DNA of 64,000 bases from an uncultured delta proteobacterium (GTDB taxonomy: Bacteria; Desulfobacterota; Desulfomonilia; UBA1062). Shown here piece after piece: positions 1-64,000 of this stretch. A program made the position numbers and the translations under genes. Where the stretch lies: NCBI GenBank assembly GCA_963785235.1, contig CAWAUM010000002.1, positions 32,001 through 96,000 of the forward strand, in the 5' to 3' direction. Position 1 is the first letter of the stretch. The number at the start of each line of letters is the position of its first letter. The notes beneath the pieces are model-generated. The model was not told the origin of the DNA. It saw only the letters and a program-made list of their open reading frames with translations, and made no database searches.

Positions 1-741
1 AGCGGGGCCGACCTCGAGGAGTATACCTCGCTCTGCAAGGAAAAAGGGCTTAAGGGCACAAGCATCAGGCGCAGGCTCTCCACTATCAGGCAATTCTACC
101 GGTTCCTTATCGAAGAGGAGATCATTGCCGCTGATCCCACCCGGGACCTTGCATCGCCGAAGCAAGGCTTGTACCTGCCCGAGGTATTGAGCATAGATGA
201 GGTGGCAAGGCTGATGGCAAGCCCTGATGTGGGCACGCCTTTGGGTGTGAGGGACAAGGCCATGCTCGAACTTCTCTATGCCACGGGACTGCGCGTAAGC
301 GAGCTTATCGGCCTTAAGCTCCACCACCTCAACCTCCATGTGGGCTATCTCATCTGCAGGGGCAAGGGCGACAAGGAACGCCTTGTGCCCATGGGTGAAA
401 GCGCACAGCGCTGGGTCAACGACTATCTGAAGAACACAAGGCCTTATCTGGTCAAGAAGCCCACGGACATCCTCTTCTGTTCCAGGAGGGGGGGCGCCAT
501 GACCAGGCAAAACTTCTGGCATTCCATCAAGAGATATGCAACCATAGCAGGCATATTGAAGCAGATATCCCCCCATATGCTCAGGCATTCGTTCGCCACC
601 CACCTTCTGGGTGGCGGCGCAGACCTCAGGTCGGTTCAGATGATGCTCGGCCATGCGGATATCTCCACCACGCAGATTTATACGCACCTCTCTTCGGCCA
701 GACTCAAAGAGGTTCACGAGCGGTATCACCCAAGGGGGTAG
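1..741 (+). CDS. xerD: Site-specific tyrosine recombinase XerD (5' truncated by window edge)
   Basis: Frame open from base 1; LYATGLRVSEL, GKGDKER, SPHMLRHSFATHLL, LGHADISTTQIYTH motifs; ends YHPRG. Confidence 0.93.
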   Translation, partial: SGADLEEYTSLCKEKGLKGTSIRRRLSTIRQFYRFLIEEEIIAADPTRDLASPKQGLYLPEVLSIDEVARLMASPDVGTPLGVRDKAMLELLYATGLRVSELIGLKLHHLNLHVGYLICRGKGDKERLVPMGESAQRWVNDYLKNTRPYLVKKPTDILFCSRRGGAMTRQNFWHSIKRYATIAGILKQISPHMLRHSFATHLLGGGADLRSVQMMLGHADISTTQIYTHLSSARLKEVHERYHPRG

Positions 742-745
742 ACTT

Positions 746-3408
746 TTGGAGGTCATCACCTCCCACATCCAGGCGGATTTCGATGCATTTGCCTCGATGC
801 TCGCTGCCAGGAAACTCCATCCAGGCGCCATCATCGTCTTTCCAGGCGCCCAGGAGAAGAACCTCCGGGACTACCTTATGCGGGCCTCCCCGGAGGTCTC
901 TGCCGTAATCGTCAAGCTGAAGTCCGTCATGGTGAACAAGGTGACGCGGCTTATCATCGTGGATACCAGGCAGCTCTCGCGCATCGGCGATTTTGCCGGT
1001 ATCATCGGCAAGGACGGGGTGGAGGTGATCATCTATGACCATCACCCGCCTTCGGGCGACGATATCGTGGTTGAGAACGAGCAATGCAGAGAATATGGCT
1101 CCAACAGCGCGTTCATGGTGGAGATCCTCAAGGAAAACGGCATTACCCCCACCCCGGAAGAGGCCACCATCCTGGCCATGGGGATCTTCGAAGACACCGG
1201 GGCCCTGCTGTTCCCTTCCACCAGACCCGAAGACGCCATGGCCCTGGCGGATCTTATCCGGTGGGGCGCCGACCTGAAGGCCGTCTCTCATACGCTCGCC
1301 CGCGAGCTCAACCCAGAGCAGGTGGACGTATTGGACCAGCTCATAAAGAACGCCTATATCTTCCACGTCGGGGGCATTGACGTTCTGTTCACGCGCTCCG
1401 AATCGGCAGGGTATGTGGAGGATTTCGCCATGCTCGTGCATAAGCTCAGGGGCATGTTCGAGGTGGATGCCATATTCGCGCTGGGGCTTATGGCCGAGCG
1501 CATCTACCTGGTTGCGCGCAGCACCGTGCCGCAGATCAATGCCGCCGAAGTGGCGTCGGGCTTCGGTGGTGGCGGCCATGCAACGGCGGCTGCCGCATCC
1601 ATAAAGGACCGGTCCCTGGACAACGTTGAAAGCATGCTGGTGAACCTCATCAAGAAGGATACCAGGCCCAGGATCACGGCGCGCGACATCATGACCTTCC
1701 CTGTCATTGCCTTGAAGATGGATGCCACCATGGACGAGGCGAGCACTACGCTCAACCGGTACAACATCAATGCAGCCATCGTTCAATCCAAGGATGAACA
1801 GGTAGTGGGCGTGGTCACCAGGCAGGTGGTGAGCCGGGCGCAGGGCCACGACCTGGGAGAAGCAAGGGTAAAGGATTACATGCTCCGGGATATCAAATTC
1901 ATCAGGCCGGACGCACCGGTGGCTGAGATACGGACCCTGATCATCGACGGAAACCAGCGCCTGCTGCCCGTGGTGGAAGACCGCAAGGCCGTGGGGGTGA
2001 TAACCAGGACCGACCTCATGAGGATCATGCATGAGAAGATGGTACGGTCAGAAGGGGTCGATTACCGGACAATGCAGAAAAAGAACATCCAATCCCTCCT
2101 GGAGGACCGGCTGCCCAGGCAGGTGAACATGCTGCTGCATGCAGGCAGGGACACTCGCGGCATCCATGGGATTCAACCTCTACCTGGTGGGCGGGATCGT
2201 GCGCGACATGCTGCTGAGGATCGACAATCTGGACATGGATCTGGTGGTGGAGGGCGACGGTATTGCCTTTGCCAGGACCCTCACCCAGTCCCTGGGGGCA
2301 CGCTGTGCGGTGCATGAAAAGTATAAGACCGCGGTGATTACGCTGCCCAGACGGCACCCATATCGATGTGGCCACGGCCAGGCTTGAATACTATAACCAT
2401 CCGGGCGGGTACCCCATCGTGGAGCAGTCCACCCTCAAGCTCGACCTTTACCGCCGCGACTTCACCATCAACACCATGGCCGTGTACCTCAATCCCCAGC
2501 GCTTCGGCGAGCTCATCGACTTCTTCGGCGCCCAGCGGGACATCAAGGAAAAACATATCAGGGTGCTGCATGCGCTCAGCTTTGTGGAGGACCCTTCCCG
2601 CATCTTCAGGGCCGCACGCTTCGAAAAGCGCTATGGGTTTGCGCTGGGCAAACAGACGCTCTCCCTGGTGCATGCCGCGGTGAGGTCAGGCCTGTTGAGC
2701 AACATACCGGGCAGGCGGATCTCGCACGAGATAAGGCAGATCCTCTCGGAGGACGACCCGCTTCCGAGCCTTGAGCGGCTTCGTGAGCTGGAGGTTCTTA
2801 CCGCCATCCATCCGGACATCGTGTTCAATACCGACATCAAGGATGACTTTGCCAAGGTGAAGCAGACCATCTCCTGGTTCAATATGCTTTACACCCATGA
2901 GGACTACCGCCCATGGTTCATCTACCTGCTGGCCCTGGTGGAACATATGAAGCCCAAGAAGATCATAGCAATCTGCGGCAGGCTCGGGCTCACCGATGAG
3001 AACATGCGGAACATTCTCACTGCCAGGACCAGGGTGAACACCATCTTAAGGGAGCTGATCATACTCCAGAAGAAGTCGCCCTCTTCTGTGGTCAAGGTGC
3101 TGGAAAAGGCAACTCTTGAAGAGATGCTCTATGCCATGTCCAAGACCAAGGGCGCTGAGATAAAGGAGATGATCTCCTCGTTCATCACCTCATGGCGCTC
3201 ATACAAACCGCCGGTCACGGGCAAGGATCTGATAGCCCTCGGGTTCAAGAAGGGCAAGCTCCTGGGCGACACGTTACGGCTCATCCGCGACAAAGGGCTC
3301 AATGGCGAGATCAAGGACTTCAAGCAGGCCATGGCCTTTGCAAAGAAACGCCTTGATGAACCGGTGAACACGAAGAATCACAGGGTTGACGAACAGGGTA
3401 TCATCTAG
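746..3408 (+). CDS. DHH/DHHA1-CBS-tRNA nucleotidyltransferase (A-adding type), frameshifted near 2150 and 2350
   Basis: ORFs 653-2317, 2139-2387 and 2368-3408 join: ADFDA, YDHH, GGGGH, CBS pair, LVGGIVRD..DMD, DLYRRDFTIN, EDPSRIFRAARF. Confidence 0.88.
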
Positions 3409-3430
3409 TACACGTAAAAAAGACCCGAGT

Positions 3431-3505
3431 GGGGGTGTAGCTCAGTGGGAGAGCATCGCGTTCGCAATGCGAGGGTCGAGAGTTCAAATCTCTCCACCTC
3501 CACCA
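3431..3505 (+). tRNA. tRNA-Ala (anticodon CGC)
   Basis: GGGGGTG/CACCTCC acceptor with G3:U70, TCGCG-TT-CGC-AA-TGCGA anticodon arm, GTTCAAATC T loop, encoded CCA. Confidence 0.96.
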
Positions 3506-3547
3506 TCTTTTCAATAAATCGGATGACCCCATTTTATCCCATTGAGA

Positions 3548-3582
3548 TTGACTTTTTCTCCGATAAGCAATACATGTATAGC
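3548..3582 (+). promoter_or_regulatory. TA promoter (TTGACT...TACATG/TATAGC) with palindromic operator GCAATACATGTATAGC (3567-3582)
   Basis: Near-perfect palindrome over the -10 region, directly upstream of an RHH antitoxin. Confidence 0.6.
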
Positions 3583-3598
3583 AAAAGGGAGAAAAGCC

Positions 3599-3824
3599 AT
3601 GCTCGCTATAAGACTTCCCGCAGAAATCGAAGACCGACTTGAGGCTTTGGCAAAAGCCACAGGCCGCACGAAGACCTTCTATGTTCGCGAAGCAATCCTT
3701 GAGCATATCGACGACCTTGAGGATGTTTACCTTGCCGAGAAACGGCTGGAAGATATCCGGTCAGGCCAGTAAAAAGATTATACCACTCGAAAAAATCATG
3801 AAACGCCATGGCATGGAGGGTTGA
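3599..3824 (+). CDS. RelB-like RHH antitoxin, frameshift near 3770
   Basis: [46 protein letters not shown], continuing [16 protein letters not shown] in another frame. Confidence 0.85.
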
Positions 3825-4081
3825 GCTAGACCCCGCAACAGCGCGGGAGATAGACCGCCTTGATAAACAAGTTGCCCGTCGTATCCTCAATTTTTTGTAT
3901 GAAAGAGTTGCTCGACTGGGCGATCCCCGTGCCATCGGCCAGGCTCTGCAGGGTCCTAAATTTGGTGAGCTCTGGAAAGTATCGAGTGGGTGACTGGCGC
4001 ATAATTTGTAAAATCGAAGATGAGCGAGTGACAGTCTTGGTCCTTCGTATCGGACACCGAAGCAAGGTATACAAGCCATAA
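3808..4081 (+). CDS. RelE/ParE family toxin, frameshift near 3975
   Basis: [27 protein letters not shown]... + [32 protein letters not shown]. Confidence 0.88.
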
Positions 4082-4139
4082 TCTTTATTCAAGTCACTGC
4101 AAACCATCACTGCCTTAACTCAAGGTTAGGGCTGATGGA

Positions 4140-4169
4140 TCGAGGGTTCAAATCCCTCCACCTCCACCA
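4140..4169 (+). repeat. Direct repeat of tRNA-Ala 3' end (att-like)
   Basis: TCGAGGGTTCAAATCCCTCCACCTCCACCA vs 3476-3505 TCGAGAGTTCAAATCTCTCCACCTCCACCA (28/30). Confidence 0.88.
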
Positions 4170-4273
4170 CTTTTTCATAAAATAACAAGAACATACAACT
4201 TGAACAACAATACCCATACCCCACACCCTTGTCTTTTGATTCTTCGATGCTAACCTATCAGTTGGGAGGGTAT

Positions 4274-4750
4274 ATGCGTATAGACAGAAATATCAAAGAG
4301 AAGGGACATGATCCGTATGGCCAAGTGAGAAAACATACCGAAGGCGCATACTGCCCCGAATGCAGGGCCATTTATCAGGGAGGAAGATGGATATGGCCTG
4401 ATAAGCAGCCTGCGGCCTTGGGTGTACCACTGCTTTGTTCAGCATGCAGAAGGATCAGGGATGATTTCCCGGCAGGAGAGGTACGTCTGTCAGGCATTTA
4501 TCTGATCAAGCACAAGGAGGAGATTGAAAACCTGGTCAATAAGATCGTCAAAGAAGCAAAGGAGAAATCGCCCGGCAAGAGAATGATTGACATGGAAAAA
4601 TCAACTGAAGGATTGTGCGTGAGATTGACTGATGATCATCTTGCCCGGCACATTGGAGATGCCCTTTATCGGGCCTATAAAGGAGATCTGCAGCTTAAGT
4701 ATTCTGATGAACAGAAATTCGTGAGGCTTTACTGGCATCGTGATGAATGA
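4274..4750 (+). CDS. BCAM0308-family protein
   Basis: HDPY, CPECRAIYQGGRW, CSACRRIRDDFPAG, HLARHIGDAL..AYKG; SD GGAGG. Confidence 0.75.
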   Translation: MRIDRNIKEKGHDPYGQVRKHTEGAYCPECRAIYQGGRWIWPDKQPAALGVPLLCSACRRIRDDFPAGEVRLSGIYLIKHKEEIENLVNKIVKEAKEKSPGKRMIDMEKSTEGLCVRLTDDHLARHIGDALYRAYKGDLQLKYSDEQKFVRLYWHRDE

Positions 4751-4806
4751 ATTGGTCAAGGATAAGAAACACCGATGATATGGGTTTGAGTAAAGATGAG
4801 ATCAAG

Positions 4807-4843
4807 TCCGGGAACTTTTAAGACTGTAGTGGATCGTTCCCGG
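4807..4843. terminator. Stem-loop between convergent transcripts
   Basis: TCCGGGAAC...GTTCCCGGA inverted repeat. Confidence 0.4.
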
Positions 4844-4870
4844 AGAGGAAGTCTTTGGACCCCTGTTTGA

Positions 4871-4966
4871 TTACCGGCTGTGCTCCGTCCTGGGAGCGTG
4901 TTTCACGAACCGTGCAGTCAGGGCCAGGAATGCTGTGAAGCCAACAATTACAAAGATGACTGTCAT
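4871..4966 (-). CDS. 31-aa single-TM peptide (not in ORF track)
   Basis: MTVIFVIVGFTAFLALTARFVKHAPRTEHSR*; ATG 2 nt after upstream stop; GAGG SD. Confidence 0.55.
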   Translation of the reverse strand: MTVIFVIVGFTAFLALTARFVKHAPRTEHSR

Positions 4967-4968
4967 GG

Positions 4969-5208
4969 CTATGCCCTCTTTACCTTTCTCTCGATCACGA
5001 CCTCTTCGATGAACCCCTTGAAGCCCAGTGCTATGCCGGCCACCAGTCCTACCATCGTGAAGTTGGGTGCCATGCCGAGAACCCTGTCCAGATACATGCC
5101 GCCGTAGAGTCCGAGGAAGGTCATCGTAACGAGCACCAGGCTGTATGCGCTTATCCTGCTGAGCCTGTTGGCCAGTGCCTTTTCGATCTTTTCTTTCTTT
5201 GTCTTCAT
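4969..5208 (-). CDS. AtpZ/AtpI-like (ATPase gene1) 2-TM small membrane protein
   Basis: GLYGGMYLDRVLGMAPNFTMVGLVAGIALG pattern; SD AAGGAGG. Confidence 0.75.
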   Translation of the reverse strand: MKTKKEKIEKALANRLSRISAYSLVLVTMTFLGLYGGMYLDRVLGMAPNFTMVGLVAGIALGFKGFIEEVVIERKVKRA

Positions 5209-5247
5209 GGCCTTCCTCCTTATCCTTTTTTCTATCTGAGTCCTGCC

Positions 5248-5424
5248 TTAGAACAGGCTCATGAGGATCTCACGTGCCGGGCCGGTGTTGATGGTTACCA
5301 GGGCGACAACCAGGACGAATACCGCGCTTGCTTCTACCGGGGTGAGTCCCAATACCTTGTAGGTGAACCTGATCCCGATGCCGGTCATGAACAGTGCGCC
5401 GATTACGATCCATAATGTCATCAT
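5248..5424 (-). CDS. 58-aa 2-TM small protein (not in ORF track)
   Basis: MMTLWIVIGALFMTGIGIRFTYKVLGLTPVEASAVFVLVVALVTINTGPAREILMSLF*; SD GGAGG; host-like codons. Confidence 0.75.
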   Translation of the reverse strand: MMTLWIVIGALFMTGIGIRFTYKVLGLTPVEASAVFVLVVALVTINTGPAREILMSLF

Positions 5425-5472
5425 TGTCTTGCCCTCCCTGGGGTTTGTTTTTTTCTTTCTAACATATATAAG

Positions 5473-5487
5473 GCAAGGGGCGTGCCA
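5473..5487 (-). promoter_or_regulatory. Sigma54 promoter
   Basis: TGGCAC-GCCCC-TTGC, exact -24/-12 consensus. Confidence 0.85.
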
Positions 5488-5502
5488 GGTTCTGGCAATT
5501 TA

Positions 5503-5515
5503 TAACTTATTGATA
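5503..5515 (-). promoter_or_regulatory. IHF site
   Basis: TATCAA-TAAG-TTA matches WATCAANNNNTTR, between promoter and enhancers. Confidence 0.7.
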
Positions 5516-5548
5516 TCATAAAAAATTATGTAATGGCCTTTCCTGGAA

Positions 5549-5644
5549 TTGTCATTTTGGCAAAAAAGCCTCCTGCAAGGACATGGGTGGGTACAAAATG
5601 ACAAAATACCCTCAGGGGCGCTACTAAGATTGCCAGAATGGCAA
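5549..5644. promoter_or_regulatory. Three enhancer-like palindromes (TTGYCA-N3-TGRCAA)
   Basis: TTGTCATTTTGGCAA 5549, GGTACAAAATGACAA 5590, TTGCCAGAATGGCAA 5630; spacing 41 and 40 bp. Confidence 0.65.
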
Positions 5645-5698
5645 AGACCGGGATTACACGCATGCCTGTGATCTCCCGTTATGAGATGACTACCGGAT

Positions 5699-6523
5699 TC
5701 AAGGCCCTTGGTCTTCATGAACCCCGTTGTTATAGACATAGCTTGAATTGGTCATAAAGGTCCTGATGCCGCCCATGATGCCGTCAACAATGGTTTCCAG
5801 GTGTGCACTATCATGCAGGAGCATGCAGTCGGCAGGGTTGGTTATAAAGCCCATCTCGATGAGGATGGCCGGCATCTGCGCGCCCATGAGCACGTAGAAG
5901 GGCGCCTGTTTAACGCCCAGGTCTTTGCCGGTATACCCTGTCTTTCTCAGGGAAGAGATAATGGCGTTCTGGGTGAAGGTGGCGAACCTCGATGATTCAT
6001 TGATTTTGGCATTGAGCATGAGGTCCTTGATGATGAGCTGAAGGCCTTTCATGGACGAGGAGGACATGGCGTTCTCCCGCTGTGCCACCTTATTGGACGA
6101 GGCGTCGGTGGTCAGGTTCAGGAAGTATGTCTCAACCCCATCCCTGTACCGTGCCTCAGTTGCATTCACATGGATGGAGACAAAGAGGTCCGCCTTGTGT
6201 TTATTGGCAAAGGCTGTCCGGTCTTCAAGGGGGATATAGGTATCATTCTCCCGGGTAAGGAAGACCTCTACACCTTCATCGCACAGGCGTTTCGCAAGGA
6301 TCCTGCCCACCTCGAGGGTGATATCCTTCTCCTTCTCGCCATGCGGGCCTACACCACCCGGGGCCTTTCCCCCGTGGCCGGGATCGATGACGATCTTCAA
6401 TGCCTTGGACTTCTCCAGCGGGTCGGAAGATGCTGCAAGAAGCGTCTTATTGCTGCTGAAAAAGGAGAGAAAGACGGCAATGACGATGAGGACGAACAAG
6501 GTTCTCGCATTGTCCGTATTCAT
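5699..6523 (-). CDS. N-acetylmuramoyl-L-alanine amidase (Amidase_3)
   Basis: IVIDPGHGG, EKDITL, LTRE, FVSIHVNA, ILIEMGFITN; N-terminal signal/TM. Confidence 0.92.
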   Translation of the reverse strand: MNTDNARTLFVLIVIAVFLSFFSSNKTLLAASSDPLEKSKALKIVIDPGHGGKAPGGVGPHGEKEKDITLEVGRILAKRLCDEGVEVFLTRENDTYIPLEDRTAFANKHKADLFVSIHVNATEARYRDGVETYFLNLTTDASSNKVAQRENAMSSSSMKGLQLIIKDLMLNAKINESSRFATFTQNAIISSLRKTGYTGKDLGVKQAPFYVLMGAQMPAILIEMGFITNPADCMLLHDSAHLETIVDGIMGGIRTFMTNSSYVYNNGVHEDQGP

Positions 6524-6584
6524 GATAGCCACTGTATATAGGAAAATCAGTTGAGATACAATTATTTCCGGATTGCAGTTTTAC

Positions 6585-7955
6585 CTAAAACTGCTCTTTC
6601 TCATTGATGATATTATACTTCCTGATCTTGTAATGCATGACCCGCCTGGATATGCCGAGGATCTGGGCAGCGTCTTTCTGGACCCAGTTGGACTTCTTCA
6701 GCGCCTGGATAAGCATAGTCTTCTCATGGGCCTCAATAGGGTTGAGCCCCTCTTCCGAGAGTGGAACAGCCGTTGTGCGGTCAAACATACCCGAGGGCAG
6801 GATCTCGTCAGGGGTTATGATAGGCCCCTTGCTGAGCACCACTGCGGACTGGATGATGTTCTTCAGCTCCCTGACATTACCCGGCCAGGAATGGGAAAGG
6901 AGCATGTCCATGGCCTCCCTGCTGAAGCCGGTAACGGTCTTGCCTGTCTTGTTGGTGAATTCCGTAAGGAAGACCTGGGCCAGCCCGATGATATCTTCCT
7001 TCCTGTCTCTTAAGGGCGGCAGGTTGATGGTGAAGACCTTAAGCCGGTAAAAGAGATCTTCCCGGAACTCTCCCTTTTCCACCTTGGCCTTGAGATCCAC
7101 GTTGGTGGCGGCTATCACCCGGATGTTCACATGTTTCTGGTTGACCTCACCCAGTCGCCTGAACTCTCCTGATTCCAGAACCCTCAACAGACGTGTCTGC
7201 ATCTCGGGTGAAATGTTGCCGATCTCATCAAGGAAAAGCGTCCCTCCGTCGGCCTCTTCGATGATACCGCGCTTATCTTTTACCGCCCCGGTAAATGCGC
7301 CGCGCCCATAACCGAACAGCTCGGCCTCGATGAGGGTGTGGGGGGTGGCCCCGCAGTCCATGATGACAAGCTTGCCCTCACGCCTTTTGCTCTCATAGTG
7401 GAGCATCCGGGTTACAAGCTCCTTGCCGGTGCCCGACTCGCCAAGGACAAGCACCGTGGCATCCGATGAGCTCACCTGGCGGACCAGGGCCAGGATCTTC
7501 TTCATGGCAGGGCTTTCGGCATAGATATGATGCTCTATGCTGTCTCCAATCTCCTGCTCCAGGTAACGGACCCGCTGCTTGAGCCCGCGCTTTTCTATTG
7601 CCTTTTCGATCTTGGCCACCAGCTCGATGGCCTCGAAAGGCTTCACAAGGTAGTCATGCGACCCTTCCTTGATGGCCTGCACCGCACCCTCAATGGAACC
7701 ATAGGCCGTAAAGATGATGACCTCGATATCCGGGTCGATCTTCTTGGCCTCCTTGAGGACCTCCATACCATCCATTTCAGGCATCTTGAGGTCTGTAATC
7801 AGGACGCTGAATGTGTCCTTCTTGAGCTCATCCAGGGCCTTCCTGGCCTTGGTATATCCCACGGCATAGAACCCCATCGCTTCAAGCCTCGCAACCAGGA
7901 CCTCTACAATGTCCGGCTCGTCATCAATGATGAGGATCTTGTGCTTCTGGCTCAT
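6585..7955 (-). CDS. Sigma54-dependent response regulator (NtrC/AtoC/GlrR type)
   Basis: REC domain, GESGTGKE, ELFG, GAFTGA, FLDEIG, WPGNVREL, Fis HTH. Confidence 0.95.
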   Translation of the reverse strand: MSQKHKILIIDDEPDIVEVLVARLEAMGFYAVGYTKARKALDELKKDTFSVLITDLKMPEMDGMEVLKEAKKIDPDIEVIIFTAYGSIEGAVQAIKEGSHDYLVKPFEAIELVAKIEKAIEKRGLKQRVRYLEQEIGDSIEHHIYAESPAMKKILALVRQVSSSDATVLVLGESGTGKELVTRMLHYESKRREGKLVIMDCGATPHTLIEAELFGYGRGAFTGAVKDKRGIIEEADGGTLFLDEIGNISPEMQTRLLRVLESGEFRRLGEVNQKHVNIRVIAATNVDLKAKVEKGEFREDLFYRLKVFTINLPPLRDRKEDIIGLAQVFLTEFTNKTGKTVTGFSREAMDMLLSHSWPGNVRELKNIIQSAVVLSKGPIITPDEILPSGMFDRTTAVPLSEEGLNPIEAHEKTMLIQALKKSNWVQKDAAQILGISRRVMHYKIRKYNIINEKEQF

Positions 7956-8518
7956 TGCTTTCCTCGGCGCTTGACAGACTCGAGATGGATCTGTTCGAGT
8001 TTTTTCAGCTTGTAGCTCAACACCTCTATCTCTTTTTTAATGTCCTCGAGGTCCTTTTTCAAGCCCTCGTTTTCTTTCCTTGCCTGCTCAAGGCTCCGTT
8101 TCAGTTCTTCAATCTCCTTTGCATATTCCTTTGCCCTGGCAGCAGACTTCTGAAGGGTCTCCATACGCTCAATGAGGGTCAGCAGGTAGCCTGCCTCTAC
8201 CTTCAAGTAATCAGGCACGAATGTCTTACCTCTGATCTCTTCCAGGTCGGTCTTCATGACACTAAAGGCATATTCACCCTTGATGATTGAATCCATGATC
8301 AGGGCAATCTTGTGGCGGGCAACCAGTGAGGGAGGTAACACAGGATTCATTGACTTGAGATCCTCGCCGGAGGCCTTGCCCTGGGAAAGATTCTTCTCCG
8401 CAGCATCAATCTTGGTGTACAGGATCTCCGTCGCGCATCCCTGGAAGAGAAGCATTGTCATGAGCAACAGGAAGGCTGAAAGAAAAAATACTCCCCTTTC
8501 CCTCACTGCTTTGTGCAT
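7952..8518 (-). CDS. Lipoprotein with coiled-coil C-terminus (QseG-like position); start uncertain
   Basis: Lipobox FQGC; C-terminal heptads ending KLKKLEQIHLESVKRR; between kinase and regulator. Confidence 0.65.
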   Translation of the reverse strand: MHKAVRERGVFFLSAFLLLMTMLLFQGCATEILYTKIDAAEKNLSQGKASGEDLKSMNPVLPPSLVARHKIALIMDSIIKGEYAFSVMKTDLEEIRGKTFVPDYLKVEAGYLLTLIERMETLQKSAARAKEYAKEIEELKRSLEQARKENEGLKKDLEDIKKEIEVLSYKLKKLEQIHLESVKRRGKQ

Positions 8519-9908
8519 AAACCGTTCCTCCATGTGCATCAACGATCCCCCTTGAGATCGCAAGACCGAGCCCTATGCCGCCATGACCCCTTGTGTATCT
8601 CGACTGGTAGAACTTCTCAAAGATACGGGGCATATCCTCTGCGGGTATTCCCTTGCCGTGGTCCTCGATCTCAGTGATGATATATCCGTCAGAGTTCCTT
8701 ATCCTGATCTCTATTACAGAGCCTTCGGGTGAGTATTTGATTGCATTGTGCGTGAGGTTTGTCAAGACCTGCAGGATCTTGTTCCAGTCCACCATGACCG
8801 TGCAGTCATCCTGAGTATACTCCACCTTGATCTCCACACCATTGATATCGGCAATGGGGTTGATCTCGGATATGAATGAAGTTACCACCTTGTTCATGTC
8901 ATGGGGCTCCATATGCAGCCGGACCATACCGCTTTCTATCCGCGACATATCCAGTAGTTCTGAGACAGTATGTAAAAGCCTCTTGATGCCTTGTCCCATG
9001 ATCTCTACAAGCCGTTTCTGCCTGTCGGACAGATCACCGGCCAGGCCCTCCAGCAGCAGGCTTGCCGCCTCCTTCATGGAGGTCAGGGGTGTCTTCAGCT
9101 CGTGCGACACGACTGAAATAAACTCGGATTTCATCGTATCAAGCTCCTTGAGGCGCAACGCCATATTATTGAATGATTCAGCAAGCTGGCCCAGCTCATG
9201 CTTGGAGTCCAGAGAGATACGGTGATCGAAATCACCATCGGCGATATGTTTGATGCCGCCCATGATGCGATTGAGGTCCCTGGTGACGCTCCGGTAGATG
9301 AGGATAGGTACGATGAGGCCGATGCTCAGGGAAACGGCAAGCACCCACCATGTCCAGGACATGATCTGGTCGCCCAGGTCCTTCAGGTAGGCAATGTGCA
9401 TCCGCAGCCGGTCAACCGCCTCATTGTTAACATAACGGGCAATCCCCACAATGCCGTCTATCTCTGAGCTGTTGCGGATAAAGAGCTTCTCAAGATCTTT
9501 CGGGTTATTGGGAAGCTCTGTGAGCTGGGTGTGGAATCTGCTTACATAGGCCATCCACAAACCCTTGCCGTTTTCCATCATATTCCTCTCGGGCTCATCG
9601 TAGTACATGCCCTTCGTGTTAAGATTGTCCCATGCCCGGGAGATGTCCTTCTCCTGCTGTTCCAATATGGAGCGATAGGAATCGTTCTGGAGGAGCATAT
9701 ACTGCTTGCCGGTTTCCTCAATGGAGATAAGATTGGTAATGAGCTTGTCCGTGATCTCTTTTTTCTTATAATCAATAAGGTAGATCTTTGTGCTGAGCGT
9801 GCTGACCCGCGATGAGACAATAAAGAGCACTAATGTGATCCCGAGAAGGACCGCCACAAAGACCACATAGGTCATAATGAGCTTTTGCAGGAGGCCGGGT
9901 TTTGTCAT
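8406..9908 (-). CDS. Sensor histidine kinase (2 TM, HAMP, HisKA, HATPase)
   Basis: ELGQLAESFNNM, SHELKTPL, NAIKY, DHGKGI, GIGLGLAI. Confidence 0.93.
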   Translation of the reverse strand: MTKPGLLQKLIMTYVVFVAVLLGITLVLFIVSSRVSTLSTKIYLIDYKKKEITDKLITNLISIEETGKQYMLLQNDSYRSILEQQEKDISRAWDNLNTKGMYYDEPERNMMENGKGLWMAYVSRFHTQLTELPNNPKDLEKLFIRNSSEIDGIVGIARYVNNEAVDRLRMHIAYLKDLGDQIMSWTWWVLAVSLSIGLIVPILIYRSVTRDLNRIMGGIKHIADGDFDHRISLDSKHELGQLAESFNNMALRLKELDTMKSEFISVVSHELKTPLTSMKEAASLLLEGLAGDLSDRQKRLVEIMGQGIKRLLHTVSELLDMSRIESGMVRLHMEPHDMNKVVTSFISEINPIADINGVEIKVEYTQDDCTVMVDWNKILQVLTNLTHNAIKYSPEGSVIEIRIRNSDGYIITEIEDHGKGIPAEDMPRIFEKFYQSRYTRGHGGIGLGLAISRGIVDAHGGTVYAQSSEGKGSIFSFSLPVAHDNASLPGMRDGDPVHQD

Positions 9909-9910
9909 GC

Positions 9911-9937
9911 TAAAGATTATAGACATTTCTCCGATAA
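9911..9937 (+). promoter_or_regulatory. Sigma28 (FliA) promoter
   Basis: TAAA-N15-TCCGATAA upstream of a flagellar rod-like gene. Confidence 0.65.
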
Positions 9938-9959
9938 GTGAGCAAGGGAGAGAATAATT

Positions 9960-10286
9960 ATGTCCATACTCTTATCATCATTGAGGGCACATGAGATCCT
10001 TCTGGCCAATGCCTCTTCCAATGTGGCGAACATGAACACGCCTGACTACAAGGCTATCAGGACCACCATTACACCATCGCCGGACGGCGCTGTGGACGTT
10101 GCCACGAGCAGGTCCGATGAGCCCGCCCCCATGAACTCCGATGGACGTATGGAGTCAAACGTCGACATGGCAAAGGAATTTACGGACATGATGCGCGCAA
10201 AAACCGGCTTCGAGTCCGTGCTGAATGCCATCCGCACCCGTGAGGATATGCTCGACGACCTCATGGACATACTGACGAAGAAGTAA
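9960..10286 (+). CDS. Short flagellar basal-body rod/hook-like protein
   Basis: SNVANMNTPDYK N-terminal and SNVDMAKEFTDMM C-terminal motifs with almost no central domain. Confidence 0.75.
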   Translation: MSILLSSLRAHEILLANASSNVANMNTPDYKAIRTTITPSPDGAVDVATSRSDEPAPMNSDGRMESNVDMAKEFTDMMRAKTGFESVLNAIRTREDMLDDLMDILTKK

Positions 10287-10338
10287 CCATCTGCATATCA
10301 TCAGCATATATCCTTAAGAAAACGGTATTACCCCGCCC

Positions 10339-11649
10339 ATGGAAGAGATGTACAAGTCCGTCAAACTCGGTTATACTGCCTATCCGATGATTAATGATCT
10401 GCTCTATAGGTGCCCTCAATGTGGTGCATTTGATTGGCTGGAGCGGAATCATTGCGTATCCTGTCATGCGGACTTCAGGCTCACAACACGTTCCCTCGCC
10501 TCGCTGGATGGGGAAGTCCGGCCGATTTCTCACTGGTACAAGAAGATCCTGACCTTTGAGCTGCCCCAAGCCTTTTCAGGCACCATCATGAAAAGCCGCC
10601 AGGTCAGGCTTTCGCGTGAGTCTCAGGAGGGTATGTATGAAGGGTATGCCGGCATTACCGCATGCCATTTCACACGGGCACCTCTAGACACGGGCACCCT
10701 GTTCCTCAAAGAGGATGCCTTGAGCTTTTCGGGTGTCACCACCAGCATTGATGTGCCTTTTGGTGCACTCATGGGTGTTACCATTGAATCGAATACCATC
10801 ATCGTCATCAGCCGTGAACATGGGCCCCTGTTTTTTGATTTTCTCGATGAATCGGGCAAGAAGTGGGAAGACTTCATCCAGAAGGCGCTCAAAAAATATC
10901 ATGGCCCCGGCGAGATAGTGGAATTCTATCCAAGGGTCCGTTTCCGGGGTTCCTTAAGGGTAACCCCTTCAAAGGTGCCGGGCCACCAAAAGCTGCGTGT
11001 GCCTGAAAGAAGGTGGTATCCAAGGGATAAAAGCATGCTCTCCATGGTGCTGAAGCCCATTGCCCGGCCTATCCTCAAGGCCCTCCTGTCGGTTACCATC
11101 ACAGGACTTGAGAACATACCCGCCAAAGGGGCAGCCATCGTCGTACCCAACCATACCTCATTTCTCGATTCCGTTATCCTGGGTTTCTTTACCAGACGCG
11201 ACATATGGTACATGGCTAAAAATTCGGAGTACCGGCATTCTTTCATGAAGTGGTTCCTTCGGCATGCAGGGTCCTTCCCGGTGAGGAGGTACACCATCGA
11301 TGTTCTGGCCATCCGTAATGCAATCCGGGTGGTGGGGCATGGTCATATCCTTGGTATATTCCCCGAGGGCGAGCGGACGTGGGACGGGGAAATGCTGCCG
11401 CTCCGCACCGGTACGATCCGGCTTATCCTCGCCCTGGATACGCCCGTTATCCCTGTGGGCATATCAGGTGCATACAGCCTCATGCCCCGCTGGACATCGT
11501 CCATCAAGCTTTCTCCCATAAAGATCGCCATCGGCAAACCCATAGCGTTTCCACACATACCCATCCCGAGACAGACCAGGCACGACATCGAATCCGCATC
11601 CAGGGAGTTACGTGCACAAATACAAAGACTGTCCGGGGGGATTCCGTGA
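10339..11649 (+). CDS. PlsC-family acyltransferase with N-terminal Zn-ribbon extension
   Basis: NHTSFLD, FPEGER in C-terminal half; CPQC..CVSC at N-terminus. Confidence 0.8.
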   Translation: MEEMYKSVKLGYTAYPMINDLLYRCPQCGAFDWLERNHCVSCHADFRLTTRSLASLDGEVRPISHWYKKILTFELPQAFSGTIMKSRQVRLSRESQEGMYEGYAGITACHFTRAPLDTGTLFLKEDALSFSGVTTSIDVPFGALMGVTIESNTIIVISREHGPLFFDFLDESGKKWEDFIQKALKKYHGPGEIVEFYPRVRFRGSLRVTPSKVPGHQKLRVPERRWYPRDKSMLSMVLKPIARPILKALLSVTITGLENIPAKGAAIVVPNHTSFLDSVILGFFTRRDIWYMAKNSEYRHSFMKWFLRHAGSFPVRRYTIDVLAIRNAIRVVGHGHILGIFPEGERTWDGEMLPLRTGTIRLILALDTPVIPVGISGAYSLMPRWTSSIKLSPIKIAIGKPIAFPHIPIPRQTRHDIESASRELRAQIQRLSGGIP

Positions 11650-13263
11650 ACACGGTGAAGGTGATCCCCTTAGGAGGTGTCAGGGAATTCGGGCTGAACT
11701 CCATGGTCATCGAGACCGGCTCAGGGTCCATATTGGTGGATGCGGGGCTCATGTTTCCCAAGTACAACCTCACGGGCATCGATCAGATCATCCCGGATTT
11801 CTCGTACGTTGTGGAAAACCAGGAGGCCTTTGAGGGGATTCTTCTTACACACGGGCATGAAGATCACATCGGCGCCCTGCCATATCTCCTGAAAGAAGCC
11901 CCTATCCCTGTCTACAGCCACCCCTTCACGTTGGAGCTGGTCAAGCGCAAGCTCAAGGAATATGACATGGACGGCCATGTCAAGCTCATCGCTGTCCATG
12001 CAGGGCAAAAGATCAGCCTGGCAGGCATGGACATAGAGTTCTTGGAGGTTCGCCACTCCACTATCGGGTGTTATTCTCTGAGCATGCTCACACCCCAGGG
12101 CCGCATTATCCATTCCGGTGACTTTAAAGAGATGCCGGCCGAATTCCGCACCATGGATGGCCCGGTCAAGCTTTTCATCTGCGAGAGCACCAATGCGGAA
12201 CTCGACCCCAGGTGCTCGGACGAAGGCAAGGTCTCTTCCTGCATAGAATCCATCATGAAGAAGACACAAGGGGCGGTGATCGTCTCCACCTTTTCCAGCC
12301 ATGTAAGACGTATCCAGATGCTCTATGAGCTTGCCGTCAAGAACAACAGAAAGGTTACCATTATCGGCAGGAGCATGAACCAGGTGGTGGATATCGCCTC
12401 CGACCTCGGCATCGTGGAGTTCGATTCCAGAGACCTCATCAAACCCGAAGAGGTCCTTGCCATTGATAGAAGCAAGCTCATGATCATCTGCACGGGCACC
12501 CAGGGCGAGGTATATTCGGTGCTGTCCCTTATCGCCAGGGGATGGCACAAGTTCAAGGTGAAAGAATCAGACAGCGTGATCATCTCGGCCAGGATCATAC
12601 CGGGCAACGAGATCGCCATTTCCCGCTGCATCGACCAGCTCATGGACTATGGTGCAAGGGTTTATTATCCCGACATTGCAGACGTTCATGCAACCGGCCA
12701 TGCCACCCATGGTGAAATCATAGAGGCAGTGCGGCTGCTCAACCCCCAGATCATCATGCCCGTCCATGGCGAGCTGCGACACATGAAATCATTGGCTAGG
12801 TTGGTGGAGAACTCGCTTCATACGAACCCGCAGATACTGTTTGCACGGCCCGGACAGATCTGGACATTGGCGGATTCGGGCATGGAGATCACCGGCGAAG
12901 CCCCGCATGGAAAATGTTTTGTGGACGGCGAGCTCACCGGTGACATCGGGGATGTGGTGCTGAGAGACCGCAGGCACATCTCAGAAGGCGGGCTTGTGGT
13001 CGTTTTTGTCGTCATCGACTCGGTCAGGCATGAGGTGGCATTGGGGCCCGATATCATGTGCAAAGGTGTTGTCCCGGCGATCATGGAACAAGAAATCATG
13101 GATGAGATACGCACAGAATGCCCTTACTATCTTGGACTCTTTCCTCGGTAAAAACACGGACACCCAGGTAATACAGAACCGATTGCGGGAATCCCTGGGC
13201 ACCAGCCTCAAATCAAGGCTCGGGAAAAAACCCATGGTAATCCCCATCATCATGGAGATGTAG
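11646..13263 (+). CDS. rnj: Ribonuclease J, frameshift near 13115
   Basis: PLGGVREFGLN, THGHEDHIG, GDFK, HATGH, PVHGE, KPMVIPII. Confidence 0.92.
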
Positions 13264-13410
13264 TTGCCTGATATCCTCTTATCGCAGGGTTGATTTCTTT
13301 GAGATTTCTGGTAAGGACGTTACAAAGAATGTATTTTTCATCTCTTCTTACAGTATTGATGACTATGAGGGTGTCACCGGCAAAGGTGCTGAGGTAAGGA
13401 AGGTTCATCC

Positions 13411-15631
13411 ATGGCAAAGCGAGAACGTGCGAGCACCATACCTGTACATATTACAGGATTGTTCCTGATCTTTGCCGCCGTATTTCTCCTGCTTGCCCTC
13501 ATCTCTTATTCCCCTGCCGACCCCGGCTTTACCTTGTCCAAACACACCGATACCTTCCATAACTGGATGGGTTTTGTCGGTTCCTACATAGCAGACGGCC
13601 TCTACATCATCATGGGCGTATGGGCTTTTGCTTTACCCATCTTCCTGATGGACTATGCCTGGCGGTACTGCATAAGGAAGCACCCCATAAACTGGCTGCA
13701 CTTTGCAAGCACTGCCATTATCATGTTCGCGATGCTGGGACTTCTCCACATCTTTTTAGGCGAGCTGAAACTGTTCTCCACCACTATCAAGGCAGGAGGG
13801 GCCATCGGCAAGATCATCGGGGATTCCCTGGTTGGCTACCTCAACCACTGGGGATCGCTGATGCTGCTGCTCATGCTCCTTGCAGGCGGGATCATGATGG
13901 GTTATGACATGTCTTCACCTGTACGGCGTGGTCCGTGACTTCATTGAGCGCATCAAAGACAGGCAGCTTCTCAAGAAGAGGCCCGGCGATCGTTGAGCGC
14001 TCTTCGGAGACAAGGCCGTCTAAGAAGGCCTCTGCTCAAGTCCAGGCCCGATAAAGAAACCTCGGGCAAAGAGCCCCGGATACACCATGATGGAGCACGA
14101 GGGTCCTGACTCTACAGAAGTCCCCAAACAGGCCACACTGGACTTTATTGACAACTATCAGATCCCCCCGATTTCCTTGCTCAATAACCCGCCTACAAAA
14201 AGCCGGACCATCACGGAAAAAGAGCTCAAGGCAAATGCCTCACTGATCCTGTCCAAGCTCAAGGACTTCGGCGTGGATGGGGAGATCCTTGAGATCAAGC
14301 CGGGCCCGGTTATCACCATGTACGAGTTCACCCCTGCACCCGGCATTAAAATCAACAAGATCGTTTCCCTGGCTGATGACCTTGCCATGGCGCTCAAGGC
14401 AGCACCGGTGCGGGTGGTGGCCCCTATACCCGGCAAGAATGCCGTGGGCATAGAGATCCCCAACCGCTCCCGGGAGCTCGTGAGTCTGCGGAGGATCCTT
14501 GCCAGTAAGGAGTTCACAGCTTCGAACGCAGCGCTGACCCTGGCCCTGGGTACGGATATCGAAGGGGTTCCCGTGGTGACCAATCTTGCCAAGATGCCCC
14601 ACCTTCTCATTGCAGGCGCTACCGGTACCGGCAAGAGCGTTGGGCTGAACACCATGATTCTCTCACTCCTGTACAAGAATAACCCGTCCGAGCTCAAATT
14701 CATCATGATCGATCCCAAGCGCATAGAGCTTTCGCACTATGAAGGTATCCCGCACCTGCTGCACCCGGTGGTCATTGACCCCAGGGAGGCCCTGCCTGTC
14801 CTCAAATGGGCGGTCAGCGAGATGGAGCAGCGTTATATAATCTTCAAAGATCATGGAATGAAGGGCCTCGATTCGTACAACAAAAAGGTGAAGAAAGAGA
14901 ATCCCGAAGCGAGAACCACCCTGGCCACCCTTACCACGGAAGATTCTCAAGACGGGCTGTTGCCCAAGATCGTGGTCGTCATCGATGAGATGGCGGACCT
15001 CATGATGATCAACCGTGAGGTGGAGGTATTCATTGCGCGCCTGGCCCAGATGGCCAGGGCCGCCGGCATCTATATGATAGTCGCCACCCAGAGACCTTCG
15101 GTTGATGTCATAACCGGCCTGATCAAGTCCAATTTCCCATCACGCATCTCCTTTCGGGTCTCATCCAAGATCGATTCCCGCACCATCCTTGACTCCTCGG
15201 GCGCTGATCAGCTTTTAGGCCTTGGCGACATGCTCTTCCTCCTGCCTGGCACCTCAAACCTGAAGCGTGTCCATGGGGCCTATGTATCTGAGGATGAGCT
15301 GGACAAGGTGATCGAATTCATACGCGAGCAGAAAGGCCCGGACTACATCAAGGAGATCGACACCCAGATCGAACAACTGGCAAGGGAAGACAGCGATTCG
15401 AACGTTCTGCTGGAAGAATCCGACCCGGTTTATGACGAGGCATTGGAATTCGTAACCAACAAGGGCAGTGCTTCCATATCGCTGATCCAGCGGAGGTTCC
15501 GGGTCGGGTACAACCGTGCGGCCAGGATCATCGAACAGATGGAGACCGAGGGCGTCTTAGGCCCTGCGGATGCTGCAGGCAAACCACGAAAGGTATTGGT
15601 CAAATCATATGCACATGAAATGGAAGAATAG
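13411..15631 (+). CDS. ftsK: DNA translocase FtsK, frameshifts in 13910-14090
   Basis: 4TM N-terminal domain; AGATGTGKS, IDEMADLM, ATQRPSVDVITG, gamma domain SLIQRRFRVGYNRAARI. Confidence 0.93.
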
Positions 15632-16216
15632 TCTGCTATTCGTATTTTTCCTGTTATTCCTCACCGGCACGGCACAAGGTGTGGAGCTTATAAAAGTCCA
15701 GAAGCGCTATGCCAAGATCCATGGACTTCACTGCCCTTTTCAAACAGGAAACCTTCCAGGTGATCGCCAACAAGACGGTCCATTTCGAAGGAAAGGTTTC
15801 CTACAAGAGGAACTCGGGGGTGAGGATGGATGTGAGCGCCCCTGAGAAGCAGATACTTATCCTCAAGGGCCAGACCGTGCTGGTGATCCTGCCTGAGGAG
15901 GGGACGTCGCAGGTTCAGGAGATCCCCAACGAGATCGCAGCCCAGAACATCTTAGGTTTTTTCACGGGCCTTAACTCCATCGAGGAGCATTACACGGTAC
16001 AGACTGCAGGCGATCACCTTGTCCTTATGCCCAAAACCGGCACCGGATCAATATCGGTCTGGGTGGATGCGGACAACCTCATTGCGCGCATCCTGCTGAA
16101 AGATGCCACTGGGCAATACGAGCGATATTACCTTGAGCTCATACCGCTTTAACAAGGGCATCAACGACGATCTGTTCAAGAATCCCTCCGGCAAGGCAGC
16201 AGGGACCATCAAATAG
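15615..16216 (+). CDS. lolA: Outer-membrane lipoprotein carrier LolA-like, frameshifted
   Basis: Signal peptide, DFTALFKQ; canonical position after ftsK. Confidence 0.75.
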
Positions 16217-16289
16217 CTGACCTTGATGACGCGTGAAACAGCGAGCATCCGCCTTGACCTCCCAGGCCTGCTCTGATAAAGCTCTTTTC

Positions 16290-17107
16290 ATGGATTTTTC
16301 CCTCATCGAGAAGGCTGCGGACCTGCTTGTCAGGGCAAATCATGCGGTGGTCCTCACCGGTGCAGGGATATCAACCGAATCAGGCGTTCCCGACTTCAGG
16401 TCTGCAGGCGGCATCTGGGAGCGCTATGATCCCACGCTGTTTTTCTACGAACGCTTCCTGGCGGAACCGGACGTGGTCTGGAGGTGCCTCATCGAGATGA
16501 ACACCTCGGGCGGCATGTCGCTGTGGGACGCAAAACCCAACAAGGGCCATCTGGCGCTTTCCGCCCTGGAGCATATGGGGATTATCAAGGTTGTCATCAC
16601 CCAGAACATCGACAACCTCCATCAGAAGGCGGGCAGCAGGAATGTCATCGAGTTCCACGGAAACATGCTTTTTTTCAAATGTCTGAAGTGTGGTCGCAAA
16701 TACGGCTATGAACAGCTCCTGGAGATCATTGCGGGAAGTGCATGCCTGCCCCCCCTGTGCGAATGCGGCGGGGTGCTCAAACCCGATGCCGTATTTTTCG
16801 GCGAGGCAATCCCCCAGGAGGCCTTAAAGGAATCCTTCCGGCATGCCCAGGAATGCGACCTGATGCTGGTCATCGGGACCTCAGCCCACATCGAGCCTGC
16901 TGCGTCACTACCTATCGTGGCCAAGGGCATGCATTCCATGTTCAGGGGGATAGGAAGCCTTGTCCCAAAGGGCAACTGCCATGTCATCGAGATAAATCGG
17001 GAGCCCACACCGCTCACAGGACGAGGTCTCGGATTTCCTCATCCAGGGCAGCGCAGGCGAGATCCTCTCCTGCATCATGGATAAGGCCAAAGGAAAAGAG
17101 GGCGTAG
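16290..17107 (+). CDS. cobB: NAD-dependent deacylase (sirtuin), 3' frameshifts
   Basis: GAGISTESGVPDFR, TQNIDNLH, HG, CxxC..CxC, GTS. Confidence 0.9.
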
Positions 17108-17108
17108 C

Positions 17109-17926
17109 GTGGTTATTACCGGGCGAACACGAATCTACACCATCCTCGCGCATCCATCCACTGCATGTTACCGCCCCTGTCATCTACAACCACATCTTCA
17201 ATGCCATGGGCCTCGATATGGTCTACATAAGCCACGACATAGAGCCCGGCTCGGTACCTGAGACAATAAGGTCATTCTCAGGGTGGTGCAATCTGGGCGG
17301 GTTCAATGTGACCATACCGCACAAGGAGGCTGTGGCTACCCTCGTGAACAGCCTGTGTGAGGTTTCCTCCCGGATCGGCGTGGTGAATACGGTGGTGAGG
17401 AATGAAGCCGGGCAATTATCCGGCTACAATACCGACGGGGCGGGGGCAGTAGAGGCATTGGGAAAGGTTCAAGGCACCACATGCCTGATGATCGGCGCAG
17501 GGGGTGCAGCGCGTTCTATCGTGGATGCCCTGCTGCATTCCGGCGCGAAGCAGGTGCTTATAATGAACCGCTCTCGAGAGGGGGCATTGCGCCTGTGCAG
17601 CCTCTTTGCGGGTAGCCCGGTATGCATATATGAAGGAGAGTCCCTTTCCCACATCGGAGGTAGTCGTGCAGGCAACCCCCATAGCGGATCAGATTCCCCT
17701 CGGTCTCAACATGTCCGGATTTGCGAAAGGTACGCGCATTCTGGAGACCATCGTAAGGCCCACCGTGCTTTCCGAGACGGCTGTTCACCATAAGTTTGAG
17801 CTCATCGGCGGCCATGCCATGCTCTATCACCAGACAAGCAGAAATTTCGAGCTTTTCACAGGCATGGAACTCCCGAAGAAATATTTAGATGATGCCTTTA
17901 GGGCAATAGGGTACCACCTGCCATGA
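17109..17926 (+). CDS. aroE: Shikimate dehydrogenase, frameshifted
   Basis: GFNVTIPHK, VNT, NTDG, GAGGAA, ATP, MLYHQ. Confidence 0.85.
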
Positions 17927-18087
17927 GGGTCTATCTGATCTGCCTGAAACGAAAGAGCAGGCCCAAGGTCGCCCTGGAGGTGTGCAAGGCCTGCAGGCAT
18001 AACTGTGCATGCAGACAATACCTCACCTACAGAAACCCGCCGCTCTTCCCCGATTCAGGGAAACCTCAAGGAAATGCAATTTCTTGA
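17923..18087 (+). CDS. 54-aa Cys-rich small protein (not in ORF track)
   Basis: ATGA overlap with aroE stop; MRVYLICLKRKSRPKVALEVCKACRHNCACRQYLTYRNPPLFP... Confidence 0.55.
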   Translation: MRVYLICLKRKSRPKVALEVCKACRHNCACRQYLTYRNPPLFPDSGKPQGNAIS

Positions 18088-18120
18088 CAGCTCAGATCAA
18101 TGTAACTATGTTAATTTCAT

Positions 18121-18621
18121 ATGCCGCGTAAAGAAATCCTCATCTATCCTGAATCCACGCTGAAGACCACAGCTGTAACGATAGAAAATATCGACCTCGA
18201 AATCGTGATGCTCGTGGACGATATGAAAGAGGCCCTGTACAAAGCCCCTGGCGTAGGCCTTGCCGCCCCCCAGGTAGGGTGCTCAAAGCGCCTCATCCTT
18301 GTGGACCCAACGGCGAAAAAGGAATCCAATAGCCTCCTGGTCATGGTGAACCCTGTTATAATCGAACAGGAGGGATCTGCACAGGACAGCGAAATGTGTC
18401 TGAGTGTTCCTGAGGTCTCGGTGGATGTGAAGAGGGCTGAAAGGATCCTGGTCAAGGGTGTGGATCTCAAGGGCAAGGAAATCCGCATTGAGGCCCAAGG
18501 GTTTCTTGCACGGATATTCCAGCATGAGATCGACCACCTCAATGGAAAGGTCATTTTGGATTACGCCTCGACACTGAGACGGGCCATCTATCTGAAGAAG
18601 AGGAAAAAGGGTACGCTATGA
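18121..18621 (+). CDS. def: Peptide deformylase
   Basis: GVGLAAPQVG, EMCLS, QHEIDHL. Confidence 0.95.
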   Translation: MPRKEILIYPESTLKTTAVTIENIDLEIVMLVDDMKEALYKAPGVGLAAPQVGCSKRLILVDPTAKKESNSLLVMVNPVIIEQEGSAQDSEMCLSVPEVSVDVKRAERILVKGVDLKGKEIRIEAQGFLARIFQHEIDHLNGKVILDYASTLRRAIYLKKRKKGTL

Positions 18622-19559
18622 GACTGGCCTTTATGGGCACTCCGGTTTTTGCCGTGCCGACCCTTTCGTCCCTGATGGAATCCAAGCATGACATAGCATT
18701 CGTCATCACCCAGCCCGACAAACCCAAAGGCAGGGGCATGCACCTGCAGGGCCCTCCTGTAAAGGATCTGGCCAAAAAAGCCGGGTTGAAGGTGTACCAG
18801 CCCCAGACACTCAAAAACAACACCGAGATCCATGATCTTTTTGCATCCTCGAAGCTCGATGCGGTCATCGTTGTGGCATACGGGAAGATGATTCCGACTG
18901 ATATGCTTATTATCCCTAAAACAGGTTTTCTCAATATCCATGCCTCACTGTTGCCCGACCTCCGGGGTGCATCCCCCATCAACCGGGCCATACTATCCGG
19001 GTATACGTCTACGGGTATCAGCATCATGCAGATCGATGAGGGTATGGATTCCGGACCGGTTTATTTACAGGCAAGTCTCCCCATAAGTGACGCAGACGAT
19101 GCCGAGAACCTATCCCTTAGGCTGAGCGGCCTTGGGGCTCTCAAACTCCTGGAAACCCTTGCACTTATTGAAGAGGAAAAGATTAAGCCGGTCCCCCAGG
19201 ACCATGCACGCTCGACATATGCCCCCATGCTCACCAAGGAAGACGGAAAGATCGACTGGGGCAGGGATCCGAGGTCCATTCATAACATGATCAGGGGGCT
19301 TGTCCCATGGCCATGCGCCTACACGTACCTGGATGGGAAGATGCTAAAGATCATGAGCGGTTTTTACGAGATAGAAGATCATGGTATAAGGTATGGGACT
19401 CTCCTGAAGGAAAAATCCGGGGTGAAGATTGCGTGCGCCGGAGGGTATATAATCCCAAAAATTCTTCAACTCGAAGGGAAGAAGGCCCTCGATGCAACCG
19501 CTTTCTCGTGCGGATTGAAGGCCGATAAAGCGATATTGGGGCAGAAGGAAACGCTATGA
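18618..19559 (+). CDS. fmt: Methionyl-tRNA formyltransferase
   Basis: FMGTP, TQPDKPKGRG, NIHASLLP. Confidence 0.95.
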   Translation: MRLAFMGTPVFAVPTLSSLMESKHDIAFVITQPDKPKGRGMHLQGPPVKDLAKKAGLKVYQPQTLKNNTEIHDLFASSKLDAVIVVAYGKMIPTDMLIIPKTGFLNIHASLLPDLRGASPINRAILSGYTSTGISIMQIDEGMDSGPVYLQASLPISDADDAENLSLRLSGLGALKLLETLALIEEEKIKPVPQDHARSTYAPMLTKEDGKIDWGRDPRSIHNMIRGLVPWPCAYTYLDGKMLKIMSGFYEIEDHGIRYGTLLKEKSGVKIACAGGYIIPKILQLEGKKALDATAFSCGLKADKAILGQKETL

Positions 19560-20212
19560 TCATTGCACCATCAATTCTCTCAGCTGATTTTTCGAACCTG
19601 GGCCGCGACATCAGTACCGTTGTGGATGCCGGGGCACAGTGGATCCATGTGGATGTAATGGACGGCATTTTTGTCCCGAATATCACCATCGGGCCTGTCG
19701 TCGTAAGGGGCATCCGTAAGGCTACAAAGGCATTCCTTGACTGTCATCTCATGATCATGGACCCTGAACGGTATATCGACGACTTCATCAAGGCAGGCGC
19801 TGACGGCATAACCGTGCATGCAGAGGCCACAAGACACCTCCATCGGACTCTAAGCATGATCAGGGAAAGAGGCCTGAAATCAGGCGTTGCCTTGAACCCC
19901 TCCACCCCTTTGGATACGATCAGATATTGCCTGAATGACATCGACCTGGTCCTTATTATGAGTGTGAACCCGGGGTTCGGCGGGCAGAGCTTCATCGATG
20001 CGGTGATACCCAAGATCGCAGATACAAGAACAATGATTTCGGGCCGGACGATCCAATTGCAGGTAGACGGCGGGATCAATAAGGATAATATAGCCAATCT
20101 TACACGGATGGGTGTAGATAACATAGTAGCCGGATCAAGTATCTTTGGCACTGACAACCCTGGAAAGACCATAAAGGAGATGTTTGACATTGTATCCTCA
20201 GTTTCACATTAG
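19556..20212 (+). CDS. rpe: Ribulose-phosphate 3-epimerase
   Basis: IAPSILSAD, HVDVMDG, MSVNPGFGGQ, VDGG. Confidence 0.96.
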   Translation: MIIAPSILSADFSNLGRDISTVVDAGAQWIHVDVMDGIFVPNITIGPVVVRGIRKATKAFLDCHLMIMDPERYIDDFIKAGADGITVHAEATRHLHRTLSMIRERGLKSGVALNPSTPLDTIRYCLNDIDLVLIMSVNPGFGGQSFIDAVIPKIADTRTMISGRTIQLQVDGGINKDNIANLTRMGVDNIVAGSSIFGTDNPGKTIKEMFDIVSSVSH

Positions 20213-21800
20213 ATGCGCTTCGGCATTCGTGCTTCTCGGCCTGCTCATCGGGTGCGCCCACGCCCCTGTTGTTGAGAATTCACCCTATGAGACAGTACAG
20301 GATAAAAACCTTATCATGATGCTCGCACGATATGAGGAGAACCAGGGGAATTGGCCGAAGGCGTTAGAGCTGTATTCACGCATTGAAGATCCCTTTGCCT
20401 GGCTCGCAAAGGCAAGGATCTACTTCATCCTGGAAGACAGCGCTACAGCCCTTACCTCGCTTAAGAAGGTTATCGATGAAGGAACATATATCGGAGATGC
20501 CCTGGAGATGAGGACCAGGATTTTTGCCAAAGACGGCAACTGGCAAATGGCGATCCAAGATACCGAGGTCCTTATCAAAAAATACCCTGATAACATCCAG
20601 CTCAAACTGTTTCTTGCCAATCTTAAGGTCATCACGGGTGACTTCAAGCAGGCCCAGGCCATCCTCAAAGGTCTGATCGGCAAGGGTGATGACAGCATCA
20701 TTTATTACACCATATCCAAGGCGTGCATGGGGGCCAGGGACTTCACCTGCGCCAAGGAAAACTTGAAAAAGGCCATTGATGCAAGGCTTGACTTCGTACC
20801 TGCATATATTGACCTTGCCCGGCTTCAGAATCTCCTGGGCGAAAAGGCGCAGGCAGAAGAAACCTATCGCAAGCTATTAGATGTGGACCCGTTCTCCAAT
20901 GAGGCACATCTGGCCCTGGTTGACTTTTATGTTGATCACAAACGCTACAGAGACGCCATAACCCACCTGAAGTCACTCCTTGAGGTGGCCCCGGACGGCC
21001 TGCTCTTGCGAAAGCTCATTATCCTCGAACTCCAGGAAGGCATGTTTGAGGATGCCCTGATACTCATCAAAGGCCTGAAAGAGATAACCGATGATGACAA
21101 ATACTACCTATCGCTGGCCTATGCAGGCCTTGAAAAGTACGAAGACGCACTGAACATCCTCAAGGAAATCCCTGTTTCAGGAAGGTTGGGGTGCGACATC
21201 ACCATGCTCAAGTCCTCCATCCTCAAGAGCATGAACAAGACCGACCAGGCAGTGCTCCTGCTGGAATCTGCTTGGAAAAACTATGCGGATCTCGGGACCT
21301 GCAATGAGATAGGCTATCAGCTCGCCACTGAACTGGATACCGTGGGAAGGAGGGATGAAGGGTTAAAAATAGCCGAGAATCTACTCGAGAAGGATCCGCA
21401 AGACCCCATTGCATTGAACTTTATCGGTTATGTGTGGGCAGACCGTGGCGAGAACCTTGATAAGGCATATTCCATGATCAAGGCTGCCCTTGAGATGAAG
21501 CCTGACGATCCCTTCATCCTCGATTCCATGGCCTGGGTGCTTTTTAAAATGGGCAAACCTGCAGAAGCGCTTATAAAGATGGAAACGGTATTGAAGACCC
21601 TGAAAGACGACCCCATTGTGAATGAGCATATGGGAGATATCCTCAAAAGCTTAGGTCAGGCCGACAAGGCCCTCGACTATTACCTCAAGTCATCTATCCT
21701 TAACCGGTCTGTAAACAACTCCTTAAAGGAAAAGATCAACGTCCTCATCAAGAAGGATAAGAAAGACAGTGATGTGCTCAAGGAAGGGCTTCTTCCATGA
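20184..21800 (+). CDS. TPR-repeat lipoprotein
   Basis: Lipobox LIGC; multiple TPRs; ALNFIGYVWAD, ILDSMAWVLF. Confidence 0.85.
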   Translation: MTLYPQFHIRCASAFVLLGLLIGCAHAPVVENSPYETVQDKNLIMMLARYEENQGNWPKALELYSRIEDPFAWLAKARIYFILEDSATALTSLKKVIDEGTYIGDALEMRTRIFAKDGNWQMAIQDTEVLIKKYPDNIQLKLFLANLKVITGDFKQAQAILKGLIGKGDDSIIYYTISKACMGARDFTCAKENLKKAIDARLDFVPAYIDLARLQNLLGEKAQAEETYRKLLDVDPFSNEAHLALVDFYVDHKRYRDAITHLKSLLEVAPDGLLLRKLIILELQEGMFEDALILIKGLKEITDDDKYYLSLAYAGLEKYEDALNILKEIPVSGRLGCDITMLKSSILKSMNKTDQAVLLLESAWKNYADLGTCNEIGYQLATELDTVGRRDEGLKIAENLLEKDPQDPIALNFIGYVWADRGENLDKAYSMIKAALEMKPDDPFILDSMAWVLFKMGKPAEALIKMETVLKTLKDDPIVNEHMGDILKSLGQADKALDYYLKSSILNRSVNNSLKEKINVLIKKDKKDSDVLKEGLLP

Positions 21801-22822
21801 GCAACGAAGCAAGGGTCGGCATCTTTGTCGTCTTTATCCTTATCATCTTCTTTATCCTTTCCGTAAAGATCGGGGAATTAAACCTGACGAAGAAAGGGAC
21901 CTACCCGATCACCATGGCATTCTCAACGGTTGAAGGGCTCAAAAACTCCTCTATCCTAGAACTGGCAGGGGTTCAGGTCGGCAAGGTAACGGGGATTTCG
22001 CTGAACAAGGATTACTCAGCGGTAGTTTCTGTTGAACTCGATGAGGACATCAAACTCCCCATCGACTCTACGGCATCCATCGGGACAAAGGGCGTACTTG
22101 GGGATAAGATAATCATATTATCGCCCGGGGTATCAAATAATCTTATTGATCCTGGAGGGAATCTGGCCAGGACAAAGGTTCCACCATCCATGGATACTCT
22201 GCTCATACAGGTCGGCGAGCTGGCCCGCAACCTCAGTGAATTGAGTGCATCGCTCAATGAGGCCTTTGGTGATCCTGAAATAATGAAGGAAATTGTTGTC
22301 AACCTGCGCGATCTGAGCGCGAACACCTCCTCCCTTGTAGCTGATAACAAAGACAACATCACGGATATCCTGTCAAACATGAAGGATCTAACCGAGAATT
22401 TTACTGCGGTCTCCCATAACCTTACGGGCACAAGCAAGAATATCGATGAAATGGTCAGCACCATCAGCTCCGGACAGGGCTCATTGGGGAAGCTTGTTAC
22501 CGACGAGTCGCTCTACAATTCCATGGTGGATTTCATGGAGTCTGCCGAGCTGCTCATGGACCGGATGAATGGAAACGGTACACTGGGTATGCTCATGAAT
22601 GACAACACTCTCTATTACGACCTTGCCGAAACAACAAAGAACCTGAAGGTTATCACCGATGATATCGCTTCAGGCAAGGGAACCCTCGGGCATCTGATAA
22701 AAGATGACGAGGTTTATATGAACCTGAAAGAGACGCTCCATAGCGCAAACCGAGCGGCACAAGGCATTGAGGAACAAACGCCGATCACTGTAATGGGGAC
22801 GATCTTAGGCCTCGTCTGGTAA
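21797..22822 (+). CDS. MCE/MlaD family protein with long helical C-terminus
   Basis: EARVGIFV, GL...AGVQVGKV, GVLGDKII; repeated G-S/T-LG-x-L-D motifs. Confidence 0.88.
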   Translation: MSNEARVGIFVVFILIIFFILSVKIGELNLTKKGTYPITMAFSTVEGLKNSSILELAGVQVGKVTGISLNKDYSAVVSVELDEDIKLPIDSTASIGTKGVLGDKIIILSPGVSNNLIDPGGNLARTKVPPSMDTLLIQVGELARNLSELSASLNEAFGDPEIMKEIVVNLRDLSANTSSLVADNKDNITDILSNMKDLTENFTAVSHNLTGTSKNIDEMVSTISSGQGSLGKLVTDESLYNSMVDFMESAELLMDRMNGNGTLGMLMNDNTLYYDLAETTKNLKVITDDIASGKGTLGHLIKDDEVYMNLKETLHSANRAAQGIEEQTPITVMGTILGLVW

Positions 22823-22826
22823 TTAC

Positions 22827-24153
22827 ATGAACCCTGGGCTGTTTTTCCGTTGCTTGAGCCTCCTCTTATTCGTGTCCTTCCTTTTGTCTGTGCCGGTATG
22901 TGCAGGCCAGATCTATGCCGATCCTGTGTTTTCCTACGAATCGCAAATTGGTGAGCGCACTATCCACGGGTTTGGCCCAATCCTTGAATTCTCTGACCAT
23001 ATAAGGGCGCTACGGCCGTTTTACTATAACGACAGGGATACTTCGGAGACGGACATCCTCTATCCGCTGGGCCGTTTTACGAAAGAACGTGGCCTCTTCT
23101 TTCCCCTCTACAGGTATACCGACCAGGAGGAAACGGAGGACTTGAAGCACACCGAGATCTTCCCTGTATTTTATGGGAGATATAAAGATACCTCATATTG
23201 GGGCGTATTTCCTGTCTATGGAACCATGTATCACCGGTTCGGCTATACAAGGGCGCGTTTCTTTCTGCTGCCGCTCTATGCCGATACAACTCTCGATGAG
23301 AAGACCACCTACACAGTTCTCTGGCCCATTTTTTCATACAGCGAAGGGAGGCTCTTCAGGGTCTTTCCCCTCTATGGATGGAAAAAAACCGCACGATTCT
23401 ACATCCCAATATTTTCTCTGGCCATTCATCCAAAACTCCAGAGGCCCGGATGACCATAGAATGGATGCAGTCCTGCCTCTGTTCCAGTATGATCGGGGAT
23501 CAACTTACTACAATATTTCCATCCTCTGGCCGTTCTTCACCTACAACCAAGATGATCTGGCCCATCACACGAGCGTGGATTTCCCCTGGCCCCTTATCCG
23601 CATTGCATCCGGGGCATATGAAGAAATTAAGATTTTCCCGTTTTACTGGACTAATACCGATGGCAAGACATATTCCAAGAGGCACATCTTATGGCCCCTG
23701 TGGTCCAAGAGATCATGGAACTACGAAGACACAGGCACTGAAGAAGAGACTATCACCATACTCCTCATGAACTGGTTTACAAAAAAGACATTGCAAGATG
23801 GACAGATTTCAAGAAGGGTAATCCTCTGGCCATTTCTTTACACCTCCCAGGAGGGAGACCGCAGCGAGTGGCACCTCCCGTGCATCTTCCCTCTCTTTTT
23901 CGATGAAGGATTTGCACGGGTCTGGGGACCGGTTCTCAGTATTGCCGAAGGAGCCTCGGATGGGTCATCATCTGAGATGAGCATCCTCTGGCGTACAATA
24001 TATATGGAAAAGAAGGGGGATGTTCAGAGATTATCGCTGTCTTTTCTGGCTTCCACAACCCAGACACCTGCGTATCGACAGTGGGGGTTCCTTGGTAACC
24101 TGCTGAGTTTCAAGCAGGCCATCAAGAAAACTGATTCTGCCATAGGTGACTGA
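22827..24153 (+). CDS. Exported protein with aromatic-Pro repeats, frameshift near 23385
   Basis: Signal peptide; about 15 repeats of hydrophobic-(W/F/Y)-P-hydrophobic-aromatic; ORFs 22827-23453 and 23173-24153 join. Confidence 0.7.
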
Positions 24154-24323
24154 AAAACCTTAAGTACAGTCTTTTAGTGAAAGTAATTCCTCCCCTCGTT
24201 ACACCTAGCCTTTGGAGCCCTCCAACATTATGGGGTAAACACCATACTATGGTCTAATGCCCTCTGGCACAAAGGGAATGCCTTACTTTTCCAGCATCAC
24301 CCCCATTATCTTTAATAGAGAGA

Positions 24324-24389
24324 AATCAAAACATTACTTATCAGTTACTATATATACCCACCTGCGAACCACATGGCACAGTTTTCGCT
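24324..24389 (+). promoter_or_regulatory. IHF site and sigma54 promoter of gctAB
   Basis: AATCAA-AACA-TTA (24324-24336); TGGCAC-AGTTT-TCGC from 24374. Confidence 0.65.
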
Positions 24390-24431
24390 TTGTCTATGTA
24401 GATTGCAGGGAAAACAAGGGGGTAATAGTCA

Positions 24432-25520
24432 ATGAGTTCATTCCAGTATAACCAAGAGGCTCTTAATAATCTCCAGATCGAAGACACAAGCATCCTCGAC
24501 AGGCTCGTAGACTTCGAATCGGCCAGAAAAGCCCACCTCAAAAAGGAACACGCAAAGGTGGACAAGAGGATGTCTCTCAAAGATGCGATCGCAACCTTTG
24601 TGACCGATGGTGATGTCATGACTGATTCGGGGTTTGCCTATGTCAGGACACCCCACCAGGCCTTCTGGGAGATCATGCGCCAGGGAAAGAAAAACCTGCA
24701 GTGCATTGCCGCACCAAACACCAACCACAGCTTCTTGATCTTCAACAACAACTGCGATTACTCGCACAACTCCTACGTGGGTGTAGAGATGCGCGGTATT
24801 GACCGGAACTATGACCGCATGCTCAGGGAAGGCAGGGTAAAGATCCTTTCAGAGTGGAGCCACGGCGGCGTGGCCCTGGGGCTCAAGGCCGCCCAGCTCG
24901 GAACACCAGGCGTGTTCAGTAAGCAGATGCTCGGATCGGACATAGTCAAATATAATCCGTACATCCAGGTCGTGCAGAACCCTATAAGGAAAGACCCTGA
25001 CCCGGTGGTATTCATCCCGGCTCTCTATCCTGATGTATCCATAATCCACTGCCAGGTTGCTGACAAATACGGCAATGCCTACATCTACGGACCAACGGTC
25101 AATGACGTGGCCACTGCCGCTGCCGCACGTAAGCTCATAATCACGGCCGAGGAGATCGTACCCGAGTCCGATATCCGGAACAGGCAGGGGACCATCATCC
25201 CCTTCTTCTATGCGGACGCCGTGGTGGAGTTGCCCTTCGGGGCCGTTCCCGGGAACATGCCCGGCTACTACTACTGGTCCCGCCAATGGTGGGAAAAACT
25301 GATCAGGTTCGGCTGTACCAATAACGAGAACATGAAGTTATTCTTCGACGAATGGGTCCATGGCGTAAAGGATCAGTTCGAGTTCGTGGACAAGCTTGGC
25401 GGGGCAAAATGGATCGCCGAGGCGAGGATTCAGACCAAGGCGGCCGAAGGCGACCACGAAGATATAGACTTCTCATACGAAGAATACACCCGGACACATG
25501 ACTCCGGGCTTTATTACTAA
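24432..25520 (+). CDS. gctA: Glutaconate CoA-transferase-like subunit A
   Basis: DKRMSLKDAI, EWSHG, PDVSIIH..ADKYGN, ITAEEIV, PFGAVP. Confidence 0.78.
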   Translation: MSSFQYNQEALNNLQIEDTSILDRLVDFESARKAHLKKEHAKVDKRMSLKDAIATFVTDGDVMTDSGFAYVRTPHQAFWEIMRQGKKNLQCIAAPNTNHSFLIFNNNCDYSHNSYVGVEMRGIDRNYDRMLREGRVKILSEWSHGGVALGLKAAQLGTPGVFSKQMLGSDIVKYNPYIQVVQNPIRKDPDPVVFIPALYPDVSIIHCQVADKYGNAYIYGPTVNDVATAAAARKLIITAEEIVPESDIRNRQGTIIPFFYADAVVELPFGAVPGNMPGYYYWSRQWWEKLIRFGCTNNENMKLFFDEWVHGVKDQFEFVDKLGGAKWIAEARIQTKAAEGDHEDIDFSYEEYTRTHDSGLYY

Positions 25521-25534
25521 GACTGGAGGATACC

Positions 25535-26335
25535 ATGAAAGACTTAAACGCACCTGCCAACCCGCTGGAGATGCTCGGATATATCCTTGCACAGCAGATC
25601 CACGACCATCAGGTCGTCTATATCGGCACCGGGATCCCCATGATCGCCGGTATCCTGGCAAGGAAGACCCATGCCCCGAACATCACCATGGTCTATGAGT
25701 CCGGCGGCCAGGACCCCCTGCCGGCCGACCTGCCCTGGTCCGTGGGCTGTCCCTTCACCTGGCGCAAATCCCCTGTGGTCATGGAGATGGCATACTCCTT
25801 TGCCCAGTGTTACAACGGATTCATGGACATCGCCTTTCTGGGTTTTGCCCAGGTGGACATGTACGGTAACGTGAACACCCATCAGATCGGGACCGACCTC
25901 CTCCACCCAAAGGTCCGCATGACCGGTTCAGGAGGAAATAACGACCTTGCCTCACTGGCCGAAAATCTGGTTCTTGTGGGTGTCCAGACCCCTGACAAGT
26001 TCCCGGCCAAGGTTGACTTCATGACCTCGGTAGGTCACTTGACAGGCGGGAAATCACGCAAGGAGGCAGGCCTGCTAGGGAACGGTCCAGGAGTGGTCAT
26101 CTCCCAGTGCGGTGAGTTCGACTTCGAACCGGTGACCAAGCGCATGCGGGTCAAGTCGCTGCTGCCCGGGTGGACCTTTGACTTTACCCAGCAGTTCACG
26201 GGGTTCGAACTGCTGAAGCCCGAGGGCGAGATCCCGCAGACACCGGTGATCCCGGATGATATCCTGAAGCTCCTCAGGACCGAGGTGGACCCGAGGGGGC
26301 GTATTCACCACCATGCCCACGGCCTGATGGGCTAA
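25535..26335 (+). CDS. gctB: Glutaconate CoA-transferase-like subunit B (3' end probably frameshifted)
   Basis: IGTGIP, YESG (catalytic Glu), AQVDMYGNVN, GSGGNND. Confidence 0.78.
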   Translation: MKDLNAPANPLEMLGYILAQQIHDHQVVYIGTGIPMIAGILARKTHAPNITMVYESGGQDPLPADLPWSVGCPFTWRKSPVVMEMAYSFAQCYNGFMDIAFLGFAQVDMYGNVNTHQIGTDLLHPKVRMTGSGGNNDLASLAENLVLVGVQTPDKFPAKVDFMTSVGHLTGGKSRKEAGLLGNGPGVVISQCGEFDFEPVTKRMRVKSLLPGWTFDFTQQFTGFELLKPEGEIPQTPVIPDDILKLLRTEVDPRGRIHHHAHGLMG

Positions 26336-26342
26336 TAATAAC

Positions 26343-26375
26343 GGGATGCCCCCTGTAAACGAGGGCATCCCTCTT
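26343..26375 (+). terminator. Stem-loop after gctB
   Basis: GGGATGCCC...GGGCATCCC. Confidence 0.55.
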
Positions 26376-26455
26376 CATAACGCTCTTAGCCACCTTTTTT
26401 CTGCAACAGCCGGGTACCCGAGACAAGATGGTTCCCGGTTGCGGCTTTATCAGTT

Positions 26456-26953
26456 CTATTCGTACGTTACGAACCTGTCCTTCTTGGCCCCACAGACCGG
26501 ACATTCTTCAGGCAGGATGCCATCAGAGACATACCCGCAGACATCGCAGACATAATAAGTAGTCTGCCTTTCTTCAAGAACATGGTCCATGGCCTCTTTG
26601 TAGAGCTTGGCGTGGATCTCTTCCACATCGCGGGACTGGCTGAAGTAGACTGATGCGGCCCGGTCACCTACCTCTTCGGCATATTTAATGAAGTTGTCGT
26701 ATGCTATGCCCGCTACCCTTGTTTCCGACTCGAAGCTCTCGGCAAGGTTTTCCTCAGTGCTCTTGATTTCCCTCATCAGCCTAAGAGCCCTCTTTCCATG
26801 GAGTTCTTCAGAGAAGGATATTACGCGGAAGAGCTTTGCAAGCTGGGGGTACCCTTCCTGATCCGCCTTTTCTGCAAAGACCTTGAGCCTGAGGCTGGCC
26901 TTTGATTCACCGGTATATGCCTGATGCATGGCATCTTTGATCTTCTCATCCAT
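26456..26953 (-). CDS. rbr: Rubrerythrin
   Basis: AYTGES, EELH, EEIH, CDVCGY...CPVCG. Confidence 0.9.
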   Translation of the reverse strand: MDEKIKDAMHQAYTGESKASLRLKVFAEKADQEGYPQLAKLFRVISFSEELHGKRALRLMREIKSTEENLAESFESETRVAGIAYDNFIKYAEEVGDRAASVYFSQSRDVEEIHAKLYKEAMDHVLEERQTTYYVCDVCGYVSDGILPEECPVCGAKKDRFVTYE

Positions 26954-27797
26954 TGCAAACTCCTCCCATAGAATTCATTGCTCCCTGACCTGTATAGTTA
27001 TATTCCATTATTTCCTTCAGATCGATATCATTTCTTATGCCGATCCTGGTAAGGGCAAAATCATATTTAACCGGGTCCTCAGGCACGAAAGCCCGGAAGC
27101 CTTGCGTTATCTCAAGGGCCGTAGTGAGGTCAGCGGGTTTGCGTGAGGTCATTCCAAGGGCCATGCAGATCCTGTGCATATGGACATCCAAGGGTACAAT
27201 AAGTTTAGATGGAGATATTTCATCCCATCCGCCAGGATCCACTGCATCACTGCGTACCATCCACCGCAGAAAGAGGTGGAGCCTTTTGCATGCACTCCTC
27301 TTTTCCGGACAGGGGAGAAGGCTGTTTTCCTTTATGCTCAGGTGTTCCTTGATCTCTTGTACGAACAACTCAAGAGAACGGGTAATATCATGATCCTGGG
27401 GCTCATAATGCCTCAGGAAACTTTGGTGAAGGGACCCATTGACTTTGATTACCTTCTGAATGGCTATGAGGAAATCCACCATCTCTTCTCCCGTGGTGAA
27501 ACGATGTTTAAACCTAGAGAATTCTCTCTCAAGGGAAACCCTTGAGGCGCTCTCAAGAAATTTTCTCGGAGAAGGAACCATCTTGTGGAGTATGCTGGAA
27601 ACACTTTTTAAAATCTGTGCAACCCTGCCATAGGCTAAAGAAGAAGCAATGAGGCCCACGATCTCCCGGTCAGCGGTCTGTGGGTATAGCTGAAGGAATT
27701 CAAGTGGGTCCGGGTGGATGAACCCTGGCCTGTTGTAGGTAGTATAGAGTTTTTCCAGGAGACTGCCCTTCTGGGCAAATGTAAGTCTCATCTTCAT
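26946..27797 (-). CDS. TIGR02757-like protein
   Basis: FIHPDP, LAYG, SACKRLHLFLRWMVR, PLDVH, DPVKYDFAL. Confidence 0.85.
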   Translation of the reverse strand: MKMRLTFAQKGSLLEKLYTTYNRPGFIHPDPLEFLQLYPQTADREIVGLIASSLAYGRVAQILKSVSSILHKMVPSPRKFLESASRVSLEREFSRFKHRFTTGEEMVDFLIAIQKVIKVNGSLHQSFLRHYEPQDHDITRSLELFVQEIKEHLSIKENSLLPCPEKRSACKRLHLFLRWMVRSDAVDPGGWDEISPSKLIVPLDVHMHRICMALGMTSRKPADLTTALEITQGFRAFVPEDPVKYDFALTRIGIRNDIDLKEIMEYNYTGQGAMNSMGGVCNG

Positions 27798-27931
27798 TAT
27801 GGCTGCTTAAGGCCTTCTTGGGTAGCCTAATAATGCGTTGGCAGGGCAGGCCAAATAAACCTGCCCTGTCCTGGTTCAATAATTTTGGTGCGCCCCGGTA
27901 GGACTGGTGCGCTCAGGGCGTTTTGAAAACA

Positions 27932-28090
27932 TCACTCGGGCGAGAACTCACTCTTGTCCGCTCCGCATACCGGACAGGTCCAATCGTCGGGCAGCTTGTC
28001 AAAGGGCGTCCCGGCAGGGATATCCGCCTCAGGGTCGCCTTTTGACGGATCATATACATAACCACAAACACCACAAACGTATTTCTGCAT
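27932..28090 (-). CDS. rub: Rubredoxin (52 aa, not in ORF track)
   Basis: [20 protein letters not shown]...[17 protein letters not shown]. Confidence 0.95.
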
Positions 28091-28106
28091 CGTAACCTCC
28101 AAAAAT

Positions 28107-29325
28107 TTATTCTTTTATTTTATGGCCGGCTTTTTTTAATTTCTCAGCAACACCCTTGCCGAGTTCAAAACATTTCAGAAGGGTGTCCTTATCCGGCACA
28201 TATTTCGCCTTGATGGGATCGCTTACGAGATCGACCTTCATGTCTGAAAGGATGTCGTGCACCTGCTTGGGTGACTCACCGCTCCATCCATAGGAACCGA
28301 ATGCGGCACCTAGTAGGTTTGCCGGCCTTAATCCTTTCAGGTAGGTGAGGACGTCGGCCATTGCGGGCAACAAATTATTATTGAGCGTAGGAGAGCCTGC
28401 AATGAGTGCACCGGCATCAAGGACCTCGTAGGCCACGTCGCTGCGGTGGAACGCACTCATGGACATCATCTTCACGCTGCGAGCCCCCTGACATGAGCCC
28501 CTCCTCGATTGCCCTGGCCATATGCTCGGTGCTATGCCACATGGTCTGGTAGACGATAACGGCCTTATCGGTGGGTTTCTGCTCCGCCCAGGTCTTGTAC
28601 AGGCCGAGTATCCAGGGAAGATCCTTCCTCCAGACCGGACCATGATCAGGCGCCACGATCCGGATGTCCAACGTGGAGGCGGCAACCTTGTCTAATAACT
28701 TTAAGACAAGAGGGGAATAGGGGAGCAGGATATTGCCATAATACGTAGCGGCCTCATACTCTATGATATCCTTTTTGATTTCATCTGCAAAACGCTCACC
28801 TGTGGCCAGATGCATGCCAAAGGCATCCTGGGAAAAGAGGAGCTTATCCTCATGCAGATAGCTGAACATGCTGTCAGGCCAATGGAGCATGCGGGTTTCC
28901 ATGAAGGTGATGTTCATGTTCCCAAGGCTCAGTTTTTCGCCATCTTTAACCGGTATGATCTCATCATCTATGCTGAAGTGATCATGAAGGGCCTTGACCC
29001 CCATCTGGGAGGCAAAGACCTTCTCCGGATTCACCTCATTAATTACCTGCCCGAGGCAGCCTGAATGGTCCATCTCGGAATGGTTTGAAATGATATAATC
29101 AATCTCTTTCGGATCAATAAGCCCGGCAATACGGGCAAGCATCTCATCCTTGAATGGGGCCTTTACCGTATCGATAAGGGTTACTTTATCAGCAAGCACG
29201 AGATATGCATTGTAGGTGCTGCCTCGCTTGGTGGTGTATCCGTGGAAATCACGGATCGTCCAATCGACAGCACCAACCCAGTATACCTTATCACTGATTT
29301 GAATGGGTTTAAAAATGCCGGACAC
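28107..29325 (-). CDS. fprA: Flavodiiron protein FprA, frameshift near 28485
   Basis: [25 protein letters not shown]; flavodoxin [13 protein letters not shown]. Confidence 0.92.
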
Positions 29326-29391
29326 TTTTCTTTACTCCTTTTGATTTTTCAATTCTTAACCTGAAACATTAATCGGCTTGCAATATCATAC

Positions 29392-29766
29392 TTAACCCTT
29401 CCAGAGTCCATGGAGATTGCAATATTCCCTCGCTGTTACCTGTGCTGCATCCAGACAGAACTCTGCTTCAGGGGCATCGCCGGGTTTTAAGAATTTTCTG
29501 TAGGCCACGCCATCAGCGATGAGTTCGATCCATTCGATATAATGTTTCTCCTCCATCGGATGGGTAACACTGCCAACCTTGACCTTGAAGCCTTTGGCGG
29601 TCTTTTCAATAACCGGAACATGCTTTTCCTTTGCAGCATCAACGGTGTTTTCCTTATAGAGCTTCATGGGTTGGCCGCAGCATACGAGCTCCCCTTTGCC
29701 TTCATGGAGAACTTCAACAATATTTCCACACACCTCACACTTATATACCTCAAGCCTGCTCGTCAT
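29392..29766 (-). CDS. dfx: Desulfoferrodoxin (2Fe superoxide reductase)
   Basis: [33 protein letters not shown]. Confidence 0.95.
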
Positions 29767-29791
29767 GATTCATTCCTCCTCTCATACTATT

Positions 29792-29810
29792 GATAATGGT
29801 TATCGTTATA
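29792..29810. promoter_or_regulatory. Fur/PerR-like box upstream of dfx
   Basis: GATAATGGTTATCGTTATA matches 15/19 of the Fur consensus; downstream of a minus-strand TTGACA (29832-29837). Confidence 0.55.
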
Positions 29811-30081
29811 GGTAGTTATTGAAGCTCTCCCTGTCAAGGGCAATATGGGAACCTCAGTAATTTATTATAATAACATGTTTTTAAAAAAGAATCAATCAAG
29901 GGCAATCTGCTATACGTGGTGGAAGTAGTTTATGTATTAACCATACAGTAGGCCTCTAAACCTTTTGACCTGGCACACTAATCCAAATGGGCTCAAACAC
30001 AAGATTCATAAGCAAAAGTGTCCGGCAATTTCCATATTGACAGGGGTGTCTTTGGCTGTTATGAAAGACTTCCGTTATACT

Positions 30082-30167
30082 GCCGAAGTGGTGGAATTGG
30101 CAGACACGCCATCTTGAGGGGGTGGTGGGTAACTCCCGTCCGGGTTCAAATCCCGGCTTCGGCACCA
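30082..30167 (+). tRNA. tRNA-Leu (anticodon GAG)
   Basis: GCCGAAG/CTTCGGC acceptor, CCATC-TT-GAG-GG-GGTGG arm, long variable arm, CCA. Confidence 0.96.
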
Positions 30168-30213
30168 CTTGAATTATTTTTTATACATAAAAGCAGAAAG
30201 AGAGTAGGCATCC

Positions 30214-30408
30214 ATGTCAAGACGGTGTGATATTTGTGGAAAAGGTACGCAGACAGGGCATAATGTTTCCCATGCACAGAACAAGTCCAAAAAAGTCTGG
30301 CTTCCAAATCTCCAGAAGGTGCGTGTAGATACTGCCCAGGGCGTTAAGAGCATAAGGGTATGTACACAGTGCATAAAATCCAATAAGATCCAGAAACACG
30401 CTGCCTGA
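30214..30408 (+). CDS. rpmB: 50S ribosomal protein L28 (Zn-binding form)
   Basis: [30 protein letters not shown]. Confidence 0.95.
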
Positions 30409-30608
30409 TAAGAGCCTTACCGCGCCTTTCCAGCTGACACTGTTAACCTCGAGCACCTCATGATCTAGAGGTGTGTCAGTATTTGTTGGGTTGCTATCTG
30501 CTGTTCTCATTAACATCCTAAGAATAATTCCATATTCACCTTTATAAAAATACATGCTAATGAAAAATTAAAGAATAAGACAACTGCTATGCGATGCGGA
30601 GATATGTT

Positions 30609-31076
30609 ATGAACAACAGATATCCACTTATAGTACTGCTCATGGTCCTCATGGGATGCGCAACTCCACAACCTCTGGCACCCACGGTGGATGACACCTC
30701 TTTCTTTCTTGGCCGGTTTGATAAGGTGTGGGATGTGACATTGAAGGTATTGGAGAAGAAATCCTTGGCCATAAAGGACATCAATAAGGAAAAAGGCGAA
30801 ATAGTAACCCGCTTCGCGAATTATTCCATAGGGGCGCGTGCCCACCAGGACCTGCAGACTATCGCTGAAAAACCTGAACTAAGGCTGGGTCTCTATACCC
30901 AGGTGGGTTATTCGCTGACCATCAAGCTCACCCCGATTAATGACATGAGCACACAGGTAAAGATCACTGCAAATATCGAGGCATATGATACAAATGTCAC
31001 CCAGAAGTGGCAAAAGTGCATATCAAAAAATGTTATTGAACGGGAATTATTAGAAAAGATCAAGTCTTCTCTTTAG
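30609..31076 (+). CDS. Hypothetical lipoprotein
   Basis: Lipobox LMGC; SD GGAGA. Confidence 0.7.
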   Translation: MNNRYPLIVLLMVLMGCATPQPLAPTVDDTSFFLGRFDKVWDVTLKVLEKKSLAIKDINKEKGEIVTRFANYSIGARAHQDLQTIAEKPELRLGLYTQVGYSLTIKLTPINDMSTQVKITANIEAYDTNVTQKWQKCISKNVIERELLEKIKSSL

Positions 31077-31077
31077 G

Positions 31078-31113
31078 AAAAAAAAGAGGCTGCCAGAGAT
31101 GGCAGCCTCTTTT
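31078..31113. terminator. Bidirectional intrinsic terminator
   Basis: A-tract-GAGGCTGCCA-gaga-TGGCAGCCTC-T-tract between convergent genes. Confidence 0.85.
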
Positions 31114-31134
31114 AAGTATCATGTGAAGCTTTGA

Positions 31135-32340
31135 TTAATCGCAGAGCTCGAACAGTGCTGCAGCACCCATTCCGCCACCGATACACATGGACTCGACGCC
31201 GTACTTTGCGCCTCTGGCCTGCATTTCGGTCATGAGCTGCGCGCAGAGTTTCGCGCCGGTGCATCCGAGCGGATGGCCAAGGGCAATGGCGCCGCCGTTG
31301 ACGTTGACGATCCGCTGATCACTCTCGTGGGAGTAATACTTCTCGTCATAGAGACCGATCTGCTGGAGGCTGTAGATGGCCTGGGATGCAAAGGCCTCAT
31401 TGACCTCGAAACAGGCCCTATGTCGGATACCTTCGAGGCCTGCAACCTTCAGAACCTTGGGGATCGCATAGGCAGGCCCGACACCCATCTCGTCCGAGCG
31501 GCAACCCGCAACCACATATGCCTTGAACTTGGCAATGGGCTTCACTCCGTACTTCTTGACCGCCTCGCCGCTCATGATCAGTGAACATGCAGCGCCATCA
31601 GTGGTCTGGGAGGAGTTGCCTGCCGTGACCGAGCCCATGGCTGAGAATGCCGGACGGAGCTTTGCAAGACCTTCCATGGTGGTTGGTCTGACACCGTCAT
31701 CAGAATCCTGGATAAAGGTCTCTTTCACGGTGATGCCGTTCTTCTCTTTGAACCTTACTGCCTCTACCGGCACGATCTCCTTGAACTTGCCGTTCTTCTG
31801 GGCCTCGGCTGCCTTTGCCTGTGAGCCGAACGCGAACTTGTCCTGCATCTCACGGGTGATCTTGTAACGGGTGGCCACGTTCTCTGCGGTCATGCCCATG
31901 GAAATGTAGGCATCCGGGTATGTTTTTGCCAGTTCGGGATGAGGCCTGGGCATGTTGCCGCCCATGGGGACTATGGACATGGACTCTAACCCGGCGCCGA
32001 TGGCCACGTCACACATGCCGCCCATGATCCTCATGGCCTGCAGTGATATGGCTTCCAGACCGGAGGCGCAGAACCTGTTGACCGTAGCGCCGCAGGTATC
32101 ATCCGGGAACCCTGACATCTGGGCGATGATGCGACCGATGTTGAGCCCCTGCTCTGCCTCGGGGAATGCACAACCGACCAATATATCTTCCACGTCCTTC
32201 TTCTCTATGCCCTTGGCCCTCTCCATAAGACCGTTGAGTGCGGTCTTCAAGAGATCTTCAGGGCGAGTAAAGGCTAAGGCGCCTCTGCCCCTTCTGCACC
32301 CGGGAATCCTTACTGACTGTACGATATATGCTTCTCTCAT
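31135..32340 (-). CDS. fadA: Acetyl-CoA C-acyltransferase (thiolase)
   Basis: NRFCASG, NEAF, GHPLG, CIGGGMG. Confidence 0.92.
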   Translation of the reverse strand: MREAYIVQSVRIPGCRRGRGALAFTRPEDLLKTALNGLMERAKGIEKKDVEDILVGCAFPEAEQGLNIGRIIAQMSGFPDDTCGATVNRFCASGLEAISLQAMRIMGGMCDVAIGAGLESMSIVPMGGNMPRPHPELAKTYPDAYISMGMTAENVATRYKITREMQDKFAFGSQAKAAEAQKNGKFKEIVPVEAVRFKEKNGITVKETFIQDSDDGVRPTTMEGLAKLRPAFSAMGSVTAGNSSQTTDGAACSLIMSGEAVKKYGVKPIAKFKAYVVAGCRSDEMGVGPAYAIPKVLKVAGLEGIRHRACFEVNEAFASQAIYSLQQIGLYDEKYYSHESDQRIVNVNGGAIALGHPLGCTGAKLCAQLMTEMQARGAKYGVESMCIGGGMGAAALFELCD

Positions 32341-32374
32341 TGGTTTCCTCCTAGTTCTTTCTCGTGTTTTCCGA

Positions 32375-34777
32375 TTACAGGAACAACGGTTTGCCTGTGG
32401 TCATGATGTTCTCGGCCATCTTCTGGGTGTTTTCGGTCTTCCACAGATCGACAAACGCCTCTCTTTCGAGCGTCATGAGGTGCTCTTCGCTGACCGCTGT
32501 TCCGCATGGCACATCACCGCCGGACATACAGACCGCAATCTTCTTGGCGATGAATTCCATGTGAGGCGTGATGTATCCGCCGCCCTTCATGTTGTTCATC
32601 TCGGCCCAGATCATACCCTGGGCCTCGCGTCCGAAGACCGGGATGTTCTTCTTGATGGGCGGGGCATAGCCGTCATCCACCATCTTGAGGACTTCCTTTT
32701 TGGCCTCGCCGATGAGGTTGTCGCGGTTCATGACGATGCGGTCTGCGGCACCGAGGAATCCTCTGGTTCTGGCCTGCTCGGCCGAGTTGGAAACCTTTGC
32801 CTGTGCCACTGCCATGAACGCGTTGATGAAGAATCCGCCGTAATCGGTAACCTTGTAATCTTCGGGCTTGGAAGTGATGATCTTCCTCCAGAGGTTGATC
32901 ATGCCGCAGCCGCCCGGGACCAGACCTGCGCCGATCTCCACCAGACCCATGAACAGGTCGGAATGGGCCACGATCCTGTCGGCGGACAGACAGATCTCAC
33001 AGCCGCCGCCCAGGGCGAGTCCATAGGGTGCTGCAACCACGGGGTACTTGCTGTAGCGGGTACCCATGATACCGGTATGGACGTTTTTAATGAAGGAGTC
33101 GATTTCGTCGAACTTCCCTGCCTTGGCAAGGCCCAGCATGAATGCCAGGTCTCCGCCTGCGGAGAATGCACCCGGCATGCCGCCTGCCTGGTTGCCGATG
33201 ACCATACCGAGGCCGTTGACCGCGACATACTCGCCGGCCTTCTGCATGAATTCCACCATCTCCTTGTTGATGGCGTTCATCTTGGAATGGAACTCGAGGC
33301 AGAGCACGCCGTCACCGATGTCGATGAGGGAGCAGGAACCCGAGGTGAGAACCACTTTCTTCTCGGCCTTGAAGTTGTTGAGATCCAGGGCCTTGGGGCT
33401 CGTCTTCACCTCTTTGTAGCCCTCGGCAGCGAAGTCGTAAAACATCTTCTTGCCCTTTTCGAGCTTGTAGAAGGAGGCAGCGCCTTTCTTGATCATCTTC
33501 TTGACGTTCTCGGGGACCTTGAGGCCGGCCTTTTCCATCTTTGCCACGGAGTCCTTCACGCCGATGGCGTCCCAGGTCTCAAAGGGACCCATCTCAAAGT
33601 TGTAGCCCCACTTCATGGCGTTGTCGATCTCGACTACGGTGTCGGAGATCTCGGGGATACGGTTGGCTGCATAAATGAGTGAGGAAGCAAGTACCTTCCA
33701 AGCAAACGTGGCACCCTTGTCGTCGCCGGAGATGACGGCCTTGATCTTTTCGGGAAGGGTCTTGGCCTTTTTTGCTGCATCGATACAGGGGAAGCTGACC
33801 TTGTCGTAGGTCTCGTACTCGCCGGTCTTAGGATTGATGACCTTCTTGATCCTCTTCCAATCGATGATTTCCTTCTTATAGAATCCGGCCTTTGTCTTGT
33901 TGCCGAGCAGCTTCTTGTCGAGCATTGCCTGGAGGAAATCAGGAAGCTTGAATACGTCCCTCTGCTCGTCATCGGTGCAGAGGTCGTAGGTGTTCTTCAT
34001 GACGTGGGTCATGGTGTCCAGGCCGACCAGGTCGCTTGTGGCGAAGATGGCGGTCTTGGGGCGCCCAAGGGGTGCGCCGAAGATTGCGTCTACCTCGGGA
34101 ATGGTGAGTCCCTCTTCAAGCATGGCCTTCATGGTCGCGCCGATGCCCTGGATGCCGATGCGGTTGCCGATGAAGTTCGGTGTGTCCTTGGCCCAGACGA
34201 TTCCCTTTCCAAGCCTGCTCTCGCCGAACTCAGCAACAAAATCCAGAACCTCTTTCTTGGTGGACTCGCCGGGGATGATCTCCAACAGGTGCATGTAACG
34301 GACCGGGTTGAAGAAGTGCGTGCCCAGGAAGTGCTCCTTGAAGCCCTTGCTGAGACCCTCGGACATGGCCTTGAGCGGGATACCTGAGGTGTTGGAGGAT
34401 ACAATGGCGTCCGGCTTACGGATCTTGTCGATGCGTGCGAACAACTGCTGCTTGATGTCCAGTCTCTCGACGACCACCTCGATGATCCAGTCGCACTCGG
34501 CCAGCTTGTCGAAATCGTCTTCCAGGTTGCCGGTGGAGATACGCATTGCATGATCCTTGTTGTAGAAGAGCGGCGGTTTCGCCTTCATGGCACCTTCCAG
34601 ACCCATGGTGACGATCCGGTTCCTGGCCTTTTTATCCTTCTTCTCTTCTTCCTTCAGGTCGAATGGAACGATGTCGAGCAGGAGCATGTCCACGCCTGCA
34701 GCGGCGAGGAGCGCTGCGATGCCGCCTCCCATGATTCCAGACCCGATAACCGCGGCCTTATTGATTCTCCTGACCAT
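32375..34777 (-). CDS. fadN: 3-hydroxyacyl-CoA dehydrogenase/enoyl-CoA hydratase (FadN type)
   Basis: GSGIMG, SNTS, HFFNP N-terminal; crotonase C-terminal GGGCE, GLVE. Confidence 0.88.
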   Translation of the reverse strand: MVRRINKAAVIGSGIMGGGIAALLAAAGVDMLLLDIVPFDLKEEEKKDKKARNRIVTMGLEGAMKAKPPLFYNKDHAMRISTGNLEDDFDKLAECDWIIEVVVERLDIKQQLFARIDKIRKPDAIVSSNTSGIPLKAMSEGLSKGFKEHFLGTHFFNPVRYMHLLEIIPGESTKKEVLDFVAEFGESRLGKGIVWAKDTPNFIGNRIGIQGIGATMKAMLEEGLTIPEVDAIFGAPLGRPKTAIFATSDLVGLDTMTHVMKNTYDLCTDDEQRDVFKLPDFLQAMLDKKLLGNKTKAGFYKKEIIDWKRIKKVINPKTGEYETYDKVSFPCIDAAKKAKTLPEKIKAVISGDDKGATFAWKVLASSLIYAANRIPEISDTVVEIDNAMKWGYNFEMGPFETWDAIGVKDSVAKMEKAGLKVPENVKKMIKKGAASFYKLEKGKKMFYDFAAEGYKEVKTSPKALDLNNFKAEKKVVLTSGSCSLIDIGDGVLCLEFHSKMNAINKEMVEFMQKAGEYVAVNGLGMVIGNQAGGMPGAFSAGGDLAFMLGLAKAGKFDEIDSFIKNVHTGIMGTRYSKYPVVAAPYGLALGGGCEICLSADRIVAHSDLFMGLVEIGAGLVPGGCGMINLWRKIITSKPEDYKVTDYGGFFINAFMAVAQAKVSNSAEQARTRGFLGAADRIVMNRDNLIGEAKKEVLKMVDDGYAPPIKKNIPVFGREAQGMIWAEMNNMKGGGYITPHMEFIAKKIAVCMSGGDVPCGTAVSEEHLMTLEREAFVDLWKTENTQKMAENIMTTGKPLFL

Positions 34778-35005
34778 TATACCCTCCTCTGTTTTGTGTT
34801 TGTTGTTTATCTGAGTAAGTGAAAACTGAATCAACCTTCAATTTATACCTGAAATAAGATTTAGTCAACAAAACAGATGTGGATGAGCAAAGTTTTTTTC
34901 GAGGTATTTAATGGAAGAATCAATGGGACCTTCATACTGCATATGAGAAAAATCAAGGATCGAGAGCAACTCATCTTGGCTAGACATTTAAAAAAGATGT
35001 CGAAG

Positions 35006-35846
35006 TTATCTGGCTTGGGCCGCCTCTTTATCACGCTGGAATATTCTTGCGCCGGTCAATTTTTGGAGACCCACGGGAAATAGTCGCTTGAGCCAGTCGT
35101 ATAAATATGAATCAGGTCCAACCATGATCCGTAGCTTATCTTTTTTAATCCCTTCAATGATAATACGTGCTGCTTTCACAGCCGTTGTCCCGGCCAGCCT
35201 GTCAAAGATTGCCACAATATCATCCCTTCCCACGGAATGATCGGATGACTTATAGTACTTTGCGTTACGGACAATGTTCGTCTTGATCCCGCCGGGATGT
35301 ACGCAGCTCACAATAATCCGGCTGCCGCGAAGCTCTTGAAAGAGCGTCTCGGTAAAACCTCTGACCGCGAACTTGGCAGTACAGTATGCACCATTATTGG
35401 GATTGGTAAAGATCCCGTTTACGCTGCTGATGTTTACGATATGTCCTTGGGGTTGTATTTTCAGATAGGGGAGAAACTCCTTACATCCATAGACCACACC
35501 CCACAGGTTTATATCCATAAGCCACTTGAAATCCTTATATGAAATATCCTCAAGGGTCTCCATTACGACAACCCGGCATTATTTATTACCAGGTGTACAG
35601 CCCGTGGATATTTACCACTTCCTCTGCATAGCGCTTGACCTGCTCCTGCACAGAAACATCCACTATATGGGTGGTTACCCTGACATTCCGGGAGCCTATC
35701 ATATTGGCGGTCTCTTTGAGGCCCGCTTCATCCACATCCGAGATGGCCACATGACAACCTTCATCAGCAAGAGTATTTGCCAATGCCCTCCCGATGCCCG
35801 ATGCCGCGCCAGTGATGGCTGCAACCTTGCCGACTAGATCCTTCAT
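35006..35846 (-). CDS. SDR oxidoreductase, broken near 35570-35600
   Basis: TGAASGIG, NISS, YCTAK, HPGGIKT. Confidence 0.85.
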
Positions 35847-36130
35847 AACACACCCCTTTCATCCAATAGGATCAGCATACTCAACCATATCATGTGGTGT
35901 TGCTTCATATGGAAGTCTTACAGGACGCGATTAAGGCAGAATTAAATTTTTAAAAAACTTACCCCGCAAGACCCTTTTCAATGGGATATAAAACTGATTG
36001 TGTAGGGAGTGTGGAAAAGTTAGAAAACTGCCCCGCCCCGAGAAAGGGCGGTGATTGGTTAAAGGAAATATGACCCGCAGGGTCATGTTTCCAAGGAGGG
36101 TATACAACTATGCCTTAAGGCCTATACCCC

Positions 36131-36322
36131 TTATTCTTCTATACGCGGCTGCGGACCAGGAACAATGCCAGCGAGATCCGGGTCTTCCTCATTTAACAAA
36201 GGATCCTTGTTGTCCTTGAGGTCTTTGCGTTCGATCTTCTTGGCGTCCTTGGCAATCCTCTTGCGCCTCTTTGCCTCTTCGCGTTCCTTCTTTTTAAAGG
36301 TGTTCGTTGATCTGTTAGCCAT
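36131..36322 (-). CDS. Small basic hypothetical protein (63 aa)
   Basis: MANRSTNTFKKKEREEAKRRKR...DPDLAGIVPGPQP; SD GGAGG. Confidence 0.7.
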   Translation of the reverse strand: MANRSTNTFKKKEREEAKRRKRIAKDAKKIERKDLKDNKDPLLNEEDPDLAGIVPGPQPRIEE

Positions 36323-36773
36323 GTATACCTCCCGGCTTGATGCCTGTGAGACCTGGTCCGGTCGAACCATGCCGCCGAGGCTTATTGCTGGGAACGAACT
36401 CGTCTGTGTCCCAGGTAGCTTCAGGGGTGGGTCATGTCCCTCCCCGGTTTTTCATTCTATGAGGATGCTGTTAACATCTTGCATTATTCTCCAGCCTCGT
36501 AAAGTCCTTTTAACGCTGCTGAAGAAATCCTAAGAACTGAAGATATCGACGATGAAATGTTGACTTGGGGGAGCCGTACAGAAGGTGTTCTTCGCAGGTC
36601 AAAACTCAAGTCGAATATATTCTTTTCAGATGTACGATATCCGTAGTTCACAACTAGGCCAGTGTCAAGGGTTAAATAGACGATAAAGAAGCAAACTCAA
36701 CCCATCTGAGATGAACTTTCAGTGCAGCCTAATGCACATTCATACTCATCAGAAGAAAGGAATAAAGGCCTTT

Positions 36774-37834
36774 TCAAAGTCGCTTCTTCTCGGCGCTCAT
36801 GAGGGTAAAGGTTTCGAAGACCGTCTCCGGGGGGGTGTAGACCTTTTCTGCAGCCTTTTTCAAGAGGACAAGCGCCCCGGTTGGGCAGGTGGTCACACAC
36901 AGACCGCACCCGAGGCAGCGCTGCGCCATGTACTGAATCTTATCATCCTTGAGCCGTAAAGGCGCCAACGGGACAGCGGGAAACACACACACCACAGTCA
37001 GTACAGAGCGTCTCATCCAAGGAGCAGACATAGTTACTCTTAACCTCTCTGGCCGGTGCAGGGAAGAGCTTGAGCGAGATAAGCATGCCGCAGCAGCAGG
37101 AACAGCAGGAGCACATGGCCTCCACCTTCTGTGAATTCAGGATATGTATGACCAGGCCTTCTTGTTCATTTCGTTTCAGAATGGAGAGTGCCTCGTCCGT
37201 GCTGATGTAGCGGGCCATGCCGTTTTCCACATAGTAATCCGCAAAGGAATCGAACTGGATGCAGGTCTCCAAAGGGTGGGAACAGGTCTTGCCGTACATG
37301 GCCACTGCCTTTCGGCAGAAGCATCGGCAACGGCAATACGCGACTTTGTCCTGATGATGGCAGCGGCATCATCATAGGGTGCAATAGGCCCATCTGGGGT
37401 GATATCGGCATTGATGGGGATGGACCGCAGGTGTGGGGTTTTAAGCCCATGGAAGGTGGCGCCAAGGCCGGTGAGGTAATATTCGGAAATATCTTTGAGA
37501 AGCTCAGGGCTCAGGTTGTTCAGCTGGAATTCGTATATGCCCACAATGAACGGAATGGGGAAGTACCTGACCCTTTCTCCTTCGCGAAGCCTGAAGATAA
37601 GGCCCTTCACTGCCATGTCTTCCAGCTTAGAGCAAGAGAGGAAGGGTCTGATTGGACACGTGAGGCTACTTCATCTACGGTTTCAGGCATGAGAGCCATG
37701 GCGAGAAACAATTCTGCTTCATCCTCAGAGAAAAGCTGTTTTAATATCCTTATTTCCGCCCCGCTTGTCGTGGCAGGATATCCGGTCGCCATCTCATCAA
37801 GCCTGTCTCGCAACCTGTCATAGATATCGGGCAT
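36774..37834 (-). CDS. 4Fe-4S binding protein, split in 4 pieces by frameshifts
   Basis: GIYEFQL, CSCCSCCC, CTDCGVCVSRCP, CLGCGLCVTTCP. Confidence 0.8.
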
Positions 37835-37964
37835 GTCTTCTGATCCTCTCTTCCATAGGATTACCAGACATCATAACAATCGAAAGGGGGTTACTATGAA
37901 AAAATGACGCAAGCTTTCAGATAAAGGATGGGACTCATCCAGATTCCATTATCCACTTCTGGTG

Positions 37965-40612
37965 CTAAGGTTTCTTGGGGAGTGGTAATGTACCGATACG
38001 GTAGATGCCCTCTGTCCCCTCAGGGATTTGAAAGGCTACAACACCCAATCCTGATGATTCATAAGGTCTTATCTCATAGTTCCCTGGTTTCAGGCCCAGC
38101 AGTTGGAACTGGCCCTTCCGGCTGGTGAATGTCCTGAGAGACTCAGCTTTCTTATCGTTCAGGGATACAATCTCGACAGGCTGGTGCCCGAAGGGCTCTC
38201 CGCTGGCTCCATCAACAAGGCTTCCGATGACAACAACCTTGGAATCCGAGCCAATATAGAGCGCATATCCTGATTTATATGTTGGGAACAGGGTGAAGTT
38301 TGGCTTTTCAACAAGGTAGCCCGCTGGAGGGTCCATAGGCTGTATCTCTATCTTCTTTATATTATATGGAGAGAGAGAAGGGAGAACAGCCGGGCCGTAT
38401 CTGCTCGACACAGCTTGATATCCATCGGAGCTGGGGTTGATGGCAATCTGGGAATCTTCAAGATTCTTGATCCCTTTCACCAGTACGAACCCTTGGCTCA
38501 CAGGCCGGGATACGGCCCAGTTCCCGTCCACATACACAAGGGCGCTCTGGAGGGTGATGGCAGATTGATTCATGATGCCCTTATCATCATGCCTGTCCGG
38601 GTTATAAAGATCTTGCGAAAACTCAATAATGCCCCGGTTCCCGACATATCCCGCCTTTGCCTCGTATTGATCCAGCGTAGAACTCCGGTTCGCAGAGACG
38701 TGGGCATAGGTCCTTTCAGGCACGGAGGATAACTGATTATAATCCCACTGCATGCCGATATTCCCGCCTGAAGCCATGCTGAGGGATGCGCTCTGGTTCT
38801 GGTTTGGAAACATCCAGACCAGCCCGAAGAAGACATTCGTATTCGTTCGCCCCTCCTGGTCGCGGTTGTATTGCACGGCGAGGTTGCTGCTCAGGTTTGT
38901 AAACCAGGTTCGGCTTATTCCCCCGGAGAGATTATATCGGTTTGGCACACCATGCTCCCAAACGAATGTATACCCGGCTCCGATGCTTGAAGAGAAACCA
39001 TAACCCAGCGGGATAATGATGTAGCTCGATAGGCTCAATGATGCAGCATCATCGGGGATGGGATTGGTGATACGGGTGAAGCCTTCCCCGAGGTATTCCA
39101 GCCCGAGCTGCCAGCTTGGATCAGAGCCGGAATGGCTTGGCTTGGGCTTGTGGGTAAAGGTGAATTTGCTCGCCAGACCACGACCCTCATTCTTCGCAGC
39201 ACTCAGGGCCGTATCAAAAGAGATTACACCCAGGGGCAGTGAATATATCCCTTCGAACCCTGCCAACCCCTGATCATGAAGCCCTGCACGTATCCGCATA
39301 TGGTAAAGATCGCTGTGCCCTTTTCAATAAGGATATCACAGGCTCATCAGGAGAATACCTGTAGGTGTTCTCCTGAGTCATGCTGCGGAACCCTAAGTTA
39401 TATGAGAACTGTGAGAGCCCAGAGGCCAAAAGAGATGTCTCCAGGATGAATGAAAACCGCAGGACCTGAACCCTGCCGTAGATATCTGTAATGACTATCC
39501 TCACATCGTTTTGCCCGTTGGAGAAGGGGAAATCCCTGATATCATGAGTACCTGGGGTAAGGCGCAAGGTACCTGTGAGGGTCTCATTCACCCAAACATC
39601 CACGGTTGCCGAGGTATCAAGATAGAATTCAAACTGGCTCACCGGGTAGGCATTGATATAGGGTTGGAGGGAGAAATCCCTGGAAGCGCCTATGCCGCCC
39701 ATGTTTATCGTCGACTGATATCCCACTATAGGGTAGACCAGATCTCCGGCGCTATACCTTACGAGATCTTTCGAGTTATCATAGACAAGCCTCGTGTAAC
39801 CGCGCTGCAGGGGATGGTCAAAGGATTCCAGGTATGAAGGCGACCCTTCCAGCACAAGACCTTTCCAGTTCCATGCACTGTCAAAATCTACAACCATAAG
39901 GACCCCGGTGTTCATTATCGATACCCGAATGCTGAGGGTATCGCCAGCGTTCTTTGGCGCTCATATTCACATAACCGGAGAATGCATTCGGGCGTAGCGC
40001 ATCAACTGATGCAGGGTCTATCCTGATCCCGGTTATGTGGTGAATCTGAATGCCCTGCAGATCATCAGGAACTAAAATTGACAGCATAAATCTTTTCACA
40101 TCGAATGCCGCGGTGAGCCCTTCTTCTTCAAGCACTCCTTTGGAAAGCATCCCTCGAGAATCGACCTTTTCCCCAAGTTCTTTGAGTATCTCAGGCTTGA
40201 GGATATCGGACAGACAAGACAGCACATATGCTCCTGGGAAAAAGAATTCTCTGCGGTCTTCAGAAAAGCTCATGCTGATCTTTCCGCAGCTTTTCCCTGT
40301 ACGATAAGAGGGACGATCATCTCCAGGGGCAGTTTCGGGGGAGGTTTTTTAAAGACCTCTATAAAAAGCTCATCGCGGGTTTGGGGTGTGGGTGTCTGGT
40401 TCAGACGCGGGTGCCGGGGATGGTGTTTCAGCAGCAGGAGCAGAGGATTTGGTTCGAAAGGTCGGATCGGCTGGATCAAAGGCCCAAACATAAGAAATGC
40501 TCAGGACACAGAAAAATACTATGCAGAGAAGGCATTTTGCAATCCCGGCATCCCTGACAACTCCACGTGACATAGTCCCTTGTGCTTTTTGATGTTTTCT
40601 TATCGCTTTCAC
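37965..40612 (-). CDS. Fimbrial usher-like outer-membrane protein, several frameshifts
   Basis: AGDL, FYLDTSATVDVWVNE..LTPG..GQNDVRIVITDIYG, LLASGLSQFSY..G; beta-strand rich. Confidence 0.75.
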
Positions 40613-40618
40613 GGCCCT

Positions 40619-41420
40619 CTACTCAAAGGTAACGGTTACCTTCACAGGCCCGACAGGTACCGATTCCGGCCATGGCAATACGCATCGGCGGCGATATCCG
40701 GCATAAAGACTGTGTGTTGTTTGGTCTTTCGGCAATGGCGGCTTATAGGTGACTGGCCTTATCGACATATCAGCTTGCTCACCCTTGAACAGGGGCAACG
40801 ATAAGACTCATTCCAGTAAGTTTTTGACGAGCAGAGCCTCTGATTGAATAACACTCAGAATCATATGGGGCTTCCCCGCCTCATCCATCTCGACATTTGC
40901 CGATTCAACAACAACATCAGGTGTTACCTTGTGGGGACGTACAAAGATCAATCCTTCATACCGAACCAAGGTTCTTACTTCTAAACGGACTTTATCTTTA
41001 ATTTCTTCATCGTCTTTTTTCGATTTCAGATCGATAGGCACATTTTCGGCAATAAAACTGTAGACAAGCTCTTTGTCAGGGAGAGCACTGCCTGCCCACT
41101 GGATGTACACCATCTGAACTTCACCCGGATAATAGGATCATCTGGGCAGGGTACATCACGAAATTTTCATCCGTCTCATCAGATGAATGGGATACACGGC
41201 CTGAGATATCCATCTCTCTCTTTACAACACGCATCTCAATGGCTATGGGCAGATCATTGTCTCCCAAGTGCGAAACAGAGACCCAGGCTTGAGATTTTCT
41301 GCCGGTAGGCTCAAGGGTGATGATCTGAGGAGAAACTGAAAAACTCGCATGTGCCTGAGATAATGGCACGAGTATTGAAAGAATCCCCATACATAGAATT
41401 AAAAAAAACTTTAATATCAT
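40619..41420 (-). CDS. PapD-like pilus chaperone, frameshifted
   Basis: Signal peptide, FSVSPQII, VMYPAQMIL, YIQW, ELVYSFIAENVP. Confidence 0.7.
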
Positions 41421-41485
41421 CGCATCTCGTTAATCCACAAATAGAAGGGGGAACAATGCCCCCTGCTCTTTGTTTATTGAAAGAC

Positions 41486-42048
41486 CTAGCTTCCATCACC
41501 TACGGTGAGCGTCGCAGTGAGTGTTTCTTGGTAAGTCCCCTGCAGAAGCCTGGTATCGGCAGCCCAGTCAGCCTTGACTATCCACCTGATAGCCCACGGT
41601 TGCTGTGCTCTGCTTCGCGCTGTGTATCCCAGGTGTAGGAGGCCGGGCCGCTCCCTGATAAGGTAAAGGTCGCCGGCAGGGGAAGAAAGGCCCGCACCAA
41701 GGGTGCCAGAGCCGGATTAATCTGAATTGAGTGATCGGTATTACGGCACCTACGCCTGAGACAACAGTTATACCATCTCCAGCAGCCGCAACCCTTGTAA
41801 AGACACCATCATTCGTGAAGTCAAGCTTGAGATCAAAGGCGTTCTCGTAGTTGTTATCAATGGTGATGGTGGCAATAGTCACGTCGTTTCCAAGCGCTGC
41901 TGAAAGCAAGGGTTGTCACAGCTGTGGGGCTGCTGATTGTATTGACCGCGGTGACAGTGCCCTCGGGCACTAAAACAGCTGCCAGGCAGATCCCCGCGAA
42001 GGCAAGGCAAAAGGCCGATGCTACGATAATAACTTTTAATACCTTCAT
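41486..42048 (-). CDS. Putative pilin subunit, frameshifted
   Basis: Signal peptide; Thr/Ala-rich; C-terminal GTYQETLTATLTV strand typical of chaperone-usher subunits. Confidence 0.6.
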
Positions 42049-42302
42049 AATTCTTACCCCCTTATGGGTGTATTGGTCTCGCGATGTCCGCCGAAACGCA
42101 TTTTTCTTTGATTCTATTGAGACTTATCGGTTATAATTGTATTTTACTGAATGAAATCCTTAACGTGATCATCTTTTGAGGGATGTTTGAGGATGGATTT
42201 TTGAGGATGTGAGATCAGGTGCATTCTTTGTCTTGATCTTTTCAATCCACAGTATATCTTAATAAAATAACCATATTTGTATTGATTGAAGGGAGAATCT
42301 GT

Positions 42303-43793
42303 ATGGGGAAATTTCCGGAATACGACCACTATGATGCCCTGGGCCTGGCTGAACTCATCAGAAAAAAGGAGGTAACACCCGGGGAGCTCTGCGAGGAGGC
42401 TATTGAGCGCATCGAGCGGATCAACCCGAAGATCAATGCGGTAATCCACTCCATGTTCGACATCGCCCGGAGTGCGGCCTCAGGAAATCTTCCGGACGGT
42501 CCGTTTACCGGCGTGCCCTTCCTTCTCAAGGACCTGCTTACATCCTATGCCGGGGTCCCTCTTACCATGGGGAGTAAGGCCTACAGGAACTACATCCCTG
42601 CCCGAGACAGCGAGCTGATGAAACGCTACAAGGCCGCGGGAGTCTTAATCCTGGGCAAGACCAATACCCCTGAATTCGGGCTCATGGGAATTACCGAACC
42701 CGAATTGTACGGTCCTACCCGTAACCCCTGGAATCTTAACGTTACGCCGGGTGGCTCCAGTGGCGGCTCGTGTGCGGCAGTTGCAAGCGGCATGGTGCCG
42801 TTTGCCTCCGGTGGTGATGGCGGCGGCTCCATCCGCATCCCCGCATCATACTGCGGACTTTTCGGGATGAAACCGTCCCGCGGTCGTAATCCCACCGGAC
42901 CCGAATACGGCCAGATATGGCAGGGCGCTGCTGTTGAGCACGTGCTCACCCGCTCAGTGAGGGACAGTGCCGCTATGATGGATGCCGTAAACGGTCCGGA
43001 TGCCGGGGCTCCCTATATCATCCCAAGTCCGGAGCGCCCATATCTCGAAGAGGTGGCCCGTGAACCAGGCCCTTTGAAAATTGCCTTCACGAAAAAATCC
43101 CCTCTGAATACCGGGGTACACCCTGAATGTCAAAAGGCAGTGGAAAATGCCGCGGCTCTCCTGACAAACCTGGGGCACCATGTTGACGAGGCAGAGCCTG
43201 ATATAGACGGCATTGCCCTGGCCAAGAGCTATTTCACCATGTACTACGGCGAGATTGCAGCTGATATAGAAGACCTCAATAAAGTGCTGGGGAGAAAAGC
43301 GAAACCCTCGGATGTGGAAGGCCCCACCTGGGCACTCAAACTGCTCGGCGATGCATTCACTGCAGGGGAATTTGTGCATGCAATACGGCAGTGGAACACC
43401 TTTGCCAGGCAGATGGGCCTCTTTTATCAGAAATATGATCTCTATCTCACCCCCACCACCGCCTTCCCGCCTGTGAGAATCGGGGAATTGAAACCAAAAC
43501 CCATAGAAGAACGGCTCATGAAAATTACCAATACCTTCAACCTGGGCAAAATCATAAGGCTTTCAGGGATTGCCGACAAGCTCGCCATTGAGAGCCTGGC
43601 CAAGACACCCTACACGCAGCTTGCCAATATCACCGGCCTTCCCGCCATGTCGGTGCCGCTTCACTGGACTGCGGACGGTCTGCCCTGCGGGGTTCAGTTC
43701 ATTGCACCCTTCGGTGATGAGGCAACCCTCTTCAGACTGGCAGGCCAGCTGGAAAAGGCCCAGCCGTGGTTTGACAGGAGACCTGCTCTATAG
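42303..43793 (+). CDS. Amidase-signature family enzyme
   Basis: LKD, GKTNTPE, GGSSGGS, DGGGSIRIPA. Confidence 0.92.
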   Translation: MGKFPEYDHYDALGLAELIRKKEVTPGELCEEAIERIERINPKINAVIHSMFDIARSAASGNLPDGPFTGVPFLLKDLLTSYAGVPLTMGSKAYRNYIPARDSELMKRYKAAGVLILGKTNTPEFGLMGITEPELYGPTRNPWNLNVTPGGSSGGSCAAVASGMVPFASGGDGGGSIRIPASYCGLFGMKPSRGRNPTGPEYGQIWQGAAVEHVLTRSVRDSAAMMDAVNGPDAGAPYIIPSPERPYLEEVAREPGPLKIAFTKKSPLNTGVHPECQKAVENAAALLTNLGHHVDEAEPDIDGIALAKSYFTMYYGEIAADIEDLNKVLGRKAKPSDVEGPTWALKLLGDAFTAGEFVHAIRQWNTFARQMGLFYQKYDLYLTPTTAFPPVRIGELKPKPIEERLMKITNTFNLGKIIRLSGIADKLAIESLAKTPYTQLANITGLPAMSVPLHWTADGLPCGVQFIAPFGDEATLFRLAGQLEKAQPWFDRRPAL

Positions 43794-43890
43794 ACCCTTA
43801 ATGGATTGTCATACTTTTAGAAAATCGTTTATGATACTATCATGTTGACGGAATAGAATGAAATAAAACAAACAGGAGGATAGTGTCTTT

Positions 43891-45563
43891 ATGGAAAAAC
43901 CCTGGCATGCTCACTATGACTACAACGTCCCCACCAGCATCCGCTACCCCCGCATTCCTGCTCAAAGCCTCTTTCAGCTCCCTGTAGGGGCATTCCCGGA
44001 CAAGACCTGTGTAAACTTCTATGGCACCGAGTTGACTTTCTGGCAGATAAGAGAGCAGATGCTCCGCATGACGAACGCCCTGGGCAAACTCGGGGTGAAG
44101 AAGGGTGAAAGGGTGGGCATCCATCTGCCCAACTGCCCGCAGTTCCCCATCGCTTACCTCGCCACCTTGTCGCTGGGCGCCATTGTGGTGAACATGAATC
44201 CTCTCTATACCGCAAGCGAGCTCAAACACATTATGGAGATCACGGGGATGGAGACGGTTATCACCTTTGACATGGTGCTTCCCAACATCCGTGCCGGCTG
44301 GCAAAGGAACTGGGCCTCAAACGGATCATAGTGACCAGGGTGACGGACTACATCACCGGTTTCGGCGTGAGCACGGCCAAGGATCTGGACCTGAACAAGG
44401 AGGAGGGATGGCATCACTTCTCCGATCTCATCGAGGAAACCACTGAAACACGCCTGCCCCGCATCCCGTTCAGCCCCGATGACCCTGCCATGATCCAGTT
44501 CACCGGAGGGACAACAGGCGTGCCGAAAGGGGCGCTTCTGACACATGCAAATATCATTGCCGCCACGTTCCAGGCATCCATGTGGGGCAATCCCACCATC
44601 AGCATCGTGCCTCTGGAAAAACGAAACGTATTGAGCGTGCTCCCCTACTTCCATGTCTACGGCAATATCGTGGCCATGAACTGGTCATTCTTCAATTGCG
44701 CCACCCAGATCCTCATCCCGCGGTTCGACATTGAAGAAATCCTGGGCATCGTTGGAAAATTCGACAAGATAACATTCTTCCCGGCCGTGCCCACCATGAT
44801 CACCGCCATCATCAACCACCCCAAAGCCACAGAGCTGAACCTTGCCAAACGCCTGGGCCTGCTCAATTCCGGCGCGGCCCCCATGGCAGTGGAGCTCATC
44901 GAGAAGGTGAAGGACATGGGCATCTACTTCAGCGAGGGATTCGGCATGAGTGAATCCACTTCGCTGGGCATCAGCAACCCCATCTTGGGCATGAAGAAGG
45001 TGGGCAGCATCGGCATCCCCTTCCCGGACAACGATGTGAGGCTTGTTGACGTGGAGAACGGGACCGAGGACGTGAAGCCCGGGGACCCGGGCGAGATCAT
45101 CATGAAGGGCCCGCTCATCATGAAGGGGTACTGGAACAATCCGGAAGAGACCGCCGGCCAGCTCATAGACGGCTGGCTGCATACCGGCGACATCGCCATT
45201 GCGGACGAGGACGGCTATCTCTTCATCGTTGACCGCAAGAAAGACATGATCATTGCCGGCGGATTCAATATCTACCCCCGGGAGATCGACGAGGTGCTCT
45301 ATCAGCACCCCAAGATCGCAGAGGCGGCCTCGGTGGGTGTGCCGGACGAGTACCGGGGTGAGACCGTGAAGGCCTTTATCGTATTAAAGCCCGGACAGAC
45401 CGCCACGGATAAGGAGATCGTGGACTTCTGCAAGACCAAGCTTACGGCCTATAAGGTACCCAAGCATGTCGAGTTCAGGGAGTCCCTCCCGAAATCCGCT
45501 GTGGGAAAGATCCTGCGCAAGGTTCTCAAGGAGGAAGAGGTAAAGAAGCACAAGAAGCCTTAG
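43891..45563 (+). CDS. Long-chain fatty acid-CoA ligase, frameshift near 44295
   Basis: FTGGTTGVPKG, FGMSE, TGDI, DRKKDMI, PKSAVGK. Confidence 0.9.
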
Positions 45564-45575
45564 TGTCAAGGTATG

Positions 45576-45619
45576 AAAAAGAGAGCCGGGCAAACCCCTA
45601 AGGGCCGCCCGGCTCTTTC
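45576..45619. terminator. Bidirectional terminator
   Basis: AGAGCCGGGC...GCCCGGCTCT with A/T tracts. Confidence 0.7.
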
Positions 45620-45640
45620 ATATTCCGGATTAATGTGATG

Positions 45641-47722
45641 CTACTTCTCTATTGCCAAAAAACCGTTCGGATGGAACTTCTTGCCGGTAACCTTCTCTGA
45701 GATTCCCTTGTAGTCCAGGTACGGGGTGATGCCGCCCATGAAGAAGGGCCAACCTGCACCCATGATCAGGCCGGTGTCCACATCCTTGGGGCTTGCAACC
45801 ACGCCTTCCTTGAGAATGTGATCGATCTCGAGGGCAACGCGCTCAAGCACAATCTGCCTGATCTGGTCATCCGTGAACTTCTTGGTTCCCTGCGGCCAGC
45901 CTGCCTTGATCTCGGGGTCGATGTCTATGCCCTTGTCAGTGAAGGTGAGCAGGCTCTTCTTGCCCTTTGCCACGAGGTTCTTGAGTCCCACGCTGACCGG
46001 GAACCGGTCGGGCCAGTACTTGTTGAGGGTCTCCTGCACGTGGAGCGCAATGGCAGGACCAACCAGCCCTGCCAGGGTGAACGGAGACATGGGGTAGCCC
46101 AGGTCGTGAATGGCGTTGTCCACCTGCATGAAGTCGGCGCCTTCGTCGATGCACTTGAAGATGCCGTCGTTCCAGGCCAGCAGGATCCTGTTGACCAGGA
46201 ACCCGCCCGCGTTCTTCACGAGGACCGGTGTCTTCTTGATCTTCTTGGCAATGTCGAATGCCGTTGCCAGGGTCACATCGGTGGTCTTTTCTGTCTTGAT
46301 GATCTCGACCAGGGGCAGCATGGCGATGGGGTTGAAGAAGTGGAAGCCGACCACGCGGCCAGGATCCTTCAGGTTCTTGCCCATCTCGAGTACGTCCAGC
46401 GACGAGGTGTTGGTGAGGAAGAGGCACTCGGGTTTGCACACTGCTTCGAGCTCGCCGAATATCTTCTGTTTGATGCCCATCTCTTCGAACACGCCTTCGA
46501 TAACGAAGTCGCAGTCCTGGAAGCCGTCATAGGTCACGGTGCCGGTGATGATCTCTTCACCCATCCACTTGGCATCGGCTGCGGAGAGTTTGCCCTTCTT
46601 TGCCGTCTTGGCAAGCTGGTCCCTGACATAGGCGAGGCCCTTGTCCACGAACTCCTGCTTGATGTCCTTCATGATGACCGGGCACTGATAGCGCTGTGCG
46701 AACAGCAGGGCCATCTGGGATGCCATGAGGCCTGCGCCGATGACGCCGATCTTGTTGATCTTGTTGCCTTTGACTTCCTTGGGCGGTCTGCCGGGGAGCT
46801 TCTTGGCGCGGCGCTGGGTGAGGTCGAAGGAGTAGAGGCCGCACTTGAACTGGTCGGACATGATCATGTCGGCCAAGACCTCGGTCTCCTGCTGGAAGCC
46901 TTCATCCCAGGACCAGCCTGCTGCGCCCCTGATGAGGTCGAGTGCCTTGTAAGGGGCAATGGCGCCTGAGTGGACGCGGCCCATGATCTGGGCCTTGGTG
47001 CTGTTGTAGAGATCGTCGCTCATCTTCGGGTCGACCTTCTTGCGGTCCACCTTCACCTCGCCGGTAATGATCCCCTCGAGGATCGCCAGCGACTGGCCGG
47101 TGAAGTCGTTCGGTGCAAGGAGGAAGTCCGCAAGGCCCATCTCGTAGGCCTTGATGGAATTGATCATCTTGTTCATGTTGAGCGGGTTCATGATGATGAG
47201 CTCAATGGCCTTTTCGGGACCGGCCAGCTTTGTCACGAGCTGCGTTCCGCCCCAGCCGGGAACGAGGCCAAGGAAACACTCGGGAAGCGCATAGTGGTCG
47301 CAGCCACCCGGACTCTTGGAGATGGTGCGGTAGTTGTGGTAGAGGCCCACTTCGCAACCGCCGCCCATGGTGGCGCCGTTGATGGCCGCCAGCGTCGGGA
47401 TCTTGAGGTCCATGATCCTTTTGAAGGACTTGTGGCCCATGACGCCGATATCAAGGACGTCTTTCCTCGTTGCGTTCGGGTCGACGCTCATGATGTCTGC
47501 ACCCACGTTGAAGATGAATGGCTTGCCGGTCAGCAGCCAGCCCTTTACATCCTTATCCTTTTCCACGATGTCCAGGACCTTGTTCAGAGACTCGAAAGCC
47601 TCGACTCCCCAGGTATTGGGGATATTGTAGGGCTGGCCGTTGTCCATCGTTACTATGGCGATTTTACCTGCCTTTTTCGAATCGAAGTAGTTTAGTTTGC
47701 ATTCTGTAATATATTTAGCCAT
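45641..47722 (-). CDS. fadB: Fatty-acid oxidation multifunctional enzyme (FadB type)
   Basis: Crotonase N-terminal (GGGCE, LPE, PGWGG); GAGLMA, NTSS, HFFNP. Confidence 0.88.
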   Translation of the reverse strand: MAKYITECKLNYFDSKKAGKIAIVTMDNGQPYNIPNTWGVEAFESLNKVLDIVEKDKDVKGWLLTGKPFIFNVGADIMSVDPNATRKDVLDIGVMGHKSFKRIMDLKIPTLAAINGATMGGGCEVGLYHNYRTISKSPGGCDHYALPECFLGLVPGWGGTQLVTKLAGPEKAIELIIMNPLNMNKMINSIKAYEMGLADFLLAPNDFTGQSLAILEGIITGEVKVDRKKVDPKMSDDLYNSTKAQIMGRVHSGAIAPYKALDLIRGAAGWSWDEGFQQETEVLADMIMSDQFKCGLYSFDLTQRRAKKLPGRPPKEVKGNKINKIGVIGAGLMASQMALLFAQRYQCPVIMKDIKQEFVDKGLAYVRDQLAKTAKKGKLSAADAKWMGEEIITGTVTYDGFQDCDFVIEGVFEEMGIKQKIFGELEAVCKPECLFLTNTSSLDVLEMGKNLKDPGRVVGFHFFNPIAMLPLVEIIKTEKTTDVTLATAFDIAKKIKKTPVLVKNAGGFLVNRILLAWNDGIFKCIDEGADFMQVDNAIHDLGYPMSPFTLAGLVGPAIALHVQETLNKYWPDRFPVSVGLKNLVAKGKKSLLTFTDKGIDIDPEIKAGWPQGTKKFTDDQIRQIVLERVALEIDHILKEGVVASPKDVDTGLIMGAGWPFFMGGITPYLDYKGISEKVTGKKFHPNGFLAIEK

Positions 47723-47734
47723 GGCATGAACCTC

Positions 47735-48945
47735 CTAGATCTTTTTCCCAACGACGTTTTCCCAAATGATAGACCCGCCCATGCCGAGACCGACGCACAT
47801 GGTGGTGAGCCCGTACTTGGCCTTCGGATTCATCTCGAAGTCCTGGGCGAGCTGCATGCTCAGGCGCACGCCGGAGCTGGCGAGCGGATGGCCCATGGCA
47901 ATGGTTCCGCCGTACGGGTTGAGCCGTGGGTCCACGGGGGTCTTCATGCCGAAGTGCTTCATGAAGCCGACTGCCTGGACGGCAAAGGCCTCGTTCAGCT
48001 CGATGATGTCGAGGTCTTCGAACTTCATGCCGAAATTCTTGAGAACCTTCTCGGTGGAAGGTACCGGACCCCATCCCATGATGGTCGGGTCCACGCCTAT
48101 GAAGGCGGCGCCTACGAACTTCATCTTGGGCTTGATTCCCAGCTCTTTGCACCTCTTGCCGGACATGAGGAGCGATACGCATGCGCCGTCGTTCAGACCG
48201 GATGCATTGGCGGGTGTTACATGGCCTTCTGCCTTGAACGGGAACCTCCTGAGGTTCTTGATGCTCTCCAGGGTGGTGCCGCGCTTGGCCTGCTCGTCAT
48301 TGTTGGCGACCTTCCACCCGGCGGGTGTGAGCACGGTCATATCCACGCAGTGCTTGTCGTAGTAGCCGGCATCCAGCGCCTTGAAGTATTTCTCAAGAAC
48401 ATGGAAGGAGTACTCATCTGCCTCTTCCTTGGTGACCGGCTGCTCGCCGTGCTCAGGGAGCCAGTCGTGAAGCTTCTCAGCGGTGTTGCCCATGTTGAAG
48501 TACTTGGGCGCAACCATCTTCTCGGTGACGATACGGGGATTCGGGTCCGCCCCTGCCCCCATGGGATGGTGAGCCATGTGCTCGACGCCGCCGGCGATGA
48601 TGATGTCCGCCACGCCTGACCTGATGAACGATGAGCCGATGGCCTGGCAGGTCATGCCGCCTGCGCACATCCGGTCAACGGAGAAACCGGCGACCGACTC
48701 GGGAAGACCGGAGGTGAACACCACGGTCCTGCCCATGGTGGTACCCTGGTCGCCCACCTGGGTCGTTGCGCCCCAGATACTGTCATCAACTTCGCCCCAA
48801 GGCACGGTTGGGTTCCTTTTCTGCAACTCCACAAGACCTTGGTGACCATGTCGTCGGCCCGTGTCGTCCAATAGTGTCCATCCGGCCTAGCTTTTCCGAA
48901 CCATGTACGACAGCCGTCTACAAAATAGGCATCTCTTAAATCCAT
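47735..48945 (-). CDS. Thiolase, frameshift near 48835
   Basis: DRMCAG, NEAF, GHPLA, CVGLGMG. Confidence 0.9.
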
Positions 48946-49257
48946 ACAGCCTCCTTAGTTAGTGTGTATACGTGACCGTTTCTCTTTCTGGATAGATGAT
49001 CATCAAGCACGGTGAGACCTTTTGCATCATTAGTTTATTCTAAAATACCCCCAGGAAGAGGCTTTGTCAACGAACTTCTGAATGATGGTTCATTTTTCAT
49101 AACTGTAGATCCAGGCAGCTTCTTTATTTTGCTGGTGGGGCTTAGTGATGTACTCTTCATTTTTGTCCGTATTGCCGGGTTTTAAAAACGATAGTATGGT
49201 GCCTATTGATTTGAAGTCACTTTTCATCAGAAATAAGAGCAGGGAGTAACCCTTTAC

Positions 49258-49452
49258 GTGACAGGTCAAAAGCCACAACCTAAAGAGATCAACTGTTTTT
49301 CCTGTCATCATTTCCATATTACCTATGATCGCAATTTTCCTTATGGATGCAGAGCGGCTGGTTTCAAATCGAGGCTGATGCCTTCACGGGAGATGTATGT
49401 TAACTCCGGATTGGAGTGCCTGCTCTTTAAGGAAAAAGAGAGAAAAAGATGA
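49258..49452 (+). CDS. Small Cys-rich hypothetical protein
   Basis: CFSCHHFHITYD..PYGC..GFKS..PS..SGLEC. Confidence 0.7.
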   Translation: MTGQKPQPKEINCFSCHHFHITYDRNFPYGCRAAGFKSRLMPSREMYVNSGLECLLFKEKERKR

Positions 49453-49476
49453 TACAATGAAGGTGAAAAAGCAACG

Positions 49477-51112
49477 CTAGAAAAGCCCGCTGATGGTGCC
49501 GTCCTCGTCCACGTCAATGGCCAGGGCAGCAGGCGTCTTGGGCAGACCGGGCATGGCCATGATCTTGCCCGTGTAGATCACTACGAAGCCGGCCCCGGCC
49601 GATACCCTCGCTGAGCTTACCGTGATGGTGAAGGGGTGTTTCGGGAAGCCCGGGACCTTGGGGTTGTCGGTGAGCGAGGACTGGGTCTTGGCGATGCACA
49701 CAGGGAGGTTGCCGTAGCCCATGTTCTCGATGTTTTTAATCTCTGCGGCCGCCTGGGTAGTGAACTCCACTTTGGAGGCACCGTAAACATTGGCAGCAAC
49801 GGTGCGCACCTTGTCGGTAATGGGTAGCGAGAGGTCGTAGAGCATGCGGAAGTCACCGGGCATCTCGCACGCCAGGGCCACCTGCTCTGCCAGCTCCAGG
49901 CCGCCTGCCCCGCCTGCCTCGCGGAAGTCCGTTATTACTGCGGTAGCACCAAGGGCCTCACATTGTCTCTTGAGCTCAGCCAGGTCTTCATCATTGTCGC
50001 TTAAGAACCGGTTGATGGAGATAACCGCGGGCACACCGAACTGGGAGAGCGTGTCCAGGTGCTTCCTTATATTATCTATCCCATGCAGGACAAAGGCCCT
50101 GTGTGTGACCACGAGCACTGCAGCTGAAGGGGTGATCCTGCCGGTGCGGCACTTGATGTGGAAGAACTTCTCGGCCCCCAGATCGGCCCCGAAGCCTGCC
50201 TCGGTTACCACATAGTCGGCGAGCTTGCGCGCCATCTTCGTTGCAACAATGGTGTTGCAGCCATGTGCGATGTTGGCGAACGGGCCCGCCGTGCACCAGC
50301 ACCGGGCAGCCCTCCACGGTCTGCACCAGGTTGGGGTTTATGGCGTGTTTCAACAGCGCCGTCATGGCGCCGCTGCACCCGACATCTTTGGCATAGACGG
50401 GCTTGCGCAGATAGTCATACCCTACGATGACCTTATTGATGCGCGTCTTGAGCTCTTTGAGGTTCTGTGCAAGGCACAAGATGGCCATGACCTCTGAGGC
50501 TGCGGTGATCTCGAAGCCGTCTTCTCGCATGACGCCATTGATGCCCTTGTCCTCAAGCCCCAAGATGATGCTGCGCAACGACCGGTCATTCATGTCGATG
50601 ACCCGTTTCCAGACCACATGGCGGGGGTTCATCTCCGGGGTATGCCTGTGGTGGAGGTGGTTGTCCACGACCGCGGCCAGCAAGTTGTGGGCAGATGTGA
50701 TGGCATGGAAGTCGCCGGTAAAGTGGAGATTGATGTCTTCCATGGGCAGTACCTGGGAATATCCGCCGCCCGCAGCCCCGCCCTTAAGCCCCATGCACGG
50801 GCCCAGCGAAGGCTCGCGGATGGCCATGATTGCCTTTTTGCCGATCTGATTCAGGGCCTGCCCCAGTCCGATAGTGGTGGTTGTCTTCCCTTCACCCATG
50901 GAGGTGGGCGACATGGCGGTCACCAGGATCACCTTGCCGTCCGGGGATTCCTGGTAACGGTCCATGACGGAGATGGGGATCTTGGCTACATACCTGCCGT
51001 AGGGGATCAGATCATCCCTGCTCAGTCCCAGGGATGCAGCGATCTCGGCAATGGGTTTGAGCTCTATGCCCTGGGCTATCTCAATATCGGATTTCATGGC
51101 TTTGCCTGACAA
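49477..51112 (-). CDS. fhs: Formate-tetrahydrofolate ligase, frameshift near 50283
   Basis: GEGKTT, IREPSLGP, GGAAGGGYSQV, TEAGFGADLGAEKF, MPGLP. Confidence 0.95.
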
Positions 51113-51121
51113 ACGCCTTTC

Positions 51122-52282
51122 CTATGAAAGCCTGGGGAACCCGAAGCTTCGAAGCAGGCCGGTAAGTGAATCCCTGCTCAGTGCGTGCTGGTTCACCAGG
51201 TCGAGGAGCACTTTCATGTTAAATGACAGGCGGATTCCAGGTGTTGTGGGATAGTCCATGTCCGTGTCCGAGATTATGGTGATGTCCTCCTCCTCGATGC
51301 GCTCTGCGCTCATGATGTTCGCAATGATCTTTGGCCGGTCCAGGGGTTGCATCAGGCCCATGGGCAGGTCGCCGACAATGGCCTGGGTATCGTCGTCGAC
51401 AGGGAGCTCGAACCCGTAGGCATAGTCGATGCCGATGCGCGACTTGATTGCATTGGTGAAGAAAGAGAAGCCGTTTGTAATGAGCCCGATCTTGTAGCCC
51501 AGGATCTTGAGCGTCTGCAAAAGCTCCAACGTACCCCGGGTGATCTCGATTGTATTCATGACCGTATCGATGACCGATAACGGCAGGCCTTCCAGCAGGC
51601 CTGCCGTTGCATGCATGTATGCAAGGTCGGTCTGCCCGGTAGTTGTTTTGTCAAGGGTTTCAGGCTTTATACCTGAGTGTTTCATGATCTCGCGCATGAA
51701 GGCGGCCTCCATGAAACTGTTTGCCATATCGAACATGACAATCTTCTTTTTCTTGTTGAACACGTCTTCGGTCTGGAACATGGTGTTGATCCGGATGGAG
51801 AGCATGGCCTCACGGATGGCTGCTTTCAGGTTTTCCGTGGGCAGGGCGCTCCTGCTCACGTCGCACAGGAGGTCCATGAGGAAGATGTTCTCGCGGGCCA
51901 CTACATCCGAGACCTCGATGTTGATGTTGTACGTGCCGAGCTTTTCGGTAATGGCCGCAATGATGCCCGACTTGTCTTTTCCCACCAGCGTGACCAGCAT
52001 GTTCTTCCTGTCCACACCCCGGGGGATGGGGGTGTATTTGTCGATGGAGAGCTTGATGCCCGTGTCGAGCGATATCTTCTCAACGAGGCCCCTGAATTCC
52101 TTGACCGGGATTGTGGCCTTGGCCAGGTCCACCACCAGGTAGATGGTGAAGAGCCCGTGCATCACATCCTGGCGCATGTCCACGATGTTGCCCTTGACCT
52201 GCGAAATGGGTGAGGTAATGGCCCCCACCAGCCCCACTGAATCCGCCCCGATTCCATAGACGATATAGAGCATGCTGTTCAT
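51122..52282 (-). CDS. ACT-ACT-SerB-like protein with degenerate HAD motifs
   Basis: Two ACT domains (GADSVG, GKDKSG); FDMANS instead of DMDST; no GDGAND. Confidence 0.75.
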   Translation of the reverse strand: MNSMLYIVYGIGADSVGLVGAITSPISQVKGNIVDMRQDVMHGLFTIYLVVDLAKATIPVKEFRGLVEKISLDTGIKLSIDKYTPIPRGVDRKNMLVTLVGKDKSGIIAAITEKLGTYNINIEVSDVVARENIFLMDLLCDVSRSALPTENLKAAIREAMLSIRINTMFQTEDVFNKKKKIVMFDMANSFMEAAFMREIMKHSGIKPETLDKTTTGQTDLAYMHATAGLLEGLPLSVIDTVMNTIEITRGTLELLQTLKILGYKIGLITNGFSFFTNAIKSRIGIDYAYGFELPVDDDTQAIVGDLPMGLMQPLDRPKIIANIMSAERIEEEDITIISDTDMDYPTTPGIRLSFNMKVLLDLVNQHALSRDSLTGLLRSFGFPRLS

Positions 52283-52527
52283 AGACTTGCCCCTCACATT
52301 GGATGAATAGATTCTAAAAGAAAATCAATGGATATGGGTAGTAAAAAATGAAAGAGACTTGATAAAGGCTCCATCGGGGCAAGGTATTACCCGTAAGTTT
52401 ATCAGCAAAATGAAAGGGCTGCCCTTGAAAAAGGGTATTATCATTGCATAGTAGAAGTATGCACTTACCAAAGGCTTGGCATGCATGGAGATAGATGTAT
52501 AGTGTCGTCACTCCCTAAATAACAACT

Positions 52528-53723
52528 ATGGAAACAGTGGAGGTCTGGATGAACAAGGCGCTGGATGGAATGATAACCCCCTTGAGAAGGAAAGGCGATC
52601 TGCGCATCATGAGCATTGCCTTATGCATCATGCTCTTGTATCTCGCCCCTGTTTCTTTGTTATACGCAGCGGAGGCCATCAACATCAAGGTTGCCTCCAT
52701 CTATGCCCATACCGGGGTCGCTGCACCGATAAACGCCTACTCCATAACGGGAGTAAGGGAGGCGGTCGACGAGATCAATGCCAGGGGTGGCATACTGGGA
52801 AGGCGCTTCGAGCTCATCGAGCTCGACAACATGAGCACACCCATAGGCTCCAAGGTGGCGGCAGAGAAGGCCATAGCTAGAGGGGTGACTGCCATCATCG
52901 GATCAAACTGGAGTTCCCATACACTTGCCATTGCACCGGTGGCCCAGGCGAATAAAACGCCGTTGATCACGAACATATCCACAAACGAAGGCGTGACCAA
53001 GATAGGCGATTACATCTTCAGGGTGTGCTTTACGGATTCGTTTCAGGGTAAGGTCATGGCAAAATTCGCTCGTGAGGATCTTAAGGCCCACAGTGCTGTT
53101 ATGATTGTAGATCTCACCAGCGACTATTCCATGGGTCTTTCCCGCGATTTCAAGGCCCACTTTGAACAACTGGGAGGCAATGTGGTAGGTCAGGTCGAGT
53201 ATAAGCTCAAGGCGCCTGATTTCGAACGGGTCGCCATGCAGGCAAAGGCATTGAACCCGCAGGTCGTCTTTATCCCCGGCTATGATGAAAGCGCCCTTAT
53301 TATCAAGGGCCTTACTAATCTCGGGGTTAAGGCAATACCTCTTGGTGGTGATGGATGGGAATCAGTGAGTTTCTTTAATAGGGGGGGGGAGATATCCCCA
53401 CGTGCTACTACTCTACCCACTGGACCGAAGAGGTTAGGAGCCAGGAGTCAAAGAGATTTGTCCAAAGGTATAAATATAAAGGAAAGGTATTCAACGCCGG
53501 AGAGGCGCTCGCCTACGATGCGGTTCAGCTCCTGGCCGATGCAATAAAACGCTCAGGTTCCTTTGACCGGACAAAGATACGCGATGCCCTTGCCGCTACC
53601 AAAGGCTTCCAGGGGGTGACCGGCACCATCAGTTTTAATACACAACGTGACCCGATAAAAAGCGCTGTAATCATCGAGATAAAGGATGGCATACAGATGT
53701 ATCTCAAGAATGTTCTGCCGTGA
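52528..53723 (+). CDS. LivK-type periplasmic binding protein, frameshift at G9 tract 53381-53389; start uncertain
   Basis: EINARGG..G, FRVCFTDSFQG, GGDGW; C-terminal part (GVTGTISF) in another frame. Confidence 0.8.
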
Positions 53724-53819
53724 CGGGCACTGAGTATTCAATTTATGAGACCACATTATGTAATAGAACAGCATACGTTCGAAGGGAAGATTGTCTCCTG
53801 ACAGAAAGGAAGCCATCAT

Positions 53820-54974
53820 ATGAAGAGGACCATTACCATCAGATTCGCTATCATAATGTGTGTTACACTTATCCTGGACCTCGCCTTCTTCGTAATTCCA
53901 GTCAAGGCACAAGGGCCGGTTAAGCTAGCCCTAATTATTTCCAAGACAGGTATTGCAGCCCAGGATGATATGGTGGCCATCGATGCAGCCCTTCTTGCCG
54001 TAGAGGAAATCAATGTCCAGGGAGGGCTTCTCGGACACCCCATTGAGCTGATCGTCCTTGACAATACAAGCACGCCCATCGGGGCTAAGATAGCTGCAGA
54101 GCAGGCGGTTAAGCTGGGTTCAATCGGGATAATAGGCTCATTCAGAAGCTCTCACTCCCTTGCCATGGTCCCTGTTGTCCAAAAGGCCAAGATCCCCATG
54201 ATCACCCCTTCCTCAACGAACCCGGATGTTACCCTGGGATCAGATTGCGTCTTTCGAGCCTGCTTTATCGATTCCTTCCAGGGTCTGATCATGGCGGAAT
54301 ATGCGTATAAATATCTCAATGCACGCAACGCGGTAATCCTCACCAATGCAAATGAGATATACAGCATAACACTCGCCCGGTTTTTCAAAGCAAGCTTCAC
54401 CATGAAAGGAGGTACGGTGTTTGCTGAAGATCAGTATCCCGGAACATCCGTTGATTTCACCAAGATTCTTTCCAGGGTGAAGGAACTTCGGCCTGATGTG
54501 ATTTTTATTCCCGGCTATTCACGGGACAGCGGGCTTCTGATCAATCAGTCCGTGAAAATGGGTATAAATTCCGTGTTCCTTGGCGGTGATGCATGGGATG
54601 TCGGGATCAGCCAGTATGCAGGCAAGGCCATGGAAGGGGCATACCAATCGAATCACTGGCATTCCGATGTCCCCTTTGAGCGTAATCTGCACCTCAAGAT
54701 GGCATATGAGAAAAAGTATGGCGTGAAAATCATCGAGAATATGCGCATCCCGTTGACCTATGATTCTGTGTATCTCTTTGCCGATGCGGTAAAGAGGGCA
54801 GGATCTCTCAGAACGGAAAAGATCCGTGATGCACTCTCCAAAACAAAGGATTTCAAGGGGGCTACAGGGACCATCACCTTCGATCAGAACAGGAACCCTG
54901 TAGGGAAAGAGGCCTGTATTCTGAAATTTAAAAACGGGGCATGGACATACCTGAAGTCTATGCGACAGGAATAG
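53820..54974 (+). CDS. LivK-type periplasmic binding protein
   Basis: EINVQGGLLG, FRACFIDSFQG, GGDAW, GATGTITFD. Confidence 0.88.
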   Translation: MKRTITIRFAIIMCVTLILDLAFFVIPVKAQGPVKLALIISKTGIAAQDDMVAIDAALLAVEEINVQGGLLGHPIELIVLDNTSTPIGAKIAAEQAVKLGSIGIIGSFRSSHSLAMVPVVQKAKIPMITPSSTNPDVTLGSDCVFRACFIDSFQGLIMAEYAYKYLNARNAVILTNANEIYSITLARFFKASFTMKGGTVFAEDQYPGTSVDFTKILSRVKELRPDVIFIPGYSRDSGLLINQSVKMGINSVFLGGDAWDVGISQYAGKAMEGAYQSNHWHSDVPFERNLHLKMAYEKKYGVKIIENMRIPLTYDSVYLFADAVKRAGSLRTEKIRDALSKTKDFKGATGTITFDQNRNPVGKEACILKFKNGAWTYLKSMRQE

Positions 54975-55055
54975 ACCACGATCCGGCTTCATTCATGATG
55001 CCAATTTTATTTTCTGTCGGGATTATCCCGAATAGTACGGTAAGGAAACTTGACC

Positions 55056-57134
55056 ATGAAAACCCAGCGCCTTAGGTTCAAGATCAATGCCGCAATCTTC
55101 ATAACCTGCCTGAGCGTTACCATCCTTTTCGGGGTCTACCTGTATCCTTATGAAAAAGGCAGAAGGGAGACACGAATCGAAGAGATCAAGCTTCTCATAA
55201 GTGCCATTTTTGAACAAAAGAAAGAGGAAATCGCCAACGAGATCTTTGCCCGGCAGAGGGCTGCGTTGGATAACTCACTGAATACCATTGAGGATGTAAA
55301 GGGGATTTCCGGTGTTATTGTCTATGGGATTGATGGAGGGCTCATTACCTCTACTAACCAGGCACTGATAAGTTCTATAACCAAGCAGGATCAGTCAGTG
55401 CTAAACAATGGCCCTATTTTCATCAGAAGAAACCTTAATGGTCATCCCTATGCAGAATATACCTCGGTTATTGAGGTTATCGGTGAGCGGGTAGGATTCA
55501 TAAGAATATATTACGGCCTTTCATACATGGAGCAGGAAGCTCTGAGAACCTTCGGTGTGTTTTTTTTCCTGCTCATCTCCAGCCTTGTTATCATGGCGTT
55601 CCTCCTCAATATTCTGCTCAACCGATTTGTGATCAAGCCCACGTCCTTATTAAGAGATGCCATTACCAGGCTTAAATGGGGGAAACTAGGAGATAAAGTC
55701 GATCTGATATCGAAAGATGAGATCGGCCAGGTGGGTGAGGCATTCAATGACATGTCCATCATGCTGGAGCAACAGCACAATGCGCTCCTTGAATCAATTC
55801 ATACACAGCAGAAGTACGCATTGGACCTGGAGAACGCAAACAAAAATCTTGCAAGCCTGAACACAGAGCTGGAGGATAGGGTCCAAGGGCGTACCGCAGA
55901 GCTCATGAAGATTAATGAACAACTGCAACAGGAGATTCATGAGCGTATCCTGGCGGATAATGCCCGAAAAGAGCTTGAGGAAAGGCTTTTACGCTCGCAG
56001 AAGATGGAAGCCCTGGGTCTGTTGGCAGGCGGCGTGGCACATGATCTGAACAATGTCCTGTCCGGGATCGTAAGCTACCCTGATCTGCTCCTCATGGAAC
56101 TCCCCGAGAACAGCTCCATGAGGAAACCGATACAAACCATCCGGGATTCCGGGATGAAGGCTGCGGCCATTGTGCAGGATCTGCTGACGCTGGCCCGTCG
56201 TGGTGTTATACAGACCCAAGTTTTGGATCTGAACGAAGATATCATCGGTGATTACCTCAATTCCCCCGAATATCACCGGCTCCTTTTCCGACATCCGTCG
56301 GTTACTGTTGAAACGCAGCTGGACGTGAGCCTCCTGAAGATCAAAGGATCTCCCATACATCTCAAAAAGACCATCATGAACCTGGTAATCAACGCAATGG
56401 AGGCACAGCCCGATGGCGGCCACATAGTTATATCTACGCAGAACATCTATGTGGACATGCCCTTAACAGGCTACGATCAGGTGTCTGCAGGCGACTACGT
56501 TGTCCTTAAGGTGCAGGACAACGGCACTGGAATCGAGAAAGAGGATCTGAAGCGGATCTTCGAGCCCTTCTATTCCAAAAAGGTCCTGGGCAGAAGCGGC
56601 ACAGGCCTGGGCATGGCAGTAGTGTGGGGAACCGCCCAGGACCATCAGGGGTACATCAATGTGAACAGCACGCCGGGAAAAGGAACATCCTTTGAGCTCT
56701 ATTTCCCGGTCACCCGGGAAGAGATCGCACCGGAGAATGATATCGTGCCTGTTAAAGATTACCTAGGTGGCGGCGAGGTGATCCTTGTGGTGGATGATAT
56801 GGAGAATCAGCGCGATATCGCATCGAACATCCTCTCCAGATTGAATTACAAGGTGATCTCTACCGCCAGCGGTGAAGATGCGGTGGAATTCCTGAAAGAC
56901 GGATCTGCAGACCTCGTGCTCCTTGATATGATCATGGACCCGGGCATGGACGGCCTGGACACCTACAGGAAAATCATCGAGATCCATCCTGGGCAGAAGG
57001 CCATTATCGCAAGCGGATATGCGGAAAGCGAGCGTGTAAAAGAGGCCCAGGTCCTCGGTGTGAGCCGGTACATCAGAAAACCCTATACCATTGAAAATCT
57101 CGGTGTGACTATCAAGTCCGAGCTCTTGCGTTGA
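55056..57134 (+). CDS. Hybrid sensor kinase (HAMP-HisKA-HATPase-REC)
   Basis: GGVAHDLNN, DNGTGI, GTGLG, LLDMIM, KPY. Confidence 0.93.
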   Translation: MKTQRLRFKINAAIFITCLSVTILFGVYLYPYEKGRRETRIEEIKLLISAIFEQKKEEIANEIFARQRAALDNSLNTIEDVKGISGVIVYGIDGGLITSTNQALISSITKQDQSVLNNGPIFIRRNLNGHPYAEYTSVIEVIGERVGFIRIYYGLSYMEQEALRTFGVFFFLLISSLVIMAFLLNILLNRFVIKPTSLLRDAITRLKWGKLGDKVDLISKDEIGQVGEAFNDMSIMLEQQHNALLESIHTQQKYALDLENANKNLASLNTELEDRVQGRTAELMKINEQLQQEIHERILADNARKELEERLLRSQKMEALGLLAGGVAHDLNNVLSGIVSYPDLLLMELPENSSMRKPIQTIRDSGMKAAAIVQDLLTLARRGVIQTQVLDLNEDIIGDYLNSPEYHRLLFRHPSVTVETQLDVSLLKIKGSPIHLKKTIMNLVINAMEAQPDGGHIVISTQNIYVDMPLTGYDQVSAGDYVVLKVQDNGTGIEKEDLKRIFEPFYSKKVLGRSGTGLGMAVVWGTAQDHQGYINVNSTPGKGTSFELYFPVTREEIAPENDIVPVKDYLGGGEVILVVDDMENQRDIASNILSRLNYKVISTASGEDAVEFLKDGSADLVLLDMIMDPGMDGLDTYRKIIEIHPGQKAIIASGYAESERVKEAQVLGVSRYIRKPYTIENLGVTIKSELLR

Positions 57135-57178
57135 AACAACGGGTTTCTTCTAGGCCCCCACAGTCAATGCCCATCTCT

Positions 57179-57460
57179 TTAATTCTTGAACACACCGAGT
57201 TTCACCGGCAGCCACCAGGTGATGCCGTATACGAGCGTCTTGATGAGGGTACTCTTAGCTGAGATGCCGGAAGCTGCACCTATACCGCGTGCTACGAGAA
57301 GCTCAAGTGGATGACCGAACAGCCATGTGAAGGCAACTGTTTTCCAAAGTTTTTTGAGCGTCTCGTTCTTGAAGGGCTTTACGAGGCCTGTGACGGCGAA
57401 GATCCACCCACAGACTGCTCCAACCATCATGATATACCAGAATCCCTTGCTCTTGATCAT
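57179..57460 (-). CDS. Small membrane hypothetical protein
   Basis: 93 aa with hydrophobic segments. Confidence 0.65.
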   Translation of the reverse strand: MIKSKGFWYIMMVGAVCGWIFAVTGLVKPFKNETLKKLWKTVAFTWLFGHPLELLVARGIGAASGISAKSTLIKTLVYGITWWLPVKLGVFKN

Positions 57461-57617
57461 TTAAGCCCCCTTATCAATGCATTGTACGAAAGAATAGTAC
57501 CAGATAAGGATAGTTCGGGCGATATAAAAAAACACTCACAATAGATAAGATTCCGGATATAAGACCTCAAGCGAGGGTTCTTCGGCACCTACCTATTCAC
57601 CGGATCCTGGTTCATAT

Positions 57618-58394
57618 TCAGTTAGTTATCTCAGCCACAGCCCTGATCCACCCCGCGCTAGCCCCCTTGATTTTGATGGGGAAGCAATAGAAGGTAAAGC
57701 CGGTTGCTGGGAGCTTGTCCAGGTTGGTGAGCTTCTCGATCTGGAAATACCCTTTATCGATGCCTGCGAAATGGCCTTCCCAGATTACAGAAGCATCTTT
57801 GGTACGCTCGAAATCCTCCGCCTGGAAGGGCAACGGCCTGTCCCAGCTCCAGGCGTCGGTGCCCACCACGTGTACGCCCTGCTCCACAAGCCATAGTGTG
57901 GCCTCGCGGCCGAATCCTGAGCCTTTCACGAGGTACTCGGGTTTTCCCCAGTAGGGGGCTGCGCCGCTCTGGGCAAGGAAGATATCTCCTTCCTGAAGCG
58001 AATAGCCTATTATATCGAGTTCCTTCTTGATGTCCGCAGAGGTGATATTATACCCGTCGGGCTTTGCAGAAAAATCAACTTTCACGCCGCCCCCTACAGC
58101 CCATTCCAGGGGGAACTGGTCGATAGTAAGGGCAGGTGAGCCTTTGTCCTGGGTTGGGTGGTAGTGCCAGGGCGCATCCATGTGTGTGCCTGCGTGCGTT
58201 GATACCTCCAGTATCTCGATAGCCCACCCCAAGCCACCGGGAAGATCCTTCTCCGTGAGGCCCGGATAGAAGAGCTTCATGGTTTCCGTCCCAAGCCTGT
58301 GATCGAGATAGGTTATCTTGGGGATCATCATGGGCGGATCACTGGGCAGGCTGTTTTCAATGGCAATGGAGAGGTCTATGAAGGTCCTGGGCAT
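57618..58394 (-). CDS. Cyclase/kynurenine formamidase family protein
   Basis: IDLS, HAGTHMDAP, GTD, IEKLTNL. Confidence 0.88.
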   Translation of the reverse strand: MPRTFIDLSIAIENSLPSDPPMMIPKITYLDHRLGTETMKLFYPGLTEKDLPGGLGWAIEILEVSTHAGTHMDAPWHYHPTQDKGSPALTIDQFPLEWAVGGGVKVDFSAKPDGYNITSADIKKELDIIGYSLQEGDIFLAQSGAAPYWGKPEYLVKGSGFGREATLWLVEQGVHVVGTDAWSWDRPLPFQAEDFERTKDASVIWEGHFAGIDKGYFQIEKLTNLDKLPATGFTFYCFPIKIKGASAGWIRAVAEITN

Positions 58395-58526
58395 GGCGCC
58401 TCCTTTTTTTATTTCTTTGTGCAAGGACTTTTACGTGGCATGCGGATTCGTTGTCAAGAAAGGGATGTATCATGATACTCTACCGGCTCCTTGACAGGCG
58501 AAGCCTTCACGGTTAACGTACGAAAC

Positions 58527-58844
58527 ATGGAAGTCGACTTTAAGGAACTCGTCAAAAAGGCTCAACAGCTTCAGTCCCGCATCAAGGAGATTCAGGAACA
58601 GCTTGCGCGCAAGAACGTAACCGTGGATTCCGGCGGGGGCATGGTGACCGTGACGGTAAACGGCAGACAGGAACTCGTTTCCATAAAGCTCGACCCGCTG
58701 TGTGTGGACATAAGGGATGTCCCCATGCTTGAAGACCTCATTCTGACTGCGGTGAACCAGGGTATACGCCGATCGCGCGAGCTCGCGGCAGAAGAGCTGA
58801 AGCAGATCACCGGGGGCCTCCCCCTGCCCATTGACCTGCTTTGA
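58527..58844 (+). CDS. ybaB: YbaB/EbfC nucleoid-associated protein
   Basis: SGGGMVTVTVNG, MLEDLI; upstream of recR. Confidence 0.92.
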   Translation: MEVDFKELVKKAQQLQSRIKEIQEQLARKNVTVDSGGGMVTVTVNGRQELVSIKLDPLCVDIRDVPMLEDLILTAVNQGIRRSRELAAEELKQITGGLPLPIDLL

Positions 58845-58845
58845 T

Positions 58846-59460
58846 ATGGACCCCTACCCCAAGCCCCTAAGGGACCTCATCAGCCAGCTCAAACGCCTCC
58901 CCGGTATCGGCGAAAAGACAGCAACCCGCTTGGCGCTCTTCATCCTGGCAGACAGAAAGAACCTGGCCGAAGAGCTTGCAACGACATTGAAAACGGTTCG
59001 CGAGCAGATCAGGCTTTGCCCGGCATGCTTCAACCTCACGGATCGTCAGAAATGTTCCATCTGCCTCAACCCCTCACGAGACCAGACACAGATCTGCGTT
59101 GTCGAAGAACCGAGCGATGTGTTGGCCCTGGAGTCGGCAAACACCTACAAGGGCCTTTACCATGTACTCCACGGGCTCATGTCACCCATGAGCGGCATCG
59201 GTCCTGAAGACATCAAGCTCTCCGAGCTCCTTGAGAGGCTCAAGGGCTCTTCGGTAAGCGAGGTGATCGTGGCTACAAATCCCTCGGTGGAGGGAGAAGG
59301 CACATTCCACTACATCAACAAGATAATCCATGATGCGGGTCTGAGCGTAACGGTGAGCAGGATTGCTTCCGGTGTCCCTATGGGAGGGGAACTGAAATAT
59401 ATGGACCAGGTGACACTTGCCAGCGCGTTACGCTACCGCCGGAACATCAAGGACTTCTAA
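58846..59460 (+). CDS. recR: Recombination mediator RecR
   Basis: LPGIGEKTA, C4 zinc finger, YHVLHG, TOPRIM. Confidence 0.96.
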   Translation: MDPYPKPLRDLISQLKRLPGIGEKTATRLALFILADRKNLAEELATTLKTVREQIRLCPACFNLTDRQKCSICLNPSRDQTQICVVEEPSDVLALESANTYKGLYHVLHGLMSPMSGIGPEDIKLSELLERLKGSSVSEVIVATNPSVEGEGTFHYINKIIHDAGLSVTVSRIASGVPMGGELKYMDQVTLASALRYRRNIKDF

Positions 59461-59473
59461 AGAGGAGATATTG

Positions 59474-60760
59474 ATGGGTAAATTCGCCGTGCAAGGTGGG
59501 TATGTCATAAAATCGGCCCGTGACGTTCTCAAAGACCAGTATGTCATCGTGGATGACTCAAAAATAACTGAAATCACCCCGGATCTCCCCCAGGGCATCA
59601 CCGAGGTCTTAGGAGGCCCTGATGATATCGTCATGCCGGGGCTCATCAACACCCATACCCATGCAGCCATGACACTTTTCAGGGGCATGGCCGATGACAT
59701 GCCCCTCATGACTTGGCTCCAGGAGCATATCTTCCCTGCTGAGGCCAAGTACGTAAACAAGGAGTTCGTCTACATCGGGTCGCTCCTGGCAGCCTGGGAG
59801 ATGACCCGGTCCGGCACTACGTCATTCTGCGACGGGTATTTCTATGAGGATGAGGTAGGCAGGGCCGCCAAGGAGATCGGCATCAGGGCATGGATAGGAG
59901 AGGGCATCCTCCAGTTTTCCACACCATCCCTTTCAGATCCCAATCGGACAATCGAACACGCCCGCAATTTTATCGAGCGCTGGCTGGACGAAGAGATGGT
60001 CCGGCCATCTGTTTTTCCCCATGCCATATATACCTGCACCACGAAGCTCCTGAAAGAGGCCTATGCGCTTACAGAAGAGCATGACCTTATCTACCAGATC
60101 CATCTGAGCGAAACAGCCGCAGAGGTTGAGCAGATCAGGCAGGACTACAATATGACCCCCGTTGAGTACCTGGACTCCATCGGGTGCCTCTCGAAACAGA
60201 CACTGGCCGCCCATTGTGTGGTCATTACCGACAAAGACATCGCATTGCTGGCAAAAAGAGGGGTCTCTGTTGCACATAATGCTGAGAGCAACATGAAACT
60301 CGCATCCGGCATTGCCCCGGTACCTGCCATGATCAAGGCCGGGGTGAACGTCTGCATCGGTACCGACGGATGCGCGAGCAACAACAACCTTGACATGATC
60401 GGCGAGATCTCAACAGTGGCAAAACTGCACAAGATTTCCTCTATGGACCCTACTGTGCTCGATGAATGCACGGCCTTGGCCCTTGTGACAGAAAACGGCG
60501 CGAAGGCGTTGCATTTTAACGGCGGGAGGATAGAACCCGGCAGGCCTGCGGACATTGTGGTTCTGGGCGGTAAGGCCCCGAACATGGTCCCTGTGTATAA
60601 CCCGGTCTCTCATATTATTTATGCCGCCACCGGGGGGAACGTGAAAGACGTGATCATTAACGGCAAGATCATTGTGAAAAGTTCCAAATCGCTTACCGTG
60701 GATGAAGAATCCCTGATTAAGGAATGCCGATCAATTCAGGAACACATCAGCAGGCCTTGA
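59474..60760 (+). CDS. mtaD: Amidohydrolase, MTA/SAH deaminase-like
   Basis: PGLINTHTH, HLSE, AHC, SNMKLASG, GTDG.ASNN. Confidence 0.8.
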   Translation: MGKFAVQGGYVIKSARDVLKDQYVIVDDSKITEITPDLPQGITEVLGGPDDIVMPGLINTHTHAAMTLFRGMADDMPLMTWLQEHIFPAEAKYVNKEFVYIGSLLAAWEMTRSGTTSFCDGYFYEDEVGRAAKEIGIRAWIGEGILQFSTPSLSDPNRTIEHARNFIERWLDEEMVRPSVFPHAIYTCTTKLLKEAYALTEEHDLIYQIHLSETAAEVEQIRQDYNMTPVEYLDSIGCLSKQTLAAHCVVITDKDIALLAKRGVSVAHNAESNMKLASGIAPVPAMIKAGVNVCIGTDGCASNNNLDMIGEISTVAKLHKISSMDPTVLDECTALALVTENGAKALHFNGGRIEPGRPADIVVLGGKAPNMVPVYNPVSHIIYAATGGNVKDVIINGKIIVKSSKSLTVDEESLIKECRSIQEHISRP

Positions 60761-60780
60761 CGGAAAAGAATACCTCATAA

Positions 60781-60891
60781 GGGGAAGTCTTTTCCCCAGC
60801 CCTTGCAGCCCGGACCATTACTATTCCTGCCTTTCGTCTTGTTGGCAAGGCCTTTGCTTTCTATCAAGCGCAGCAAATATTTTGCCGATAA
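60781..60891 (+). promoter_or_regulatory. flgL promoter region: palindrome, sigma54 and sigma28 elements
   Basis: GGGGAA-GTCTT-TTCCCC 60781-60797; TGGCAA-GGCCT-TTGC 60843-60857; GCCGATAA 60884-60891. Confidence 0.6.
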
Positions 60892-60900
60892 GGATAAAAT

Positions 60901-61902
60901 ATGAAGATCACCAACAGATTACTCTATTCTCAGCTCAACAAAGATATCTCACAGAACACGGAGATTCTGTTCAGGCTCAGTGGCAAGATATCTTCTGGAA
61001 AGCGCATCAACGCACCTTCCGATGACCCACTGGGGCTCTCCAGCGTATTGACCCACCGGACAGAGCTGAACATGTTCGATCAATACGGAAAATCCATCAA
61101 CTACGCCACAGGGTGGCTCAGCAGGATGGAATCACTCATCCAGGATACCGATGACCTCCTGGCCAGGGTCAGTGAGATTGCTGTTCAGCAGACCTCCGCC
61201 ACCTCCACTGCCGAGACAAGGCAGGGTGCAGCTGATGAAATCAAGCAGATTAGGTCAATGCTTTTAAGTAACGCTAATGCAAAGTACGGCAATAAGTACA
61301 TCTTCAGCGGCACTAGGACCCAGACCCAACCCTTCCTCTCTGTTGATGCCGATAATTTAGGGGCGGATGTACCCACCGTAGCCGACCTTCCTTCCTCCGC
61401 CACTGAGGGCGATGCTGCCTTCGTGACTACTCCGGGCGAGTTGTACGTCTTTAATGAAGGCCAGTGGAAGTCCACCTACCAGGGTAATGATTCCACCTTT
61501 TCATTGCAGATCGGCAGAGGGAGTAATGTCCAAACCAATATCCCGGGCAGCTCAGTCTTCTCGAACCCGCAGGGAGACGCCGCCATGACACTCCTGCGTC
61601 TTGAGAAGGCACTGCGGGATAACGATACCACAGGCATTCGAGCGGAGATACCCAATATCGGGAAATCAAGCATAATTCTCAATAATAACCTTGCCTTAAT
61701 TGGCGCCAATATGAACAAGATTGACCATACGAAAACGGTCATCGATACTGCCAAGGTTGATACCAAGGAGAGTATTTCGAACATAGAGGATCTCGATTAT
61801 GCCGAGGCCATAACTTCGCTTCAGAACCAACAGACCATCTACCAGGCGACATTGAAGAGCGCCTCCATGATCACTGGTTTGAGTCTCGTTGATTACATCT
61901 AG
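60901..61902 (+). CDS. flgL: Flagellar hook-associated protein 3
   Basis: SGKRINAPSDDP, YIFSG, EDLDYAEA, SLVDYI. Confidence 0.9.
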   Translation: MKITNRLLYSQLNKDISQNTEILFRLSGKISSGKRINAPSDDPLGLSSVLTHRTELNMFDQYGKSINYATGWLSRMESLIQDTDDLLARVSEIAVQQTSATSTAETRQGAADEIKQIRSMLLSNANAKYGNKYIFSGTRTQTQPFLSVDADNLGADVPTVADLPSSATEGDAAFVTTPGELYVFNEGQWKSTYQGNDSTFSLQIGRGSNVQTNIPGSSVFSNPQGDAAMTLLRLEKALRDNDTTGIRAEIPNIGKSSIILNNNLALIGANMNKIDHTKTVIDTAKVDTKESISNIEDLDYAEAITSLQNQQTIYQATLKSASMITGLSLVDYI

Positions 61903-61916
61903 CAGGGGGATTAATC

Positions 61917-62366
61917 TTGGATATTGAAACGCTGCGTTTCGGAAAGATAGCGGTTCAGGAAGATAAGGTCATAACGTTCCCAAGGGGTATCCTAGGGTTT
62001 GCCAAGAACAAACAATACCTCCTGTTCCCCCATAGTGAAGATTCACCCTTCTTATGGCTCCAGAGCGTGGAAGATGGCGACCTGGCCTTTGTGGTAATGA
62101 ATCCACGTCTTGTAAAGGCCGATTATTCCCTTGATGTGGATCAGAATGTCTTGAACGAGCTCGATGCCAAGCAGGAGACTGACCTTGAGGTTGTCTGCAT
62201 AGTCACCATACCCCGGAATGACCCCAAGCGCATGACGATCAACCTTTTAGGCCCCATCATCATCAATGCCAAGAGCCGCAGTGCCGTGCAGGTCATCTGC
62301 GACAAGCAGAGCTATTCGCACCAGCACCCGGTGGTTTCAGGGCAGCAGGCACAAGCCAGTCAATGA
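61917..62366 (+). CDS. fliW: Flagellar assembly factor FliW
   Basis: RFG, FPRGILGF, WLQS, LAF, TINLLGPIIIN. Confidence 0.92.
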   Translation: MDIETLRFGKIAVQEDKVITFPRGILGFAKNKQYLLFPHSEDSPFLWLQSVEDGDLAFVVMNPRLVKADYSLDVDQNVLNELDAKQETDLEVVCIVTIPRNDPKRMTINLLGPIIINAKSRSAVQVICDKQSYSHQHPVVSGQQAQASQ

Positions 62367-62408
62367 GTATATGTTGACTGCTGACTTGTAACAAAAAAGG
62401 AATACCTT

Positions 62409-62711
62409 TTATTTTCCCATCTTTTTTTGGGTCTTTACCTGTGCCTTCATGGACTTTTTGATGAGCTTCTGCTGGTCCTTAGAAGTCTCCTCTCCCGGAT
62501 CAAGTCTCATTCCGTTACCGGGCAAAGGCTCTTGCCTGGATGGAGGAACACTGACCGAAGGCCCTGCTCCTGCATGTGCGTCATGCTTCTTTTTTTGAAA
62601 GAATAACAGAATTGTCCTGCCCAGGGCTTTCCCGAAAAAGCCGATAAATCCGGTGATAAAAATCAGTGCCGCCCAAGTGGCCACTTCGGCCGGGCTCACA
62701 TGCTCGAACAT
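62409..62711 (-). CDS. Hypothetical single-TM protein
   Basis: TM segment, Pro-rich linker, Lys-rich tail. Confidence 0.6.
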   Translation of the reverse strand: MFEHVSPAEVATWAALIFITGFIGFFGKALGRTILLFFQKKKHDAHAGAGPSVSVPPSRQEPLPGNGMRLDPGEETSKDQQKLIKKSMKAQVKTQKKMGK

Positions 62712-62840
62712 GGCCACATCTTAACCCAGAAGTCCAGGGCGTGCAATGCTTGAACCTATTATAGATCGCATCAAAATCAATATTACATTTCCTGCCCTTT
62801 TTCTTGACTCATACGATCATGAAGAACTATACATCACAGC

Positions 62841-63353
62841 GTGGACAGACCATACCGAAATGTCATCTCCTTTGTCGCCCTGGGAACAAACAGCGGAAAG
62901 ACGTATCTTATGGAGCGCCTCATAACCGAACTGAAGAGTCGGGGCAGGAAGGTAACCGCAGTGAAACATGCCATGCACGGGCATGCCGTTGATCCTGAGG
63001 GCAAGGATACTCACAAGTTCGCCCAGTCAGGGGCTGACCGCATCATCCTGTTTTCACCGGACGGGCTTTTGATGTACGAGGCAAGACACCCCGAAACAGA
63101 CTATCTCTACACCATTGCATCCCAAGACATGGACATCGTGCTTGTGGAAGGATTCAAGAGCGGACCTTTCAGAAAGATCGAGGTCTTCAACGAAGAAAAC
63201 TACACCACTCCTTTGTGTGTGGGAGAGCCGGGCCAAGGGTACCTGGCCATTGTGAGCAGGGCGCCGGTTGATACAGACATCCCCCAGTTCCGTTTCGAAG
63301 ACATCGTTGCCATTGCGGCCTTTATCGAGGAACATACCTGCCAGGGCCGATAA
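62841..63353 (+). CDS. mobB: Molybdopterin-guanine dinucleotide biosynthesis protein B
   Basis: NSGKT, VKH, GKDT, LVEGFK, KIEV. Confidence 0.9.
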   Translation: MDRPYRNVISFVALGTNSGKTYLMERLITELKSRGRKVTAVKHAMHGHAVDPEGKDTHKFAQSGADRIILFSPDGLLMYEARHPETDYLYTIASQDMDIVLVEGFKSGPFRKIEVFNEENYTTPLCVGEPGQGYLAIVSRAPVDTDIPQFRFEDIVAIAAFIEEHTCQGR

Positions 63354-63429
63354 TCTCCGGCGGATTAGTAAGCTGTGAATGTAAGCATTCCGTAAGTTCT
63401 CCAACTCATATCACCTTTGTGTATATATG

Positions 63430-63605
63430 GCGGGTGGCCGTGTGGCTATATTGTACGGCTTACCTATCCGCTGCTGGCCGGGCGCTACGAGGTGGGAGGC
63501 ATGAGCGCCGTTGTGTTCCGCGGCACAGGCACATGGGGCCCGCGCATGCGCCTGTGGCAACCAGGAGAGATCAACCGGGTGACCCTGCATGAAAGGCGGG
63601 GCTAA
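63430..63605 (+). pseudogene. C-terminal remnant of YkuE-type metallophosphoesterase
   Basis: GRYEVG..VFRGTGTWGPRMRLWQPGEI; no catalytic N-terminal part. Confidence 0.55.
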
Positions 63606-63650
63606 TCATATCTTCCCTCGCTGAATAAACTGTGTTAAAGGCACTGCTCT

Positions 63651-64000
63651 ATGTTGATCGTACAGCTGAAACAAAAAAAGGAAGTACCTGTAATCCACGG
63701 GCACCCGTGGATATATTCCGGGGCCGTGGACAAGGTCCAGGGCGAGCCGGAAAAGGAACACCTCTGCAGGGTGCTGAACGCCCGGGGACAATTCGAGTGC
63801 CAGGGCACGTATAATCCCATCTCACAGCTGGCGGTCCGCGTGCTTACGCTTGGCAAGGAAACCATTGACAAGGCCTTTTTCGAGGCAAGGATCAAGAGCG
63901 CCTTGGCGCTGCGCAGGCGGATTATCCCTGAGGACACCACCTGCTACCGCCTCATCAATGGCGAGGGGGACCGTCTGCCGGGCCTGGTGGTGGACCGCTA
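63651..64000 (+). CDS. rlmI: RlmI-like rRNA methyltransferase (PUA domain), frameshifted, truncated by window edge
   Basis: GHPWIYSGA, YNP.SQLAVR, YRLINGEGDRLPGLVVDR. Confidence 0.8.
   Translation, partial: MLIVQLKQKKEVPVIHGHPWIYSGAVDKVQGEPEKEHLCRVLNARGQFECQGTYNPISQLAVRVLTLGKETIDKAFFEARIKSALALRRRIIPEDTTCYRLINGEGDRLPGLVVDR

Follow-up and report, generated by a model that had tools for sequence, protein, structure and literature searches.

The window, by which we mean the whole 64,000-nucleotide stretch of DNA analysed here, carries on its minus strand a compact transcription unit (5655-4871) made up of putative activator sites, a sigma-54 promoter and three coupled genes. The genes, referred to here as ORF1, ORF2 and ORF3, encode tiny hydrophobic proteins with five predicted helices in all, and their translation is coupled (Table 1). 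A BCAM0308-family gene and an amidase gene flank the trio, and genes for a regulator, a putative lipoprotein and a sensor kinase lie beyond the amidase gene. An initial annotation had described this locus as an operon of three small membrane-protein genes behind a sigma-54 promoter with a complete enhancer architecture. Our analysis upholds the operon as described, with the correction that the unit is not unique, the genome having seven copies of it. The same annotation recognised no described system of the kind, and our literature searches, with subscription journals outside their coverage, likewise found no such cassette. In public sources the trio proteins are annotated merely as hypothetical, and gene callers often miss or mis-start them.

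Table 1. Features of the cassette and of the adjoining genes, with coordinates in the window
Feature	Position	Strand	Remarks
Repeated cassette	4830..5655	-	From the enhancer to just beyond ORF3; own-genome blastn
ORF3	4871..4966	-	31 aa, single helix; starts 2 nt past the ORF2 stop
ORF2	4969..5208	-	79 aa, PF09527 (AtpZ/AtpQ, ATPase_gene1); AAGGAGG 5′ of ATG
ORF1	5248..5424	-	58 aa, two-helix hairpin; GGGAGGG 9 nt 5′ of ATG
Predicted transcription start	5460..5462	-	Inferred, about 11-13 nt after the -12 GC
Sigma-54 promoter (-24 TGGCAC / -12 TTGC)	5473..5487	-	TGGCACGCCCCTTGC, read directly
Putative IHF site	5503..5515	-	TATCAATAAGTTA, fits WATCAANNNNTTR; between UAS3 and the -24 element
UAS3, putative activator site	5549..5563	-	TTGCCAAAATGACAA
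UAS2, putative activator site	5590..5604	-	TTGTCATTTTGTACC, only half palindromic in this copy
UAS1, putative activator site	5630..5644	-	TTGCCATTCTGGCAA, perfect TTGCCA-N3-TGGCAA palindrome
N-acetylmuramoyl-L-alanine amidase (Amidase_3)	5699..6532	-	Between regulator and cassette
NtrC-type sigma-54 response regulator, candidate activator	6585..7955	-	Receiver, AAA+, Fis-type HTH
Putative lipoprotein	7952..8563	-	Leader ends LLFQGC; coiled-coil C-terminal half
Membrane sensor histidine kinase	8406..9926	-	HAMP, HisKA, HATPase_c

The sigma-54 promoter and its upstream sites

The sigma-54 promoter is the sole exact match to TGGCACG-N4-TTGC in the 64-kb window, where four sequences come within one mismatch of that pattern (1.17 expected). 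It is kept in all seven copies of the cassette with canonical spacing (TGGCAC-N5-TTGC), confirming the exact promoter reported earlier, and a strict sigma-54 promoter lies 49-67 nt 5′ of the ORF1 ATG in 61 of 67 assessable public loci. Among the 48 strict sigma-54 matches in the genome, only the seven cassette promoters have a TGNCA-N3-TGNCA sequence at most 200 bp upstream. Clusters of at least two such sites likewise number seven in the genome, and all of them are the cassettes.

The three TGNCA-N3-TGNCA sites of this enhancer are putative sites for an NtrC-family activator. Their centres are 40 and 41 bp apart (about four helical turns) and precede the -24 GG by 71, 112 and 152 bp; the sequence TGNCANNNTGNCA occurs twice in the window, both times within these sites. 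Over the seven paralogous copies the mean pairwise identity of UAS1 is 84%, and UAS2 and UAS3 are 88% and 75% identical; the sites thus span 75-88%, whereas the spacers between them are only 47-51% identical. The initial annotation had spoken of three related palindromes at intervals of 41 and 40 bp. Sites and spacing stand, but the middle palindrome is imperfect in this copy; in diverged copies and in other genera UAS2 is a full TGTCA-N3-TGNCA at about -172. A UAS1-type site recurs in related genomes at about -210 to -220 from the ORF1 ATG, and a UAS3 site is found at about -130 to -140 in public loci. At least one site is present in all 67 assessable public loci and at least two in 61 of them, at fixed distances.

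A putative IHF site that fits the consensus is also present at the coordinates reported earlier. The pattern WATCAANNNNTTR by itself is at chance frequency, with three occurrences in the window versus 1.94 expected, and the site draws its weight from its position and its conservation in the paralogs: the five close copies share 93.5% identity over 5515-5473, and even a copy that is only 67% identical retains the core TCA-N5-GTTATAA. The enhancer-type sigma-54 promoter is conserved and real.

The predicted position of the transcription start rests on the usual sigma-54 geometry. RNA-library contigs with homologous sequence, from four runs in two studies, cover 4958-5452 and give no cover over 5486-5720; one contig extends 151 nt 5′ of an ORF1 homolog, with unlike sequence. 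A start cannot be read from such contigs, and relatives differ in the promoter region; the gap is therefore not evidence for the start site. The missing cover upstream of the ORFs may reflect that divergence among relatives.

A multicopy cassette restricted to one family

A blastn search of the genome with window positions 4000-10500 as query returned four further copies at 91-94% identity over 791-839 bp and two diverged copies at 82% and 67%, so that the cassette from promoter to ORF3 (about 4830-5655) is present seven times, five of them forming a close group with 91-94% identity. Across these five, the ORF1-ORF2 core is 99% identical and the enhancer spacers drift. A second, related cassette (type B, the present one being type A) occurs five times in this genome; its first protein aligns with ORF1 at an hhalign probability of 74% (E 2.7e-5), and the two types differ in their upstream sites.

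The trio and its promoter recur throughout one family of uncultured Desulfomonilia and were not found in the sister family; matches to PF09527, the family of ORF2, number 2-15 per genome in the former versus 1-2 in the latter. ORF1 precedes ORF2 in all 69 assessable public loci, and of 32 related loci 28 have ORF2 immediately after ORF1. An ORF3-like gene is present in 69 of 78 assessable public loci, joined to ORF2 by an ATGA overlap (many loci) or a 2-nt gap. Among the public loci is a MAG with the title Phox-21; sediment, wetland and sludge are the labels of the runs in which homologs occur.

The genes around the seven copies vary. Certain copies adjoin cation transporters (a P-type ATPase, a Na+/H+ exchanger) and certain copies adjoin oxidative-stress genes (KatG, a Fur-family regulator, peroxiredoxin, rubrerythrin). 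Six of the seven have no atp genes near them; the seventh follows atpAGDC at a distance of 1.3 kb, an interval that holds a toxin-antitoxin pair. The hairpin 3′ of ORF3 in this copy is weak and does no better than shuffled sequences (z = -1.3).

Near-identical units in several copies, with limits exactly at promoter and terminator, might also be read as a selfish or toxin-like element that spreads itself and damages membranes in the style of type I toxins, holins or bacteriocins; the small hydrophobic products and the amidase gene that adjoins this copy would suit such a role. We consider it very unlikely. No transposase was seen beside the cassette copies, the cassette has neither target-site duplications nor terminal inverted repeats, PADLOC gave no match for its proteins and PHROGs none of note, and the amidase gene falls outside the repeated unit in the blastn comparison. 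The genes, moreover, are under strong purifying selection with synteny fixed over at least eight genera, and the enhancer-dependent promoter is conserved with them.

The unit is, then, a multicopy and family-restricted cassette, which makes it a member of a regulon and not the private target of one neighbour.

The three small proteins and their possible role

The dN/dS calculation suggested in the initial annotation places all three ORFs under purifying selection (0.18 for ORF1, 0.22 for ORF2 and 0.52 for ORF3), and shifted frames of ORF1 gave 1.4 and 2.5. The three small genes with their Shine-Dalgarno sites, proposed at first from the reading frames, are therefore real. Some small RNAs are known to form multicopy sets of sigma-54 targets that have upstream sites in common, and two of the ORFs are very short, but we assign a negligible probability to the possibility that the cassette yields a non-coding RNA of the multicopy Qrr or GlmY type from its sigma-54 promoter and that the frames arose by chance: start positions, Shine-Dalgarno sites and ATGA coupling are conserved, ORF2 matches a Pfam family, and Rfam has no match at 4700-5800. 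With dN/dS well under 1 in the reading frame and over 1 in shifted frames, the RNA-only alternative is refuted for practical purposes.

By sequence comparison, ORF2 is a true member of PF09527 (E 2.1e-10; 40.9 bits, cut-off 26.6), as the AtpZ likeness remarked on earlier had led one to expect. Its conserved signature, YLD...P-FT...G...GF, is common to the genome's atp-linked copy. A 15-residue hydropathy scan of the protein finds only short patches around residues 26-31 and 56-60; the basic N- and C-termini fit an in/in topology, and the family model and alignment point to two helices, with an invariant Asp in the outer loop. AtpZ/AtpQ proteins are the 'gene 1' products of atpZIBE and N-ATPase operons. 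The atpQ gene has also been noted outside N-ATPase operons (PMC2881411). ORF2 resembles AtpZ/AtpQ proteins in scoring above the family cut-off, in its basic ends and in its predicted two helices. It differs in lying outside an atp operon, the atp-linked PF09527 genes being elsewhere; in being flanked by a novel 58-aa hairpin and a 31-aa helix; in standing under an enhancer-dependent sigma-54 promoter; and in number, with 12 extra cassette copies besides three atp-linked genes.

Profile alignment identifies ORF3 as a copy (paralog) of the first helix of ORF1, residues 1-25 aligning on 1-25 (hhalign probability 86.6%, E 4.5e-6). Elsewhere ORF3 is 34-51 aa long. Its invariant residues are G9, A15, R19 and F20; those of ORF1 include G9, G15, G17, R19, F20, E31, N46, P49 and R51.

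The affinities of ORF1 itself are fainter. Searches of ORF1 and ORF3 against Pfam, NCBIfam, PADLOC and PHROGs returned nothing meaningful, and ESM Atlas returned for ORF1 solely unnamed clusters of its own kind. The model of the ATP synthase c-subunit family, PF00137, run at E up to 10, recognised not one of the 31 ORF1 homologs; in the host genome it found four true c genes and no cassette gene, and inside the window nothing. The ORF1 family is narrow, an exhaustive profile search yielding 15 representatives, all close, and no bridging relatives to c subunits. However, when the ORF1 profile was run against 177,635 PDB sequences, its only two matches at E up to 10 were both c subunits (5fl7_K, E 0.18; 4bem_J, E 2.5), with Glu31 falling on the ion-binding Glu of 5fl7_K and of the first repeat of 4bem_J. 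When 50,074 six-frame ORFs from its own genome were searched, the ORF1 profile ranked three of the four atpE genes 13th to 15th, directly after the cassette proteins. In the reciprocal search, with a c-subunit profile, the ORF1 copies ranked 6th to 10th, with single hits of 12.9-14.7 bits versus 12.9 for the best reversed-sequence null. Direct hhalign comparison of ORF1 with the four own c subunits gave a probability of 3.9%; for type B it was 2.9%, and the first type B protein as a single sequence found no c-subunit match in PDB or Pfam.

By the positive-inside rule ORF1 would also share the topology of a c subunit, a hairpin whose two ends lie outside and whose basic loop lies inside, and it has glycines in helix 1, if only G9, G15 and G17. 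Its second helix can be laid on c-subunit helix 2 in a single register, which places Glu31 on the ion-binding Glu and N46/P49 on the ANP end. All 31 ORF1 homologs have Glu31, but the residue sits near the start of helix 2 and not mid-membrane, and the alignments are statistically marginal. ORF1 differs in length, with 58 aa versus 98-125 aa in the genome's own c subunits, and the loop-to-Glu span is residues 19-31 versus about 20 in c subunits. Each helix is about two turns shorter; the turns would be lost on the cytoplasmic side, so that the stalk-contacting loop would be absent. Overall, ORF1 is weakly but reciprocally c-subunit-like in helix 2.

That likeness might instead be convergence between glycine-rich hairpins with a membrane carboxylate, the trio then being a free-standing small channel or uptake device for a cation such as Mg2+, Ca2+ or H+, with the AtpZ-type protein at its centre and unconnected with ATP synthase. 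Such a device is unlikely in our estimation, if with some weight. AtpZ of Bacillus pseudofirmus has been linked to Mg2+ acquisition, and kinship to calcium uniporters has been proposed (PMC4453477, PMC3543383); together with the occurrence of atpQ beyond N-ATPase operons (PMC2881411), the invariant outer-loop Asp of ORF2, the six copies of seven away from atp genes, some beside cation transporters, and c-subunit scores at the edge of the null, this is consistent with cation transport. Convergence sits less easily with the reciprocal top ranks of ORF1 and c subunits and with Glu falling on Glu in one register. Since the neighbours vary from copy to copy, context yields no consistent ion.

We favour a reading of the cassette as a multicopy unit of a sigma-54 regulon that makes an inducible assembly of a c-type proteolipid and an AtpZ-type protein; as a whole, this explanation has our confidence to about an even degree. 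The function of the trio is probably that of an inducible ion-handling or ATP-synthase-related proteolipid assembly. On this proposal a signal would cause one activator to hexamerise simultaneously at every copy, on its three sites, IHF would loop the activator onto the sigma-54 polymerase, and the seven copies would jointly give a burst of trio proteins. ORF1, which its topology and the helix 2/Glu alignment lead us to read as a stripped-down c-type proteolipid, would form with its AtpZ-type partner an inducible ion-binding or ion-conducting membrane assembly that might stand alone or act on the Fo rotor of ATP synthase.

A bolder form of the proposal, which we regard as quite a long shot, is that miniature c-subunit-derived proteolipids, each with an AtpZ-type partner, are encoded in as many as twelve homogenised copies that sigma-54 activators fire together, and that on a signal they act on the ATP synthase rotor by remodelling, capping or bypassing it. 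If true, the outcome could be an altered ion-to-ATP ratio or a regulated ion leak, and this would be a previously undescribed bioenergetic retuning by energy-starved anaerobes. Should the proteins indeed descend from c subunits and AtpZ, the cassettes would be the first derivatives of Fo parts to be both inducible and amplified in copy number, and AtpZ/AtpQ proteins would gain a defined small partner. The regulatory half of the unit is textbook, and it offers seven natural replicates of one enhancer in which drifting spacers footprint the activator sites. The coding half presents tiny membrane proteins that are strongly conserved, amplified and homogenised across a whole family of uncultured anaerobes.

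The adjoining operon and comparison with known sigma-54 systems

The host genome has one rpoN and 33 Sigma54_activat matches, amounting to about 30 activator genes, some of them fragments. The one nearest to hand is the regulator of the adjoining kinase-lipoprotein-regulator operon; a search of 24 further genomes from the family found regulator orthologs (61-98% identical) in 22. Kinase and regulator occur together in eight of eight related loci, the lipoprotein is kept at 50% identity or more in seven of the eight, and the operon is present in all nine genomes in which the locus was examined. A cassette adjoins it in three of the nine, of type A in G000, of type B in G004 and of both types in G003; in a further genome the end of the contig leaves the matter undecidable.

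The initial annotation had taken the trio as the likely output of this regulator. The regulator adjoins a cassette in only three of nine genomes, and then one of either type, though the types differ in their upstream sites; it lies within 1.2 kb of only one of 80 public cassette loci, and no sigma-54 activator gene stands beside the other six copies in the genome. Of the co-conservation it had proposed to test, that of the trio with its promoter and palindromes was found, whereas adjacency to the 5699-9908 cluster is not conserved. By phylogenetic profile the picture is mixed: G021 (96% complete) has the regulator and no ORF1 was found in it; G020 (97% complete) has ORF1 and no regulator ortholog was found. 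The recognition helix of the regulator is invariant among its orthologs, which is necessary and not discriminating, and nothing can be learned from the isolated TGNCA-N3-TGNCA sites that lie close to genes of other activators. For want of conserved adjacency we regard the tie of regulator to cassette as weak, and we give the neighbouring operon roughly one chance in three of supplying the activator.

The operon also invites a different view of the trio, as small membrane stabilisers induced via the adjacent kinase, lipoprotein and sigma-54 regulator in response to envelope or membrane stress, by analogy with QseE/QseG/QseF driving glmY and rpoE. There is precedent in QseF, which is reported to activate sigma-54 promoters via upstream sites, and in QseG, the lipoprotein partner of QseE (PMC6075780). 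The order of kinase, lipoprotein and sigma-54 regulator is conserved and is followed here by a cell-wall amidase gene, cassettes of either type stand beside the operon in the three genomes mentioned, and some copies adjoin the oxidative-stress genes listed above. The amidase gene follows the regulator gene in G011 and G002 too; it is not within the stretches fetched for G003, G004, G008, G007 and G024, and the G005 contig ends 211 bp past the regulator gene. We nevertheless judge a stress-effector role unlikely. The regulator is no GlrR/QseF equivalog, scoring 352.6 bits against the GlrR model with its cut-off of 763; the AtoC and NtrC models score it higher, still below their own cut-offs. 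The lipoprotein found only coiled-coil noise among PDB sequences, and no QseG match. The single adjacency among 80 cassette loci and the differing upstream sites of the two cassette types beside the operon also speak against it.

In organisation the locus does resemble glmY with QseE/QseG/QseF (GlrK/YfhG/GlrR) of Enterobacteriaceae, since the genes for kinase, lipoprotein and sigma-54 regulator form one group and a small sigma-54 target gene adjoins it. The glmY promoter has three GlrR sites and IHF, and our target resembles it in having several activator sites and a putative IHF site. The GlrR site, TGTC-N10-GACA, is unlike TGNCA-N3-TGNCA; the regulator here is below the GlrR cut-off and the lipoprotein is unrelated by sequence, and as target there is a seven-copy protein operon whose link to the regulator is putative.

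Three activator sites upstream of a sigma-54 promoter are also a feature of norVW, where NorR is reported to use three enhancer sites, a number suited to one hexamer (PMC2831303). The norVW system differs from the cassette in activator class, in its sites and in having a single-copy target. As regards copy number, there is a parallel in Vibrio. There, the Qrr sRNAs under LuxO are several dispersed, near-identical sigma-54 targets with one activator site of the TTGCA-N3-TGCAA type in common, and copy number gives dosage. The cassettes share with them the plan of several near-identical sigma-54 targets with a common site type; the Qrr targets, however, are RNAs, whereas those described here are three-gene protein operons in another phylum.

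Architecture and coding capacity of the cassette

The initial annotation described an exact sigma-54 promoter, an exact IHF consensus and three related upstream sites preceding three small ORFs, and all of these elements were present when the minus strand was read directly. The upstream sites (TGNCA-N3-TGNCA, candidates for binding by an NtrC-family activator) are spaced 40 and 41 bp centre to centre. The exact pattern TGGCACG-N4-TTGC occurs once in the 64-kb window, at the cassette promoter, and both full TGNCA-N3-TGNCA matches in the window lie upstream of ORF1; the IHF pattern alone is found at chance frequency there (3 observed versus 1.94 expected). The regulatory architecture of the cassette is classical.

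Coordinates of the cassette features (window numbering; the window corresponds to C2:32001-96000) and of the type B cassettes (own-genome contigs, C)
Feature	Position	Strand	Sequence	Basis
ORF1	5424-5248	minus		
ORF2	5208-4969	minus		
ORF3	4966-4871	minus		
Sigma-54 promoter	5487-5473	minus	TGGCACGCCCCTTGC	direct reading
IHF consensus	5515-5503	minus	TATCAATAAGTTA	direct reading
Upstream site 1	5644-5630	minus	TTGCCATTCTGGCAA	direct reading
Upstream site 2	5604-5590	minus	TTGTCATTTTGTACC	direct reading
Upstream site 3	5563-5549	minus	TTGCCAAAATGACAA	direct reading
Type B cassettes (loci L047-L049, L052, L053)	C5:536779-537476, C11:127811-128522, C2:266556-267266, C1:155252-155945, C12:218581-219270			

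ORF1, ORF2 and ORF3 encode proteins of 58, 79 and 31 aa, each gene being preceded by a Shine-Dalgarno sequence, with 2 nt between ORF2 and ORF3 in the window copy. That these are real genes is borne out by median pairwise dN/dS values of 0.18, 0.22 and 0.52, respectively. An RNA-only reading was rejected on the basis of these low in-frame values, compared with 1.4 and 2.5 in the shifted frames of the ORF1 region, and the lack of any Rfam match in 4700-5800. RNA-library contigs from four runs of two studies, 88-100% alike over 4958-5452, show that homologs are present in RNA libraries and no more, and the upstream gap in contig cover is not readable as a start site.

The ORF2 protein matches PF09527 (ATPase_gene1) above the cut-off, in agreement with the AtpZ-like character first assigned to it, and keeps the signature of that family, with F31, G33, G37, D41, P48, F50, T51, G58, G62 and R74 invariant. 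ORF1 and ORF3 had no family match in Pfam or NCBIfam. In ORF1, 18 of the 58 columns are invariant, including G9, G15, G17, R19, F20, E31, N46, P49 and R51, and ORF3 is homologous to ORF1 residues 1-25 in the same register (hhalign probability 86.6%, E 4.5e-6). Hydropathy and charge suggest that ORF1 has both termini outside and a basic loop inside, ORF2 both termini inside, and ORF3 its N-terminus outside and C-terminus inside.

Copies of the cassette and their conservation

PF09527 matches 15 times in the own genome, and the surrounding ORFs sort these matches into three groups. The first comprises three atp-linked genes, one with an AtpI-like gene, then an a-subunit-sized ORF and atpE, after it, and another lying within an N-ATPase-type operon. 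The second comprises seven type A cassettes, each a promoter with the ORF1-ORF2-ORF3 trio, and the third five type B pairs, whose first protein, of 91 aa, starts with a signal-like leader and whose second is a PF09527 protein of 87-100 aa. ORF1 is homologous to the first type B protein over both helices, Glu on Glu (probability 74%, E 2.7e-5), so that each cassette type combines a hairpin with an AtpZ-like protein. Three of the five type B cassettes face a type A trio tail to tail.

As defined by blastn of window 4000-10500 against the own genome, the repeated stretch covers 4830-5655 only, with the amidase and two-component genes outside it. Four other copies share 91-94% identity over 791-839 bp, and two further copies 82% and 67%. 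Across all seven, the upstream sites are 75-88% identical and the inter-site spacers 47-51%, an alignment that can be read as a natural footprint of the putative activator sites. Within the group of five close copies, identity falls from 99% in ORF1 and ORF2 to 93.5% in the IHF-promoter block, 91% in ORF3 and just 74% in the whole enhancer region. Such a core, identical at synonymous sites between diverging flanks, suggests that the copies undergo gene conversion. Neither target duplications nor terminal repeats were seen on either side of the copies.

The remaining copies terminate in a GC hairpin and T run. The window copy has lost this hairpin, its substitute being no better than shuffles, and transcription could therefore read through into the antisense strand of the convergent BCAM0308-family gene at 4229-4750 on the plus strand (NCBIfam NF040826, E 8e-47). 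ORF3 of the window copy has a C-terminal tail shorter by three codons (9 nt) than that of four near-identical copies (31 versus 34 aa). Further along, tRNA-Ala (3431-3505) is followed by a putative RHH-type antitoxin (3542-3772) and a putative RelE/ParE-like toxin (about 3808-4081), both recognized by eye, and, at 4137-4183, by 47 bp repeating the 3′ end of the tRNA with 85% identity, which Rfam reports as a partial tmRNA/tRNA-like piece. Together, 3431-4183 has the appearance of a small island that inserted into the tRNA gene.

Clusters of the upstream sites are specific to type A cassettes. The strict sigma-54 pattern has 48 matches in the own genome, and TGNCA-N3-TGNCA lies within 200 bp upstream only at the seven type A promoters. 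Of 61 distinct sites altogether, clusters of at least two occur seven times, every one at a type A cassette. Type B promoters are also of the -24/-12 type but carry different upstream repeats, and a different activator is thus expected for them.

No neighbour common to the other cassette copies was found in the own genome. One type A copy (locus L046, C1:575500-587500) lies just downstream of atpA-atpG-atpD-atpC, at a distance of 1.3 kb that includes a toxin-antitoxin pair (a TumE-type toxin with an HVO_A0114-type gene), and has a hybrid PAS histidine kinase on its far side. Others adjoin KatG, a Fur-family regulator and peroxiredoxin; rubrerythrin and a P-type ATPase; a Na+/H+ exchanger; and an amino-acid ABC transporter.

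Of 41 related genomes searched, 22 yielded ORF1, at 1-7 matches per genome; by family, the counts are 21 of 24 genomes in the same family and 0 of 16 in the sister family. The two families also differ in PF09527 genes, a genome carrying 2-15 of them in the former and 1-2 in the latter. ORF2 directly follows ORF1 in 28 of 32 loci from related genomes, the exceptions being three with ORF1 and ORF3 alone and one with ORF1 only. ORF3 was recognized by the script’s rule in 26 of these loci, with one apparently frameshifted, and is visible in the ORF lists of three more; in many loci it overlaps ORF2 by ATGA. Contigs of related metagenome-assembled genomes (MAGs) often start or stop inside the cassette (L055, the start of G011:C60; L139; L141-L143). 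The cassette repeats break assemblies, and draft-genome copy numbers are therefore probably underestimates.

Scanning the ORF2 alignment against species-representative genomes gave 80 public loci, all uncultured MAGs of the cassette lineage and mostly from the same genomes as the 41-genome search, so not an independent sample. ORF1 lies immediately upstream of ORF2 in all 69 loci with room, and an ORF3-like gene downstream in 69 of 78. Upstream sequence of 260 nt is available for 67 loci. A strict sigma-54 match occurs in 61 of these, and all 67 carry at least one upstream site, 61 at least two and 28 three, located roughly 215, 175 and 135 nt before the ATG; the trio is co-conserved with its promoter and sites. 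In a 5.8-billion-protein set ORF1 forms 223 clusters at 90% identity, the named ones among those listed all being ‘hypothetical’ and labelled Desulfomonilia or Deltaproteobacteria, and exhaustive profile searching recovered only 15 among 1.84 billion representatives. Judged from these searches, the ORF1 family is narrow and without bridging relatives.

A possible likeness of ORF1 to c subunits

Against all PDB sequences, at E up to 10, the ORF1 profile had two matches, both c subunits (5fl7_K and 4bem_J), with Glu31 aligned on the ion-binding Glu of 5fl7_K and of the first repeat of 4bem_J. When the same profile was run on the 50,074 six-frame ORFs from the own genome, ranks 1-7 went to the ORF1 copies, ranks 8-12 to type B proteins and ranks 13-15 to atpE genes, three of the four present (E 0.064-0.23), with noise below; a reciprocal c-subunit profile placed ORF1 copies at ranks 6-10. 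Four c-subunit genes are present in all, and the three F-type ones share with the type B proteins a signal-like leader ending FA-A. Against this likeness, PF00137 matched none of 31 ORF1 homologs, the hhalign probability of ORF1 versus c subunits was 3.9%, and the best reversed-sequence null scored 12.9 bits versus 12.9-14.7 for c subunits. ORF1 is also much shorter, with about eight fewer residues from loop to Glu. The chances that ORF1 descends from a c subunit appear evenly balanced.

Two orphan atpE genes lie outside atp operons, at C2:184615-184989 (L062 7113-7490) and C1:729292-729657 (L044). The C2 gene is preceded by the sigma-54-like TGGCATAGCTATTGC, at which the type A upstream sites were not found, and followed by a gene for a 429-aa dCache_1 membrane protein with no recognized output domain.

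A candidate activator and comparison with known systems

The own genome encodes one rpoN, and its roughly 30 activator genes account for 33 Sigma54_activat matches. An activator AAA+ domain at C5:543469-543843, broken by two stop codons, is separated by some 5 kb from the type A/type B pair on C5. The operon neighbouring the window cassette encodes a HAMP kinase, a putative coiled-coil lipoprotein and an NtrC-type regulator, followed by a cell-wall amidase gene. Kinase and regulator occur together in eight of eight related loci and the lipoprotein in seven; regulator orthologs were found in 22 of 24 other family genomes, and in the sister family no match exceeded 45% identity.

The cassette had been proposed as the likely output of this regulator. 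A cassette lies beside the operon in three genomes: a co-directional type A cassette follows the amidase in the own genome, a convergent type A with a type B beyond is found in G003, and a type B in G004. A small conserved gene, PilZ-like by eye, sits between regulator operon and type B in G004 (L058 5760-6210, minus) and between type B and type A in G003 (L054 3030-3350, plus). In G011 the contig stops some 240 bp beyond the amidase, roughly where the repeat would begin; in G005 only 211 bp of contig remain beyond the regulator gene, too few to judge; and no cassette lies beside the operon in the fetched stretches of G002, G007, G008 and G024. Against the proposal, the regulator is within 1.2 kb in only 1 of 80 cassette loci, and no activator gene lies beside the other copies in the own genome. 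The regulator is present in G021, where ORF1 was not found, and ORF1 in G020, where no regulator ortholog was found. The neighbouring regulator is thus a possible, if somewhat doubtful, activator of the cassette.

The kinase/lipoprotein/sigma-54 regulator layout recalls QseE/QseG/QseF with glmY (PMC6075780), but the regulator here fails the GlrR model, and no solved chain is detectably similar to the lipoprotein. AtpI helps c-ring assembly. AtpZ has been tied to Mg2+ acquisition in an alkaliphile, with a link to calcium uniporters suggested (PMC4453477); atpZ and atpI are members of atpZIBE operons in Geobacter relatives (PMC3543383); and PF09527 corresponds to AtpQ/‘gene 1’, which is not confined to N-ATPase operons (PMC2881411). 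We infer the function and activator of the cassette. No sigma-54 cassette of this kind was found described in the literature searched, and the initial annotation had recognized no such system either. The observation itself is confirmed and strengthened. Set beside these systems, it is the gene content that appears new: Fo-accessory parts, amplified and homogenized in one uncultured lineage.
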